NCBI GenBank assembly: GCA_963753975.1
Contig: CAVWEH010000002.1
Span: 640,001-704,000 of the forward strand
Direction: 5' to 3'
Length of the DNA: 64,000 nt
Source: an uncultured delta proteobacterium
GTDB lineage: Bacteria; Desulfobacterota; Syntrophia; Syntrophales; Smithellaceae
Positions 1 to 64,000 of the stretch are shown piece by piece (position 1 is the first letter of the stretch; each line of letters begins with the position of its first letter). Both the position numbers and the translations under genes were made by a program. Below the pieces are notes generated by a model, which saw nothing but the letters and a program-made list of their open reading frames with translations, made no database searches and was not told where the DNA came from.

Positions 1-209
1 TCCTTGCCGGCAATCGCCAGTTCCCCCGTGGTAGGTTCATCAATGGCACTGATAAGATTCAGGAGTGTGGTTTTGCCGGAACCGGATGGTCCCCATATCG
101 CCACAAACTCTCTTTTATCAATTTGCAGATCGATCCCCCTTAACGCGCGCACTACCGTTTCCCCCAGATGATAATTTTTAGTGATATTTCTCATTTCGAT
201 TAAAGCCAT
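1..209 (-). CDS. ABC transporter ATP-binding protein (LolD/MacB-like), 5' part only, runs off the window
   Basis: Manual translation MALIEMRNITKNYHLGETVVRALRGIDLQIDKREFVAIWGPSGSGKTTLLNLI contains Walker A; AAGGAG RBS upstream. Confidence 0.85.
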   Translation of the reverse strand, partial: MALIEMRNITKNYHLGETVVRALRGIDLQIDKREFVAIWGPSGSGKTTLLNLISAIDEPTTGELAIAGK

Positions 210-670
210 ATTATTTCTCCTTTCAGAAGATCCAGAGATAAATCTACATAAATGCGTTCTAACATAATTTCTCTTTCTCTCCGGAAGTTTAACAATTATT
301 TACATAAACCTCTGATATTGTAAACCCCCCGGCGACTAAAAGATAAATAAGTCGATAAAAAGGAAATAACGGTAGTGGAGCGGTAAAAATGTATATTGAA
401 TTAAATATGCATGATAATCTTTAATGATGTTAAAGACAGTCCAGATTTTCATGCATGCATCTAAAACTGGACTATACGCACAACAAGAATCGTTACGTTA
501 TAAAGGATAGCAGTCACAACCTAGTAGCCACGTTGGCTTATTTAGATCTAAAAAAACATTTCGCAGCTTAAACCTAAACCAATAGCACCACAAGATGATA
601 AAGTCGCGTGCCTTTGAGCTCATACGCTATTTCAAACGCTAATCCTCAAAATATTTATTCATTGTGATTG

Positions 671-706
671 TTAATTTGTAGCTGTAGTCAGCAAGCACTT
701 CTTCCT
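671..706 (+). repeat. Direct repeat copy 1 (partner at 6903-6938)
   Basis: ttaatttgtagctgtagtcagcaagcacttcttcct vs ttaataagtaggtgtagtcagtaagcacttcttcct, 4 mismatches in 36 nt. Confidence 0.75.
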
Positions 707-960
707 ATAAGTGAGCGTTCAGGATTTTTCATGGACATACTTTCTTTCTTCCCCGCAAATTTTCATTCGATTAACATACAGTATTTTTAATTGTAAGAAT
801 TAAAGGCAGGGCTGAAAATACACCACATTCAGGCCGCACAGTTCATTCAATTACCAGCCTCTTGCTCCAGATGTTATTAAGCCTGAGTGGCTAGAAAATG
901 CGGTTTCTCTCTTAAAAACTGGTATAACTTATAGTGGCAGGTTACTTTTGCGTAACATAA

Positions 961-1587
961 TCAAGACATGACCGTTTTCATGACGTTCTTCTCGAGCAGA
1001 TTGGCGAGTTCTTTTTTGGAATAATTCTTCATGTTCCAATGACGCAGGGGATATAGTGATAATTCGTAAACAATCATGTTGGCGCTAAAAGAAGTGTCTT
1101 CTAAGTGAAAGATCTTCCTTGCCACGCCTTTCTTCAGGATTTCTTCCATGTGCGCGACAACCTGGCTTTCCCTGGCCAGAATATTCTTAAGCAGGCGTTT
1201 CGGGAGTGATTTGGATTCGCGGTACAAAAGCAAGATTTCGTCGCCATAGTTATAGCCGGAATCAATCAATCCATGAATGATGGCCCTCAATTGCTTGACG
1301 GGATCGTCAATGCTCATTATCCCCTGCTTTTCAAAAAGCTCTAATTCCGGCCTGTGAAGCATATCAAAAACCAAAAAAAGTATTTCTTCTTTGCTCTTGA
1401 TAAAATAATACAGGTTCCGGATATCAATTCCCGTTGCTCTGGATATTTCGCGCATAGATGTTTGTGCGTAACCCTTTTTCATGAAGAGCTGCGTGGCTTT
1501 CTTAATGATCTGCATCTGCCTTTTTTGAAAGAGATCTTTATTTCTCCTCGGTTTGGACTTATTGCCGGGGGCTGTTTTTTTTTCCAT
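961..1587 (-). CDS. TetR/AcrR-family transcriptional regulator
   Basis: N-terminal HTH ATQLFMKKGYAQTSMREISRATGIDIRNLYYFIKSKEEIL. Confidence 0.9.
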   Translation of the reverse strand: MEKKTAPGNKSKPRRNKDLFQKRQMQIIKKATQLFMKKGYAQTSMREISRATGIDIRNLYYFIKSKEEILFLVFDMLHRPELELFEKQGIMSIDDPVKQLRAIIHGLIDSGYNYGDEILLLYRESKSLPKRLLKNILARESQVVAHMEEILKKGVARKIFHLEDTSFSANMIVYELSLYPLRHWNMKNYSKKELANLLEKNVMKTVMS

Positions 1588-1661
1588 TAATGTAATGGCA
1601 ATCCTTTCAATACCATGGACATTTCTATAACCAGTCTGTCAATTTAAATTAAAAATAAGAC

Positions 1662-1705
1662 TTGACAATATAACCCCGTAAAAATATCATACACAACGAT
1701 CGTTG
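1662..1705 (+). promoter_or_regulatory. Sigma70-type promoter followed by a palindromic TetR-type operator
   Basis: TTGACA(1662)-N17-TATCAT(1685); perfect palindrome CAACGATCGTTG at 1694-1705; divergent from the TetR gene. Confidence 0.65.
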
Positions 1706-1792
1706 GTTGTATAATATTCATGTCATAGCATCATTGCAAGTAAAATTATGAAGACAAAGTTTTTTCATTAACAATAAAAAAGGATATCTGCA

Positions 1793-2478
1793 ATGAGAAA
1801 TTTCTACAAAATTATGTTAGCCGTCTTTACAGCTATGACAATATTTACCGCTCCGGCCATGGCCGAAACGATCAAATGGCGGATGGTTTCCGTCTGGCCG
1901 GCTTACTCGGCAATCTTTCAAAGTCAAACTCGTTTGGTTAAAAGCATATATGAACTCAGCGGCGGACGTTTGCAAATTTCTGTCCATCCGGCAGGAGAGC
2001 TTGTCCCCTCAATGGCTGTTTTTGATACGGTTTCCAAAGGCGCCGTGGAGATGGGCGTGGATTATGCCAACTATTGGGCTAATAAAAATTCCGCGTTTGA
2101 TCTTTTGGGATCATATCCTTTGTTGTTAAGCCAAATGGATTATCTGAACTGGTATTACCATGGTGGTGGACAGGAGCTTGTTGATGAACTCTACGGCAAA
2201 TACAATATGCTTTATTTTGTTAATGGTCTCACTGCTGTCGCGTCAGGCATCCGTTCCAGTATGCCTATCCGAAGCTGGCAGACCTAGAAGGCAAAAAGAT
2301 TAGAATGTCCGGTAAAGCAGCTGGTTACGTCTTGCAGAAGATCGGAGCTGTCCCGGTTATGACGGTACCTACTGAAATTTCCCATGTGGTGGCAAACGGA
2401 ATTATTGATGCAGTTTCATTCAGTACACCTGCTATTGATTGGAGTATGGGGCTGGGTGAACTTAGCTGTCTGATTTGA
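1793..2478 (+). pseudogene. TRAP transporter DctP/TakP-like solute-binding protein, frameshifted and truncated
   Basis: Signal peptide, WRMVSVWP, SGGRLQISVHPAGELVP..VFDTVSKGAVEMG; frameshift near 2275 continues DLEGKKIRMSG..IIDAVSFSTPAIDWSMGL, stop at 2478; no dctQM nearby. Confidence 0.8.
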
Positions 2479-2684
2479 AGTAAGTTTTTTTATTTCAAAT
2501 CTATTTTTTGAAAAAAGAAGTGTTTTAGGGTATGTTGAGGCTTAGTTTGTAAGAAGTAATTAAATAGTTGCTAACAAATCTTCTTATAATTGCTTCATAT
2601 TAATAATTCTATAATGATATGAAAACGTCATTTTAAATTTCATTTCACTTTTAAGAATTAATACAATTAAGGAGGAAATTCCAC

Positions 2685-4352
2685 TTGGAAGCAAAATTTT
2701 GGCACAATAACTACGATTATAATGTCCCTACTTCAATCCGTTATCCAAAATTCCCTGTACAGAATTTAGTTCATCTGGCGGCCGCGCAGTATCCCCACAA
2801 AGCGGCTGTGGATTTCTATGGCACCGAACTATCCAACAGCCAAGTTCGCACGCAGATGCTCCGTATGGCTAACGCCCTGGTGAGTATCGGTATTAAAAAA
2901 GGTGACCGCATCGGTATCGCTTTGCCCAATTGTCCTCAATATATTATTGCTTATTACGCGATACTGTCGGCAGGCGCCATTGTCGTGAACATGAACCCTC
3001 TTTATACCCATGATGAGCTCAAATTCATGGTGGAAAACACCGGCATGAAAATAATGGTTACTTTTGACATGGTGCTGCCGCTTATGGGCAAACTGGCCAA
3101 AGATCTCGGTTTTAAACTGATAGTGACAAAGGTGACTGATTATATCAATGGCTTTGGTGTCAGCACAGCCAAGGATCTGGCACTGGAAAAAGAGTGGTAT
3201 CATTTCTCCGAATTGCTCGATAAAACAACCGATTCGCGTCTCCCCAGGGTCGATTTTCAGCCCAGTGACAATGCCTTGATCCAGTTTACAGGAGGGACAA
3301 CCGGCCTGCCGAAAGGAGCGGTTCTCACCCATGCCAATGTTGTTTCCGCCGCTTTCTGTGCTTCTCTGTGGGGTTCTTCGACGGTTATCTATGCGCCCTA
3401 TGAAAAGCGGACAGTGATGGGAATCATACCTTATTTTCATATCTATGCTAACATTTGTTGTCTTAATTGGGGCTTCCTCAGCATGGCTACTCAGATCCTG
3501 ATGCCCAAGTTCGATATGGACGAACTGCTGGCTACTATCGCCCGAATTGAACGTTTTACCTTTTTCCCGACGGTTCCGACAATGATTACGGCTATCGTAA
3601 ACCATCCTAAAGCGGGTGAACTGAAGCTGGCGGAAAAAATCGGCTATTTCTGTTCCGGCGGCGCTCCGATGCCCGTTGAGCTCATTGAGCGAGTGAGCGA
3701 TTTGGGTATCTTTTTCAGCGAGGGATGGGGAATGAGTGAGACGACATCTTCGGGGATCAGTAATCCCGGCCTGAAACACAAACCGGGCTCCATCGGCGTT
3801 CCGTACATGGATCACGATGTCCGTCTGGTCAGCGTCGATAACGGTGTCGATGAAGTGAAACGGGGCGAACCGGGTGAAATTCTCATCAAAGGGCCAACGG
3901 TAATGAGGGGTTACTGGAACAACCCGGAAGAAACCGCCAATCAACTTACCGATGGCTGGCTCCATACAGGCGATATAGGCCAGATGGATGAAGACGGTTA
4001 CATCTATATAGTTGACCGGAAAAAAGACATGATCATTGCCGGCGGGTTTAATATTTATCCGCGCGAAGTGGATGAAGTCCTCTATCAGCATCCCAAAGTG
4101 GCGGAAGCTGTTACAGTCGGCATACCGGATGCCTACCGGGGCGAAACGGTAAAAGTTTTCATCGTCTTGAAACCGGTTGAAAAAGCAACGGATAAAGATA
4201 TTATCGATTTCTGCAAACAGAAACTTGCTGCCTATAAGGTGCCCAAAATTGTTGAGTTCAGGACTTCGATACCTAAATCGGCGGTCGGGAAGATTTTGCG
4301 TAAAGTCCTGCGTGATGAGGAAATTGCTAAAAGCAAAAGCAAAAAAAAATAG
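2685..4352 (+). CDS. Long-chain fatty acid--CoA ligase (AMP-binding family)
   Basis: FTGGTTGLPKGA, EGWGMSET, GWLHTGDIG, DRKKDMII, PKSAVGKILR; AGGAGG RBS before TTG. Confidence 0.92.
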   Translation: MEAKFWHNNYDYNVPTSIRYPKFPVQNLVHLAAAQYPHKAAVDFYGTELSNSQVRTQMLRMANALVSIGIKKGDRIGIALPNCPQYIIAYYAILSAGAIVVNMNPLYTHDELKFMVENTGMKIMVTFDMVLPLMGKLAKDLGFKLIVTKVTDYINGFGVSTAKDLALEKEWYHFSELLDKTTDSRLPRVDFQPSDNALIQFTGGTTGLPKGAVLTHANVVSAAFCASLWGSSTVIYAPYEKRTVMGIIPYFHIYANICCLNWGFLSMATQILMPKFDMDELLATIARIERFTFFPTVPTMITAIVNHPKAGELKLAEKIGYFCSGGAPMPVELIERVSDLGIFFSEGWGMSETTSSGISNPGLKHKPGSIGVPYMDHDVRLVSVDNGVDEVKRGEPGEILIKGPTVMRGYWNNPEETANQLTDGWLHTGDIGQMDEDGYIYIVDRKKDMIIAGGFNIYPREVDEVLYQHPKVAEAVTVGIPDAYRGETVKVFIVLKPVEKATDKDIIDFCKQKLAAYKVPKIVEFRTSIPKSAVGKILRKVLRDEEIAKSKSKKK

Positions 4353-4599
4353 CACGGATGCGTGAGTAGTTAATCATTATTGCGGCTTAGCCGATAATCG
4401 TACAATACTCTTGGTTACTTGCTATTTTGCAATTTCAGTATTGAGTTCTTATTCTGCCAGTTATGGCGGAATAATATTTATAAAGTAGTAAAAAAATAAA
4501 AAAGGAGGCGATAATAGGTTTACAGTAGTGACAAAGTGTCAGGTGTAATAAAATGATTTATAAATTTGTAGAAATTATAATGATTAAGGAGGGTATTAC

Positions 4600-5847
4600 A
4601 TGTCTGAAGTAACGAATGGAACTATTGTTGACCCTGCTAAATACAGGGGAAAAGTATTGGGGGCGGCCATTGCCGGATACGCCTTTGACGGTTTTGATAT
4701 CATGGTTTATGCTCTGACCGTGCCCGTGTTGTTTAAAGACTGGTTTGCACAAGGATTCAACATAGTGCAGGCCGGCGCCATCGGCACAGCCATGCTGATC
4801 GGTATGAGCCTCGGCGGCTATATCTTTGGGCCGATTGCCGATAAATTCGGCCGGAGAAAAGCTATGATCTGGAATCTTTCCTTTTTCGGTATTACTACCG
4901 GCCTGACCTTTTTTGCCCAGGATTATATCCAGTTGGGCGCACTGCGGTTCCTGGCCGGACTCGGACTGGGCGCCGAATACGCGCTGGGCGGAACAATGGC
5001 AGCGGAGTTCTTTCCGCCGGAGAAACGCGGCAAGCTCAGCTCCTGGGTACAGAATGGTTGGCCCATCGGTTTTGGCGCCGCTATTCTTGCCCAGTATTTC
5101 ATGCAGCCGATCTGGGGCTGGCGTTCTGTTTATCTCCTCGGCACATCGGCAGTTTTAGTCGCCATTTATATAGCAATCTTTGTTCCCGAATCACCCGTCT
5201 GGCTGAAGGCGCAGGAAGCTAAGAAAAAGGGCATTGTTACTCACGGACCACCTTCGGCAAAATTGTCCGATATTTTCCGTGGTGCTAACCTGCGGGAATT
5301 TCTCGTCGTCAGCATATTCTTTATCTGTCTGCTGACCGTCTACTGGGCGGTTAATACGTGGCTGCCTACTATTCTGGCCAGAGAAAGAGGGATGAGCCCG
5401 AAGGCATTAGCCACTTTCCTGGTAATTTTACAGCTTACGGCCGTGATCGCTTATTTCATCGGCGGAATTCTTGCGGATAAATTCGGCAAACGCAAAGTTA
5501 CGGCTATTGCCGCATTTATTTCTGCGGTAACGGGAGTCCTCTGGCTGGGTTTCGTATGGAGCGATAATGTTTTCTATGCGTTGGGATTCCTTGCCTGGTC
5601 GGTCCCATCGGTTGTCTGGGCAGTGGCGATAGGGCTCGCTGTCGAGCAGTTTCCCACCAACATCCGCGGCGTCGGCTTTGCCAGCGCCTTTTCCACAGGC
5701 CGTCTGGTGGCAACAATCGTACCGATCGCCATGGCGGCAGTAGCGATGAAAATTCCTCTGACGCTGGTTATGGCCGGTGTCACTGGTTTATATATCATCT
5801 GTATGTTTGCCATCCTCTTAATGAGAGAGACAAAGGCCCAGTTATAA
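4600..5847 (+). CDS. MFS transporter (aromatic acid/carboxylate symporter-like)
   Basis: FDGFD, GPIADKFGRRK and LADKFGKRK motif A, RFLAGLGLGAE, EFFPPEKRG; about 12 TM segments. Confidence 0.88.
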   Translation: MSEVTNGTIVDPAKYRGKVLGAAIAGYAFDGFDIMVYALTVPVLFKDWFAQGFNIVQAGAIGTAMLIGMSLGGYIFGPIADKFGRRKAMIWNLSFFGITTGLTFFAQDYIQLGALRFLAGLGLGAEYALGGTMAAEFFPPEKRGKLSSWVQNGWPIGFGAAILAQYFMQPIWGWRSVYLLGTSAVLVAIYIAIFVPESPVWLKAQEAKKKGIVTHGPPSAKLSDIFRGANLREFLVVSIFFICLLTVYWAVNTWLPTILARERGMSPKALATFLVILQLTAVIAYFIGGILADKFGKRKVTAIAAFISAVTGVLWLGFVWSDNVFYALGFLAWSVPSVVWAVAIGLAVEQFPTNIRGVGFASAFSTGRLVATIVPIAMAAVAMKIPLTLVMAGVTGLYIICMFAILLMRETKAQL

Positions 5848-5893
5848 AAATATGATTCTAATTGGATAGAAAACCGGAATAAACCGGCTATCA

Positions 5894-5938
5894 TAAACCC
5901 CTTGTTCCTTTTCTTTTAGAAAGGGAACAAGGGTTTTA
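5894..5938. terminator. Intrinsic terminator hairpin after the MFS gene
   Basis: aaaccccttgttcct...agggaacaagggttttat inverted repeat followed by T-rich tract. Confidence 0.7.
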
Positions 5939-6084
5939 TGATTTTAGCAATTTGTATTTTCATCTGTTTTATTTTTATCTTGTCAACAGGATACGGTTAT
6001 GATAGCGATATAAAAAGTAATAGCCAAAAGGCTAGTACGTTGCACAAAAAAGAATTAAAATCACACTATTAAAAGGGGGGCTTT

Positions 6085-6489
6085 ATGAAAAGATTTAATC
6101 TGGTTGTTATGTGTTTAGTTGTTTTAGGTTTGGTAGCTTCAGCGTCATTGAGCTATGCGGCACCGAAAAGCAAAGCTGCTGCTAAACCAGTTGCAAATGC
6201 CAACATAGATGGTAAGTGGTATTTTTCAGTTACAACGCCAACGGGTACAGGCAATCCTGTCTTTACATTTAAGCTAGACGGCAATAAATTGACGGGAAAC
6301 TATGCAGGCAGATTCGGAGAGGCACCGCTAACAGGAACCATGAAAGGTGACAACTTTGAAGTGAAGTACGTCCTGGACGGGGCAACTACGGTTTACAAAG
6401 GCAAGATTAGTGGTGACAAAGTATCCGGCACGTGTAATTTGGGAGGCCAGGTAGACGGTACTTTCGAGGGAGACAAAATAAAAAATTAA
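6085..6489 (+). CDS. Exported beta-rich hypothetical protein
   Basis: Signal peptide; IDGKWYFSVTTPTG..FTFKLDGNKLTG repeats of beta strands; GGGGG RBS. Confidence 0.75.
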   Translation: MKRFNLVVMCLVVLGLVASASLSYAAPKSKAAAKPVANANIDGKWYFSVTTPTGTGNPVFTFKLDGNKLTGNYAGRFGEAPLTGTMKGDNFEVKYVLDGATTVYKGKISGDKVSGTCNLGGQVDGTFEGDKIKN

Positions 6490-6544
6490 CTGAATAGACT
6501 TGAGAAATACTCGAGTTGTTTTAATTGTTGTCAACAAATAGGAT

Positions 6545-6811
6545 TTACCATGTTTTAGAAAAGGGGCCACAGGCGTAGCCTGAAGCCCCTTTTCTTCGTT
6601 TTTGGCTCACTGCCGAACTGGAAAAGAAGCTTTGAATACATTTATTAATGATGAGGCTTGGTTTTGCGGCGGCATGCATACGCTGCTTTTGTGCCCGAGA
6701 TGCAAAACCCATCGAAATATTTTTTATAGCTCCCCCAAATCCAGTTTCCATATGACCTTTGAAATGGGAGAAAACAATAAAGCCATCCGCTTGCTCAACG
6801 ATTCTTCCCAC
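6545..6811 (-). pseudogene. Internal fragment of a DUF362-family Fe-S protein
   Basis: SHFKGHMETGFGGAIKNISMGFASRAQKQRMH motif; N- and C-terminal parts missing. Confidence 0.75.
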
Positions 6812-6902
6812 CGGTGAAGTTTTCGTTACGGACCGCAGGCAATTACTTAATGGGTCAGTATTTCAAGTGGCAATCATCAATTCAATCCCAAACCAAAAAA
6901 CA

Positions 6903-6938
6903 TTAATAAGTAGGTGTAGTCAGTAAGCACTTCTTCCT
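6903..6938 (+). repeat. Direct repeat copy 2 (partner at 671-706)
   Basis: See copy 1. Confidence 0.75.
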
Positions 6939-7162
6939 GAAAGAAACAAGTCGTTATTCTTATCGCGTATATTGGACTTCAATCAGTAATAAATACAAAT
7001 TTATACCCCACATTTTGTGGCCAAGATTTCCTGATTAACTGACAATTATTAAGTGGCCTGCCCCCAATGCTTGCACCATAAATCAAGTTCGAATTGAGCC
7101 ATTTTGACCCGGCACTGCAGAACTCAAGACAGTCAGACTAAAACGTATTCAAATCACGGGTA

Positions 7163-7290
7163 TGAACCCCAAAGCAAGCTTTGGAAACATATTCCGCAGC
7201 AAGCTGCGGGGTATTAAACCCTCCGCTTCGCGGGATTGTTCAACTTACCAATTCCGCTACGCTTCGCTTTCGGAATTGGAGTTTCAACAA
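7163..7290. repeat. REP/MITE-like multi-hairpin element
   Basis: ccaaagcaagctttgg, ccgcagcaagctgcgg and ccaattccg..cggaattgg hairpins; the GCAGCAAGCTGC core also occurs near 45668. Confidence 0.6.
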
Positions 7291-7311
7291 TAAAAAGCCC
7301 CATAAAACTCA

Positions 7312-10114
7312 TCAAATATCTATCGAAAGCATATAATATTCGACCCTTCTTTGCGGATAGAGCGTTGCCATAATCTTTGTGTAACGCTTGAGCTGTTCCT
7401 CATATTTGTACCTTAGTCCTCTCATGGAACCGGATTTATAATCAATGATCGTAATGAGATTCTCCGACACGATCATTCTATCCACTATACCAAAACTTTC
7501 CTTATCCGATATCTGTTGCTCGATATAGACATTGCCCGGTCGGAACATTACGGCGGAAACATCGCTTCTTTCAACAAAACGAACCGCCGCTTCATATTCT
7601 TCATCGTTTAGTTCTCCGTCCGGCGGAAGCGTCGTCCCGATCAACAACCTTAGCCAGCCAGCGGTGCAACCGATCACCTCTCATAATACCGGCCTTGATA
7701 TAGGCCGATATCAGCTCCGGATCAATCTCGCCGTATTTTTCCGGCTCATCATTATGCTTTGCAGGCACACTGAGTATAATTACTGGCTCCGGCTCTTTTT
7801 TCTTGCCGGACAAATAACAAATTTCTTTCTTACTGCCATCCGGTGCAAACCGCAAAAATGTATTAAGCATCGCCTGATGGACAGGCTTGCAGTTTTCGTC
7901 TTTTTTCTTCGGCAGAAAAACAGATAGTGTTCTTATGGCTCTTGTTGCGGCTACATAGAAAACATTCGCCTTCTCCCGACGTAGTTGTTTCAGGTTTATT
8001 TCATGATTCTCAATGATATCTTTGGCTATTGCCGAATCGCTCGCGCCTAGAAAATTAATCTCATCGCCTGAAAATTTCATATTACATTGCCGGGCTTCCA
8101 GATAGAACGGCGACGTTTTTTCATCCTCATTCCAGAAAACAAATACATGTTTGAACTGCAGGCCTTTTGTCCCGTGAATTGTGTCAACTTTAATATTTTC
8201 ACTATTTTCCGACTCCGGCACCTTCACACTAAAACGAATATTGAACATCCTCAGAAGAAAACCATCCACGTCAGCGCCGCCTTCCCTGAAGAAGGACTGC
8301 GCTTCATCCTGCCAGATATCAAGTATTGTCGAGGGCAGTTTCCTGCGCAAAACTTCAATCGCGCAACTAACCGCCATCAACCCGAATGGCTGTGGATACT
8401 TTTGCGCAAACTCCGCCCGGATAGCCTCAATGTTGCCGAATATTTCTTTCCATAATGTTGAATTTGCCGCTGTGGCGATGAACCGTGTCTTATCCTCTTT
8501 CGCCAAAACACCGGCAATGAAAAACATTGCCGCCACTCCTTCCTCTGTTGAAAGAAGCTGTCTTCCTTTTACCGCTGCCACGCCAATGTCGTTTTTTAAA
8601 AGCTCGGCTTCAATCTTCTGCACATGATTGTTGGTCAAAGCCAGCACCGCCATGTCTCCCCAGGGACAGCCATACTCAGCCTTTTTCTTCTTCAGATATT
8701 CTACCATCGCGGAATAGAAAGGGGCTTCCGAATTGCCATCTTTTTCCAGCTCGACGCGATTCACCTCTGTCACACCGTCAAAAGTTTCCAGCTTCTCCGG
8801 CGGTTTCTGCGTTTCCGTTTTTTCCTTTCCGGTAAAGAGATTGGCGACAAGTTCATTAAAAAAGGAAATGAGTAGAGGCGTGCTGCGATAATTGTATTCG
8901 AGCGATCTTTCCGTGATTATTTTGTTCTTGATGTATCTGCCGATGGCTTCTTCCAGAGCCTCGCGGTCTGCACCGCGCCACCCGTAGATCATTTGCTTCC
9001 AATCGCCCACAGCAAAAAAAGACCTTTCGCCGCGCTCACCTCGGCCGGATAAAATCTCATCAATTAAAGGCAACAGTATCGCGATATCACCTTTTGAGGT
9101 ATCCTGAAATTCATCAATCAGCAGATGCTCCGTCCGATCGAGTCCCAGAGAAAAGTAATTGCTCATGAGCTTCGGGCGATCAATCGCTGCCACCCCGTCC
9201 AGTTCAAGGAGGCCTCTGCGCACATCCTGGAAAAAGATCAGTCCTTTCTCGTTTTTCACGGCGTCAGCCGCCTCCAAATATAACTTGCAAAGAGAAGCTA
9301 CAGCCAGTTCTCTAAGCAGTACCTTGTTGATGGACAGCTTCTCGGCAGTCTTTCTGAAATCCTTAAAAATTTTGTTAAGATCCGAATACGGTGTGTTCTT
9401 CCATTCTATCGCTTTGCCCAGGCTCTTGTAATGTTCCAAATCAGAATGGGTTGCCACAGCCCTGGAAATAAAACTGTCATAATCGGCCAAATAATTTATA
9501 ACCAACCTGTTAACATTAGGCGTCACTTGGTCTGCCAAAGTTTTGGCTTTTTCACTGATAGATGTAAGCGTATTTCTTAGAACTCCATTCTCTTTCATCA
9601 GAGCATCAATATCTTTGAGCCTCTCCATATCCATCAGACAGCGTTCGATAGTTTGTTCCTCCGCCAGAGGTTCCCAAAGCGCGTCCATGTCTGTTCTTAA
9701 TATCCTGGCCACCATGATGATCTTATCGGCCCTACCGCTTTTTATTACGTTGTCACGAAAAAGGATTTCTATCTCGCGCAACAGTTCTATTTGCGCCTTC
9801 TCGTCCGCGAGTTTTGGCACACTGCCGGCCGCGCAGCCGGCCGCGGAAAAGAGCCGGTAAAAAAAAGAATCTATTGTCGAATAACCGACGCGCCCTGCCT
9901 CCATAATCAGCCTTAAGCGCTCAAACAGAGGCAGTCCCTTTTTTTCGGCTATCTCTTTCATTATTCGATAGCGCATCTCGGTGGTGGCGGCGCGTGTAAA
10001 GGTCAGCGCTGCAATGAATTTCCCGCCGATAAGAATCCTTTTGAACACCTCTTCGGTGAGTCTTGTTGTTTTTCCCGAGCCTGCCGAGGCTTTCAGTAGA
10101 ATGCTTTTCATCAC
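7312..10114 (-). CDS. addA: AddA-like UvrD helicase/RecB-type nuclease, split by one +1 frameshift near 7640
   Basis: ASAGSGKT, ALTFTRAAT, LIDEFQDTS, VGDWKQMIYGWRGA, NYRS, TIHGTKGLQF, YVAATRA; nuclease part (GIVDR..IIDYKSG..QLKRY) is in the 7312-7677 frame. Confidence 0.85.
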
Positions 10115-12501
10115 ATATTCCCCCGGACAGTTTTATAATAATCTTCGCGGCCGCATAAGGCCTGAAACCGGCAGTATTCACACTCTTCGCAATCATGCCC
10201 AGGCAAAAGTTCGCTGCCGCCGATAATCGCATCCAGGCGCTCCTTGATCGCCAACATCAGCGCAGCCGCCTCGACGCTTTCTTTCTCCGGGAGTTTTATC
10301 TCCCGATCTTTTGATGGTTCCTTCAGAAAATAAAAACGCGCGCCTTGAGCGCCCTTGTTTAAGTGCTGATAGATAACAAGCTGTGCTGCGGGGTGCAGAA
10401 TACCTTTTTCTTTAAAACGCTCCAACACGGTTGTTCTAACCGGAGGATTAAACTTGTCTTTCTTTTTTGAATATTTGAAATCAATAACCTCAGTGCGCCC
10501 AGCTATCTTTGCCAATCGGTCCGAACTTCCTGTTATTTTATAGCGTCGGGCGATTGTACCACTGAATTTTTCCTCGCAAGATATGGCATTGTCGGCAAAA
10601 ATTATTCGTTCACCTGATTCTTTCTCGTCCTCAAATATTTCCCTTAAAAATATTTTCGCGTTGAGCATGTAGATATTTATCCCGTCAACATCTCTGATCG
10701 CAGCGTTTTCATCACTAATCCAGAGCTTGTCAAAGAGCTTCTCCCAGTCAGCGAACCTGTCCTTGCCAACGGTTGAGAGCTGTTGCAGGAATTTATGAAC
10801 AAAACTTCCCATCTGCATATTAATTTTTTCGTCATCATCCATAAACGCGGGGGGCTCAATCCCAAGGATATATTGATAGTAAAACAAAAAAGGACAGTTC
10901 AGTATCTTACCTAGGCTCGAAAAAGAATAGGTGAAATCCTTCAGCTTATTCCTTAGATTATCATCAATTTTTATCGCAGGCTTTTCAGCTCTTTGCCTCA
11001 CCGAAAGCGATTCTTTAAATGCCGTTGCTGTAATTGATTTTCCGAATTCCTGCGCCAGCAGGCTCATGAAGTAGCTCGGTGTTCTTTCTCTTATTATATC
11101 GGTTACCGCGACTATCTTGATTTTTTCGCCCTGAGCCAGAATCTGCCGGAAAACAAGATCCTCATATTCAAAAACACTTTTTCTCAGTTGCGGAACATGC
11201 ACCGGATTAATGAAAGGTCCTTCAAAGGGCTGCGAGGGCATAATGCCGCTATCCAGAGAAAGTATCAGTCCCCTGCTGAATTTCTCTCCCGAAACATGGC
11301 CAAAACCGACAACTTGCACCGGCGCTGATCTGCTTCCTGTGACGCGGAATTTTTTAGCTTCTATCAATATTTTCGCGGCATCAGACAGATTAGGCCCCAG
11401 CCTCTCTTTCCACTCATCAAGAAGAGTGGAAAAAGATACTGCCACCTCAAACGCCTCACACTCCTCGCGAACATAACTGTCTCTGTTCATGGATAACTCC
11501 ATCGCACAGGTTGTGGCAAATCTCCTGAAATCGGGCGTTTTTCCCAACGCTTGAGCTTTTTCTACCTCAGCGAGCAGCCTCTTTGCCGCCGCAGTTGTCG
11601 AAAACGGCAGCCAGACGGCAAGATTGACAGCATTCCCGAAGAGGCGCAGCGATCTGTTCCAGAGCATCGGTGTGAGCGACTCATCAAGCAGAAATAACAT
11701 CAACTGATCATTACCTGATTTTTCTTTGAGAAAAGCGGCGACCTCCAGCGTGACAAGGTCAACCAGAGCATGAAGTCCGGCCAGCGAGACCAGTTCAATG
11801 CTCGTTCCTTCCGAAGAAGGTGTAATCCCTCCGCCGAAGGATAAGACAAGATTCTTTGCCGAATCGAAGGGCAGCTTGTCCGGACCGGATAAATCAGTCC
11901 CGAAAAGCGGCTCATCAATGAATAATCTTTCTTTTCTTATTTTTCTGTAGAAGCGCTCGGTAACCGGCGTCATCTCGGGAAGTCCGATAAATACTTCCTT
12001 TTCTCCGGGAGTTATCCCGTCGAGCAGAGATATTTCCAGTTCCGGCGCGAAAAGATTTATCCGAGAGAGCCATTCACGAAAATCCTGCGCGGTTTCCAGG
12101 TATTCCTCAAGCCTATTCCATTCATCCTCGGTAAACCGCTCGGCACCGAAAATTGTATCCCTGCCAATCTTATATTCCGCAAGTCTAGCGATCAGGGGCA
12201 AAAGACCGGCGGCACGTCTGGCGGGGTATTGCTCATCCGGGAATCTTTCAGCCAGGAATTGGATAAATAAAAAAAGCTGCTCTTCACTGGGAACAGGATG
12301 GAGATTCAGTTTATTGCTGATTTTTTTAGTAATGTATGAATCAAGACTTGCGACCTGGGGCAGGATACCGCCAAGCTTGCCGTGTATAAGGTTTTGCAGG
12401 GGGTCTACAGCCCTTTCGTTGGCACAAATTATTGTCCAGGCGGAAAGATCGGGATGATCAATCCGCAGAAGCTCTATTATCTTTTCCGAATATTGCAACA
12501 T
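10111..12501 (-). CDS. addB: AddB-like PD-(D/E)XK nuclease subunit
   Basis: C-terminal SFSSL..CPFLFY..GSFVH..GSSDR..IDFKYS..QLVIY..CEYCRFQALC; overlaps the addA start by 4 nt. Confidence 0.75.
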   Translation of the reverse strand: MLQYSEKIIELLRIDHPDLSAWTIICANERAVDPLQNLIHGKLGGILPQVASLDSYITKKISNKLNLHPVPSEEQLFLFIQFLAERFPDEQYPARRAAGLLPLIARLAEYKIGRDTIFGAERFTEDEWNRLEEYLETAQDFREWLSRINLFAPELEISLLDGITPGEKEVFIGLPEMTPVTERFYRKIRKERLFIDEPLFGTDLSGPDKLPFDSAKNLVLSFGGGITPSSEGTSIELVSLAGLHALVDLVTLEVAAFLKEKSGNDQLMLFLLDESLTPMLWNRSLRLFGNAVNLAVWLPFSTTAAAKRLLAEVEKAQALGKTPDFRRFATTCAMELSMNRDSYVREECEAFEVAVSFSTLLDEWKERLGPNLSDAAKILIEAKKFRVTGSRSAPVQVVGFGHVSGEKFSRGLILSLDSGIMPSQPFEGPFINPVHVPQLRKSVFEYEDLVFRQILAQGEKIKIVAVTDIIRERTPSYFMSLLAQEFGKSITATAFKESLSVRQRAEKPAIKIDDNLRNKLKDFTYSFSSLGKILNCPFLFYYQYILGIEPPAFMDDDEKINMQMGSFVHKFLQQLSTVGKDRFADWEKLFDKLWISDENAAIRDVDGINIYMLNAKIFLREIFEDEKESGERIIFADNAISCEEKFSGTIARRYKITGSSDRLAKIAGRTEVIDFKYSKKKDKFNPPVRTTVLERFKEKGILHPAAQLVIYQHLNKGAQGARFYFLKEPSKDREIKLPEKESVEAAALMLAIKERLDAIIGGSELLPGHDCEECEYCRFQALCGREDYYKTVRGNM

Positions 12502-12643
12502 GTTGCCTCGCGATGGACATTAATGTTTCTTTTAACCAATTTATTGCTGACGAATATTTTCCTGGCTTTTTTTACTTTCCTATTTTACGTAAATTGAATA
12601 ACATAATTTTTACAAAACCAATATCAATTTTCATTAATAAACT

Positions 12644-13594
12644 ATGGGCTACACATTAAACACTACAGACAGTTACCACATAAACGATTTAAATTCTCTG
12701 GGATGGGAATTAACCGTTTGCAATGCTCTGTACCCGCAAAATAGTCCTTGCCGCAGAGTTTTGCAAACAAAGGCTTCTTTAGGAGTTAACCTCTACCGGT
12801 TTTTAGAAAAGCTTATTCCTATTAAGGAGATACATAATATTCTGGAAGTCGGCGGAGGCCTCGGGTACCTGATGCATGATTTCCTTATGCTTAACCCGCA
12901 ACTTACGCCAACCATGCTCGATATTTCTCCTTATCTTTTGAAAAAACAAAAGGAAAATTTAAAGAGCTTTGAAGTTGATTTTTATGAAAACGATATTTTG
13001 AAAATGGAAATTAATGAGTTTGCAATCTTTGATTTAGTCATTATGAATGAAAATCTTGGTGACCTGCCCACCATGGTTGCATATCCCGGTAAAATATCTA
13101 ACGTGGAAGAAAACCCTGCGTACTACTTGGAAAAAGCAAACTATTTCAGCAAGAAATATAAGATACCTTTTGCGGAAGAAGAAAATATCAATATCGGCGC
13201 TATGGTTCTCTTAGAAAATATTTGCCAAGCTGGAGTAAAATACATATATCTCAGCGAACATAGTTGCGAATCCAGAGTGCCGGAGAGACTAAAGTCTTGC
13301 ATTAATATCGAATCAGCGGGGATTCCTGAAAAGATACCGCTCAAAGGCCATGATGAATACACTCTTAAATTTTCTTACTTGCAAAAAATTGCGGAAATGT
13401 TTCATTATAAAGTCAGGCGCGGGCCGATAGCGGATTTTTTGTCTTTGCAGATCAACAGCAGGGTTTTGGCCGCGCTTAGATTAGTGACGCCTTTTACTTC
13501 CGATCAAGAAATTATCCGGCATTTCATTTATGATCTTTATAAATATGAATATATGATTTTAATTAAACGGAAAAGCAGGAGGAAGCCATCATGA
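12644..13594 (+). CDS. Class I SAM-dependent methyltransferase (MidA/NDUFAF7-like motif)
   Basis: ILEVGGGLG, MLDISPYL, NENLGDLP. Confidence 0.75.
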   Translation: MGYTLNTTDSYHINDLNSLGWELTVCNALYPQNSPCRRVLQTKASLGVNLYRFLEKLIPIKEIHNILEVGGGLGYLMHDFLMLNPQLTPTMLDISPYLLKKQKENLKSFEVDFYENDILKMEINEFAIFDLVIMNENLGDLPTMVAYPGKISNVEENPAYYLEKANYFSKKYKIPFAEEENINIGAMVLLENICQAGVKYIYLSEHSCESRVPERLKSCINIESAGIPEKIPLKGHDEYTLKFSYLQKIAEMFHYKVRRGPIADFLSLQINSRVLAALRLVTPFTSDQEIIRHFIYDLYKYEYMILIKRKSRRKPS

Positions 13595-13956
13595 ATATTA
13601 TGACAAAAGTTTTAGTTGTTTGTTCTATCGCCTTATTTTTTGCCACCGCCGATTGCTGGGCTTTTCGCTGCGGATCAGGTCTGGTGAGCAGCGGCACCAC
13701 TAAAACGCAGGTGCTGATAACTTGCGGGAAACCAACTTCCAAGGAAAAGACATGCGAAAATCGCCAGCAATACACAACGACAGACAAATACGGTAAAATC
13801 AAAAAAATTAGAAAATGTGGCAAAAAATTAGAAATATGGCACTACAACTGCGGCGATATGGATTTCATTTACGCTCTTACCTTTGAAAATAACATTTTAA
13901 AAAATGAGACTACCGAAGGCCGCGGCAAAGGTAAATCAGATTGCAGAGGAAAGTGA
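13591..13956 (+). CDS. DUF2845-family exported protein
   Basis: Signal peptide, AFRCGSGLVSSG..VLITCGKP..EIWHYNCG..LTFEN. Confidence 0.8.
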   Translation: MNIMTKVLVVCSIALFFATADCWAFRCGSGLVSSGTTKTQVLITCGKPTSKEKTCENRQQYTTTDKYGKIKKIRKCGKKLEIWHYNCGDMDFIYALTFENNILKNETTEGRGKGKSDCRGK

Positions 13957-13979
13957 ATTATGCTTTTTATGTAAAGCTG

Positions 13980-14101
13980 TAATTGAAGCTCTCCGCGACA
14001 AGCCGCGGAGAATCTTCGCTTCTCAAGGAACAATATCCTTCAGTATTCGGTCGCTTACCCGAAAGCTCGCTACAGGGAATGCTCGCTGTCGAATTCAATT
14101 A
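13980..14101. mobile_element. About 120 bp MITE-like element, copy A
   Basis: Terminal inverted repeat TAATTGAA...TTCAATTA; internal hairpins; colinear homologue at 45588-45706. Confidence 0.7.
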
Positions 14102-14797
14102 TTAAGCCCATCCTTCCGCCGCCAGAGCGTCATGTAATTCGTCAGGATGATGGCGGCACCTATATTCGAGATGACTTGACTCGGCATGAGCTTTGCTGTA
14201 TGGCCATCCTTTAGCCATGCGGTTCCTCTCGTGCAGCTCATGCACGAGCACATAACCTCGTTCCTGTTCAATTATATCATCATCAATCCACACTTCATTT
14301 CCCGGAACAAACTCGTAGACCTTATCATGTCCGCCTTCTGTAAAATCAATATCAAACGTACTCCTCACCAGCCTGCCGTTGACCAGCCAAACTGTGATTC
14401 CATTTTCCAGTTTTTTCCACATTTTTTCGTGCATTTCCTTTCCGTCGGGGAGCTGCTGACCAAGCTTGGTAATTTTTCTCAAATCGCCGGCGCGCCTACG
14501 TTCTTTCCTTTCCTGCTTATCAGCTTCTACTATCGCATCTTCGTATGGCATTCCCTGTTTCATCAAGCGATATTCTACCAGCAAGTGTTCAATAAAAAAT
14601 TGTCTCTCATCTTGATGAGCTTCCTTATCCAGCCACAGTTCTTTTTCCGGTATATAAGAATACCGGAAGTGCTGGCCGAAATTAGTGAACTCCTCATCAG
14701 TATGCCCGCGAATGTAACTGCCGTCGACTATCCAAATCTTAAGATCTCCGCGTTTATCTATCAATTTTATGTAAGGAAGCTTTAGAGTTTCTTTCAT
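14102..14797 (-). CDS. Hypothetical protein with a tandemly duplicated domain; second copy has an HExxE motif
   Basis: IWIVDGSYIR..EEFT..YIPEKELWLD..ERQFFIEHLLVE aligns with VWLVNGRLVR..IDFT..FVPGNEVWID..ERGYVLVHELHE. Confidence 0.75.
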   Translation of the reverse strand: MKETLKLPYIKLIDKRGDLKIWIVDGSYIRGHTDEEFTNFGQHFRYSYIPEKELWLDKEAHQDERQFFIEHLLVEYRLMKQGMPYEDAIVEADKQERKERRRAGDLRKITKLGQQLPDGKEMHEKMWKKLENGITVWLVNGRLVRSTFDIDFTEGGHDKVYEFVPGNEVWIDDDIIEQERGYVLVHELHERNRMAKGWPYSKAHAESSHLEYRCRHHPDELHDALAAEGWA

Positions 14798-14905
14798 GGT
14801 AATATCCTCTTTTTTGTTGTATATCGGCTTGTATTATTTCAAAATTGTCTGACTTTTTCAATACCTAAAGCCTACTAAAAGCATAACACTAATTCTTTAT
14901 CTGCT

Positions 14906-17006
14906 TCAGCTCTCCAATAAAGCAATCATCTTGCTTATGCTATTGGTGGGCAATTGGCAGGAGTAATTGGAACAGACATAAGCAGTAGCTTTGCCGCCGA
15001 TGTTTGATTGTGCCTCTAAAAAAGGTGCAATTCTTTCTATGTCCGGAAGAATCTCGGTGGCCGGCCGAAAAAGAACCACCTTATTGGGCACAAAAACAGC
15101 TCTCAACGCCTTCACCATATCCTGCGTATCCTGCTTCTTCGGGTCTCCGGCAATGACCACTTCATATGCTGGCCCAAGAGCAAAATCGAACGCTACAAGA
15201 AGCTGTGTATATGCGACCGGAAACTGGACGACTTTGGCGGAGAATATTTTCCCGATTGCGGCAGACCTACCTTCTAATTCGGTGTTTCCGGTTATCCGTG
15301 CCAGACGAAGAAGATTAAGCATGGAGACGGAATTGCCCGAAGGTACTGCACCATCGTATGCCTCTTTCTGACTAATCAGCAGTTTTTCACCGTCGTCCGG
15401 TGTAAAGTAAAATCCGCCATCTTTTTCATCCCAGAAATGATCCAGGAGATGTTTGTTCAATATGAGGGCAGTATCAAGATGGCCTGTTTCAAATGTAGCT
15501 TCGTAAAGTTCGATGAGGGCCCAGATGATAAATGCGTAATCATCTACTGTTGCCGGAATGGATGCAATACCATCCCGAAAACGGTGTAAGAGTCTTCCAT
15601 CAGAGGTGCGCATGCGGTTAAGAATAAAATCGATTGCCCGACGAGCGGCCTCAGCAAAAACAGGTTCATTAAACACCTGTGCCCCTCGCGCCAAAGCGGC
15701 AACCATAAGGCCGTTCCAATCGGTCAGAATCTTATCATCTTTGAATGGATGTATGCGCTTATCTCTCTCCGCCAAGAGTTTTTTTCTAATTTCGTTTAAT
15801 TGTTCGGTTAATTCCTCTTCAGGAATATTCAACTGCTGGACAGTTTTATGGAGCGGACTTTTGAGATGTGGAATAAAGTGTCCGGCTAGTTCCGGTTCCG
15901 AGATAATACTTGCGGCGGCATAATTTTCAGCTTTAAAAACAGCTAAAAACAAATCGGCATCTTCTTTTTTTAGAATAGCGCGAATCTTTTCTTCCGTCCA
16001 AAGATAGAACTTGCCTTCCACCCCTTCGCTGTCGGCATCTTCTGCGGAGTAAAAACCTCCATTCAGTGTCCGTCATATCACGCAATACATAAGTAAATAT
16101 TTCCCGGACCGTATTTTCGTATTCTTTCTTCCCCGTCGCCTGATACGCCTCAACGTAAGCCATGGCCATGAGGGCCTGATCATAGAGCATCTTCTCGAAG
16201 TGCGGCACGAGCCATTTTGCATCTGTTGAATATCGATGAAAGCCGAATCCAATCTGGTCATAAATACCTCCCCGGCGCATATGCTGAAGAGTCTCTTCCA
16301 CCATTTTTAGCGCTGCGGATTCATTCTTTCTTTTCCAGTATCTCATTAGAAAATAAAGGTTGTGCGGTGTCGGAAACTTGGGTGCATTGCCAAAGCCTCC
16401 GTAACGCCGGTCAAAACTATGGACAAAAGCTTCAAAAGCTTTGTCTAAAGTCTCTTTTCCAAGATTCTGGGCTGGCGCTTTTATGTTCAATGTTTTTAGC
16501 CCGCGGGTAATATCATCGGCTGCTTTTACTGCTTCCTCACGGTGGGTAGTCCATACTTTTCTAATCTGGGGAATCAAGTCCAGCATTCCAATTCTTCCGT
16601 ACATTGTCTCTCGGGGAATATATGTAGCGGCAAAAAAAGGCTTTTTATCGGGCGTCATCAATATCGTCAGGGGCCAACCGCCGCTATGTGTCATCAGCTG
16701 ACAGACTGTCATATAGATGTTGTCGATATCGGGACGTTCCTCACGATCTACCTTGATGCAGACGAACACATCGTTCAGCATTTGCGCCACTTTTTCATCG
16801 GCGAAAGATTCATGCTCCATGACATGACACCAGTGGCAGGTGGAATAACCAATGGAAAGAAAAATCGGTTTGTCCGCCCTACGGGATTTTTCGAAGGCTT
16901 CCTCGCCCCAGGGATACCAATCAACAGGGTTTTGCGCATGCTGAAGAAGGTAGGGGCTTTTTTCATTCTTTAAGCGATTTTGCTTCATGACGCTTTCATT
17001 TTTCAT
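14906..17006 (-). CDS. Thioredoxin-domain YyaL/SSP411-family protein, one +1 frameshift near 16061
   Basis: [41 protein letters not shown]; removing one T restores [19 protein letters not shown]. Confidence 0.9.
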
Positions 17007-17062
17007 TCAGCGCGCCGTCATTGTGGAAAAAGTTTTTGACTTGCTGTTAAAAAAGTTCTCTA

Positions 17063-18022
17063 CTAACGAATCTGTTCCGCGACAGCCTTCATACCGGCTT
17101 TATCCGAGATAAGAGTGATATGGCCGACATCCGGCACTATGATTATTTCTGCGTGCGGCTGAGAAGATGCGAATACCGGCAGATATTTCTGCGGATAAAA
17201 CAATTCATCATTTTTCCCTACCATTACGGTAAGGGGCTGCTTCGCGTTTTGCATATCAACTTGATAATTGTAATGAGGCCCAAAGTTACTCCAAAGCCTG
17301 TATGAATAAGTCGCGGTTTGATACTGGGCTGTTTTAGGATCGATGGCAAAAGCGAGTACAGGTAAATGACCGAACCATTTTTCGCCGATAGGACCAAGCA
17401 GGGAAAGGCCGATGATCCGCGGAACGCTGGCATCGGCCCACTCACTGTTATTAGGCCTTGTGGTTGGCGCATCGTACCGTAAAAATGGGGCCAAGAGCAA
17501 GTAGCTGGCAAACAACTTCTGCCGGCTGCTTCCGGCAAACCGCAAGGCAAAACCGCCGCCCGCCGAAAATCCAACCAGTGTTGCATCCTGCTTGCCTTTT
17601 AATGCCTGATTAACGAAGTCTTCGAGATCATCTTCGAGTTGACCAACGTAAGCGATATCCCCTTTGCTACCCGAATCGCCGTGACCGCGTATATCAGGTA
17701 CGTACACTGCCATCCCTTGTCCCTGCAAATATCCGGCAAGAGCATGCATGCTTCTACTTGCTCCTGATGAGCCATGTATCAACACTATTGTGTGTTTGGC
17801 TTGAAGCGCAATATAAGCACGATAAGCGAGCTGAGTTCCGTCACGAGCGGTATAGTGGCTGAGCGGCGGCAGATGGGAAAAGTCCATGCTGCGAAACGGT
17901 GCGGCGATTAATTCCATAGTTGGCGGGGACTTGGGTGAAGATAAGGCAATAGCAGCCGCAATCCCCGCACAGATTATAATTATAATACCTATTACTAAAC
18001 ATACCCATGTTGCTATTTTCAT
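17063..18022 (-). CDS. Alpha/beta hydrolase with N-terminal membrane anchor
   Basis: LIHGS, DIRGHGDS, GFSAGG nucleophile elbow, VGH. Confidence 0.88.
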   Translation of the reverse strand: MKIATWVCLVIGIIIIICAGIAAAIALSSPKSPPTMELIAAPFRSMDFSHLPPLSHYTARDGTQLAYRAYIALQAKHTIVLIHGSSGASRSMHALAGYLQGQGMAVYVPDIRGHGDSGSKGDIAYVGQLEDDLEDFVNQALKGKQDATLVGFSAGGGFALRFAGSSRQKLFASYLLLAPFLRYDAPTTRPNNSEWADASVPRIIGLSLLGPIGEKWFGHLPVLAFAIDPKTAQYQTATYSYRLWSNFGPHYNYQVDMQNAKQPLTVMVGKNDELFYPQKYLPVFASSQPHAEIIIVPDVGHITLISDKAGMKAVAEQIR

Positions 18023-18282
18023 TTTTTACCGGGCCTCCTCCATTTGTTTTTCACCTGCCGCACCTTTAATTACAATAGCCGCGGTGTTGTCGGAAAAAAT
18101 TCATATCGAACTTAACTTATCAATCTAATTATTGCAATTATTTTATAAAAATACGTATTGGAGAACGAATACCCCTACTTTATGATTTTTTCTAATTGAC
18201 AATTAAGACGGGGTTTATTATGGGAAAAGCGTATTTTAAGATTAACATCATCCTTAAAGAATCACACAAAAGGAGGTTACGC

Positions 18283-18615
18283 ATGAAAACAATCCGTCAT
18301 CTCGCAGCTTACCTATTATTGCTTACAGGCATACTGCATGTGCCCCCAATAATCAAAAATCCCTCGGACCCCAACGCCCTTCCCATGCTGGTGTTTGGAA
18401 TTGTGTATTTTACCATTGGTGTTCTTCTTTACCTCGACATTAAGTACTCAAAATATCTGGGACTGATCTTCCCGCTCATTGGACTGGCGACAGGCTTTGG
18501 TGTTGTCGGCATAAAAAACTGGACTGCCATGCTTACATTTCTTTTTGCTATTGATGCTGTAGTAGCGATATGTTGTGTTCTGCTTATCCTCAAAACAAGT
18601 GAAAGCCTAGGCTAA
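18283..18615 (+). CDS. Small 4-TM membrane protein
   Basis: AGGAGG RBS before ATG 18283; four hydrophobic segments. Confidence 0.7.
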   Translation: MKTIRHLAAYLLLLTGILHVPPIIKNPSDPNALPMLVFGIVYFTIGVLLYLDIKYSKYLGLIFPLIGLATGFGVVGIKNWTAMLTFLFAIDAVVAICCVLLILKTSESLG

Positions 18616-18705
18616 CCAATAGCCTTCGATTTATTCTAATATCAAAGAGTTCAAACAGTAATCAATTTTTTTTGCTGGTCCCAGCAAATTGAAGGAGGCG
18701 GCATT

Positions 18706-18975
18706 ATGACACAGTCGAGAATATTTTTCCTTGTTTCGTGTTTTATCGTGACCTTGTATTTTTTAATTTTCTCTTTTTCTAACATCTCTATAGCGGAACA
18801 AACACGTATAGAAAATTGTATTAATTGTTGCACCAGCAAAGAGCAATCCTGTTTTAATATAAATCCAGATAGGAGACTATGTGATGTCGAATTTCAAAAC
18901 TGCGTTGCCACTTGCAATTCGGAAGGCAATTCCCCTTCATCGTGGGATGATTGTTGGTCTCAGTCCGGCGAATAA
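18706..18975 (+). CDS. Small Cys-rich exported protein
   Basis: AAGGAGG RBS, signal peptide, CINCC..C..C..C..C..C mature part. Confidence 0.65.
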   Translation: MTQSRIFFLVSCFIVTLYFLIFSFSNISIAEQTRIENCINCCTSKEQSCFNINPDRRLCDVEFQNCVATCNSEGNSPSSWDDCWSQSGE

Positions 18976-19174
18976 TCAAATATGAATTAATTACATGGAC
19001 AGTGAAATTGAACATTCTGAACGTAATCTTCAACCTTGCTGGATCAAATATAAGTTAAGCGTTTGTAAATGAAAGCGATAGTCGAGACGAGACTTAATTT
19101 GACAGTGTTTCGAAAGTCAAATATAGTTCAGGACAATTAGTACGTGTAGTATGCGACTTTCTTCGAAGTCGCCT

Positions 19175-19876
19175 TTACTTGCGGTCTTTGATCAGCATTG
19201 TCGCCGGATCAAGGAACAAGACCTTTTTCGCGGAATCGGCCGACTTTCCTTTCAGAACTTTAATATAGACTTCATCAGCCTGCGCCGCCAGTTGCACAAT
19301 AACTTCGAATAAATCGGCTATATGTAAAAAAGAACGCGGTAGATCGTTTTCCGCGCGTTCTTCATGCCGGTGCGCGTGGACGGTAAACCAAATTCTTATC
19401 GAATATTTCTTGGCCAGTTCCTTTAAATGCAAAAGCGGCCCGCGTCCCGATTCATCAAACTTTAATCCGTCAATAATCAAAGTATGCGGCTTAAAAATAT
19501 TCTGTTCCATTAGCTCGGTTAAGCGCTCTTCGAGCCTGGGCACACTGAAGCTTTCCACTTTAAAGATCATGATAAAACGATGCGGCTGAATATTTTCCCA
19601 ATAATCCTTGATTTCCGTCGCACTGAAACTTGCCGCGATATTCTGAAACAGCTCCTGATACCATACATCGACTTTGCTTACAGCGTCGTGAAGGCTTACA
19701 TGCAATACATTTTTTTCCCTGATCATAGTGTTTAGCGCCATTTGCACCAAGAGAGCGGTCTTCCCCACCCCGGCATGCGCAATGACGGCACCAAAACCTC
19801 CATCCGGCAAGATGTCTTCATTTTGATAGCCAATATTGGTCAGTGGATTACGGTAGACGATTTCCTTTTTCAGCAT
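19175..19876 (-). CDS. RecA/KaiC/DnaB-like P-loop ATPase-fold protein downstream of fusA
   Basis: GFGAVIAHAGVGKTALLVQMA..VLHVSL..LIIDG; start reassigned to ATG 19876 with GAGG RBS. Confidence 0.7.
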   Translation of the reverse strand: MLKKEIVYRNPLTNIGYQNEDILPDGGFGAVIAHAGVGKTALLVQMALNTMIREKNVLHVSLHDAVSKVDVWYQELFQNIAASFSATEIKDYWENIQPHRFIMIFKVESFSVPRLEERLTELMEQNIFKPHTLIIDGLKFDESGRGPLLHLKELAKKYSIRIWFTVHAHRHEERAENDLPRSFLHIADLFEVIVQLAAQADEVYIKVLKGKSADSAKKVLFLDPATMLIKDRK

Positions 19877-19958
19877 GATAATATCCTCATAAGTTAAATG
19901 GATGATATTTTCTTCACGGTTTAACGCACTGGTGTTTTTGGACATCTTTTTTAAAGTA

Positions 19959-22047
<2,089 letters not shown>

Positions 22048-22099
22048 TTATCTTTTCCCTTTTTTCAAAAAAATCTTCCTTTCTAATAATTACTAAAAT

Positions 22100-22234
22100 T
22101 GAGTCTCATTATCCACATACGCTTCAAACTGCGCTACGCTCGCTGTGGTGTCATTATCCCGCTTCGTACTACTCGCGGGATTAATTCGACTTGCGAACAT
22201 TGCCACGCTGCACTCGCAATGTCCGCGTCTCATT
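22100..22234. repeat. Multi-hairpin repeat element in the fusA leader, bounded by GTCTCATTA direct repeats
   Basis: Hairpins ccaca..tgtgg, atcccgc..gcgggat, acattgc..gcaatgt; degenerate relative at about 23575-23682. Confidence 0.55.
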
Positions 22235-22345
22235 AAAAAAAACCCCTCATTTGGAAGAGTCTCTGCCAGATGGGGGATCCACCATAAACGAGTCTTAACC
22301 TTTGTAAGGAGAGCGCTTATATATGTTACACTGCAATATGTCAAG
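22235..22345 (-). promoter_or_regulatory. fusA promoter with leader terminator (candidate attenuator)
   Basis: Minus strand TTGACA-N17-TATAAG, then CCCCCATCTGGCAGAG-A-CTCTTCCAAATGAGGGG-T8; 12-codon uORF 22285-22247 spans the hairpin. Confidence 0.6.
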
Positions 22346-22427
22346 TTAATATTTATTTTCTGCTACTTCATTGTCGCTACTTCGGTGAAGTCTAATTGCG
22401 GTGATTTGTAATAAGAAAATTGGAACA

Positions 22428-22454
22428 GTAGGGGCCAGTTTCAAACTGACCCAC
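22428..22454. repeat. GTAG-type REP-like palindrome
   Basis: GTAGGGGCCAGTTTCAAACTGACCCAC. Confidence 0.55.
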
Positions 22455-22532
22455 GACCTTTTTACACTATCAACTTGACAGAACTTAGGGAATACATATA
22501 TTTATAATTAAATAAACCAAAGGAGCAGAAAA

Positions 22533-22784
22533 ATGCCCCAGAGAGTTAAAATGTTTACATTGAGCACATGTAGTCATTGTAAAGCAGCAAAGAAATTCAT
22601 GAACGATAACGGCATTACCTATGATTGCACTGATGTTGATTTGCTTCAAGGCGCCGAAAAGGAAAATATTTTACGGGAAGTTATGAAATATAATCCTAAT
22701 AAATCTTTTCCTACTATTATCATTGGCGATAAAATAATTGTCGGCTATAGAGAAAGTGATATCAGGGAAGCATTAGGTCTTTAA
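22533..22784 (+). CDS. Glutaredoxin/NrdH-like redoxin
   Basis: TLSTCSHC, SFPTIIIG, IIVGY. Confidence 0.88.
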   Translation: MPQRVKMFTLSTCSHCKAAKKFMNDNGITYDCTDVDLLQGAEKENILREVMKYNPNKSFPTIIIGDKIIVGYRESDIREALGL

Positions 22785-23116
22785 TGACTGCCGACGAACT
22801 TTATGACATCTTAAAAAAGGTTCAAGAGCCCAAAGGCTATTTCTTCAATAAAGATAAAGACCGGGTCTTGGATATTTTGCGTGACCTCTTGGTCAATAAA
22901 GAACGCTATGGTTACATGTCCTGTCCTTGCCGTCTGGCTGCCGGAGATCGCGAAAAAGATCGGGATATTATCTGTCCTTGCTATTACCGTCAAGAAGACG
23001 TCAAAGAATACGGAAGTTGTTATTGCAACTTATACGTTTCCCGGGAATGGAATGACGGTAAAATCAAAAATAAATACGTGCCGGAAAGAAGACCAGCCGA
23101 AAAAATTAGTTTTTAG
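22784..23116 (+). CDS. Ferredoxin:thioredoxin(glutaredoxin) reductase catalytic subunit
   Basis: CPC, CPC and CYC motifs; TAATG overlap with the redoxin gene. Confidence 0.88.
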   Translation: MTADELYDILKKVQEPKGYFFNKDKDRVLDILRDLLVNKERYGYMSCPCRLAAGDREKDRDIICPCYYRQEDVKEYGSCYCNLYVSREWNDGKIKNKYVPERRPAEKISF

Positions 23117-23278
23117 CCATTTGCTTTTGAACGGCAATATGCAAATTTTTTTGCAATTTTTCTTGATTTCTAAGAATTAATCATTATCCTTATTCAGGAT
23201 AAATATTTATATTGGCAAAAACAAATAAAGAAAAATAGATTTGGCAAACCTATTGAATACCAATGAGGGGTTAACTTC

Positions 23279-23563
23279 ATGATCAATATTTATAAGTGTA
23301 AGAAAAGAATGACTCTAATAGGCGAGGTATGCACTGACGGTACTTGCGAATGGCGCTTAAAAAACGAGACTTTTTTAAACTGCACATGGGTTGCCTGTAA
23401 TTATGGGCCGTTTACATTGGAGGAAGTAGGTGACATGATGGGAGTGACCCGTGAAAGAATCAGGCAAATCGAAGCAAAAGCTTTAAAGAAACTCCAACAC
23501 AAAAAGAGGAGAGATCAGCTAAAAGATTTTGCCGCACCGGGAAATGACTGGGATAATATATAG
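23279..23563 (+). CDS. Stand-alone sigma70 region-4 domain protein with Cys-rich N-terminus
   Basis: [37 protein letters not shown] resembles the RpoD C-terminus; no region 2; five Cys upstream. Confidence 0.8.
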
Positions 23564-23679
23564 ATTAATGTTATTGCTCCCGCTTAGTTACACTCACGGG
23601 ACAAATTTCAACGTGTGACTTCGTGTGACGTTCAGGTTATTAGGTTATGCGCTTCGTTTTTGAAATTCGAGTCTCATTA

Positions 23680-24453
23680 TTATTTTTGTTTTTTCTTGCG
23701 TGATTTTTCCAAAGACAACATTTCGTTCATTTGAACTTTGCGTTCATCACGGGCAAAGAGCAACGCGCATATCGACGATTCAATATCCAGTGCAGCCATC
23801 TTATCCATGCGCGGCACAATAGAACAAAGATTTTTTAATTCTTCGATGGCCTTCGCCGAACGTTTCGCTAACATTTCAGCCATGCTTTCCGCCACCTGCA
23901 TAAACTTCTCCGGGGGTGCAACTTTATTGACCAAACCGATTTTTAACGCTTCATTAGCACCAATAGGTTCACCCAGCATTACTATTTCTTTTGCTTTGGT
24001 TATACCGACAATTTGACTCAGGGGATAAAAAAAGGGGTTAAATCCAAATTTTAACTCCGGATGACAAAAAATAGCGCTCTCAGAGGCTACGACAAGGTCA
24101 CAAATAGTCACCAAATTAAAACCGCCGCCTAAGGCAATACCTCCTACAGCCGCGATTACCGGTTTTTTACACGAATATATCTTTTTCAAATACTTCATCA
24201 TTGATAAAAGAAATTCATCACCTTCCTCACTGGAGAGGCTAGACATTTCTTTTATGTCCATGCCTGCTGAAAAAACATATTCTCCACCGGTAAGAATTAT
24301 AACTCTAATTTCAGAGTCACCCTCCAAAGCGACAAAAACCGCATACAATTCCTGGCGCATTTCTTTGGAAATTGCGTTCATCTCATGGGGACGGTTTAAT
24401 TTAACGATAGCGTAACCATTTTTCTTTTCGATAATTATTGTTTTATAGTTCAT
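23680..24453 (-). CDS. Enoyl-CoA hydratase/isomerase family protein
   Basis: LNRPHEMNAIS, FSAGMDI, KPVIAAVGGIALGGG, PELKFG. Confidence 0.9.
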   Translation of the reverse strand: MNYKTIIIEKKNGYAIVKLNRPHEMNAISKEMRQELYAVFVALEGDSEIRVIILTGGEYVFSAGMDIKEMSSLSSEEGDEFLLSMMKYLKKIYSCKKPVIAAVGGIALGGGFNLVTICDLVVASESAIFCHPELKFGFNPFFYPLSQIVGITKAKEIVMLGEPIGANEALKIGLVNKVAPPEKFMQVAESMAEMLAKRSAKAIEELKNLCSIVPRMDKMAALDIESSICALLFARDERKVQMNEMLSLEKSRKKKQK

Positions 24454-24743
24454 CTCTTTTTATTTACCATCTCGCGCAGTTCTTTCCCCGTTTTGAAAAA
24501 TGGAACTTTTCTTTTTTCCAGTTTTACTTCGACGCCTGATTTTGGATTTCGTCCGAGACGCGGTTTTCTCTCTCTAATTGTAAAATTGCCAAAACCCCTT
24601 ATTTCAATACGCTCGCCATGTTTTATTGCTTTGATCATCGAATCAAATATTATGTTTACGGCGTAAGCCACATCTTTATATGAATAAGCTTTCAAATTCT
24701 CCTGCACTTCTTTGATTAAATCATTTTTGGTCATAACTTTCAC
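24450..24743 (-). CDS. ihfB: Integration host factor beta / HU-family protein
   Basis: MTKNDLI, GERIEIRGFGNF, GRNPKSG, PFFKTGKELR; lies after rpsA-sppA. Confidence 0.88.
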   Translation of the reverse strand: MKVMTKNDLIKEVQENLKAYSYKDVAYAVNIIFDSMIKAIKHGERIEIRGFGNFTIRERKPRLGRNPKSGVEVKLEKRKVPFFKTGKELREMVNKKR

Positions 24744-24746
24744 CGT

Positions 24747-25655
24747 TTATCTGTAAGGATAATATAAATAACTCACTCCGCTCCAACTTTCTATTCTTTC
24801 TTTCAGGGATTCGTTCAGTTGATTGGCCGCACTTTCCATTAAATAATCAAAGATTGATGCGCGCTTTTTGACGGGGTAAACCAAATCATATTTTCCATCT
24901 TTTCCCGCTAACTTACTGGCCAGTTTTGCCGCAAAACTCATATCCCCAAGATAATCTACCAGCCCATATTCTTTTGCCTTACGGCCTGTAAATACGCGGC
25001 CATCGGCAATTTGTATAACTTTAGCATGAGAAATCTTTCTTTCCCGCGCCACTACATCAACAAACTGATTATAAATGTCATCAACCAAATCTTGGATAAT
25101 TTTTTTCTCCTCGGGAGTCATATCTCTCAGCGGCGAACCGATGTCTTTAAACTTACCGCTCTTAACTACCGAGGATTTCAAACCGATTTTTTTGAGCAAT
25201 CCCTCGATATTGGCAAATTGCATAATTGCCGAAATACTGCCGGTGATGGTGCCCGGATTAGCCACAATTTTATCTGCTCCGCAAGCCACGAGCAATCCAC
25301 CCGATGCGGCAATTGAGCCCATAGATGCTACCACCTTCTTCTTTTTCTTTAATTCTAAAACAGCATCGTAAATTTCTTGAGACGCGGCCACCCCTCCGCC
25401 GGGAGAATCGACCCGCAAGATAACGGCAATAATGGAATCGTCTTTGCCAAACTCGTCTAACTGCTCCGTTATTTTTATGGAATCATAAATGGGACCATCT
25501 ACACTGACAACCCCAATTTTGTCACTCAAAGAAAAACCTTCACTTTTACTTGAATGTGAACCAACTTTATAGAAAAAAACATAAAACAAAATCCCTATGG
25601 CCAGAAGTATAATTACTCCCCAGATCGCCGGATGTTTTCTCATGTTTTTATTCAC
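24747..25655 (-). CDS. sppA: Signal peptide peptidase SppA (36K type)
   Basis: RVDSPGG, ASMGSIAASGG, TITGSI, KSGKFKD, ADGRVFTG. Confidence 0.92.
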   Translation of the reverse strand: MNKNMRKHPAIWGVIILLAIGILFYVFFYKVGSHSSKSEGFSLSDKIGVVSVDGPIYDSIKITEQLDEFGKDDSIIAVILRVDSPGGGVAASQEIYDAVLELKKKKKVVASMGSIAASGGLLVACGADKIVANPGTITGSISAIMQFANIEGLLKKIGLKSSVVKSGKFKDIGSPLRDMTPEEKKIIQDLVDDIYNQFVDVVARERKISHAKVIQIADGRVFTGRKAKEYGLVDYLGDMSFAAKLASKLAGKDGKYDLVYPVKKRASIFDYLMESAANQLNESLKERIESWSGVSYLYYPYR

Positions 25656-27417
25656 CTTTTTGATTATTAATCTTTACGTCGGCCAGGGCTTGACCTAAAT
25701 TGGATCCAATATTTTCCTGATTGTTTATGTATTGATTGGATGCCGGAGATGGTGCCGGAGCCTCCATTTCTTTTATGCTTAATCTAATTTTCTTGGCTCT
25801 AGGATCAATACTCTTCACTATGGCCGATACCGTGTCACCGATCGCATAAAGCTCCGATGAAGTCTTGACGCGTTTTTGGCTGATTTCGGAAATATGGACA
25901 AGACCTTCGATTCCTTCTTCAATCTCCACAAAGATTCCAAAATCCGTGAAGTTGGTTATTTTGCCTGTTACAACGCTGCCGGGAAGATACTTTTGAGATA
26001 ATTCATCCCAAGGGTTTTTCTCAATTTGTTTTATGCCCAGCGAAAATTTCTCGTTATCCACATCCACATTTAAAACTACGGCTTCAACTTCCTGCCCTTT
26101 TTTAAAATATTCGGAGGGGTGAGTTACCCTGTGCTTCCATGAAATATCCGATACATGTACCAGTCCGTCAATGCCCTCTTCGATTCCTACAAAGACTCCG
26201 AAATTAGTAATGTTTCTGACTACGCCTTTAACGGTTGTCCCTACTGGATATTTCTCTTTTAGTTTTTCCCAGGGATTTGGCGCCGTTTGCTTCAAGCTTA
26301 AAGAAATTCTCTTGGATTCCGGATTTACTTCCAAGACTATAACTTTTATTGTTTCGCCGATATTCAATACTTTGGAAGGATGTTTTATTTCTCGGGTCCA
26401 GTACATTTCGGATATATGGACTAATCCTTCGACGCCCGGTTCCAATTCCACAAAAACTCCATAATCAGTCAAATTGACGACTTTGCCTTCGATAATTAAA
26501 CCAACCGGATATTTTTTCAGAATTTGCTCCCATGGATTATCCGTTAACTGCTTTAAACCCAAAGAAACTCTCTCTTTCTCGCGATCAAAAGAAAGAACCC
26601 GGACGGTAATCTTCTCTCCTTTATGAAAACTTTCCGCAGGCTTGGCTATTCTGCCCCAGGAAATATCCGTAACATGAAGCAGTCCGTCAATGCCTCCCAA
26701 ATCAATAAAAATACCGTAATCGGTAATATTTTTTATCACACCTTCCACAATGTTTCCTTCTTGGATAGAACTCAAAATATCTTTCTTTTCCGTCTCTCTC
26801 TGCGAAGCTACAATTGGACGGCGCGACAAAACTACATTACTCCGTTTTCGGTCATATTTTAAAACTTTGAAATCCAAGGTTTTGCCGACAAACTTATCTA
26901 AATCTTTAATTGGACGGGTATCAACCTGAGAACCGGGAAGGAAGGCGATAATTCCAATATCAACCGAAAGGCCTCCTTTAACTTTTTCGACGACAGTGCC
27001 CTTGATGGAAATATTATTTTCGCAAGCTTTTTTAATTTCATCCCAGACTTTGAGTTTGGCTGCTTTATTTTTTGATAAGATTAAATTGCCGTCTGAATCT
27101 CTTTTATCAATAAATACTTCTATATCATCGCCAACGGAAAGATGAATATTTCCCTGGGCATCTTTCAGCTCCCCTATGGGAATAAAACCTTCGGTCTTCC
27201 AACCGACATCGACCATAACCGTATCGGCCGTGATTTGCACGACTTTACCCCTGGCAATATCTCCATATTGCAGTTGGTTAAGACTTTGCTCATAGAGTTC
27301 CTTGAATCCTAAATCATCTTCTTTAGGTTGAGATGGTGGACTAACCGAACCTTTAGCCGAAGAGTCTGCTTGAACCTCCTTTTTTTCTGTTAAGTTTAAG
27401 TTATTATTGTTAACCAT
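25648..27417 (-). CDS. rpsA: 30S ribosomal protein S1
   Basis: Six S1 repeats, AFLPGSQVD, DGLLHVTDISW, EGLVHISE. Confidence 0.97.
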   Translation of the reverse strand: MVNNNNLNLTEKKEVQADSSAKGSVSPPSQPKEDDLGFKELYEQSLNQLQYGDIARGKVVQITADTVMVDVGWKTEGFIPIGELKDAQGNIHLSVGDDIEVFIDKRDSDGNLILSKNKAAKLKVWDEIKKACENNISIKGTVVEKVKGGLSVDIGIIAFLPGSQVDTRPIKDLDKFVGKTLDFKVLKYDRKRSNVVLSRRPIVASQRETEKKDILSSIQEGNIVEGVIKNITDYGIFIDLGGIDGLLHVTDISWGRIAKPAESFHKGEKITVRVLSFDREKERVSLGLKQLTDNPWEQILKKYPVGLIIEGKVVNLTDYGVFVELEPGVEGLVHISEMYWTREIKHPSKVLNIGETIKVIVLEVNPESKRISLSLKQTAPNPWEKLKEKYPVGTTVKGVVRNITNFGVFVGIEEGIDGLVHVSDISWKHRVTHPSEYFKKGQEVEAVVLNVDVDNEKFSLGIKQIEKNPWDELSQKYLPGSVVTGKITNFTDFGIFVEIEEGIEGLVHISEISQKRVKTSSELYAIGDTVSAIVKSIDPRAKKIRLSIKEMEAPAPSPASNQYINNQENIGSNLGQALADVKINNQKGE

Positions 27418-27533
27418 TAAACCGACACCCCCTAATTTTTATAAAGCTCTGTAAGTATTAAAATTTAACATACTCAATATTAAATAGCAACATAAATCCA
27501 GTGCATTCCCAAGCTCTGCAGTCTATATCCGGT

Positions 27534-28211
27534 CTATTTTACTAAAATATAACTTGCGACTTTCTCCACGACTTCTTCTGCGGACAAATCAGTGGAGTCA
27601 ATTATTATTGCTCCATCGGGAACTTTCAAAGGAGCAAGTTGTCTTTGTCCATCCTGCTTGTCTCTAGTAAGCATATCTTGTCGAACAAACTGATATTCAG
27701 CCACGTTACCTTTGCCTATAATTTCTTTGTATCTTCTTTTTATTCTTTCTTCTGTTCCGGCATCAAGATAAAATTTATAATCAGCATTCGGAAACACTAC
27801 CGAACCCATATCTCTGCCTTCTGCAACAAGACCACCGTGAACGCCAACCTCTCTCTGCAGGTTAAGCAGACTTTCTCGCACGACGGCATAAGTGGATATT
27901 CTGGAAGCAGCCAAACCTACTTCTTCGGTGCGTATTTTCTCCCCGACATCCTCTCCATCCACATATACATTTAATTTACCGTCAATGTATTTAAAAGCCA
28001 CCTTGGTGCGGGAACAAAGATCAGACAAGGCGGATTCGTCATCAATAGATATTTTTACCTGAAGCGCTTTATACGCCAATGCTCTATAAAGCGCTCCTGT
28101 ATCCAGATAAATGTAACCAAGTTTTTTTGCCACGGCTTTGCTTACCGTACTTTTACCGGCACCCGCCGGGCCATCTATAGTTATAATCTTTTTCTTTTCC
28201 ATATAACTCAA
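27534..28211 (-). CDS. cmk: Cytidylate kinase
   Basis: ITIDGPAGAGKSTV, YLDTGALYR, EGRDMGSVVFP. Confidence 0.96.
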   Translation of the reverse strand: MSYMEKKKIITIDGPAGAGKSTVSKAVAKKLGYIYLDTGALYRALAYKALQVKISIDDESALSDLCSRTKVAFKYIDGKLNVYVDGEDVGEKIRTEEVGLAASRISTYAVVRESLLNLQREVGVHGGLVAEGRDMGSVVFPNADYKFYLDAGTEERIKRRYKEIIGKGNVAEYQFVRQDMLTRDKQDGQRQLAPLKVPDGAIIIDSTDLSAEEVVEKVASYILVK

Positions 28212-28300
28212 CTCATTTGCGCATTCTTAATGCTCTAAAAGCAAGACTTGCCTTAAAAGATAATATAAGATAGAAAAGACCTTGTGATTGAAAACTGCTT

Positions 28301-29722
28301 ATGCGTAAACTAATTCAAAATCAATACATTTCTTTTGTTTTTGCCCTCTTCATCTTGTTGTTTTTCACCAACATTTGCTTGGCCGAATTCACTATCGATG
28401 ATGAAAAAAAACTGGGCAAAGAGTTTTATGATAAATTGGAAAAAAATCATTTTCTCCTTGAAAATAAACAACTTAACAGTTATATCACCAGTATCGGCAA
28501 TTTAGTTCTGGCGCAAAGTCATAAAGCGCCCTTTGATTTCCATTTTTCAATTGTGAATAGTTCGGCCATAAACGCTTTTGCCACACCCGGCGGGTATATT
28601 TACGTTCATAAAGGTCTGATTAATGCCGTGGAAAACGAAGCAGAGCTGGCCGGAGTTATTGCTCATGAAATCGGCCATGCCAATGCCCGGCATGTTGCCA
28701 GCATAATTGAAAAATCACAAAAATTGAATATCGCCACACTGGCCGCTATTATCGCCGGCGCCTTCTTGGGCGGCGGCGGAGAAGCCACCGCCGCTATTGC
28801 TGCTTTTTCGGTAGCCGGCGCCAGCAGCCTAACATTGAAATATCAGCGGGAGCATGAAGAAGAAGCCGACCGGCTGGGAATAAATTACCTGGCAAGCGCC
28901 GGTTACTATCCGGCAGCAATGGTCGATTTTCTTAAGGTGATAAAAAAATATGAGTTTTTATCCAAGACCATTCCTTCCTATTTACTAACACACCCGGGCA
29001 CTGATGACCGCATTTTTTATTTGGACAGTCTTATTCTGACCCAATACCGGCAGAAAGGAGCAAAAAAAATAGTAGGCAACTTAATGAGAATGCAAACATT
29101 GATTCCTTTAGATGAAGCTGATCTGAATGCGCGACAAAGGCAACTGACAGAGGCGTTAACCAAGGAACCGAAGAATGTCGATTTACTTTATGCCTTGGCC
29201 TCAACCGAAGATGATCTCGACCAAACAAGTTTAGCGCTCGAACATCTGCAAAACGCTCTTAGTTTGTCGCCGCGGGACGAAGATGTTTTAAAAAATATCG
29301 GTCTGCTTTATCTAAAAATGGGCAAAATTGATCAGGCAGAGATATACCTCCAAAGAGCTGCCAGTATAAATCCTAACAACGATGAAATTACTCTTGCTTT
29401 AGGTAATACTTATTTTGCTTCGGGTAATTATCAAAGCGCTCTTAACAGCTATCTCAGGCTGAAAGATAAAACTTTTGATGATGATACTGATATAAATTAT
29501 CATATTGCCATGGCCTATGGAAAACTTAATAATCAAGGTGAGTCCCATTACTATTTCGGCTTATTTTTTAAAAAATCCCAGAAAAAGGAAAGCGCCCTTT
29601 TCCATTTCAAAGAAGCTCTTAATTATTTTCTGCAAGGTTCGGAACGATCGAATACAATTAATAATGAAATTAAAGAACTGAGTATGGATTCACCTCCACA
29701 GTCAAAAAGCAAATCGAAATGA
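28301..29722 (+). CDS. M48 metalloprotease with TPR repeats (BepA-like)
   Basis: INAFATPGG, AHEIGH, EEEADRLG, LLTHP, C-terminal TPRs. Confidence 0.9.
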   Translation: MRKLIQNQYISFVFALFILLFFTNICLAEFTIDDEKKLGKEFYDKLEKNHFLLENKQLNSYITSIGNLVLAQSHKAPFDFHFSIVNSSAINAFATPGGYIYVHKGLINAVENEAELAGVIAHEIGHANARHVASIIEKSQKLNIATLAAIIAGAFLGGGGEATAAIAAFSVAGASSLTLKYQREHEEEADRLGINYLASAGYYPAAMVDFLKVIKKYEFLSKTIPSYLLTHPGTDDRIFYLDSLILTQYRQKGAKKIVGNLMRMQTLIPLDEADLNARQRQLTEALTKEPKNVDLLYALASTEDDLDQTSLALEHLQNALSLSPRDEDVLKNIGLLYLKMGKIDQAEIYLQRAASINPNNDEITLALGNTYFASGNYQSALNSYLRLKDKTFDDDTDINYHIAMAYGKLNNQGESHYYFGLFFKKSQKKESALFHFKEALNYFLQGSERSNTINNEIKELSMDSPPQSKSKSK

Positions 29723-29847
29723 TGAAAAAAATAATCCGGTAATCTTATAATAAACTTTTCATTTTATAAAATCAGAGTTTAACCTTGACATTCAAACCCT
29801 CCCTGCCTATTTTAGAGTTGTAATTATGGGTTGAAAAGGAAAAGATT

Positions 29848-30048
29848 ATGCCGATTTACGAATTTTGCTGTAAAAAGTGTAAAAATATCTTTGAAACTTT
29901 GATCTTCTCAGCAGAAAAAGAAAAAAATCCTTCTTGCCCCAAGTGCAAAGCAAAAACAACTGAAAAGATAATGTCTGTTGTTGCCGGCGGGAAAGGCGAT
30001 TGTTCATCAGGCGCACCAACCTCTTCCTCACCGGGTTGAAGCAGCTAA
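29848..30048 (+). CDS. FmdB-family zinc-ribbon protein, probable selenoprotein (UGA at 30037 read as Sec)
   Basis: MPIYEFCCKKC..FE..CPKC; ...PG-TGA-AGC-AGC-TAA followed by a SECIS-like hairpin. Confidence 0.75.
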
Positions 30049-30051
30049 GAA

Positions 30052-30068
30052 AGCGTCAGGCTGACGCT
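30052..30068 (+). promoter_or_regulatory. Bacterial SECIS-like hairpin
   Basis: AGCGTC-AGGCT-GACGCT starting 12 nt after the UGA, G-containing loop. Confidence 0.55.
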
Positions 30069-30165
30069 AAGCCAACATTTGATCATTCTTTTACCATTGC
30101 GAAAAAAGAAACAATGCATTATAAGACTCCAACTTTAATATTTTTTAGGAAAGGAGTCTCTAAAA

Positions 30166-30837
30166 GTGAACATTTTAATTTTTGGCCCTAATGGCAGCGG
30201 CAAAGGAACTCAAGGTGCCGTAATACAAAAGAAATATGGCGTACCTCATATTGAAACCGGAGTTATCTTCCGGCAAAATATTTCCCAAAAAACTCCTCTG
30301 GGAGAAAAGGCAAAAGCATATATAGACCGGGGCGAATTGGTCCCTGATGATATCACCATTCCCATGATTTTAAACCGGCTGAAAGAAGCTGATTGCAAAA
30401 AAGGCTGGCTTCTCGACGGCTTTCCTCGCAATTTGGCTCAAGCCGAAGCTCTTTGGGAAGCGCTCCAAAAAGAGAAAATGAAACTCGACTATGTCATTGA
30501 AATCGATCTGGACCGCGAGACCGCGAAGAAGAGAATCATGGGTCGCAGGCTTTGTAAGAAAGATAACAACCATCCTAATAATATTTACATCGAGGCCATT
30601 AAACCTCGGGAACTAAACGGCAAAATGGTTTGCCGTGTTTGCGGCGAAGATCTTTCCACCCGCGCCGACGACCAGGACAGCGCCGCAATCGATAAGCGCC
30701 ATAATATTTACTACGATACCAAAACAGGCACTCTGGCTGCTGTCAATTATTTTAAGAAAAGAACAAAAGTGATTTCCGTCGACGGAAGCGCCGGGGTAAA
30801 AGAAGTTTCGGAAAAACTTTTAAAGAAACTTGCTTAA
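30166..30837 (+). CDS. adk: Adenylate kinase
   Basis: GPNGSGKGTQ, GELVPDD, GWLLDGFPR, RADD. Confidence 0.95.
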   Translation: MNILIFGPNGSGKGTQGAVIQKKYGVPHIETGVIFRQNISQKTPLGEKAKAYIDRGELVPDDITIPMILNRLKEADCKKGWLLDGFPRNLAQAEALWEALQKEKMKLDYVIEIDLDRETAKKRIMGRRLCKKDNNHPNNIYIEAIKPRELNGKMVCRVCGEDLSTRADDQDSAAIDKRHNIYYDTKTGTLAAVNYFKKRTKVISVDGSAGVKEVSEKLLKKLA

Positions 30838-30859
30838 GCTCCCAGGAAATATTCATCAT

Positions 30860-30894
30860 AAAAGCCCGCCGGTATTCATTGGAGGGCTTTTTTT
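30860..30894 (+). terminator. Intrinsic terminator after adk
   Basis: aaaagccc...gggcttttttt. Confidence 0.65.
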
Positions 30895-30905
30895 GACACA
30901 AAACT

Positions 30906-32702
30906 ATGGAAAACATTAGAAACTTCAGCATAATTGCCCATATCGATCACGGCAAATCAACGCTTGCCGACCGGCTGATTCAATTCACCGGAGTCTGCGA
31001 TGAAAGAAATTTTCAAGACCAAATTCTGGATAATATGGATATTGAGAGAGAACGCGGAATTACTATCAAGAGTAATGCCATATCCCTACCCTACCGTGCT
31101 CATGATGGAAAAGATTATATCCTGAACCTGATTGACACCCCGGGACACGTTGATTTTTCCTATGAGGTCTCTCGCTCACTGGCCTCCTGCGAAGGAGTTC
31201 TTCTCCTAATCGATGCCGCTCAGGGTGTGCAGGCCCAGACTTTGGCCAATCTTTATCTGGCCATGGAACACAACCTGGAAATTATACCCGTAATCAACAA
31301 GATAGACCTTCCTTCGGCCGATGTCGACCGTGTCCTGGAGCAAATTGAATCCGAGCTGGGCCTCGATCCGGATACTCACTTAAAGTGTTCGGCCAAGGAG
31401 GGAATAGGTATAGAAGAAATTCTCGAGGCAATCGTCAAGCGTATTCCGGCGCCGAAGGGCGATGCCGCCAGTCCATTAGCGGCATTGATTTTTGATGCTC
31501 ATTACGATTCATTTCGCGGCACGATCATTCACTGCCGCGTCTTTGAGGGAACACTCAAAAGCGGCGATATCATCAAATTTATGTCCAGCGGCGCAACCTA
31601 TAAAGTGGAAGAAGTGGGACACTTTCTTCTTACCCGCTCCAAACGTGATAAACTTTCCGCAGGCGAGGTCGGCTATATCATCGCCGGCGTTAAAACCGTC
31701 GCCGATGTGCGTACCGGCGATACGATTACTTTACAGAATAATCCCGCAGACCAGCCGCTACCTGGTTTTAAAGAAGTCAAGCCCGTAGTTTTTGCCTCCA
31801 TTTACCCCATCGCTTCCGACGATTATCAGGATTTAGCCGATTCGCTGGAAAAATATAAGCTCAATGATGCGTCGTTTATTTACGAAAAGGATTCTTCCGC
31901 CGCTCTGGGCCAGGGTTTCCGCTGCGGCTTTCTGGGGCTTCTTCACCTGGATGTGGTTCAGGAGCGCCTGGAAAGAGAGTTTAACCTTTCCATAATTCTT
32001 TCCGTCCCCAGTGTCCGTTACCGTTTCACGCTTAAAGACAGCTCCATCATTTATGTGGACAATCCCACCCATTATCCAGATTCGGCAGAAATAATCAAAG
32101 GCGAAGAGCCCTACATTCGCGCGTCAATGATGCTCCCCGAACGTTATCTGGGAGCAGTGATGAAACTGTGCATGGAAAAGCGCGGCGTCAATTCTACCCT
32201 TAATTATACCGGGCCGGGACGTGTAGAACTATCTTACGACATGCCGCTGGCCGAAGTCATTTACGATTTTTATGACCGTTTTAAATCGGTCACCCAGGGC
32301 TATGGGTCTTTTGACTATAATGTAATTGATTACCGCGAAAGCAATCTGGTTTTGATGGATATTCTGGTCAACGGCGAAAAAGTTGATGCTCTCTCCCAAA
32401 TTGTCCATCGGGACCGCGCCCGTGCCCGCGCCCTTCTGGCCTGTGAAAGATTGAAAGAAGAAATACCGCGCCAGATGTTTAAAATAGCCGTTCAAGGCGC
32501 TATCGGTTCGGAAATAATCGCGCGCAGCACCATCAGCGCCTTCCGCAAAGACGTGACGGCAAAATGTTACGGCGGCGATATCACCCGTAAGAGGAAGCTG
32601 CTCGAAAAACAAAAGGCCGGCAAGAAACGCATGAAGATGATCGGACAGGTCAGCATTCCGCAAAGCGCGTTTTTGGCGGTGCTGAAATCGGATACTGATT
32701 GA
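30906..32702 (+). CDS. lepA: Elongation factor 4
   Basis: IRNFSIIAHIDHGKSTLADR, GFRCGFLGLLH, RKDVTAKCYGGDITRKRKLLEKQK. Confidence 0.98.
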   Translation: MENIRNFSIIAHIDHGKSTLADRLIQFTGVCDERNFQDQILDNMDIERERGITIKSNAISLPYRAHDGKDYILNLIDTPGHVDFSYEVSRSLASCEGVLLLIDAAQGVQAQTLANLYLAMEHNLEIIPVINKIDLPSADVDRVLEQIESELGLDPDTHLKCSAKEGIGIEEILEAIVKRIPAPKGDAASPLAALIFDAHYDSFRGTIIHCRVFEGTLKSGDIIKFMSSGATYKVEEVGHFLLTRSKRDKLSAGEVGYIIAGVKTVADVRTGDTITLQNNPADQPLPGFKEVKPVVFASIYPIASDDYQDLADSLEKYKLNDASFIYEKDSSAALGQGFRCGFLGLLHLDVVQERLEREFNLSIILSVPSVRYRFTLKDSSIIYVDNPTHYPDSAEIIKGEEPYIRASMMLPERYLGAVMKLCMEKRGVNSTLNYTGPGRVELSYDMPLAEVIYDFYDRFKSVTQGYGSFDYNVIDYRESNLVLMDILVNGEKVDALSQIVHRDRARARALLACERLKEEIPRQMFKIAVQGAIGSEIIARSTISAFRKDVTAKCYGGDITRKRKLLEKQKAGKKRMKMIGQVSIPQSAFLAVLKSDTD

Positions 32703-32707
32703 ACAGT

Positions 32708-32736
32708 TGTCATTCCGGCGAAAGCCGGAATCCAGG
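32708..32736. repeat. Short palindromic REP-like repeat
   Basis: TGTCATTCCGGCGAAAGCCGGAATCCAG, stem TTCCGGC/GCCGGAA with GAAA loop. Confidence 0.6.
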
Positions 32737-32762
32737 ATTATCTAATTATTGACAAACATTCT

Positions 32763-33890
32763 ATGCAAAGTGAAAAAGCCGGGCTTTACATTCACATTCC
32801 TTTTTGCCTGAGTAAATGCGGCTATTGCAGCTTTTACTCCATTAAATCCATCAAGCTCATCCCCGAATTTTTATCAGCGCTTAAACGGGAGGTGGAATTC
32901 TACAACAATCTTTTTCCATCTTTTGATACCATTTATCTCGGCGGCGGCACACCTTCCCTCTTGACTGTGCAACAGCTTGCTAAAATTTTTGAGGCGATCA
33001 ATAAGTTCTTCAAAATTGATCCTCACGCGGAAATCACGATAGAAGTTAATCCGGGTGATGTCTCCGTTGATTATTTTCAAGGCTTACGCTCACTGGGTAT
33101 AAACCGATTAAACATCGGCATTCAATCATTCGATGATAGTCTGCTAAAATTCCTCGGCCGCAGACATTCGAAAAAAGATGCAATTGAGGCGATTGATGCC
33201 GCCAGGAGAGCCGGTTTTACCAACATTGGAATTGACTTAATCTATGGCGTTCATCATCAGGATATTAGCTTATGGAAAAAGACTTTACAAAAAACCTTAG
33301 CATTTGCCCCGGAACATATTTCCTGTTACCAGCTTTCTTTGGAAGATAAAACTTCTCTGCACAAAAAATATTCCGCGGAAGGGATAGAATTACCAAAGGA
33401 AGAACAGCAGGTAGAATTTTTCCTAGTTACAGCAGAAGAGCTGGAAAAAGCCGGTTACATCCACTACGAAGTTTCCAACTTCGCCTGCAACGATAACTTG
33501 AAATCCAGACACAATATGAAATACTGGCAACATGCGTCCTATTTAGGCTTGGGGCCGGCCGCACATTCATTTTCGGATAATAAGCGCTGGTGGAATAAAC
33601 CTTCCGTCAAAAGCTATGTGCGAGAAATTGCTCAAGGCAAAATGCCTATAGAAAATACGGAAGAACTTACCTCAAAGCAATTACAGCTCGAAGCATTATT
33701 TCTTAGTTTGCGCACAAAAGCTGGTATTGATCTGGAACGCTACAAAACTAAATACGGTGTTAATTTGCTTGTGGACAAGAAAACTATTATCGATGCGTTA
33801 ATCAAAAATAAACTTGTGGAATTAAAGAATGGATTTTTGATGCCTACACGTGTAGGTATGGCCGTGGCAGACAGCCTCGCGCTGATCTAA
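32763..33890 (+). CDS. hemW: Radical SAM heme chaperone HemW (HemN-like)
   Basis: LYIHIPFCLSKCGYCSF, GGGTPS, YEVSNF, HNMKYW, YLGLGPAAHS; follows lepA. Confidence 0.9.
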   Translation: MQSEKAGLYIHIPFCLSKCGYCSFYSIKSIKLIPEFLSALKREVEFYNNLFPSFDTIYLGGGTPSLLTVQQLAKIFEAINKFFKIDPHAEITIEVNPGDVSVDYFQGLRSLGINRLNIGIQSFDDSLLKFLGRRHSKKDAIEAIDAARRAGFTNIGIDLIYGVHHQDISLWKKTLQKTLAFAPEHISCYQLSLEDKTSLHKKYSAEGIELPKEEQQVEFFLVTAEELEKAGYIHYEVSNFACNDNLKSRHNMKYWQHASYLGLGPAAHSFSDNKRWWNKPSVKSYVREIAQGKMPIENTEELTSKQLQLEALFLSLRTKAGIDLERYKTKYGVNLLVDKKTIIDALIKNKLVELKNGFLMPTRVGMAVADSLALI

Positions 33891-33978
33891 CAAATAATTT
33901 CTTTTAATGTTCGCACTTGCAAAATGACTTTTTTAAACATATTACTTTTTACGATTATATTTCTAACTAGAATATAAA

Positions 33979-34308
33979 TTGGATCACATGAAGCGAATTT
34001 ACTTTCTGTTTATACTAGTTATTTCATTAACCGCCACGGGTTGTATACCTGCAGCAATAGTGGCTGTCGTCGGCTGGCAGCATTTGACCATCCAGGACGA
34101 AAAACAAGTCCAGGCGGACAAATCCGAGTGCGAGGGAAAAGCAATAAAAATCATCGAGGCAAGAAAATCAGAAATACAGGACAAAAAGGAAACAGAGTCG
34201 AAAATATCGGCAGTCGATCAAATATTTCAGCAAGAATTCGCTCGGTGCATGAAGTCCAAAGATTACTATAAAGTCGCATCCAGCAACTCATCACCAAAGA
34301 GCAACTGA
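33979..34308 (+). CDS. Hypothetical lipoprotein
   Basis: Lipobox LTATGC; Cys pair in the mature part. Confidence 0.6.
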   Translation: MDHMKRIYFLFILVISLTATGCIPAAIVAVVGWQHLTIQDEKQVQADKSECEGKAIKIIEARKSEIQDKKETESKISAVDQIFQQEFARCMKSKDYYKVASSNSSPKSN

Positions 34309-34334
34309 TTTTTTCTTTTATGTTATTTTAGGCG

Positions 34335-34685
34335 TTAAAGGCCTGATTCGGAAACACAGCGGTAAGTTTTTTCTACAAGATTACCACGAAATCCGACATA
34401 CAGCGTATTGTTTTCCATCTCCTGCTGGACGAAAGGATTACGTAGACCGAAAATTTCCGTATAATTATAAATCCAAATTTCCAGATTACTTTCCATCTTT
34501 ACTATCTGCCCGGGCTCACCGAGGATTTTCAAAGTGTCTTCCTTGGTTGTTTTGCCGATTTCCAGTTTTTGTGTGATTAAATCGTCTTTTGCCGAAACCT
34601 GCCCCTGCCCCACCGCGCAGCCCCAAAGCATCAAGATCAGAAAAAGCATCAGAGAAAGAACTTCAATGTAGTCACGTCTGTTCAT
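34335..34685 (-). CDS. SmpA/OmlA (BamE-like) lipoprotein
   Basis: Lipobox LWGC, LEIGKTTKEDTLKILGEP, EIWIYNY. Confidence 0.7.
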   Translation of the reverse strand: MNRRDYIEVLSLMLFLILMLWGCAVGQGQVSAKDDLITQKLEIGKTTKEDTLKILGEPGQIVKMESNLEIWIYNYTEIFGLRNPFVQQEMENNTLYVGFRGNLVEKTYRCVSESGL

Positions 34686-34991
34686 AATTAATACAAATTT
34701 ATTATTATCACAAATGGGAATAAAAATATAAACATTTTATCATCTGACGAACAGAAGAAATATATCACCTAGCTTAGGTTATAACAGATTAGCCAGTCCC
34801 ATGTTCCGCCAGCGGCGTCGGTAAATTTTCCCGCTTCGGAAAGAATTATCTCCGGTAAGCGTTCAATTTTTTTTCTCCGAATAATGCCACATCGATTTGT
34901 GTCAATCGCTTGATTTGATCATGATAGGTAAACTGGCCGCAATTATTTTCTTTTTTTGTCGCCAGGCACACCTTTTCGTTCTTTTTTATGA

Positions 34992-35681
34992 TCATCTGAG
35001 TATAACAAAAGGAATCTCTTTTTCCAGACGTTTTTTTATTTTCTCTAATTCATCATCCGGATAACTTTTCTCTTTAAGAAACTTTTTGTTCAGCGTTTTT
35101 GTAGGCGCAAATTTCTGTAAGGCATAGCGCTTGGCGCCGGAAATCAATTGGGCAATTGCCAAAATATCTTTTGCCGCAAGCTGAGATTTCACAACCGTTG
35201 TACGAAACTCATGCGGGATTTTCGATTTAAGAATAAGTCTAATGCTTTCTTCTATTAAATTTGAATCGACAGGAACTTTCACGATGCTCCTGTATTTTTC
35301 CAGCGGCGCCTTAATGTCCATAGCGATGAAATCCAGCAATTTTGCATCAATAAGCTCTTTAATAACTTTCGGCTGTGTGCCATTGGAATCAAGCTTAACG
35401 GCAAAACCCAATTTTTTGATTTTCATAATAAAGGAAAGTAAATCTTTTTGAATGGTCGGCTCACCGCCGGTGATCGTTACCGCATCAAGCTTTCCCACCC
35501 GTGTCGCCAAAAATTCCAGAGTTTTTTTTTCTTCCAAGCAGGGGCCGAATAATTTCGGATCCACCAGTTCCGGATTATGACAATACGAACACTGGAAATT
35601 ACATCCCTGTAAAAAAACAACAGCACAAATCGCATCCGGATAATCAATGAGCGATACTTTCTGCAGGCCGCCGATTTTCAT
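34992..35681 (-). CDS. nrdG: Anaerobic ribonucleotide reductase activating radical SAM protein
   Basis: SLIDYP, GCNFQCSYCHNPEL, ITGGEPT, EFRTT; downstream of nrdD. Confidence 0.93.
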   Translation of the reverse strand: MKIGGLQKVSLIDYPDAICAVVFLQGCNFQCSYCHNPELVDPKLFGPCLEEKKTLEFLATRVGKLDAVTITGGEPTIQKDLLSFIMKIKKLGFAVKLDSNGTQPKVIKELIDAKLLDFIAMDIKAPLEKYRSIVKVPVDSNLIEESIRLILKSKIPHEFRTTVVKSQLAAKDILAIAQLISGAKRYALQKFAPTKTLNKKFLKEKSYPDDELEKIKKRLEKEIPFVILR

Positions 35682-35716
35682 TTTCCCATTTCTTTATGGT
35701 TATGGAATCAAATATT

Positions 35717-35743
35717 AAAGCCCCAGCAGACCGAAGGGGCTTT
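35717..35743. terminator. Hairpin between nrdD and nrdG
   Basis: aaagcccc...ggggcttt. Confidence 0.5.
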
Positions 35744-35778
35744 CCGATAATTATATTTTTTACAGACTATGTATATTA

Positions 35779-37884
35779 TTACTGTAATCTAAATACCTGT
35801 CGCGCGTTAAATTCCGCTTGTTTTCCTTTGTTCCACTGCTTGACCGGACGCAAATAACCGACAACGCGTGAGTAAACTTCACAATCGTCGTCACAGGTCG
35901 GACACTTCGGCTTTTCGCCTTTAATGTAGCCGTGGGATGGACACACGCTGAAAGTAGGCGTAAAAGTGAGATAAGGCAAATGGTAGTTAGAACAAATTTT
36001 ACGAACCAATGTCTTTACCGCCTGGGGATTATCCACCCGCTCACCGGCAAAAGTATGAAATACGGTGCCGCCTGTATATCTGGTTTGAATTTCATCCTGC
36101 AAATCCAATGCTTCAAAAATATCGTCTGTATAGTTAACCGGCAGTTGCGTGGAATTGGTATAAAACGGCTCGCCTTTTTTCGATCTGCCGTTGCCGTTTC
36201 CGGCGCAGATTATATCGGGATATTTTTCTTTGTCTATCTTGGCCAGGCGATATGAAGTTCCTTCCGCCGGTGTTGATTCCAGATTGTAATTATTTCCCGT
36301 TTCCTTCTGAAAATCGATGAGCTTATTGCGCATAAAATCGAGAACGTTTTTGGTAAAGGCCTGACCTTCTTTCGAGGCAATATTTCTCCCCAATAAATTC
36401 AAACAAGCTTCATTCATTCCGACCAGTCCAATAGTGGAAAAATGGTTTTTCCAATATTCAGCAAATCTTTCTTTCACATTGCGTAAATAATATTTAGTGT
36501 AAGGATAAAGATCGCTGTCGGTAAACTTCTCCAGAACCTTTCTTTTTGTCTCCAGACTTTCTTTGGCCACCTCCATTAGGTTTTCCAGCCGTTGCATGAA
36601 ATCCTTTTTGGATTTTGCCAAATAGCCGATACGCGGCATATTTATCGTAATAACACCGATGGAACCGGTAAGCGGATTGGAACCGAAAAGCCCGCCGCCT
36701 CTCATCTCCAACTCCCGATTGTCAATGCGCAGACGGCAACACATGCTGCGCGCATCTTCCGGATTCATGTCGGAATTGATAAAATTGGAAAAATAAGGCA
36801 CGCCGTATTTCGCGGTCATTTCCCATAAATCTTTTAAATTGGGATCATCCCAGTTAAAATCACGCGTAACATTATATGTGGGAATGGGAAAGGTAAAAAC
36901 TCTGCCTTTGGCGTCGCCTTCGGCCATGACCTGCAGAAAGGCTTTGTTGAAAAGATTCATTTCTTCCTGAAATTCTTTATACGTTTCTTTCTGCGGCTTA
37001 CCGCCGATGATCACGCTTTGATCCGCGTAATATTTGGGAACGGTGACATCCAAAGTTACATTGGTGAATGGAGTTTGAAAACCGACTCTGGTCGGCACAT
37101 TGATATTAAAAATAAACTCCTGGAGCGCCTGTTTTATTTCCGTAATATTTAATCCATCATAACGAATATAAGGCGCCAAAAGCGTATCAAAATTGGAAAA
37201 AGCCTGCGCTCCGGCCGCTTCCCCCTGCAAGGTATAAAAGAAATTAACCACCTGCCCCAGAGCGCTGCGCAAATGTTTAGAGGGCTTGCTTTCCACCTTG
37301 CCGGACACCCCACGAAAGCCCTGCAAAAGCAAATCATATAAATCCCAGCCCACACAATAAACGGAAAGCAGGCTCAAATCATGAATATGAAAATCACCTT
37401 CGTTATGCGCTTTTTTGATTTCCGGCGTATAAATTTCATTTAGCCAATAAACTTTGCTCACTTCCGAAGAAATATAATTATTCAATCCCTGCAACGAGTA
37501 ATCCATGTTGCTGTTCTCGTTTATTTTCCAATCCGATTTCTTCAAATATTTATCAACAAGATCAACTTCCATTTTGTTGGCAATATCCCTCAAGCGGGCG
37601 TGTTGATCACGGTATATGATGTAAGATTTTGCTGTTTTGCGGTAAGTGGAAAGCAGGAGAACTTCTTCGACGATATCCTGAATTTCTTCAACAGAAAAAA
37701 CATTACCGTCAAAAAGCTTTTCGGCAAGGTTTAAAACCTTGATGGTCAACTTTCGCGCTTCCCGAAGGTCAAATTCGCCGGTGGCAACGCCGGCCTTGGC
37801 GATGGCATTGGTAATTTTTTCCGCATTAAACTTAACTAAACGGCCGTCTCTCTTTTTGATTTTTGTGTTCATGAACTCCTCCAT
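35779..37884 (-). CDS. nrdD: Class III anaerobic ribonucleoside-triphosphate reductase with ATP cone
   Basis: IKKRDGRLVKF ATP cone, HIHDL, RSMCCRL, TPAEG, CPSHGY..CPTC, YSRVVGYLRP glycyl-radical motif. Confidence 0.96.
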   Translation of the reverse strand: MEEFMNTKIKKRDGRLVKFNAEKITNAIAKAGVATGEFDLREARKLTIKVLNLAEKLFDGNVFSVEEIQDIVEEVLLLSTYRKTAKSYIIYRDQHARLRDIANKMEVDLVDKYLKKSDWKINENSNMDYSLQGLNNYISSEVSKVYWLNEIYTPEIKKAHNEGDFHIHDLSLLSVYCVGWDLYDLLLQGFRGVSGKVESKPSKHLRSALGQVVNFFYTLQGEAAGAQAFSNFDTLLAPYIRYDGLNITEIKQALQEFIFNINVPTRVGFQTPFTNVTLDVTVPKYYADQSVIIGGKPQKETYKEFQEEMNLFNKAFLQVMAEGDAKGRVFTFPIPTYNVTRDFNWDDPNLKDLWEMTAKYGVPYFSNFINSDMNPEDARSMCCRLRIDNRELEMRGGGLFGSNPLTGSIGVITINMPRIGYLAKSKKDFMQRLENLMEVAKESLETKRKVLEKFTDSDLYPYTKYYLRNVKERFAEYWKNHFSTIGLVGMNEACLNLLGRNIASKEGQAFTKNVLDFMRNKLIDFQKETGNNYNLESTPAEGTSYRLAKIDKEKYPDIICAGNGNGRSKKGEPFYTNSTQLPVNYTDDIFEALDLQDEIQTRYTGGTVFHTFAGERVDNPQAVKTLVRKICSNYHLPYLTFTPTFSVCPSHGYIKGEKPKCPTCDDDCEVYSRVVGYLRPVKQWNKGKQAEFNARQVFRLQ

Positions 37885-37920
37885 AGTGAGATGAATAAGA
37901 AATTGTTGCCGCCCGTTTGT

Positions 37921-37974
37921 ACGCTATATATTGTGGTTATTTAGCATAGTACTACTACATATAGTAATTATCAA
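37921..37974 (-). promoter_or_regulatory. Tandem NrdR boxes overlapping the nrdD promoter
   Basis: acgctatatattgtgg (37921) and ctactacatatagtaa (37952), 31 bp apart; minus-strand TTGATA-N17-TACTAT. Confidence 0.75.
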
Positions 37975-38118
37975 GAAAAAAATAAAAAAATCTTTATCGG
38001 TTATTTTGACAAGAACAATGTTGATAAAGATAAAAATATTAGTGCTATAGACCTTGCTTTTTATAGCCGAGAAGCTTATGGAAGGACAAAATCATTCTTG
38101 TAGGGAATCCTGTTAAAA

Positions 38119-38787
38119 TTGAAGATAGACAAAAAGAAAGCAGCTAAGATAAAAGGGTTTTTGGATGAGCGCGAAGCTCACTATCTTTATAAACTAGCTC
38201 TGGATGCCGGCAAAACAGGTCCGTGCCTGGAAATCGGCAGTTATTGTGGAAAATCAGCTATATATTTAGGTACAGCCTGCAAAAGAAATGGATCAGTTCT
38301 ATTTTCTCTTGATCATCATGCAGGCTCGGAGGAGCAGCAGCCGGGCGAAGAATATTTTGATCCGGAATTACTGGATCAAGAAACAGGGAAGATAGATACT
38401 TTAAGATTTTTCCGCAAGACGATTGCCGAATTTGACCTCGAAGATACGGTAATTCCGATTGTCGGCCGTTCGGAAACAGTCGGACGCCTCTGGCAAACAC
38501 CTCTGAACTTGATTTTTATTGACGGAAGTCACGCTTACGAATCCGTACTTAACGATTACAAAATTTGGGCAAAACATTTAATCATCGGCGGCTATCTTCT
38601 TTTTCATGATATTTTCCCCGATCCGGCGAAAGGAGGCCAAGCACCTTATAAGGTTTATCAAATTGCAGTAGCTTCCGGATTATACGAAGAAATGCCGCTG
38701 TGCGAGTCGCTGGGAATATTAAAACGAAAAAAAAATGGCCCATGCCAGCCGTCGCGTTATTATGCCCAGCGCCAGTTACAGCCTTGA
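38119..38787 (+). CDS. Class I SAM O-methyltransferase (Methyltransf_24-like; resembles mycobacterial MeT1)
   Basis: GFLDEREA, LEIGSYCGKS, DHHAGSEEQQPGEEYFD, FIDGSH, HDIFPDPAKGGQAP. Confidence 0.85.
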   Translation: MKIDKKKAAKIKGFLDEREAHYLYKLALDAGKTGPCLEIGSYCGKSAIYLGTACKRNGSVLFSLDHHAGSEEQQPGEEYFDPELLDQETGKIDTLRFFRKTIAEFDLEDTVIPIVGRSETVGRLWQTPLNLIFIDGSHAYESVLNDYKIWAKHLIIGGYLLFHDIFPDPAKGGQAPYKVYQIAVASGLYEEMPLCESLGILKRKKNGPCQPSRYYAQRQLQP

Positions 38788-40337
38788 TCGGAAATTGCTG
38801 CTTGCAAATAACCGCGATTAACATAATCACTGATCGTATTATTAACTACACGGGAATTCGCCTTTGTGCCGGTAGTAATTCTTTGGCAGAGTTCCCCTAA
38901 TGCTCTATCCTTTGAACCTTCAAACAAAGCTGGTTCAATAAAACCAATTTTTTCAATGAGATCTTCTTTTAAGATTTTAAAAGTTAAATTCATCCGCATG
39001 TGACCTTCCACGCGCATATCGTCCAGAGGAGTATTCGTGCCCTTGCCATACCGGTCCAGCACCTTCTGCCAGAGGCCGTTCATCTCCGTATCGAACATAG
39101 CTACAAAATCACGAATATCCTGTGGCTCAAGAGAAGAAGTTTTTACAATGGCATCATTGGCGTCGTATTTTGCCCAATCTTTCGTTAATATTTCCAGATC
39201 GTACTCGTCGACTTTCTCACACAACGTCGTGCCGGGAAAAGGCGCCAGGTAATGATATCCGAAAAGGATTTTTAAAGATTCCGCAAACGAGGCCGTTTGA
39301 TTCAATGTTTCTTTTGTTTCACCCGGCAGCCCGACCATAAAAGAAGCGTGGGCGAGCATGCCCGACTGCTTGCACATATTAACCGCGTTCTCAGCCTGCG
39401 TAAGCGTTATGCCCTTCTTGACTCTTTTGAGTATTTCCGGGTTGCCTGATTCGACGCCGAAGCTGACGCTGTCACAACCTGCGGCAGCCATGGCATCAAA
39501 CATTTCCTGGTTGACAGTATCCACGCGGGCAAAGGCACTCCAGGTAAATTTCAAGTTTCGTTCTTTAATTCCGTTGCATATTTCTTTTACCCGCTTTGTA
39601 TCCGAAGCAAAAAGGTCATCGGCAATATTAATCCGTTTAAAGCCTAAATTGATAATTTGCTCCATTTCATCCAAAACCAGCTGCGGATTGCGGCGGCGCA
39701 CTTTCGAGCCAACCATCTTTCGCCCTAGACAAAAAATACATGAATGGGGACAGCCGCGGCCCGTAATCATGCTGACGGGATAGCCAAAGGCCTGATAGCG
39801 TGAGATCGGCAACAAGTGCCGCGCGGGCATTGGTATGCGGTCCACATCCACAATGAAATCTCTTTTACCGTTATTGACGATTTCACCATCCTGCCGAAAA
39901 GCGATACCGCGAATACCGCGCCATTTATTTTTCTGCTTCATGAGCGGCGCGAATTCGACAATCGTATCATCCGCCTCGCCAATAAAGACCAAATCTATTT
40001 CCGGATAATTGCCGAGTGTTTCTTCCACGGTAAAGGATACATGGGGACCGCCTATCAGCGTGAGAATTTCCGGATTACAGCGTTTCACGTCGCGTAATAT
40101 CCGCTGCGCGTCATAAAAATTCATGGTTACGCAACCTACTCCTACAGCGTCGGGCTGGAATTCCGCCAATTGGCTGGCGAGTTTTTCCTTAGAATAACAA
40201 GAAATAATATAGTCGAAAATGCATACCTCACAGCCTGCCGCTGCGAAGGCTGCAGCAACATAAGTGATGCCCAATGGCGGTGAAGGAAATTCTTCCAGTG
40301 GATATGGTGCGGCAATAATAGCAACGCGCAATGTCAA
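38760..40337 (-). CDS. B12-binding domain radical SAM protein
   Basis: PPLGITYVAA, IGGPHVS, GEAD, TGRGCPHSCIFC, GVESG, FMVGLPGET, PFPGT. Confidence 0.9.
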   Translation of the reverse strand: MTLRVAIIAAPYPLEEFPSPPLGITYVAAAFAAAGCEVCIFDYIISCYSKEKLASQLAEFQPDAVGVGCVTMNFYDAQRILRDVKRCNPEILTLIGGPHVSFTVEETLGNYPEIDLVFIGEADDTIVEFAPLMKQKNKWRGIRGIAFRQDGEIVNNGKRDFIVDVDRIPMPARHLLPISRYQAFGYPVSMITGRGCPHSCIFCLGRKMVGSKVRRRNPQLVLDEMEQIINLGFKRINIADDLFASDTKRVKEICNGIKERNLKFTWSAFARVDTVNQEMFDAMAAAGCDSVSFGVESGNPEILKRVKKGITLTQAENAVNMCKQSGMLAHASFMVGLPGETKETLNQTASFAESLKILFGYHYLAPFPGTTLCEKVDEYDLEILTKDWAKYDANDAIVKTSSLEPQDIRDFVAMFDTEMNGLWQKVLDRYGKGTNTPLDDMRVEGHMRMNLTFKILKEDLIEKIGFIEPALFEGSKDRALGELCQRITTGTKANSRVVNNTISDYVNRGYLQAAISDQGCNWRWA

Positions 40338-41074
40338 TCTCCTTTACGTGGAAACAGCATGGATCTAACCCACCCGAACAGCGTATTTTTTTCCCGCATG
40401 GCCCGTTCAACGGAATCAAAATACTCGTTCATCTTTTGGGGATCAGCCAGCCACTGCGATCTTGATTTTATCGGTTTGTTCGCATCCAGGTACTTTATTA
40501 CAGAGGCGGGGTTTCCGGCGGCAATAGCATTGGCGGGAATATCCTTCACGACAATTGAGCCGGCGCCAATAACCGCATTGTCACCTATCGTCACACCTTT
40601 GCCGATAATTGCACTATCACCGATCCACACATTTTTGCCGATCTTTACCGCCTCGGTGTTGCCGATGGGTAAACTGCGATCGTAAAGATCGTGCCAATCA
40701 GAATCGGTAATTAAAACATTTTGGGCCACCATGCAATCATCATCCAAAGTAACAGCTGTGGCCGATGATATTCTTGTCCCCGGGCAGATTATACAACAAC
40801 GGCCGATATCAATTTTACCCGATTTTTCATCGGCCGACCAGACGGTAAGCCTTATTTTCTTATCGGATGTGGCCACGAATGTAACATAGTCACCGATCGA
40901 TACCGGCCCCTGATATATTTTCACTGCCCATGGCTTCATAAATCTCAAACCATGGCCGAAATATTCACACTGAGGAGCTAAAAAATATTGCGCATACCAG
41001 GCTTCAAACTTGTCGTATAAATGCTTAATATAATAAGGTCGATGATCTCTTCTCAATGACTTACTCTTTTCCAA
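40334..41074 (-). CDS. Hexapeptide-repeat O-acyltransferase (maltose/galactoside acetyltransferase-like)
   Basis: ITDSDWHD, IGKNVWIG, KGVTIGDNAVIGAGSIV, AAGNPA. Confidence 0.88.
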   Translation of the reverse strand: MEKSKSLRRDHRPYYIKHLYDKFEAWYAQYFLAPQCEYFGHGLRFMKPWAVKIYQGPVSIGDYVTFVATSDKKIRLTVWSADEKSGKIDIGRCCIICPGTRISSATAVTLDDDCMVAQNVLITDSDWHDLYDRSLPIGNTEAVKIGKNVWIGDSAIIGKGVTIGDNAVIGAGSIVVKDIPANAIAAGNPASVIKYLDANKPIKSRSQWLADPQKMNEYFDSVERAMREKNTLFGWVRSMLFPRKGD

Positions 41075-41146
41075 ATGATTTATTTAAAATGAAACCACAA
41101 AAAACAACCGTCAGAAGAAGCCGGTAAGGTTTGCAGCAGATTACTA

Positions 41147-42178
41147 TTATTGCTCCTGCCAATATTCGTGATTAAAAAGTTTTGCTGCCGGAGTTATTCC
41201 GTTAATTGCATCCCAGGCTATCAGTACCGCTGCCGCTGTCCAACTGGTTTTTTCTTCCGGCCAGATAATACTGTCCGGAAACGTGACACCCATCCAGTAG
41301 GAACCATCAGGAAATCTCTTATCACCAAGCCAGCTAAATATTGTTTTAGCCCGTGAATAATCTTCAATGGCCGCCAGGGTCAAAACCAGCTCTGCCGTTT
41401 CCGCCATTGTCACCCAGGGCCGGTCGCTGACACAACGTACCCCCCATTCGGGAACGACAAATTTTTCCCAGGACTTGGCTATGCGCTTCTTTGCTTCTTC
41501 ATCGCTTACAGCACCGCATAAAACCGGATAATACCAATCCATGGAATAACGGGCTTTGATCATATTGAAAAGATCAGGCCGGTTTTTTATCGCCTCTCCC
41601 AGGGAATCTTTTGCCGTGAGCCAGCTTGGTCTTTTTTTACCCAGAATCCTGGAGATTTCCAGTGCGCATTTAATACTCATATAAATGGAGCTGCAACCGG
41701 TTAAAAGGGACATTTTATCAATGGCGCCCGCCGAATTTCTTGCCCAGTAAATTTCACCCCCCGGAGCCTGCATACTGATCGCATATTGAATGCCCCGGGA
41801 AACAGAACTCCACATATACTTCAGAAATTCAACATTTCCTGTAATGAGGTAATGATGAAAGACGCCAACGGCAATATAAGCCGCAAAGTTTGTTTCTTTT
41901 GTGGAATTGATAACCTCTCCGTCCTTGATTTCGGACCACCAACTACCGTCGGCAAGCTGATTTGCAACTAACCATTGATACGCGCGCTCGGCCTCCGGAT
42001 AAAGTCCAGCCATGCTTAAACCCATCGCGCTTTCAATATGATCCCAGGGATCAGTCTTGCCACCTACCGACCAGGGTATTTCACCGCTTTCTTTTTGCAT
42101 GGACACAATAAACCCGGCGATTTTTTCAACGTCAACCGGTTTAATTTCTTCACTCAAAGAAAGGTTTAAACGGTCCAT
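41147..42178 (-). CDS. (alpha/alpha)6-barrel 'prenyltransferase-repeat' protein, probable glycoside hydrolase (MmpH-like)
   Basis: IPWSVGGKTDPWDHIESAMGL, QLADGSW, ETNFAAYIAVGVFHH, LLTGCSSIY, YSMDWYYPVL, WVTMAETAE, WPEEKTSWTAAAV. Confidence 0.7.
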   Translation of the reverse strand: MDRLNLSLSEEIKPVDVEKIAGFIVSMQKESGEIPWSVGGKTDPWDHIESAMGLSMAGLYPEAERAYQWLVANQLADGSWWSEIKDGEVINSTKETNFAAYIAVGVFHHYLITGNVEFLKYMWSSVSRGIQYAISMQAPGGEIYWARNSAGAIDKMSLLTGCSSIYMSIKCALEISRILGKKRPSWLTAKDSLGEAIKNRPDLFNMIKARYSMDWYYPVLCGAVSDEEAKKRIAKSWEKFVVPEWGVRCVSDRPWVTMAETAELVLTLAAIEDYSRAKTIFSWLGDKRFPDGSYWMGVTFPDSIIWPEEKTSWTAAAVLIAWDAINGITPAAKLFNHEYWQEQ

Positions 42179-42185
42179 AATATAA

Positions 42186-42867
42186 TCAACCTTTTTTTAG
42201 ATAAAACACAATACTTTTACCGATAAAGGGATTTAAAATACTTTCCATAACTCTTATAGATCGCGGCTTACATATTATTATATCCCATTCCAGAAATCTT
42301 TTATAATATCGAATAAGCGCATTCTTTTCATTTTTTAAACCAACCAGGCACTTGAGCCACCGATAAGGCGCATGGAGAGCGTGCTTGTAATTAATTTTCC
42401 AACAGTTTTTGCAGCTTTTTCTTTTTATAAATGCGGATGTGCCCGCCCTCTTCACTATAATAAGCGGAAGAAATCAGCCAGTAAATTTTTTCGGAAAAAT
42501 ATCGCGGCACGCTGACCACCAGATACCCTGCGGCTTTAAGGATGCGCACCAATTCTTTGAGGGCATTTTCATGTTCGGGTATGTGTTCCAACATTTCCGA
42601 ACAAATGACACGATCAAAAGAAGCGGAAGCAAAAAGCAAATTTTTAATGTCGACACGAGAAACGAGATAATTATTCGATAAGGCGTCCGGCATATTTTTT
42701 AAGGACGTCAGGGCATCGTTCAGATCAGAGCTATTTCTGTCTATACTGATAATTTTCAAATCAGGCATTTTTGCCAGCTTCCGCAAATGCTTGCCCGCCG
42801 CACCGGCATCCAAAACAAGACTGCGAGGTTTTAATTTCAGTTCATGAAAATCTACGGCGACCATCAA
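42186..42867 (-). pseudogene. Class I SAM methyltransferase (MeT3-like), eroded SAM motif and frameshifting deletion near 42410
   Basis: VLDAGAAGKH, ICSEMLEHIP, SVPRYFSEKIYWLIS..EGGHIRIY in one frame; HALHAPY.WLKC..FLEWDI..LNPFIGKS in another. Confidence 0.8.
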
Positions 42868-44104
42868 TTACCTCCCGGTAAACCTCGACTACTTGCTGCG
42901 CTGCTTTAGACCAGCTGAAAACTGAATTCACTCTTTCTAAACCCGCCTCAGCATATTTTACCCTCTCATCAGGGTTATTGAATAAATACGTTATGGCTTT
43001 GATCAAGGCGGAGGTATCGGCGGGCGGCACAATCATAGCTGCATCACCCACAACTTCCGGCAAGGCGCCGCCGCTTGTTGTAATCAACGGAACGCCGCAA
43101 GCCATTGCCTCCACGGCCGGTATGCCAAATCCTTCATATAAAGACGGAACAACGGCTATTGTTGCAGCCGAATAGTAATCGGCAAATTCTTCATTTTTAA
43201 TACGACCGGTAAACTGGACTATATCACCAATCCCCAGCCTGGCCACCAGTTTTGTAATTACTCCGTTTTTTTTTGGTTCTCCGATAACTGTTAATTTTAC
43301 AGATCGTTTTTTTCTTAATTCCGATACAGCCTCCAACAAATAACTCAACCCTTTTAACGGTATATCCGCGCTATTGGTCACGATAATGGAATTTTCCGGC
43401 CGTGATCCATTTTGAGCCGGATAAAAATACTCGTTGTTGATTCCGTTATGAACCACGTGGAATTTATCTTCATCAATAGAGAATTCCTGAGCGATATCCT
43501 TTTTGGTAAATTCCGATACAGTTACAATATGGGAAAGCTGGCGCGCTACTCTCATCTGCATTTTAATAAAAGTGTACCAGCGGAAAACACGAAATTTCTC
43601 ATAGATTGTTTTTGCCGCTTTAAATTCCTCCTGTTTATCAACGGTTATCGGATGATGAATAGTTGCTATTGTCGGAATAATTTTTCTGGCGAGCCTTCCG
43701 ACCCCGTAGGAAAGACTCTGATTATCATGAACAATGTCATAATGCATTCCGCACTTCAGTAGATAACGGTAAGCCCGCTCGCCAAAAGTAAAAGGTTCCG
43801 GGAAACTGCCCGTGCAGAAATTCAAAAATTCATACATGTTGATCGGATAGATCAGATCCCTTATCCTTTCCGGACGGAAAAGATGATTGGGATTATACAT
43901 ATCCAGGTTCGGCAACTTGTGCAGACACACTTTCGGGTCGAGATGGGGATAGGGAGGTCCTGATATTACATCCACATTATGGCCGATATCAACCAGTGCC
44001 TTGCTTAGATGTTTAATGTAAACACCCTGACCGCCGCACGTGGGATTACCTCTATAGGTCAGCAGGCATATTTTCAACGGCCGGGAATCTCGACTTTTCT
44101 TCAC
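42842..44104 (-). CDS. GT4-family glycosyltransferase (ManT-like)
   Basis: YRGNPTCGGQGVY, SGPPYPHL, GSFPEPFTF, HDNQSL, TIHHPIT, SADIPLKG, PSLYEGFGIPAVEAMACG. Confidence 0.9.
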   Translation of the reverse strand: MKKSRDSRPLKICLLTYRGNPTCGGQGVYIKHLSKALVDIGHNVDVISGPPYPHLDPKVCLHKLPNLDMYNPNHLFRPERIRDLIYPINMYEFLNFCTGSFPEPFTFGERAYRYLLKCGMHYDIVHDNQSLSYGVGRLARKIIPTIATIHHPITVDKQEEFKAAKTIYEKFRVFRWYTFIKMQMRVARQLSHIVTVSEFTKKDIAQEFSIDEDKFHVVHNGINNEYFYPAQNGSRPENSIIVTNSADIPLKGLSYLLEAVSELRKKRSVKLTVIGEPKKNGVITKLVARLGIGDIVQFTGRIKNEEFADYYSAATIAVVPSLYEGFGIPAVEAMACGVPLITTSGGALPEVVGDAAMIVPPADTSALIKAITYLFNNPDERVKYAEAGLERVNSVFSWSKAAQQVVEVYREVIDGRRRFS

Positions 44105-44751
44105 ACACAGGCCCTCTGCACAAGCTTTTGTGAATTTTCAAACATCGCGGCAATTTCAACATCGGTCAAACCCGCGCCGCGGGCGATATTTGTCGCCATT
44201 TTACTGCCAACGAAATCACTGGGAGCATGTGCATCGTTATCAAGAACAAGCTGCGCCTTAAATTTTCCGGCCATCTGAGCAACATGCCCATTCGTCAGGC
44301 TGTGATTTTTCCGGGTGGTAATCTCCAGATAAATTCCTTTTTCGGCGGCCAGCTTCGTTTCTTTTTCAGTCAAAAGTCCGGGATGGGCTAAAATATCTAT
44401 GGAGGAGTTAAGCGCCGCCAAATTGGTGCCGGGAGGAACAGGTTCGGCCAAAGTTTCACCATGCACAACAACTATCTTTGCTCCCAAAATTCTCGCCTCA
44501 TCAGCAAGCGCGGCTATATCTTTAGGGTGAACATGAGTAAGTTCAATGCCGGGAAGCACTGTGATATTCCCTTTTTCCGTTATTTTTAAGCAAACCTTAA
44601 TAATCCTGGGCAGAATGAAATCAATATTGGAATGATCGGCATGATCGGTAATGGCTATAGCTTTATACCCGGCCGAAAAGGCGCGTTGCGCCAACTCCGT
44701 GGGAATTAAGTCGCCGTCACTGAAAAGGGAATGTGTATGCAGATCAATCAC
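44101..44751 (-). CDS. PHP-domain phosphoesterase
   Basis: DLHTHSLFSDG, ITDH, GIELTH, ILAHPG, DNDAH; 4-nt overlap with the GT4 start. Confidence 0.88.
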   Translation of the reverse strand: MIDLHTHSLFSDGDLIPTELAQRAFSAGYKAIAITDHADHSNIDFILPRIIKVCLKITEKGNITVLPGIELTHVHPKDIAALADEARILGAKIVVVHGETLAEPVPPGTNLAALNSSIDILAHPGLLTEKETKLAAEKGIYLEITTRKNHSLTNGHVAQMAGKFKAQLVLDNDAHAPSDFVGSKMATNIARGAGLTDVEIAAMFENSQKLVQRACV

Positions 44752-44904
44752 TTAACGCATCCAGTGGGGGGAATTTATTCAAAACAATTAGAACGTGTTT
44801 GATTTAACAAATTTATAACCGCTAGTCAATAGAGATATGGATACTATGATAATTAATATATTATTGGGTTTTTTCGCAATAATTGCCGGATTGACGGAGC
44901 CGCG

Positions 44905-44992
44905 GCCAAACGGCTTACTGTGCGGCGGGTGCCTACAAAATTGTGATTTGGCAAGATGCTCGCGGCCCGCTCGTACCAGCTAAGGGTTAGGT
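44905..44992 (-). mobile_element. Integron attC-like site of the CBS cassette
   Basis: ACCTAAC ... GAGCGGGC ... GCCGCACAG ... GTTTGGC, 88 bp imperfect palindrome overlapping the CBS stop. Confidence 0.65.
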
Positions 44993-45375
44993 GCCTCCTT
45001 CAATAAGTATTGTTCTACAAAATCGAGAGAAGACACAAATCCCTGTATCGATTTGTTTTCCGACACTACGACGTGATGGATCTTGTTTTTAACCATCAAT
45101 TTGGCAACTTCGCCCACAGGGGTATCGGGACTGACTTCAATAGGCTTGTACGTACAAATCTCCCATGCGTGCGCTGCCTTGGGGCTTTTCCCAGTCGAGT
45201 GGAAATGAAGCAAGTCTGAAGCGCTAATAATTCCGAAAAGCATGCCCTTCGAATCTACAACCGGCACGGACGATAGGCCGTACGAATTTAGCAGTTCTTC
45301 AATGTGCTCGACGGTGTCTTCCGTATTTGCAGTCTGTACGCTTTTCGTCATAATGTACGAAATTGGCTTATCCAT
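44980..45375 (-). CDS. CBS-pair protein carried as an integron gene cassette
   Basis: ISYIMT, LSSVPVVD..GIISASDLL, IHHVVV..GFVSSLD; bounded by attC-like sites. Confidence 0.85.
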   Translation of the reverse strand: MDKPISYIMTKSVQTANTEDTVEHIEELLNSYGLSSVPVVDSKGMLFGIISASDLLHFHSTGKSPKAAHAWEICTYKPIEVSPDTPVGEVAKLMVKNKIHHVVVSENKSIQGFVSSLDFVEQYLLKEAPNP

Positions 45376-45397
45376 TTTGTTTACCTTTCTGTCGGAT

Positions 45398-45464
45398 ACC
45401 TAACATGTTTGGGCTCAAGCCGCGGCCCATCAGGGCTGTCCTGCCTGGAGCAATATTGTTAGGA
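45398..45464 (-). mobile_element. Integron attC-like site of a truncated upstream cassette
   Basis: TCCTAAC..GCTCCAGGC..GCCC-TGAT-GGGC..GGCTTGAGC..GTTAGGT, 67 bp. Confidence 0.7.
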
Positions 45465-45587
45465 GGCGCAACTATTGCGGCTCTTTGTATCCCACGAGAG
45501 ATTTGATCTTTTGCCAGAACGTACCTGCATCTGAAAATGTAAGAAGAATTAATATTATACAAGCATGACTTATTAGTGAATGTCAAG

Positions 45588-45706
45588 ATTGAATTTCTCT
45601 GCGGCAAAGCCGCCGAGCGTCTTCGATTCATGAGGAAATACTAATTCTGTATTCGGTCACTTGCCCCGCAGCAAGCTGCGCGGCGTGCGCTCGCCAATGA
45701 ATTCAT
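45588..45706. mobile_element. About 120 bp MITE-like element, copy B
   Basis: ATTGAA..TCTTCG..AGGAA..GTATTCGGTC.CTT.CCC..GCTCGC..GAATTCA, colinear with 13980-14101. Confidence 0.7.
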
Positions 45707-46122
45707 TTTTTCAAAAGCAGAAATGTTGCCGAAACACGGCAGATGTTTTTCCCCTTGTCATCCTTAACCAGGCAATCTCCGATGATCAAACTTTGACCTT
45801 TTTTAAAAACAGTGGCATCGGCAATAAGCTCCCCACTATTAACTCCCGCCAGAAAATTGCTCTTTAGCTCGATAGTGGTTAAACCCTCTTCCGGGCTTAA
45901 TTGAGTCATCATCGCATGGGCAATAGCCTCATCGGCCAGAGCAACGATAAGCCCGCCTTGCATCATTTTCGCTCCCTGCAGATATTCCGGGCGCACTGGC
46001 ATTCGAAACCGGGCATAACCATCTTTTAAATCAGCCAGAGTTACGCCTAAATAATCCAGAAAGGGATTTATGCCTTTCTGACCATCACAAATTTTTTTCA
46101 GGTAGAGGTTGTAATTGAAAAT
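45703..46122 (-). CDS. PaaI-family hot-dog thioesterase, probable ATT start
   Basis: NPFLDYLGV..GYARFRMPVRPEYLQGAKMMQGG..ALADEA, TTIELKSNFL; AAAGGAG RBS 6 nt before in-frame ATT at 46122. Confidence 0.85.
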   Translation of the reverse strand: MFNYNLYLKKICDGQKGINPFLDYLGVTLADLKDGYARFRMPVRPEYLQGAKMMQGGLIVALADEAIAHAMMTQLSPEEGLTTIELKSNFLAGVNSGELIADATVFKKGQSLIIGDCLVKDDKGKNICRVSATFLLLKK

Positions 46123-46243
46123 AGTTGTCTCCTTTCTCTATTGAGCAAACCACTTTCACAACTTAACGCTTGCCTTGCATAAAATAATATCGCCGGAAAA
46201 TCAAACCAAACTTTAGCCGGTCTGCCATAATTTAATGCCGGAT

Positions 46244-47113
46244 TTATGAAGACATCGAGAGGAGGAATGATCGAAGATTTGTTTTTTTATTTTTTATGCC
46301 GAGTTTTAAACGAATATTTTTTCTGTGAAAATCAACAGCCGTCGCCGATATATTCAAATATTCAGTCATTTCTTTAGTAGTCTTGCCTTCCCGGATGAGA
46401 GTGGCAATTTGAATTTCCCGCGGTGTCAGATCAAAATGTTTCGTGGTTAGATTATGCAGAAAAGGCGAGATGATCTCTTTGAGGTGGCTTTCAATTATGC
46501 TAACATGCGTTAATTGATTATCATTCAATTTCAAACTTTTTAATTTTTCAATAGGGGGAAGAATAAGCTTTTTAACATTAGATAGAATGTTTTCTTCCAT
46601 GGCTATCTTATCTTCTTCTCTCTGCTTCAACAAAACTTTTAAGGCTATATTGGCTTCTTCTAACGTTTTGGACTTCAATTGCAATTCTCTTTCACTGTTC
46701 TTCAAATCATTCTCAGCTTTTCTACGTTCATTGCGCTCGGCTAATTCGTTCAACGCCCGGTTAACCGACGGAGCAAGTCTCAATAGATTATTTTTCAAAA
46801 CATAATCCGTCGCTCCCTTTTTGAGTAACTCCACTGCCAGTTCTTCCCCCAAAGCGCCGGAGACAAAAATAAAAGGAATGTCGGGATATTGGCTCGAAAC
46901 AATGTTCAATGCTGACTTACCGCTGAACCCGGGCAAAGAATAATCGGCCAGAATTAAATCCGGCAAAAATTCATCCATTTGTTTGGTAAATTCTGCTTTG
47001 GTGGCAACTCTTTGAGCAACGAAGTTTAACCCGGCTTGTTTTAATTCATCTTCCATCAACTCCGCGTCCGCGGCCGTATCTTCTAATATTAATATACGCA
47101 ATACTTTATTCAT
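46244..47113 (-). CDS. Response regulator, REC plus coiled coil plus LuxR-type HTH
   Basis: ILILED, LILADYSLP, GATDYVLK; LTPREIQIA..GKTTKEM..VDFHRKNIRLKLG. Confidence 0.9.
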   Translation of the reverse strand: MNKVLRILILEDTAADAELMEDELKQAGLNFVAQRVATKAEFTKQMDEFLPDLILADYSLPGFSGKSALNIVSSQYPDIPFIFVSGALGEELAVELLKKGATDYVLKNNLLRLAPSVNRALNELAERNERRKAENDLKNSERELQLKSKTLEEANIALKVLLKQREEDKIAMEENILSNVKKLILPPIEKLKSLKLNDNQLTHVSIIESHLKEIISPFLHNLTTKHFDLTPREIQIATLIREGKTTKEMTEYLNISATAVDFHRKNIRLKLGIKNKKTNLRSFLLSMSS

Positions 47114-47172
47114 TCGGACATCCTCAAGTTTTAATTGGCAATACTTGTTTAATCCATCCTTACGTAAACTGA

Positions 47173-47607
47173 CTAATCGGCATTTACATTAAGCTTAATC
47201 CAATAATTTATAATTTTCTTGATATGATCCGCAAATTCATCGGCATCTAAAGGTTTGACTAAGTAACTATTGGCACCCAATTTATAACTTTCTATCCTAT
47301 CCCTTTCTTCATTGGATGACGTAAAAACAACAATGGGGATATGTTTTGTCCTTTCATCAGATTTTAGTAATTTCAGAACTTCCAGGCCATTGATTTTAGG
47401 AAGTTTTAAATCCAGCAATATTAACCGTGGCGGCTTAATTCTTTTTGAGCTAAATTTACCCGTGGGATCGAAAAAGTGTTTTGTCGCTTCAACTCCATCA
47501 CCGAGTATAAGAACTCCGGATTTAATTCCTAATTCACGAAATGTATCCAAAATCATTTCCACATCATGATGATTATCTTCAACTATAATGATATCCGTAT
47601 TATCCAT
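47173..47607 (-). CDS. Single-domain response regulator (Rcp-like)
   Basis: IVEDN, LILLDLKLPKINGLEVL, GANSYLVKP. Confidence 0.9.
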   Translation of the reverse strand: MDNTDIIIVEDNHHDVEMILDTFRELGIKSGVLILGDGVEATKHFFDPTGKFSSKRIKPPRLILLDLKLPKINGLEVLKLLKSDERTKHIPIVVFTSSNEERDRIESYKLGANSYLVKPLDADEFADHIKKIINYWIKLNVNAD

Positions 47608-47615
47608 TTTTCAAG

Positions 47616-49838
47616 TCAGTCCCTTACCGGCAGAGAAAAATAAAAAATTGCTCCTTCTTCAACTTTGCCTTCAGCCCAAACACGACCTCCGTGGCGATGA
47701 ATTATTCTCTGAACAATGGCCAAACCGACGCCGGTGCCTTCATAATCATCAGCGCTATGCAAACGTTGAAAAACTCCAAACAACTTATCATAATATTTCA
47801 TATCAAAACCTACGCCTTTATCTTTTACATAGTAAATATTTTCATTCCCTTCCGGATACCCTCCTGTTTCGATATATGCTTTATCTTTAAATTTTGTATA
47901 TTTTACAGCATTGGATAAAAGATTAGAATAAACTTGTTTTATTAATGTGCGGTCACCCCGGCTTGGCGGGATATTTTTAATCTTAAAATCAATTCTTCTA
48001 TCGGGATTAATGATCTGCAACTCCATCCATATATCATTGATTAAGCCTTCCATATCCAGTTTAGACATATTAATTTCCAGCCGTCCCAAACGGGAGAAGG
48101 AAAGCAAATCGTCAATTAACTTACCCATCATTTGCGTATTGCTTCTGATCAAATCAAATTTACGTTTGGCATCGTCATTGAGCTTATCTCTTTGATCTCG
48201 AAGAATCATCCTGGTGTAGCCGTCAATAGCACGTAGCGGTGCTCTGAGATCGTGAGAAACTGAATAGCTGAAACTTTCCAATTCTTTGTTCGTTACTTCC
48301 AGTAACTTTGTCCGCAGTTCAATGAGTTTTTCTACGTCTTTGCGTTCTCGTATTTCTGATTGCAGAGCTTCATTAGTTCTTTGTAATTCGTTTGTTCTTT
48401 CTTTTACCCGTAATTCCAATTCATTATGCGCCGCCTTTAACGCTTGCTCTATACGTCTTAATTCTGTTACATCACGGGCCGCCGCAAAAATACCCTGCAC
48501 CTCTCCGCTCTCGTTTTTATATAAGGAAGCATTATATAATACTTCGGTAACACCACCTGCAACAGTGCGTAGGGACAGAGGATAGTCCCGGACAACGCCT
48601 TTTTCAAATACCAGTTTGTATCCCTCGTCGGCCTTTTCCGGTTGAGTAAAATAATTGGAAAAATTACTGCCGATCAATTCTTTTCTGGATCGTCCCGTTA
48701 TCAACTCCGTTGAGCTGTTGACATCCATAATTTTTCCTTCCGGGCTGATGGTCACTAAAGGATCGAGGCTCGCTTCGATTAGACTTCGGGCATATAAAAA
48801 AGCCCTTTTATATTCCTGCTCGTATTGTTCACGATAATATTTTGCCTGCCGATAACGCCAGATATACGCAGCAACGACTCCAAGAATTAATATTGTGACT
48901 ATTATGAAAAATACAGCCATCCAAAAACGTTCGGTTAAGGAGGCATATATTTCTTCTGTATCAACTTTAGCGACAAGAAACCACGTGGAATCCGGCACCG
49001 CCTTGATTGCTGCAAGAACATTTTTTTTACGGTAATCTATCCCCTCAACAACGCCTTTCGCTCCTAATACAGCCCTAACGGCAGGTAGCGATGATTGAGT
49101 TATCGGATATCTCATCGTCATAGGTATATTCTTGCTGTAACGCAACTCGTTAAGATACACAACTTCGTTACCATCACGATGTGCCAACAAAGCCTCTCCC
49201 GTCTCACTAGGTGTTGGCCATACTTTAATAGTAGGGTATAAACGTATATTGGGATCTATAATAACCATTACAGTACCAAGGCGTATTGTGTTCTTCTTTT
49301 GAATAATCACAATAGGTATAGCCATTGACAGAAAAACACCGCTCGTTTTGTCGTCTCTATAGAAATCACTAAAAACTATATTATTTTTTTCGAAAGCTTC
49401 ATTGATGACATTAGAATAAATCTTACCAAAATTAGAATTGTATCTATTTAGGGCCAATTTAACTTTCTTATTCTTATCGAGAAGTAAAATGTTTTTATAT
49501 TGATATGATTTTTGTGTTGCCGAAAGTAAGGACAAAATATTCTTTTTTGCTTCCAGAGATGACGGATTGTTGAAGAATTGGAATACGTTGGAAGCAAATA
49601 CATTATTTTCAAAGATAACGGTCGCATTAGCGATACGTTCTTTGCGCCAATTGTTGATTTCCCCTACTTTAAGCTCGGCAATTGCAGTCAGTTGCTGACG
49701 GGCAGCATTACCAATATCTGTTTTCTGATCCTGATATACATAATAGCCCCGGACAATTATAAAAACGGAAACTGAGAAAAATATTATTAATGCAATTGAA
49801 AGAGTAATTTTGTTTTTCTGAGGGAGAGGATTTGTCAT
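47616..49838 (-). CDS. Membrane sensor histidine kinase (periplasmic sensor plus PAS)
   Basis: Two TMs, PAS (LIEASLDPL), SYSVSHDLRAPLRAI, NLLSNAVKY, DKGVGF, GTGVGLA. Confidence 0.92.
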   Translation of the reverse strand: MTNPLPQKNKITLSIALIIFFSVSVFIIVRGYYVYQDQKTDIGNAARQQLTAIAELKVGEINNWRKERIANATVIFENNVFASNVFQFFNNPSSLEAKKNILSLLSATQKSYQYKNILLLDKNKKVKLALNRYNSNFGKIYSNVINEAFEKNNIVFSDFYRDDKTSGVFLSMAIPIVIIQKKNTIRLGTVMVIIDPNIRLYPTIKVWPTPSETGEALLAHRDGNEVVYLNELRYSKNIPMTMRYPITQSSLPAVRAVLGAKGVVEGIDYRKKNVLAAIKAVPDSTWFLVAKVDTEEIYASLTERFWMAVFFIIVTILILGVVAAYIWRYRQAKYYREQYEQEYKRAFLYARSLIEASLDPLVTISPEGKIMDVNSSTELITGRSRKELIGSNFSNYFTQPEKADEGYKLVFEKGVVRDYPLSLRTVAGGVTEVLYNASLYKNESGEVQGIFAAARDVTELRRIEQALKAAHNELELRVKERTNELQRTNEALQSEIRERKDVEKLIELRTKLLEVTNKELESFSYSVSHDLRAPLRAIDGYTRMILRDQRDKLNDDAKRKFDLIRSNTQMMGKLIDDLLSFSRLGRLEINMSKLDMEGLINDIWMELQIINPDRRIDFKIKNIPPSRGDRTLIKQVYSNLLSNAVKYTKFKDKAYIETGGYPEGNENIYYVKDKGVGFDMKYYDKLFGVFQRLHSADDYEGTGVGLAIVQRIIHRHGGRVWAEGKVEEGAIFYFSLPVRD

Positions 49839-50027
49839 GCCCGCGCTACTTTCTTATGTACAATAGGCCTTTATTTATTTTGAGTTATTATAAACTCGAA
49901 TAACTTTCAATACAAGAGTGTTTCTTAATATTCACTACGTACAAAAGCAATTAAAATGACTAATAAAAGCAGATTTGCCCCGTGCGCTGACATATCTCAA
50001 TCTTCATCATGACGGCATTACCATATT

Positions 50028-50590
50028 TTACTTATCCTTTATATTTTTGCGCTGGTGCAATGTAACGATTGCAGAAAACGAAGCGCCGACCAAGATCACT
50101 GCCCTCAAAGCAACAAGGAAAAGAGTGTATGTCAATGCGGTGTACATCGCCGACTCAGAGATTTTATTGATGGTCGCATTACGGCCCTCCAAATCGTAAT
50201 CTGGAAAAACATAAAAATAATGATGGGCAATGTCGTCTGTGTCCAGTACAATCTGCTGAATTTTTGAACGGTCCTCGACAATCGTGATGCGCAGCCAGCG
50301 TAGTTCTTTGTAATGGGAAAAGACCAGCAAAATGCTAATCACCGCGGCAATTCCCGCAAGGGCAGGAACCCAGGTTTCATCCTCCATCAGCCGAAAAGAA
50401 ATAAGAAAACACACGAAAAATAGATGAAGCAAGAAAACCCGGCAGACCATACCCAGGAAGCGAAATGCGAAAAATCACCCATACTGTCTATTCTTGTAAT
50501 AGCTGTCGTGTAGGCAAAGACAAGCGAAACTAACACGAGTCCGAATAGTGTGCCGGCCACCTGGGCCAGTGCTAAAAAACCCTATTCCAT
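50028..50590 (-). pseudogene. Decayed membrane protein gene
   Basis: Hydrophobic reading frame broken by an in-frame stop and a frameshift near 50460; no family recognised. Confidence 0.4.
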
Positions 50591-50663
50591 ATTAATTATT
50601 TCCCTTTTAAAATGCAATATCCTTCCTTATCTAAGTGTCAATCAATAATGCCTTGATCAACCT

Positions 50664-51031
50664 TTACCTGGAGAAAATCATTTTTATCGAGATGATCAGT
50701 AAGGCAATGCCGAATATTCTTTCCCGTGTTTGATTGGATATATTAGTGGCTAATTTAGCACCAATTAGCCGCCAAATAAGAACCCAACGCAGATTAATGC
50801 GCAGCAACGGGAAAATCAGCGTATCCTTGTTTATAATACGTCCATGCGGCAAGGATGCCTATTGGTGGAACTAATAAAGCCAATGTCGTTCCTTGGGCCG
50901 TTTTTGGGAAAGGCCAAAAATGATGACCGAAACCGGTACAACAATAGTTCCACCCCGATACCGATTAATCCGCTTAAGAAACCGGCCAATATTCCCAGCA
51001 TAATATAAAGCAGGCCCAACGACATGGTCAT
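50664..51031 (-). pseudogene. TauE/SafE (TSUP) transporter pseudogene
   Basis: AGFLSGLIGIG, AQGTTLALLVPPIGILAAWTYYKQG and IFGIALLIISIKMI lie in different frames. Confidence 0.8.
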
Positions 51032-51121
51032 TCTATATATTGCCAAATATTAAAAAATATTTTCTATGCATGAGCACTCGTCCAATACAAAATATTATTA
51101 AAAGTCAGGCAGAATAACAGC

Positions 51122-51631
51122 TCACGGGGAAAGAACAAACTGATCATTTCTGTTTTTCGCCCACGCTTCTTCATTATGAGCAGGGTCCAAGGGACGATCT
51201 TTACCGTAACTGATCGTGGAAATCCTTTTTGCATTAATACCTTTTTCAGTCAGGTATTTCCTGGCGGTATCTGCTCTTCTCTGACCAAGAGCCATGTTGT
51301 ATTCTTCCGTTCCTCTTTCGTCGCAATTACCCTCTATTTTTACTTTATATTCAGAATTTTTCAATAACCAATTAGCATGAGCGTTTAAAATTTTTCTATC
51401 CGCTGGCCGCAGGTTATATTTATCGAAATCAAAATGAATATTTCCCAACTCGAATTTCTGTTCTCCCGTGGCAACAAGTGGTGCCGGAGCCGACTTCATC
51501 TCTTCCTGTTTGGCATTCTGCGGCTGCGCAGAATTTTCTACAACTGTTTCTTTTTTAGCACATCCGGTCATCCCTAAAAAAACAGCCACTGCTAAAAGAG
51601 TTATAACCTTGAGATACAATGCGTTTTTCAT
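51122..51631 (-). CDS. pal: Peptidoglycan-associated lipoprotein (OmpA family)
   Basis: Lipobox MTGC, IHFDFDKY, IEGNCDERGTEEYNMALGQRRA, ISYGKDRP. Confidence 0.92.
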   Translation of the reverse strand: MKNALYLKVITLLAVAVFLGMTGCAKKETVVENSAQPQNAKQEEMKSAPAPLVATGEQKFELGNIHFDFDKYNLRPADRKILNAHANWLLKNSEYKVKIEGNCDERGTEEYNMALGQRRADTARKYLTEKGINAKRISTISYGKDRPLDPAHNEEAWAKNRNDQFVLSP

Positions 51632-51697
51632 GACTTTGTTTCCTCCTCATTTTTTTATCGTTTCACAATCGGACTAGCGCTCATGCATAGTACCAGT

Positions 51698-53158
51698 CTA
51701 TTTTGACAAAAGCGTAATATACAAACTCGTTCCATTGCGGTAAATCAACATCAGGATTTCCTGATCAGGCTTAACCTTACCGACAATCGTATTGTAGTCA
51801 TTAATATTCGAGATTTTCTTTCTGTTTATTTCCATTATGATATCGTTGGCCTGCAATACACTGCTGGCCGGACTATCATCGTCCACAGCAATAACCATGA
51901 CACCTTTGATGCGTGCAGGAATTCCCAGCATTTTTTTCTGGTCGGCTGTAATACTTTGCACATGAATACCGATGAACACGTTCGCTGATTCACTTGTTGT
52001 CGGAGATAGCTTTGCCGGCAACTCGCCGATCTGAACAGATAATGTCTTCTCTTTACCTTCATGAAGAACCTTGATATTTACTTCTGTGCCGGGTTTCGCA
52101 CTGGCGACCATATTTCGAAACTCAGAAATATCATTGACGTCTTTGCTTCCATATTCCAAGATAATATCGCCGCGCTGGATTCCGGCTTTTTGTGCCGGAG
52201 AGTCTTCCGCTATATCACTGACCAAGACACCCTTTTCACTCTTCAATCCGAACTGTCTGGCCAGTACGGAAGTCATAGGCTGAATGCTTACGCCGAGCCA
52301 TCCCCTGATTACTTTGCCCCTTTTAATTAGGCTATCCATCACAACTTGGACCATGTTGCTCGGAATTGCAAAGCCGACACCCTGATATCCTCCAGACGTG
52401 GTAGCGATTGCCGTATTAATACCCACCAGTTCGCCTTTAACATTGACCAAAGCGCCGCCGGAATTCCCTGGATTTATTGCCGCATCAGTCTGAATGAAAT
52501 CTTCATAGTCCGCGATGCCCACATCGGCCCGCCCAATTGCACTGATAATTCCTGATGTCACTGTCTGGTTCAAGCCGAAGGGGTTGCCGATCGCAATTAC
52601 ACTTTCACCTACTTTCAATTTATCCGAATCGCCAAGATTGAGAACCGGAAGATTATGGGTATTGATCTTTACCACGGCCAGATCGGTTCTGGGATCGGCA
52701 CCGACAACTTTACCTTTGAATTGTCTCTTATCGGATAACTTCACTGTAATCTCCTCCGATCCCTGCACCACATGATTGTTGGTTATAATATAGCCCTCTT
52801 TACCTACAATGACACCCGAGCCTAATCCCATTTGTTTATATTTTTCAGGTTTATTATTAAATTGATCGCCGAAGAAATTTCTAAATAAAGGATCATCAAA
52901 AAAAGGATTCGGAATCGATTGGGTGGTTACGGTCCTTTGCGATGAAATATTCACAACTGCCGGTTTGGCAACAGCCGCTAACTCAGACATGGCCCGATCA
53001 ATCCTGGACAAAAGATCAATGGATTCTTTGGAAATATTAACTTCTTGAGCTTGACTGGTTTTAAATATGCCGAAATTTGAAGTAAGAATTGATCCGCAAA
53101 CGATACCGATAAAAATTAAGACTGCTGTAAAGATCAGATACTTTATTTTTGTTTTCAT
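51698..53158 (-). CDS. DegP/DegQ (HtrA, Do family) serine protease with two PDZ domains
   Basis: GLGSGVI, TNNHVV, TDLAVVK, QTDAAINPGNSGG, RGWLGV. Confidence 0.95.
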   Translation of the reverse strand: MKTKIKYLIFTAVLIFIGIVCGSILTSNFGIFKTSQAQEVNISKESIDLLSRIDRAMSELAAVAKPAVVNISSQRTVTTQSIPNPFFDDPLFRNFFGDQFNNKPEKYKQMGLGSGVIVGKEGYIITNNHVVQGSEEITVKLSDKRQFKGKVVGADPRTDLAVVKINTHNLPVLNLGDSDKLKVGESVIAIGNPFGLNQTVTSGIISAIGRADVGIADYEDFIQTDAAINPGNSGGALVNVKGELVGINTAIATTSGGYQGVGFAIPSNMVQVVMDSLIKRGKVIRGWLGVSIQPMTSVLARQFGLKSEKGVLVSDIAEDSPAQKAGIQRGDIILEYGSKDVNDISEFRNMVASAKPGTEVNIKVLHEGKEKTLSVQIGELPAKLSPTTSESANVFIGIHVQSITADQKKMLGIPARIKGVMVIAVDDDSPASSVLQANDIIMEINRKKISNINDYNTIVGKVKPDQEILMLIYRNGTSLYITLLSK

Positions 53159-53278
53159 ACTGGCTACCTTTCTTCCTAAAATCATGGGAAAAACTTCAAG
53201 GGCAGTCCGGAGACTGCCTTTGAAGAGCTCCCCTGTCCTTATTCGTTCTAAAATTCAATATCTGTATATTATGGAAAA

Positions 53279-53731
53279 TCAACTTCGCACCAGCAATACA
53301 GGAGATTTGGCTCTTTTCATAACTTTATCGACAACGCCGCCCAGCAAATTTTTCAAAATTCCTGTTTTCCCATGCGAAGCAATTACAATCAGATCAATGC
53401 TTTTTTCTTCCTGTTCTTTGAGTATCTCTTCGTAGGGAATGCCTCTTCTTGTATCATAAACAATTTCTATGTCGGAATGATTGTCCGTAACTTTTTTAAC
53501 TTCCTGTTGCAGTTTATCTTTTGCATTTTTTATACTTTCTTTATAAATTTTCTGGACAACTCCTTCATCCACACAATAATCGACTGCACATTGTTGAAAC
53601 CCGTCATCAATAACATGAAAAAGATAAATCTTGGCTTTATTTTGTTTGGCAATATCTATCGCCTGTTTTAACGCGTTATCCGCATAAACTGAAAAATCCG
53701 TTGGTACTAAGATTTTCTTTGGTGCAAACAT
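53279..53731 (-). CDS. Universal stress protein
   Basis: ILVPTDFS, GIPYEEIL, DLIVIASHG, LLGGVVDKV..PVLLVR. Confidence 0.93.
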   Translation of the reverse strand: MFAPKKILVPTDFSVYADNALKQAIDIAKQNKAKIYLFHVIDDGFQQCAVDYCVDEGVVQKIYKESIKNAKDKLQQEVKKVTDNHSDIEIVYDTRRGIPYEEILKEQEEKSIDLIVIASHGKTGILKNLLGGVVDKVMKRAKSPVLLVRS

Positions 53732-53784
53732 AATGTCCTCCTTATCTTTATTTATCGTTAATATTTATGATTATTCTGAAATTT

Positions 53785-53829
53785 ACAATAATGGTTGTTC
53801 TGTAGGTAAGTAGTAGGATAAAGCTACTA
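53785..53829 (-). promoter_or_regulatory. Upstream motif shared with the wrbA promoter region
   Basis: acaataatggttgttctgtaggtaagtagtaggataaagctacta. Confidence 0.5.
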
Positions 53830-53857
53830 TTTCTGATTTCTGAAAAACATCTACCGC

Positions 53858-53895
53858 AAAAGATCCTCCTCTGTATTGGACAGAGGAGGATCTTT
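53858..53895 (-). terminator. Intrinsic terminator after ferritin
   Basis: aaagatcctcctctgt-attgg-acagaggaggatcttt perfect stem. Confidence 0.8.
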
Positions 53896-53917
53896 AAATT
53901 ATTCAGGCAATACGTTT

Positions 53918-54454
53918 TTATGCAACAATATTGTAAGCTACCGGATCAAGCGGTGATCCTGCTGTAAAAACACGTGTGGCTAGTTCCCGATCCAGCATCA
54001 AAATGCCTTCTTTGGATGTTTCCACCATGGCCAGTTCGCGGGATACTTTTTCCGTATTTTTTTCTTCTTCAATCTGCTCATTTAAAAACCAGGAAAGCAG
54101 CGGCTCGGAGGTATAGTCGTTTTCTTCACGGGATATTTTTGTCAGATTATTAATTTTTCCGGTGATAAATTTTTCATGTTCATAGGCATCCTGCCAGGCC
54201 TCCAGTGGTTTTTTCCAGGTTGTTTTAATCTGCTTTAAATCCAGCAGCGTTACCTGGCCGCCTCTGTCCAGTATGTGATCATAAAACTTCATGGCATGGA
54301 TCATTTCTTCATGCGCCTGACAACGCATCCAGTGCGCCATACCATCAAGATTCTGTGCGTGGAAATAAGCAGTCATCGATAAATAGATGTAGAACGATTC
54401 CATTTCATGTTTTATCTGTTCATTCATCGCATTTCTTATTTTTTCCCCAATCAT
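53918..54454 (-). CDS. Non-heme ferritin
   Basis: NEQIKHEMESFYIYLSM, QAHEEMIHAMKF, HEKFIT, WFLNEQIEEE. Confidence 0.93.
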   Translation of the reverse strand: MIGEKIRNAMNEQIKHEMESFYIYLSMTAYFHAQNLDGMAHWMRCQAHEEMIHAMKFYDHILDRGGQVTLLDLKQIKTTWKKPLEAWQDAYEHEKFITGKINNLTKISREENDYTSEPLLSWFLNEQIEEEKNTEKVSRELAMVETSKEGILMLDRELATRVFTAGSPLDPVAYNIVA

Positions 54455-54544
54455 CTGCCGCACCTTCCTTTCTTAACTTCAAACCGAATTATCTTTTTTC
54501 TTTTTTCAGCCTCATTCTAACCGATAATATTCCACCGATATTTT

Positions 54545-54718
54545 TTATGATACTTTTTCGACATTTTGTTCATTATATTCCGGCGGCGACTGCAAAAGAC
54601 CGGCAATGCGTGTTTTGTATTCAAGAGCAGGAAAATCTTCTTTCAGTAAATGACCGACTAATTTATCTATACGAAATTGCAACTGCTGCCATCCTTGATC
54701 CATTGTGTTCTGATTCAT
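54545..54718 (-). CDS. Divergent CsbD/YjbJ-like small stress protein (57 aa, below the ORF-track cutoff)
   Basis: AGGAGG RBS; MNQNTMDQGWQQLQFRIDKLVGHLLKEDF..RIAGLLQ..EQNVEK follows the CsbD pattern. Confidence 0.55.
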   Translation of the reverse strand: MNQNTMDQGWQQLQFRIDKLVGHLLKEDFPALEYKTRIAGLLQSPPEYNEQNVEKVS

Positions 54719-54848
54719 AAATGACCTCCTTTATTTGATTATTATGTTGTGTTAACAACTAATTATTTTATTGTTGTAATCGTTCTTTTTTTACTTAAAT
54801 TGAATACTATAGCTCACATTCCCCGCAACTTATGGTGGAGAGCTCCAC

Positions 54849-55466
54849 TTAATCTTTACGTGCCAATTTTGCAGCAATTTGAGCAACATGCTTGCCCTGG
54901 TATCTTGCGGCCTGCAGTTCATTTTCGCTGGGCATTCTTTCACCCTTACCGCCAGCAATGGTGGAAGCGCCATAAGGAGATGAACCGGTGATTTCATCAA
55001 TACGCATTTGCCCTCCAAAAGCATAAGGCAAGCCTACAATGATCATTCCTTGATGAAGCAGGGTAGTATGGAAGCTGAGGATTGTTGATTCCTGGCCTCC
55101 ATGTTGTGTTGCCGAGCTGGTAAAGACACTTCCTACTTTACCGACAAGAAGCCCCTTGGCCCAAACCCCTCCCGTGGAATCGAGAAATTGACGCATCTGA
55201 CCGCACATATTGCCGAAACGCGTCGGTGTGCCGAATATAATTGCATCAGCAGAAACCAAATCGTCTGCAGTACAAACATTAATCTGAGCAGTTTTCTTCT
55301 GAAAATCCAGGGCTCCCATTTTCTTTAAAGCGTCAGCGGGCAAAGTTTCCGGTACGCGATAGATTTTCACTTCGGCGCCTCTGACCTGTTTTACGCCTTC
55401 AGCTACTGCTTCAGCCATTTTATATATATGACCATACATCGAGTAATAAACGATTAGAACCTTCAT
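54849..55466 (-). CDS. wrbA: NAD(P)H:quinone oxidoreductase WrbA
   Basis: [33 protein letters not shown]. Confidence 0.96.
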
Positions 55467-55585
55467 AACCTTCTTATCCTTCCCTTTGATGACTTTTCAG
55501 TTGGAATGAAATAATTATTCTTATCGCTGTTCTTCCTTACGGATTTCATCTTGCGACTGTAAATTAATGTAAGGGGTGAATGAAA

Positions 55586-55630
55586 ACAATACTGATTAAT
55601 TGTAAGGGAAATAGTAGGTAATGCCTACCA
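55586..55630 (-). promoter_or_regulatory. Upstream motif shared with the usp promoter region, includes GTAGG-N5-CCTAC palindrome
   Basis: acaatactgattaattgtaagggaaatagtaggtaatgcctacca. Confidence 0.5.
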
Positions 55631-55683
55631 CCCCTTTAAAAGATGATGAAACTTACAAAGGGGATTAAAAGAGAAAAATTTTA

Positions 55684-56772
55684 TTATTCTCGCCTCATGA
55701 CATGTACAGCAGTGGCTTTGAAGGACACGACTACATTTGAATTTTCACGTATGCCCAGATCCTCGCAAGAAGGCGTGGTGATATAAGCAACGAGAGAAAA
55801 ACCGCAGTCCAAAACGAGTTTATAAAAAAACCCTTGCCGGACAATTTTCCCAATTTTTGCGTCAAAGATATTACGCGCGCTTATTTTGCCCTGTGTATCT
55901 TTGGATATCGTAATATTTTCCGGCCGTAAACAACAGTGAACATTTTGTCCCGGAGCGAAATTGCCTACGGCTTCAATAATTTTTCCAGCTACGGAAATCT
56001 CCATCAGGCCTGCATTGCTGCTTTTGACAGTGCCTTCCAAAACCGATTCTGTTCCGACGAAGTTAGCTATAAATTCATCAGCCGGCTGATTAAATATTTC
56101 TGCAGTTGTTCCCGATTGCACGATTTTACCGCCGTTCATGAACGCAACATTCTGTGCCAAACGCAGTGTTTCTTCTCGGTCGTGCAGCGCCACCACGGCC
56201 GTTATTTTTGTTTCCTTTAAAATCCGCTGCAAATCGTCAATGATGGCTTCACGGGAAGGCGGATCAAGAGAGTTAAAGGGTTCATCCAATAAAATCAGTT
56301 GGGGCTGAAGGGCAAAAGCGCGCGCCAGTGATACCCTTCTGGCTTCACCTCCCGAAAGTGATTTCGCCGATCTTTTTTCCAGTTGCGCGATTCCAAAATA
56401 ATCCAATGATTCGCCAACACGATTTTTGATCTCATAATTTTTTACTTTTCGAAATTTCAAACCAAGGGCAACATTTTCATAAACCGAACTACTAAGAAGT
56501 AAGGGCTCCTGAAAAACGACGGCTGCGTTGCGGCGGAGAATCATGCGGTCAACACGCGAATTTATCGGCAATTCTTGGAAATAGAGCTGTCCCTGCCAAG
56601 GCTTCAACAAACCGGCCATCGTTAAAAGCAGGCTGGACTTCCCGGCACCGTTGGGTCCGATCAAGACGAATATTTTCCCCCGTTCCACAGTGAGTTCGCT
56701 AATATTCAATACAGCTACACCGCCGCGCTGAACGATTAAATTTTTAACGGTAAGAATATTCTCAGATTTCAT
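55684..56772 (-). CDS. tupC: Tungstate ABC transporter ATPase with TOBE domains
   Basis: GPNGAGKS, LSGGE, LLDEP, C-terminal SARN..SFKATAVH. Confidence 0.85.
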   Translation of the reverse strand: MKSENILTVKNLIVQRGGVAVLNISELTVERGKIFVLIGPNGAGKSSLLLTMAGLLKPWQGQLYFQELPINSRVDRMILRRNAAVVFQEPLLLSSSVYENVALGLKFRKVKNYEIKNRVGESLDYFGIAQLEKRSAKSLSGGEARRVSLARAFALQPQLILLDEPFNSLDPPSREAIIDDLQRILKETKITAVVALHDREETLRLAQNVAFMNGGKIVQSGTTAEIFNQPADEFIANFVGTESVLEGTVKSSNAGLMEISVAGKIIEAVGNFAPGQNVHCCLRPENITISKDTQGKISARNIFDAKIGKIVRQGFFYKLVLDCGFSLVAYITTPSCEDLGIRENSNVVVSFKATAVHVMRRE

Positions 56773-57467
56773 CGCGTATGCTGCCTTTGCTGTATCTGCG
56801 TGAGCAGGAGATTAACGAGGAAGGCGAGCAGCAGCAGGATAATACTCAGCGCAATAGCGATGTCAAAATTTCCTTTGCCGGTTTCCATAACCGTGGCTGT
56901 GGTGAGCACGCGTGAATACCCCTTGATATTACCGCCGACCATGATGGAAGCACCAACTTCGGAAATCACTCCTCCAAAACCGGCCATAACCGCCGCCAGA
57001 AGCGGCAACTTTGCTTCTTTGATCAATACCCACACCATCTGCAACCGGCTTGCTCCCAGCGAAAGAATCTGCATGCGCAAATTTGGCGGCAAATTTTGCA
57101 TGGCGGCAAGCGAGATACCCATTACAATGGGCGTAGCAATAATTGCCTGCGCGACAATCATAGCGGTTGGTGTATAAAGAATCTCCATAAACCCTAGAGG
57201 ACCGCTGCGCCAAATCATGATAGTCACAAACAATCCAACAACGACGGGTGGCAAGCCCATCCCCGTATTGATTAAACTGATGACCAGCCTCTTCCCGCGA
57301 AAATTGGTTAAAGCAATGGCTGTTCCAATGGAAACCCCGATGAAAAGGCTGATGAATGTAGCTGTCCCCGATACCTTCAGAGACAGCCATGTAATGCCCA
57401 AAACTTCCGGGTCAAAAGAAATAATCAGCTCAAATGCCTTGATAACGCCTTGTAATATTAATTCCAA
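56769..57467 (-). CDS. tupB: Tungstate ABC transporter permease
   Basis: NTGMGLPPVVVGL, ISEVGASIMVGGNI..RVLTTA. Confidence 0.92.
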   Translation of the reverse strand: MELILQGVIKAFELIISFDPEVLGITWLSLKVSGTATFISLFIGVSIGTAIALTNFRGKRLVISLINTGMGLPPVVVGLFVTIMIWRSGPLGFMEILYTPTAMIVAQAIIATPIVMGISLAAMQNLPPNLRMQILSLGASRLQMVWVLIKEAKLPLLAAVMAGFGGVISEVGASIMVGGNIKGYSRVLTTATVMETGKGNFDIAIALSIILLLLAFLVNLLLTQIQQRQHTR

Positions 57468-57491
57468 TCAATGCCTCTGACAATTCTATTG

Positions 57492-58364
57492 CTATTTTCC
57501 TAAATCTTCCATCGTTTTGCCCGCGTCGGGGAAGAACAAAGGCGAACCGAATTTATCCACGCCGAATGTTTTAATTATTTCCTGCGTTTTTTTGGAGATC
57601 ATAAAATCGGCAAATGCTTTCGCACCGGCCGCGTTGACTTTCGACCATTTAGCGCTGTTGACTTCAATCACGTGATAAATATTGAGCAGCGCCGCATCGC
57701 CTTCCACCAGAATATCCAATCCCAGATTTTTCTTGAGGGCTAAATAGGTTCCACGGTCGGCGAGCGTATAGCCTTTTTTCTCCGCCGCAACATTCAAAGT
57801 CTGTCCCATACCTAATCCGGTTTCCTGATACCAATTCTGCCCGACAGGATTGATCTCTGCTTTATTCCATATTTTTTTTTCTTTCGCATCTGTTCCCGAA
57901 TTATCTCCGCGCGATAAAAACAAAGCGTTCGCTTTAGCAATCAACTTAAGTGTTTCAGACGATGATTTCATCCCTTTAATTTTGGCCGGATCAGCACCCG
58001 GTCCGACAATAATGAAATCATTGTGCATCACTAAACGCCGGTTGATGCCATAACCCTCATCGATAAACTTTTTTTCTGCATCCGGTGAATGAACAAGCAG
58101 GACATCCGCTTCGCCCCTCTGTCCCATCGCCATGGCCTGACCGGAACCGACAGCAATAGTCTTGACAAAGTAGCCTGTTTGTTTTTCAAATATAGGAATC
58201 AGCACATCGAGCAATCCTGAGTCCTGCGTGCTCGTCGTTGTCGCCAGAAGAATGTTTTTCTGTTTGGATTGCGGCTTGGCGGCTAAAGAATTTGATGCGC
58301 CAAAGGCAAATAATACCGCCGTGATGAATATAATGATTAATTTATTGTTTCTTAATAATTTCAT
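57492..58364 (-). CDS. tupA: Tungstate-binding protein
   Basis: ATTTSTQDSGLL, AVGSGQA, VMHNDF, SRGDNSGT, YTLADRGT. Confidence 0.92.
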   Translation of the reverse strand: MKLLRNNKLIIIFITAVLFAFGASNSLAAKPQSKQKNILLATTTSTQDSGLLDVLIPIFEKQTGYFVKTIAVGSGQAMAMGQRGEADVLLVHSPDAEKKFIDEGYGINRRLVMHNDFIIVGPGADPAKIKGMKSSSETLKLIAKANALFLSRGDNSGTDAKEKKIWNKAEINPVGQNWYQETGLGMGQTLNVAAEKKGYTLADRGTYLALKKNLGLDILVEGDAALLNIYHVIEVNSAKWSKVNAAGAKAFADFMISKKTQEIIKTFGVDKFGSPLFFPDAGKTMEDLGK

Positions 58365-58380
58365 TTTACACTCCTTGTAA

Positions 58381-59259
58381 TTAAAATATTTTGATTTGTT
58401 TTATTTTTCTCTGAGCTCTCTGCCATTCTAGAGAATTAGGGAAAAATAGGGGCGAACCGTATTTATCCTTGCCAAAATCCCGGATAATGAGCTGTCCTTT
58501 TTTAGGCGAGGTCAGCCATTTAACAAAGGTTATCGTATCATTGTGATTAACTTTGGGGAATTTTTTTGGATTAACCGGTATGAGTGAAATATAATTTAAA
58601 AGAGCTTCATCACTTTCGACCAGAATGGCCAGCTTAATTTGATCCTTCAGCGATAGATATGTAGCGCGGTCAATCAATGTATAGGCCGCCTGCCGATCCG
58701 TGTATTTCAATGTGGCGACATTCCCCTCCGCACCTTTTTCATAAATCACATACCATGATCTTTCCGGCTTGACGTCCGCTTTTTTCCAGAGCTCCATTTC
58801 CGCCACATTGGTCCCTGATTTATCCCCGCGGCTGATAAAAGTAGAGCCGCTGGTCATAATTTTTTTTAGTGCCTCCGTCGCTATTTTTGATCCCTTAATG
58901 GCGGCGGGATCGGCAGCAGGCCCAACAATAACAAAATCATTGTACATGAGAGGAATTCTTCGTGTACCGAAACCATCAGCGACAAACTTTTCTTCCAAAG
59001 ATTTGGCGTGAACCATCACCAAGTCGATCTGGCCTTTCGTAGCCATATCCAGTGCTGCGCCTGTTCCCGCGCCCACGTGGCGAACACGAATACCCGTATC
59101 TTTTTCAAACCTATCTTCTAAAACGCTGACAATTCCCGAGTCAATGGGGCCGATGGTGCTGGATAACAGGATAAACTTATACCCACCTCCTGCCAGTGCA
59201 ATAGACGGGAAAACTAAAAGAAGTAAGACTAAACATTTACCAATACTTTTTTTCATCAT
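58381..59259 (-). CDS. Second TupA-like oxyanion-binding protein with altered motif
   Basis: LSSTIGPIDSG instead of ATTTSTQDSG; GTGAAL, MYNDF, SRGDKSGT, DRATY. Confidence 0.85.
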   Translation of the reverse strand: MMKKSIGKCLVLLLLVFPSIALAGGGYKFILLSSTIGPIDSGIVSVLEDRFEKDTGIRVRHVGAGTGAALDMATKGQIDLVMVHAKSLEEKFVADGFGTRRIPLMYNDFVIVGPAADPAAIKGSKIATEALKKIMTSGSTFISRGDKSGTNVAEMELWKKADVKPERSWYVIYEKGAEGNVATLKYTDRQAAYTLIDRATYLSLKDQIKLAILVESDEALLNYISLIPVNPKKFPKVNHNDTITFVKWLTSPKKGQLIIRDFGKDKYGSPLFFPNSLEWQRAQRKIKQIKIF

Positions 59260-59301
59260 CCCCGACTCCTTTTCTTACTTTAATATTTTATAGAGAATAG
59301 A

Positions 59302-60219
59302 TCATTGCTGGGAATAAAGAATTTTCCCGGAGTCTCTGAAATCATAACCGCCGATTTTTTCCACACGGCCGCGGAATGCATTCGATTTTAGTGTCTCGAT
59401 GAATGATTGCACGCCCGCTTGAAAATACGTGGATTGATCAAGAATCATATCAAAGCATTCTGAAGTTATAGGCTCAAAAGCCAGCCTTAAAAGCTTTCCT
59501 ATGGCGGCAGAGGCTATACCAACATCGGCTTCACCGGAAAGAATAGAAAGGCCTACCTCAAAATGAGTATAAACTTCTTTTTCATACCCATCGATTTCTT
59601 CAGGATCAATTCCCAATTTCTGTAAATGATAATCCAAAAGCAGCCTCGTTCCCGAACCTTTTTGGCGGTTGATGAAACTAATTTTTCTGCCGGCAAGGCT
59701 TTCAAATCCGGTAATATGAGAAGATTTACTTTGCTGACACAGAAAACCCAGCTCGCGATAAAAGAGGTTGACAACCACGGGGTTAACGTTTTGCAGATAG
59801 CGGGGCAAATACGGGATATTATATTGACCGCTTTCGGGATCGAAAAGATGGGATAAGGCAATATCGGTCAATCCTTCATTGAGCGCTTTTAGACCATTAA
59901 CGCTTCCGGTGTTGGCTGAAAAAATATAAAAATCGGGATGAGATTTTTTTGTCGCGGTCAAGAGCATGTCCAAAACGGGATCGTTACTGCCGGAGGCTAG
60001 AATAGCGCCGCTAATTCTATTGCTCTTATTTCGTGCTTGTTTCAGACCGGATTGCGCATTAGTTTCAATCCATTCATCGATAAATTTTTTGGGGAATATC
60101 CACTTGCCTGTTACCCGCGTGCAGGGAATTCGTCCGGCTTTAATCAAGGCGTAAACCTGTTTTTCGTGGATATCAAGATATTCAGCCACTTCCTTAGTAT
60201 TCATTAATTCTTCAGACAT
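59302..60219 (-). CDS. Excisionase-type HTH plus molybdate/tungstate-binding (PBP-like) regulator
   Basis: MNTKEVAEYL..IPCTRVTGKWIFP; GSND, GSVNGL, INRQKGSGTR, GEADVG. Confidence 0.88.
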   Translation of the reverse strand: MSEELMNTKEVAEYLDIHEKQVYALIKAGRIPCTRVTGKWIFPKKFIDEWIETNAQSGLKQARNKSNRISGAILASGSNDPVLDMLLTATKKSHPDFYIFSANTGSVNGLKALNEGLTDIALSHLFDPESGQYNIPYLPRYLQNVNPVVVNLFYRELGFLCQQSKSSHITGFESLAGRKISFINRQKGSGTRLLLDYHLQKLGIDPEEIDGYEKEVYTHFEVGLSILSGEADVGIASAAIGKLLRLAFEPITSECFDMILDQSTYFQAGVQSFIETLKSNAFRGRVEKIGGYDFRDSGKILYSQQ

Positions 60220-60432
60220 AACACCCCCTAATAGACAGTTTTTTACATAAACGATGCCGACAAGAACTTCAAGGTATATTATTGTAAATCTTTACTAATT
60301 CCTACTTATTATTCCAAGAATCATGTTTAGCAGCCGTATAATTATAGCTTCATACAAAAAATTTCTTGACAAAAGAAAAATAAATGATACACCTGTTTCA
60401 AATATTTGTTTAAAGTGATTGTTTCAATTAAT

Positions 60433-61062
60433 ATGATCGCTGAAAAAAAAGTAAAACCGAGGGTAGAATCAATACTGAAAGCAGCCGGGGAAATATTTGC
60501 TGAACAAGGCTTTCGCAAAACTACCGTACGGGAAATATGTAAGCGCTCCCGGGTAAACTTAGCAGCAATAAACTATTATTTCGGCGACAAAGAAAGATTA
60601 TATCTGGCCGTTTTAAAATATTACCGTGAACTTGCTATACAAAAATACCCCCTTACTTTCAGCATCAATGAAACGGATACACCCAAAGATAAGCTCAGTA
60701 ATTTTATTCATACTTTTATCTATCGTTTTCTGGAAAAAGGAAAAACTTCATTATTTGGCAAACTTCTTGCCCGGGAATTTACCGAATCTACCGCGGCGTT
60801 AGATGTTTTAGTGGAAGACTTCATCAAGCCAACGTTTATCAAATTATCCTCTATCGTCAGAGAAATTGTGGGCAATAAACCTCCTGACAAAATAATAGAA
60901 CTTTGTGCTATGAGTATTATTGGTCAATGTCTTTATTTCCGTAATGCCCGGCCTATTATTTTCCGGCTGCGGCATAAAGAAGGATATACTGACGAAGACA
61001 TAAAAGAAATAGCCGAACACATAATAAATTTTTCACTAAAAGGGTTGCTTAACTATCAATAA
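60433..61062 (+). CDS. TetR-family regulator with CecR/DUF1956-type C-terminus
   Basis: AAGEIFAEQGFRKTTVREIC..NLAAINYYFGDKERLY; SIIGQC; HIINFSLKGL. Confidence 0.88.
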   Translation: MIAEKKVKPRVESILKAAGEIFAEQGFRKTTVREICKRSRVNLAAINYYFGDKERLYLAVLKYYRELAIQKYPLTFSINETDTPKDKLSNFIHTFIYRFLEKGKTSLFGKLLAREFTESTAALDVLVEDFIKPTFIKLSSIVREIVGNKPPDKIIELCAMSIIGQCLYFRNARPIIFRLRHKEGYTDEDIKEIAEHIINFSLKGLLNYQ

Positions 61063-61233
61063 CATATAAACTATGATCAGATAATAAATGTCGAGAAAAA
61101 TATTACTCAACATCATCTTAATTTTTATTATCCGGTCAAAATGTTTCGGTAACGTATATAATTACCAAAGATACAAAACTCAATGTGCAGCAAAGCATTG
61201 AAATTATCAAAAAAGGAATAGGTAAAATTTGGC

Positions 61234-62512
61234 ATGAATCAACCATCAAAGCTGGAAACTCACACTGGACCTCATTTAACCAGAATTCAAAGATTCTTTC
61301 ATTTTATCCGCCGCCACTGGATAATTATTATTGTATCCATTGTAATTATCATTGCGGGCAAAATATTCCTTGTGCCAAACATGGTGAAGTTTGGTACAGG
61401 TAAAAAATCTTTTGATCAGCCTCCACAGCCTGTAACGGCCTTAATGACAAATAAAGCTGATTTTGATGTATATCTGAAAGGGTTAGGTACCGTCATTCCC
61501 ACAAACACCGTTACTGTCAAATCTCAGGTCAGTGGCCAGCTAATGAGCGTGCACTTTAAAGAAGGACAGCATGTTAATAAAGGTGACTTGATTGCAGAAA
61601 TTGATCCACGCCCTTTCCAGGTTCAACTTATGCAGGCCGAAGGGCAGCTTGCCCGTGACGAAGCGTTTCTGAAAAACGCCGAGAGCTGATCTGGCGCTTT
61701 ACAAACAGTTGCTTGCCCAGGATTCTATTGCCGCGCAACAGGTAACAACGCAGGAATCATTGGTGAAGCAGTACCGCGGTGTAATTGAAACAGACAAGGG
61801 TCAAATCGCCAATGCTAAACTCCAGCTTACTTATGCCCGCGTTATCGCCCCGATTACCGGACGCGTCGGTTTGCGGCAAGTTGATCCCGGCAATATGGTT
61901 CAGGTTAACGATCCCAACGGTATAGTGGTAATCACACAACTGCAACCGATCACAGTCGTATTTTCACTGCCTCAGGACAATTTGACGATTTTGATGAAAC
62001 GCTGGAATGCCGGGACAACCTTACCTGTCCAGGCCTATGATCAGGAAGGCAAGATATTACTGGCCAGCGGCAAACTGCTCGCAATTGACAATCAGATCGA
62101 TACTACAACAGGAACAATTAAACTGAAGGCGATATTTGACAATAAAGATAACAAACTTTTTCCCAACCAGTTTGTTAATGTTCGGCTGAAAGTGGATACT
62201 CTTCGTGATGCAACTGTAATGTCCACTGCTGCAGTGCAGCGCGGCAGTATCGGTACTTTTGCTTATGTGGTCAAAGATGACAAAAGTGTAACTGTAAGGA
62301 TGTTGAAACTAGGACCTACTGAAGGCGATAATGTCGTCGTAATGGAAGGCCTGGTACCCGGAGAATTGGTGGTGACCGTCGGAGGTGATAAACTGCGTGA
62401 AGGCACCAAAGTAGAGATTATGACGCCGAACAGTAAAGAAGCATCAGTGCGTACAGACAAAACAACCACAGCTCCCAAACAAAAAACGCGGCAGACTTCA
62501 GCACCAAAGTAA
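61234..62512 (+). CDS. mdtA: RND membrane-fusion protein MdtA-like, +1 frameshift near 61683
   Basis: [64 protein letters not shown]. Confidence 0.88.
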
Positions 62513-62573
62513 ACTATGTCGGCTTTGATTCTCGTCTATATAATTACCGCACCTCAATAAGATAGGCAAATAT

Positions 62574-64000
62574 ATGAATCCTTCACGTCCTTTCATCTTG
62601 CGTCCCGTGGCTACATCATTGTTCATGGCCGCGATTCTGCTTGCGGGCATTATCGCTTATCATGTACTGCCTATTTCCGCGCTGCCTCAGGTTGATTACC
62701 CGACTATTCAGGTTGTGACCCTTTATCCCGGAGCAAGTCCGGACGTTGTTACTTCCTCCATTACTGCGCCACTGGAGCGCCAATTCGGCCAGATGCCGGG
62801 ACTGAATCAGATGTCTTCGACAAGCTCAGGCGGAGCATCGGTAATTACGCTGCAATTCAGTCTCAGCCTGAACCTCGATGTTGCGGAGCAGGAAGTGCAG
62901 GCGGCAATCAATGCCGGCCACTAACTTTCTTCCCACAGATCTGCCGATGCCGCCGATCTACAGCAAAGTCAACCCGGCGGATGCACCGATTATGACTCTG
63001 GCGATAACATCCAAAACCTTGCCGTTGCCGAAAGTTCAGGATCTCATCGACACGCGTGTCGCCCAGAAAATATCGCAATTGCCGGGTGTCGGACTGGTCA
63101 GCATCAGCGGCGGACAAAGACCGGCGGTACGCATTCAGGCCAATCCCAAAGCACTGGCAGCCTATAATCTCACGCTGGAGGATTTGCGCACGACCATCGG
63201 CAATGCCAATGTCAACCAGGCCAAAGGCAGTTTTGACGGTCCGGAGCGCGCTTCCACAATCGACGCCAATGATCAGATCAAGTTGGCTGCAGAATATGAA
63301 AAAGTTATTGTTGCTTACCGCAATGGCGCGCCGGTGCGCCTGACCGATGTAGCGGATGTCCGTGATGATGCTGAGAATGTCAGCCTGGCGGCCTGGCAAG
63401 ATCAAACGCCGGCTGTTATCGTGAATATTCAGCGTCAGCCGGGCGCCAATGTCATCGAGGTTGTCAATCGCATCAAGAATATAATTCCGCAATTGCGGTC
63501 ATCACTGCCCGGTTCGGTTGACGTTATCATGCTGACCGACCGTACCACAACCATCCGGACATCAGTGAATGACGTTCAGTTTGAACTGATCCTGGCCGTT
63601 GCTCTCGTCGTTATGGTCATTTTCCTTTTTCTGCGCAATCTATCGGCAACAATTATTCCGAGCATCGCCGTGCCGCTTTCGCTTATCGGAACATTCGGAG
63701 TCATGTACCTTTTCGGTTTCAGCATCAACAATCTGACTTTGATGGCCTTGACGATCTCGACCGGTTTTGTCGTGGATGACGCCATTGTTGTCATCGAAAA
63801 TATCGCCCGTTATATCGAACAGGGTTTGTCCCCAATGGAGGCCGCCCTCAAGGGTTCGGCGCAGATTGCCTTTACAATCATTTCGCTTACTTTTTCCCTG
63901 ATCGCCGTTTTGATTCCTCTTCTTTTCATGGGAGATGTTGTGGGACGACTTTTCCGGGAATTTGCGATCACCCTGGCCGTCGCCATATTGATTTCGGCGG
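62574..64000 (+). CDS. mdtB: RND permease MdtB-like, +1 frameshift near 62917, runs off the window
   Basis: [39 protein letters not shown]; continues [24 protein letters not shown]. Confidence 0.9.

Follow-up and report, generated by a model that had tools for sequence, protein, structure and literature searches.

The locus studied here raises the question of whether an anaerobic bacterium, a member of the Smithellaceae, carries the genes for a methylmannose polysaccharide (MMP) and, if so, which glycan it may make from them. The mycobacterial product is an 11-14-mer of α-1,4-linked 3-O-methylmannose that binds acyl-CoA, and, as recounted in PMC9883506, a function in sequestering acyl-CoA was proposed about 50 years ago. 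The window, i.e. the whole stretch of 64,000 nucleotides analysed, contains seven genes whose position, strands, motifs and tight coupling were all recovered as first annotated when the sequence was re-read:

44101..44751, minus strand: PHP-domain protein, PRK06361 family (NF004981 above cut-off), co-oriented neighbour
42842..44104, minus strand: ManT orthologue, GT4 α-(1→4)-mannosyltransferase (putative activity), intact
42186..42867, minus strand: MeT3, putative 3-O-methyltransferase, pseudogene
41147..42178, minus strand: MmpH orthologue, (α/α)6 α-endomannosidase (putative activity), intact
40334..41074, minus strand: AcT, left-handed β-helix O-acetyltransferase (Hexapep), lineage-specific addition, intact
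38760..40337, minus strand: rSAM, B12-binding radical SAM enzyme (B12-binding and Radical_SAM domains), lineage-specific addition, intact
38119..38787, plus strand (convergent): MeT1 orthologue, 1-O-methyltransferase (putative activity), frame open

The genes overlap by 4, 26, 4 and 28 bp or are separated by gaps of 8 and 72 bp, and promoter and terminator scans at the locus gave no excess over shuffled sequences. The PHP gene is probably a housekeeping neighbour outside the pathway, as it is present in 5/5 MmpH-negative genomes tested, which also rules it out as a tailoring phosphatase; in most loci outside Syntrophales it is not found next to the cluster.

ManT, MmpH and MeT1 match the solved MMP enzymes of M. 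hassiacum far beyond chance (E 1e-56 to 2e-105), and all three are reciprocal best hits of the mycobacterial enzymes; identity to the enzymes studied is 42-48%. For ManT the match to M. hassiacum 7qsg has an E value of 2.3e-105, the next GT4 protein reaching only 1.9e-29, and G15, H142, K240, E313, G314, F315 and E321 of the M. hassiacum protein are kept as G24, H150, K251, E324, G325, F326 and E332. MmpH matches 7qsj (E 4.1e-99), and in the alignment to this structure the catalytic acidic residues D47, D50 and E262 are conserved, as is the complete subsite formed by W49, N101, F102, T163, M215, Y219, E265 and W315; every catalytic residue demonstrated for MmpH and ManT in PMC9883506 is present in the host proteins. 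MeT1 has 6g7d as its sole match (E 1.2e-56), and its residues H66, H67, E72, Q74, D135, H138 and D164 do not vary among the 63 delta and 29 actinobacterial copies compared, the host protein being ~16 residues longer than its relatives because the original stop codon is lost. D293 of M. hassiacum ManT, a predicted guanine contact, is constant in 48 actinobacterial copies, is N, D, Y, H or G in 92 delta copies and corresponds to N304 in the host. As a candidate source of GDP-mannose the host also encodes a mannose-1-phosphate guanylyltransferase domain, which scores 335 bits against the 373-bit cut-off of the bifunctional family because the isomerase-like half is encoded elsewhere in the genome. 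We gathered 150 distant MmpH representatives; in the MmpH tree (midpoint root) most Desulfobacterota form a deep clade of their own (support 0.988), and given this deep separation a recent import from Actinobacteria is not supported. ESM Atlas neighbours of MmpH are mostly from Actinomycetota, and among plasmids MmpH was found in one record, a Nonomuraea replicon.

The two additional enzymes point to further decoration of the chain. The nearest solved relatives of AcT are maltose, galactoside and polysialic-acid O-acetyltransferases (E about 1e-19), and its D126-W127-H128 motif is constant in 147/147 locus copies. The rSAM protein combines a CxxxCxxC motif at position 196 with B12-binding and radical SAM domains, but stays below all NCBIfam cut-offs, i.e. 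no named subfamily is reached. Its model (pLDDT 92) has CysS, AprD4, TsrM, OxsB, MgmA and TokK as fold neighbours, with TM-scores of 0.57-0.68 to these cobalamin-dependent radical SAM enzymes and identities of 15-24%; for the C-terminal domain no named relative was found, all ESM Atlas matches being under 0.9. rSAM is predicted to carry out C-methylation, the commonest but not the sole outcome in this group, as OxsB and AprD4 are not methyltransferases. Three distinct locus layouts (L053/L163, L149/L160 and L237) all keep rSAM next to the cluster.

The genes from ManT to MeT1 largely co-occur. Among 59 MmpH-positive genomes ManT is present in 58, MeT3 and MeT1 in 56 each, AcT in 52 and rSAM in 50, and none of the five occurs in 15 MmpH-negative genomes. 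The order ManT>MeT3>MmpH...<MeT1 is common to loci of Syntrophales and of Mycobacterium, Nocardia and Rhodococcus, and the host keeps it, convergent MeT1 included, with two genes inserted before MeT1. Moreover, the presence of the cluster goes with acyl-CoA dehydrogenase number: the acyl-CoA dehydrogenase matches listed have a median of 21 (minimum 8) in 40 MmpH-positive genomes versus 5 in 40 MmpH-negative ones, counts near 41 being values of at least that size, and the difference persists per Mb, whereas the control family PF00534 does not differ (9.5 vs 7). Within the single genus g3 the matches listed number 24, 31 and 26 in MmpH-positive versus 2, 4 and 4 in MmpH-negative genomes. This correlation is comparative support and not causal proof, since the genomes are related, the highest counts are minimum values and 15/40 MmpH-negative genomes have at least 8 matches as well.

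The same data bear on the possibility that the enzymes assemble a surface or lipid-linked glycan, or work on a different sugar, and are unconnected to acyl-CoA. The variable D293 position of ManT, the limited identity to the studied enzymes and the fact that left-handed β-helix acetyltransferases often modify surface polysaccharides would fit such a function. However, the MmpH pocket is fully conserved, none of the loci read carries a transporter, flippase or ligase gene along with the cluster, and the presence of the cluster follows acyl-CoA dehydrogenases and not glycosyltransferase number, so that we regard a surface glycan as very unlikely. The initial annotation had sought the link to acyl-CoA in the window itself, in three genes that are all real, although the ligase and the hydratase lie 14-34 kb from the cluster:

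2685-4352: acyl-CoA ligase
23680-24453: enoyl-CoA hydratase
45703-46002: PaaI-like thioesterase

The methyltransferase between ManT and MmpH, by contrast, had been read as a gene of the cluster, and its decay was overlooked. In relatives MeT3 is a single frame of 234 amino acids. In the host the SAM-binding glycine motif lacks 3 bases (about 42795-42802), a 23-bp deletion at about 42400 causes a frameshift with a stop at 42391-42393, and 3 bp are inserted at about 42273; the frame ends after 158 codons, and the C-terminal third lies in another frame. In addition, the host deviates at T4, R27, P79, C130 and W178, five positions at which 208-209 of the 209 intact homologues agree. MeT3 is a decayed pseudogene in the host genome, and a profile search of that genome yielded no second orthologue; therefore, the host's own cluster cannot yield canonical MMP. 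Thus, the designation as an MMP-like cluster holds for the families, residues and order of ManT, MmpH and MeT1 but not for MeT3, and the suggested methylated glycan that buffers acyl-CoA, while in line with the comparative link to fatty-acid metabolism, fits the relatives better than the host, whose own cluster cannot provide it in canonical form.

MeT3 is also broken in the two closest relatives. In one of them, G010, almost the entire gene is gone while MmpH, AcT, rSAM and MeT1 are still open, and an intact MeT3 is present in 10/12 other MmpH-positive genomes of the genus. G050 and G325 were ruled out as further losses as their contigs end there, and G002 was excluded from the MeT3 counts as all its genes, including NrdD, are frameshifted. 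A single-sequence fold model of intact MeT3 (pLDDT 36) was left out of the analysis. One may ask whether the break is an assembly error in an otherwise complete cluster, given that the six-contig assembly contains other frameshifted genes and that related contigs of other runs carry the 23 bases. These contigs differ at 4-10% of sites, i.e. they belong to other organisms; base-calling slips do not account for a deletion of 23 bp, an insertion of 3 bp and substitutions at five positions that 209 homologues hold constant; and the independent assemblies of the two nearest relatives show different MeT3 deletions. An assembly error is hence scarcely credible.

The other five genes look maintained, as judged from their sequences. 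All are intact, with dN/dS values of 0.09-0.22, and of the codons invariant in the panel 12/125 are changed in MeT3 versus 19/892 in the other five (Fisher p 1e-4). MeT3 contains at least three indels in 0.7 kb, whereas ManT, MmpH, AcT and rSAM have no internal indel, the chance that 3/3 indels all land in MeT3 being 0.002. Among the three MeT3-less sequences the dN/dS of MmpH is 0.12-0.14 (intact pairs, 0.09-0.15). No active-site residue of MmpH peculiar to the MeT3-less clade was found; an S-to-A change beside the subsite, common to all three sequences within the family panel, fell short of a wider filter as a clade-specific marker.

Alternatively, the pathway may work in relatives and be dying in the host clade, MeT3 having been lost first with the other genes lagging. 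The dN/dS of ManT is raised in the host (0.19-0.22 versus 0.05-0.14 in 18 intact pairs), the MeT1 stop codon is lost, and acyl-CoA dehydrogenase matches are scarce in the two MeT3-less genomes (10 and 6). In a small sample of about 50 host genes, about 5 more appear disrupted, i.e. ~1 in 10, and the mycobacterial MmpH and MeT1 depend on the O3 methyl group in that they act only on 3-O-methylated chains. Yet, with at least three indels and 12 invariant-site changes already accumulated in MeT3, five neutral genes (5.3 kb) would show many more, none of the five is disrupted, and in G010 four of them outlast a nearly complete loss of MeT3. We therefore consider a dying pathway unlikely.

Another possibility is that the product is still 3-O-methylated because MT2 (G000:C5:346015-346884), a methyltransferase from an O-antigen-type locus and putative member of the PA5457/PA5459 family, replaces MeT3 in trans. 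MT2 is the top non-orthologous match to the MeT3 profile in the host (79 bits vs 53 for the next) and its alignment to MeT3 covers 155 columns and extends past the SAM motif (hhalign 99.7%). It adjoins a GDP-mannose dehydratase and two glycosyltransferases, its family occurs fused to the neighbouring glycosyltransferase family, and the latter has homologues of 48-50% identity in Pseudomonas species, where the 3-O-methyl-D-rhamnose tip of the P. aeruginosa A-band, as described in PMC11019553, offers a parallel. Among 15 genomes of the genus MT2 is confined to the two MeT3-less ones, but as G000 and G010 are close kin this sharing counts as one event, and in G023, G024 and G027 MT2 is present alongside a kept MeT3. 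MT2 is just 28% identical to MeT3 and keeps 25/48 MeT3-invariant residues, six other paralogues keeping 17-22; no useful match came from the PDB or from plasmid, phage and viral-contig sequences. Replacement by MT2 is thus, in our view, unlikely.

The reading that we prefer, and that in our judgement may as well hold as fail, is that the locus is the Desulfobacterota version of the MMP cluster and that the host likely makes and recycles a short cytoplasmic α-(1→4)-mannan without MeT3, with a probable role in acyl-CoA metabolism. The analysis establishes orthology, conserved residues, gene order, co-occurrence, the decay of MeT3 and the conservation of the other five genes; the activities of all enzymes, the nature of the glycan and its function are our inference. 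Where relatives keep MeT3 intact, ManT would lengthen short mannosides using GDP-mannose and MeT3 would methylate O3, MmpH would cleave mature chains to provide primers, MeT1 would cap the new reducing ends, AcT would O-acetylate and rSAM C-methylate the chain, and the decorated chain may bind long acyl-CoA and so ease β-oxidation in organisms rich in acyl-CoA dehydrogenases. Methylation at O3 would have been lost in the host and its two closest kin; as MeT3 is broken and the other five genes are maintained, the polymer is likely decorated differently, acetyl and C-methyl groups probably forming a hydrophobic face in place of the O3 methyl groups, and it probably helps to handle fatty acyl-CoA. 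More tentatively, it is possible that fatty-acid oxidisers of the Desulfobacterota share an acetylated, radically C-methylated α-1,4-mannan as cytoplasmic acyl-CoA carrier, acquired and discarded along with their β-oxidation genes, and that one Smithellaceae clade has repeatedly shed MeT3 and sustains its self-priming cycle on chains lacking O3 methyl groups, or with a methyltransferase taken over from O-antigen synthesis.

Syntrophic fatty-acid oxidisers set the pace of anaerobic lipid digestion. They are a place to test the role of MMP, since the cluster follows the acyl-CoA dehydrogenase load across the phylum and within one genus, which is comparative evidence for an acyl-CoA role. In addition, the presence of AcT and rSAM predicts a glycan not described so far, in which a polysaccharide may be C-methylated by radical chemistry, and the MeT3-less clade may serve as a natural knock-out of the sole MMP enzyme with unproven activity.

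D-rhamnose is 6-deoxy-D-mannose. The pa5455-pa5459 system of P. aeruginosa parallels the 3-O-methylation of an α-1,4-linked manno-configured chain: the A-band tip is described as α-1,4-linked 3-O-methyl-D-rhamnose (PMC11019553), and two glycosyltransferases and two methyltransferases are reported to be required for it (PMC3560663). A resembling locus lies at G000:C5:332-347 kb, but the A-band system serves a surface O-antigen and is unlinked to the MMP cluster. The rSAM protein shares the B12-binding and radical SAM architecture of CysS, TokK, TsrM, MgmA, OxsB and AprD4, from which its own C-terminal domain and low identity set it apart. An acetylated MMP (AMMP), as predicted for the host lineage, occurs in Streptomyces griseus, according to work cited in PMC9883506; however, AcT and rSAM orthologues were not found in 5/5 actinobacterial genomes tested, S. 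griseus not among them (best AcT match E 3e-15), so that Streptomyces acetylation is no direct precedent. The closest system is the mycobacterial manT-pmeT3-mmpH-meT1 cluster (M. hassiacum MHAS_04402-04405, M. smegmatis MSMEG_6481-6484; PMC9883506), for whose mmpH mutant, the one mutant described, the same source gives only slower growth at 15 °C as phenotype, and whose authors name proteobacterial MmpH homologues in a supplementary file. The four genes are orthologous with 41-48% identity, order and orientation are alike, and the catalytic residues of MmpH and ManT are kept; the host cluster differs in its anaerobic Gram-negative host, in the acetyltransferase and B12 radical SAM genes inserted between mmpH and meT1, in the broken MeT3 and in the variability of ManT D293 in the lineage.

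All seven genes that the initial annotation had described at 38119..44751 of the window are present at these positions and on the expected strands. Homologues with assigned names place the host in Smithellaceae, order Syntrophales. Its reading as a gene set for 3-O-methylmannose polysaccharide (MMP) holds for ManT, MmpH and MeT1, which match solved enzymes, but not for MeT3, which is a broken gene. The GT4 protein matches 7qsg with E 2.3e-105 (next match 1.9e-29), the DPWDH protein matches MmpH 7qsj with E 4.1e-99, and 6g7d is the sole match of the convergent methyltransferase (E 1.2e-56); we take 7qsg to be ManT and 6g7d to be MeT1, their residue numbers fitting PMC9883506. In alignments based on residues named in PMC9883506, the catalytic acids D47, D50 and E262 (M. 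hassiacum numbering) are conserved in the window's MmpH, as are W49, N101, F102, T163, M215, Y219, E265 and W315, and ManT retains G15, H142, K240, E313, G314, F315 and E321, with L291 and L317 replaced by isoleucine and D293 by asparagine. In non-actinobacterial loci the catalytic positions are invariant in 186-188 of 188 MmpH and 92 of 92 ManT copies, i.e. loci including duplicates, not genomes. ManT, MeT3, MmpH and MeT1 of six actinobacterial loci each retrieve the window gene as best match in G000, the genome studied here, and with the window ManT as query the cluster gene ranks first in five of five actinobacterial genomes. Orthology to the mycobacterial MMP genes is virtually certain. 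Relatives probably make an MMP-like mannan, and it is improbable that the enzymes of G000 serve another glycan.

The MeT3 frame ends after 158 codons and the remainder lies in a different frame. Compared with relatives, 3 bases are missing from the MeT3 glycine motif and another 23 further downstream, 3 bases are additional, and related contigs suggest an extra compensated +1/-1 pair; five residues shared by 208-209 of 209 intact homologues (T4, R27, P79, C130, W178) are altered. An artefactual break is highly improbable. No second MeT3 orthologue was found in the G000 genome. The MmpH proteins closest to that of G000 (clade support 1.0) belong to genome G010 and locus L169, both MeT3-less by different lesions: in G010 about 100 bases are left, with no copy elsewhere in this 82% complete genome, and in L169 about 480 bases are deleted from within the gene. 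Among the other 12 genomes of this genus that have MmpH, 10 carry MeT3 as one intact frame. MeT3 was likely lost separately at least twice, as the altered share of invariant codons in G000, about one tenth, is smaller than expected had the gene been neutral ever since G000 diverged from G010 and L169 (MmpH dS 0.25-0.39). As MeT3 is not intact, the locus is an incomplete MMP cluster, though it may work like one. L247:1399-1620, from a distant lineage whose MmpH is 53% identical, also holds a MeT3 with an internal deletion, ManT and MmpH there being intact.

Of the codons that are invariant in a ten-sequence panel, 12 of 125 are altered in MeT3 versus 19 of 892 in ManT, MmpH, the acetyltransferase AcT, the radical SAM enzyme rSAM and MeT1 (p 1e-4). 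Internal indels are absent from the four co-oriented genes of G000 and from the G010 parts read, and pairwise dN/dS of the five genes is 0.09-0.22, MmpH falling within the range of MeT3-intact pairs. We give even chances to a cycle that runs without MeT3 in G000. That the pathway is dying instead is possible, if rather unlikely: ManT dN/dS (0.19, 0.22) exceeds the MeT3-intact range (0.05-0.14, n=18), as it would if decay had begun or if the enzyme were adapting to a new acceptor, and MeT1 has lost its stop codon, adding about 16 residues. Besides the cluster, about 5 of about 50 tested genes are apparently broken (58 stretches; of the 10 flagged, four mirror cluster genes on the opposite strand and one is MeT3). 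In the window, a DUF255 thioredoxin protein and an HlyD-type protein each seem to be spread over two frames, and a DctP gene seems truncated (14906-17006, 61234-62512, 1793-2287). ManT, MeT1 and PHP group with their own genus and MmpH with genus g6, and from this conflict of gene trees the cluster appears to be a recombinant mosaic. Compared with L111, L114 and L170, the g1/g6 conflict across 38119-44751 is a sign of frequent recombination within the operon.

The best MeT3 paralogue in G000, MT2 (G000:C5:346015-346884), is present in 4 of 41 relatives; G000 and G010 are the only genomes of the genus that carry it. It lies in the following locus:

G000:C5:332208-346884 (L256, L264), O-antigen-type locus: Wzt-like ABC ATPase, two related glycosyltransferases, GDP-mannose dehydratase, FkbM methyltransferase, MT2

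Both glycosyltransferases have homologues in Pseudomonas and Collimonas, and the second carries a 1-bp insertion close to its end relative to G010. The locus presumably resembles P. aeruginosa pa5455-pa5459. According to PMC3560663 and PMC11019553, P. aeruginosa combines a comparable gene set with an alpha-1,4-linked 3-O-methyl-D-rhamnose tip. Rank, restriction within the genus to two MeT3-less genomes and locus type would suit MT2 rescuing the cycle in place of MeT3; however, its presence in both genomes reflects common ancestry, three genomes hold both MT2 and MeT3, and MeT3 residues are weakly conserved in MT2, so that we consider such a rescue unlikely. A stand-alone MT2 homologue (G027:C2:3288989-3289843) lies about 14 kb upstream of the MMP cluster of genome G027.

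Of 36 other genomes of the family, 31 have an MmpH match, as do 46 of all 61 relatives (fragments counted); across the phylum the figure is 53 of 401 genomes. In the MmpH tree most Desulfobacterota form one deep clade (support 0.988), and three others with simpler clusters branch separately. Many Desulfobacterota have a split cluster, with MmpH-AcT at one site and ManT-MeT3 at another (L156-L159, L161, L162, L164, L167); L151 (G097:C60) and G401:C2 represent genomes with two MeT3 homologues each, one by ManT and one by MmpH. Acyl-CoA dehydrogenase (PF00441) matches, which are not copy numbers and are capped near 41, were compared between 40 MmpH-positive and 40 MmpH-negative genomes chosen for family spread: the positive ones have at least 8 each and a median of 21, the negative ones a median of 5, with 25 having fewer than 8; the p-values (7e-9; per Mb 4e-8; within the order, 17 vs 7, 0.001) are overstated because related genomes are not independent. 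The control PF00534 gives 9.5 vs 7 (p 0.2). In genus g3, MmpH-positive genomes have 24, 31 and 26 PF00441 matches and MmpH-negative ones 2, 4 and 4; G000 (10, E up to 0.001) and G010 (6) are at the low end. The cluster is not required, since many fatty-acid-rich genomes lack it.

AcT and rSAM belong to the pathway without being universal, as judged from co-occurrence with MmpH in 74 genomes (of 92 intended; family members with loci read beforehand left out; cut-offs chosen gene by gene): ManT accompanies MmpH in 58, MeT3 in 56, MeT1 in 56, AcT in 52 and rSAM in 50 of 59 genomes, and at these cut-offs none of the five occurs in 15 MmpH-negative genomes. Some phylum members have one of AcT and rSAM or neither, and five actinobacterial genomes contain no orthologue of either. 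PHP is present in five of five MmpH-negative genomes. AcT is a left-handed beta-helix protein closest to sugar O-acetyltransferases, its invariant Asp-Trp-His aligning with their histidine region. The high-confidence predicted fold of rSAM resembles cobalamin-dependent CysS, TsrM, TokK, MgmA and OxsB, also AprD4 (15-24% identity), and by analogy with the commonest chemistry of this class it is predicted to C-methylate a sugar carbon. Family f52 genomes have two or three radical SAM gene copies each.

Among the papers listed by our literature search, none deals with MMP in organisms other than Actinobacteria. The survey in PMC9883506 (Maranha et al. 2023) covers actinobacterial genomes; proteobacterial MmpH homologues are already known, the author reply in its supplementary file 1 mentioning some that are 40-51% identical with conserved binding residues and leaving them aside. 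An anaerobic ribonucleotide reductase and its activase (34992-37884) adjoin MeT1, an arrangement kept in many Syntrophales loci. The synteny survey revealed ManT>MeT3>MmpH with convergent MeT1 as common to Syntrophales, Mycobacterium, Nocardia and Rhodococcus loci, whereas Syntrophales differ from the mycobacterial-type order by the insertion of AcT and rSAM ahead of MeT1.
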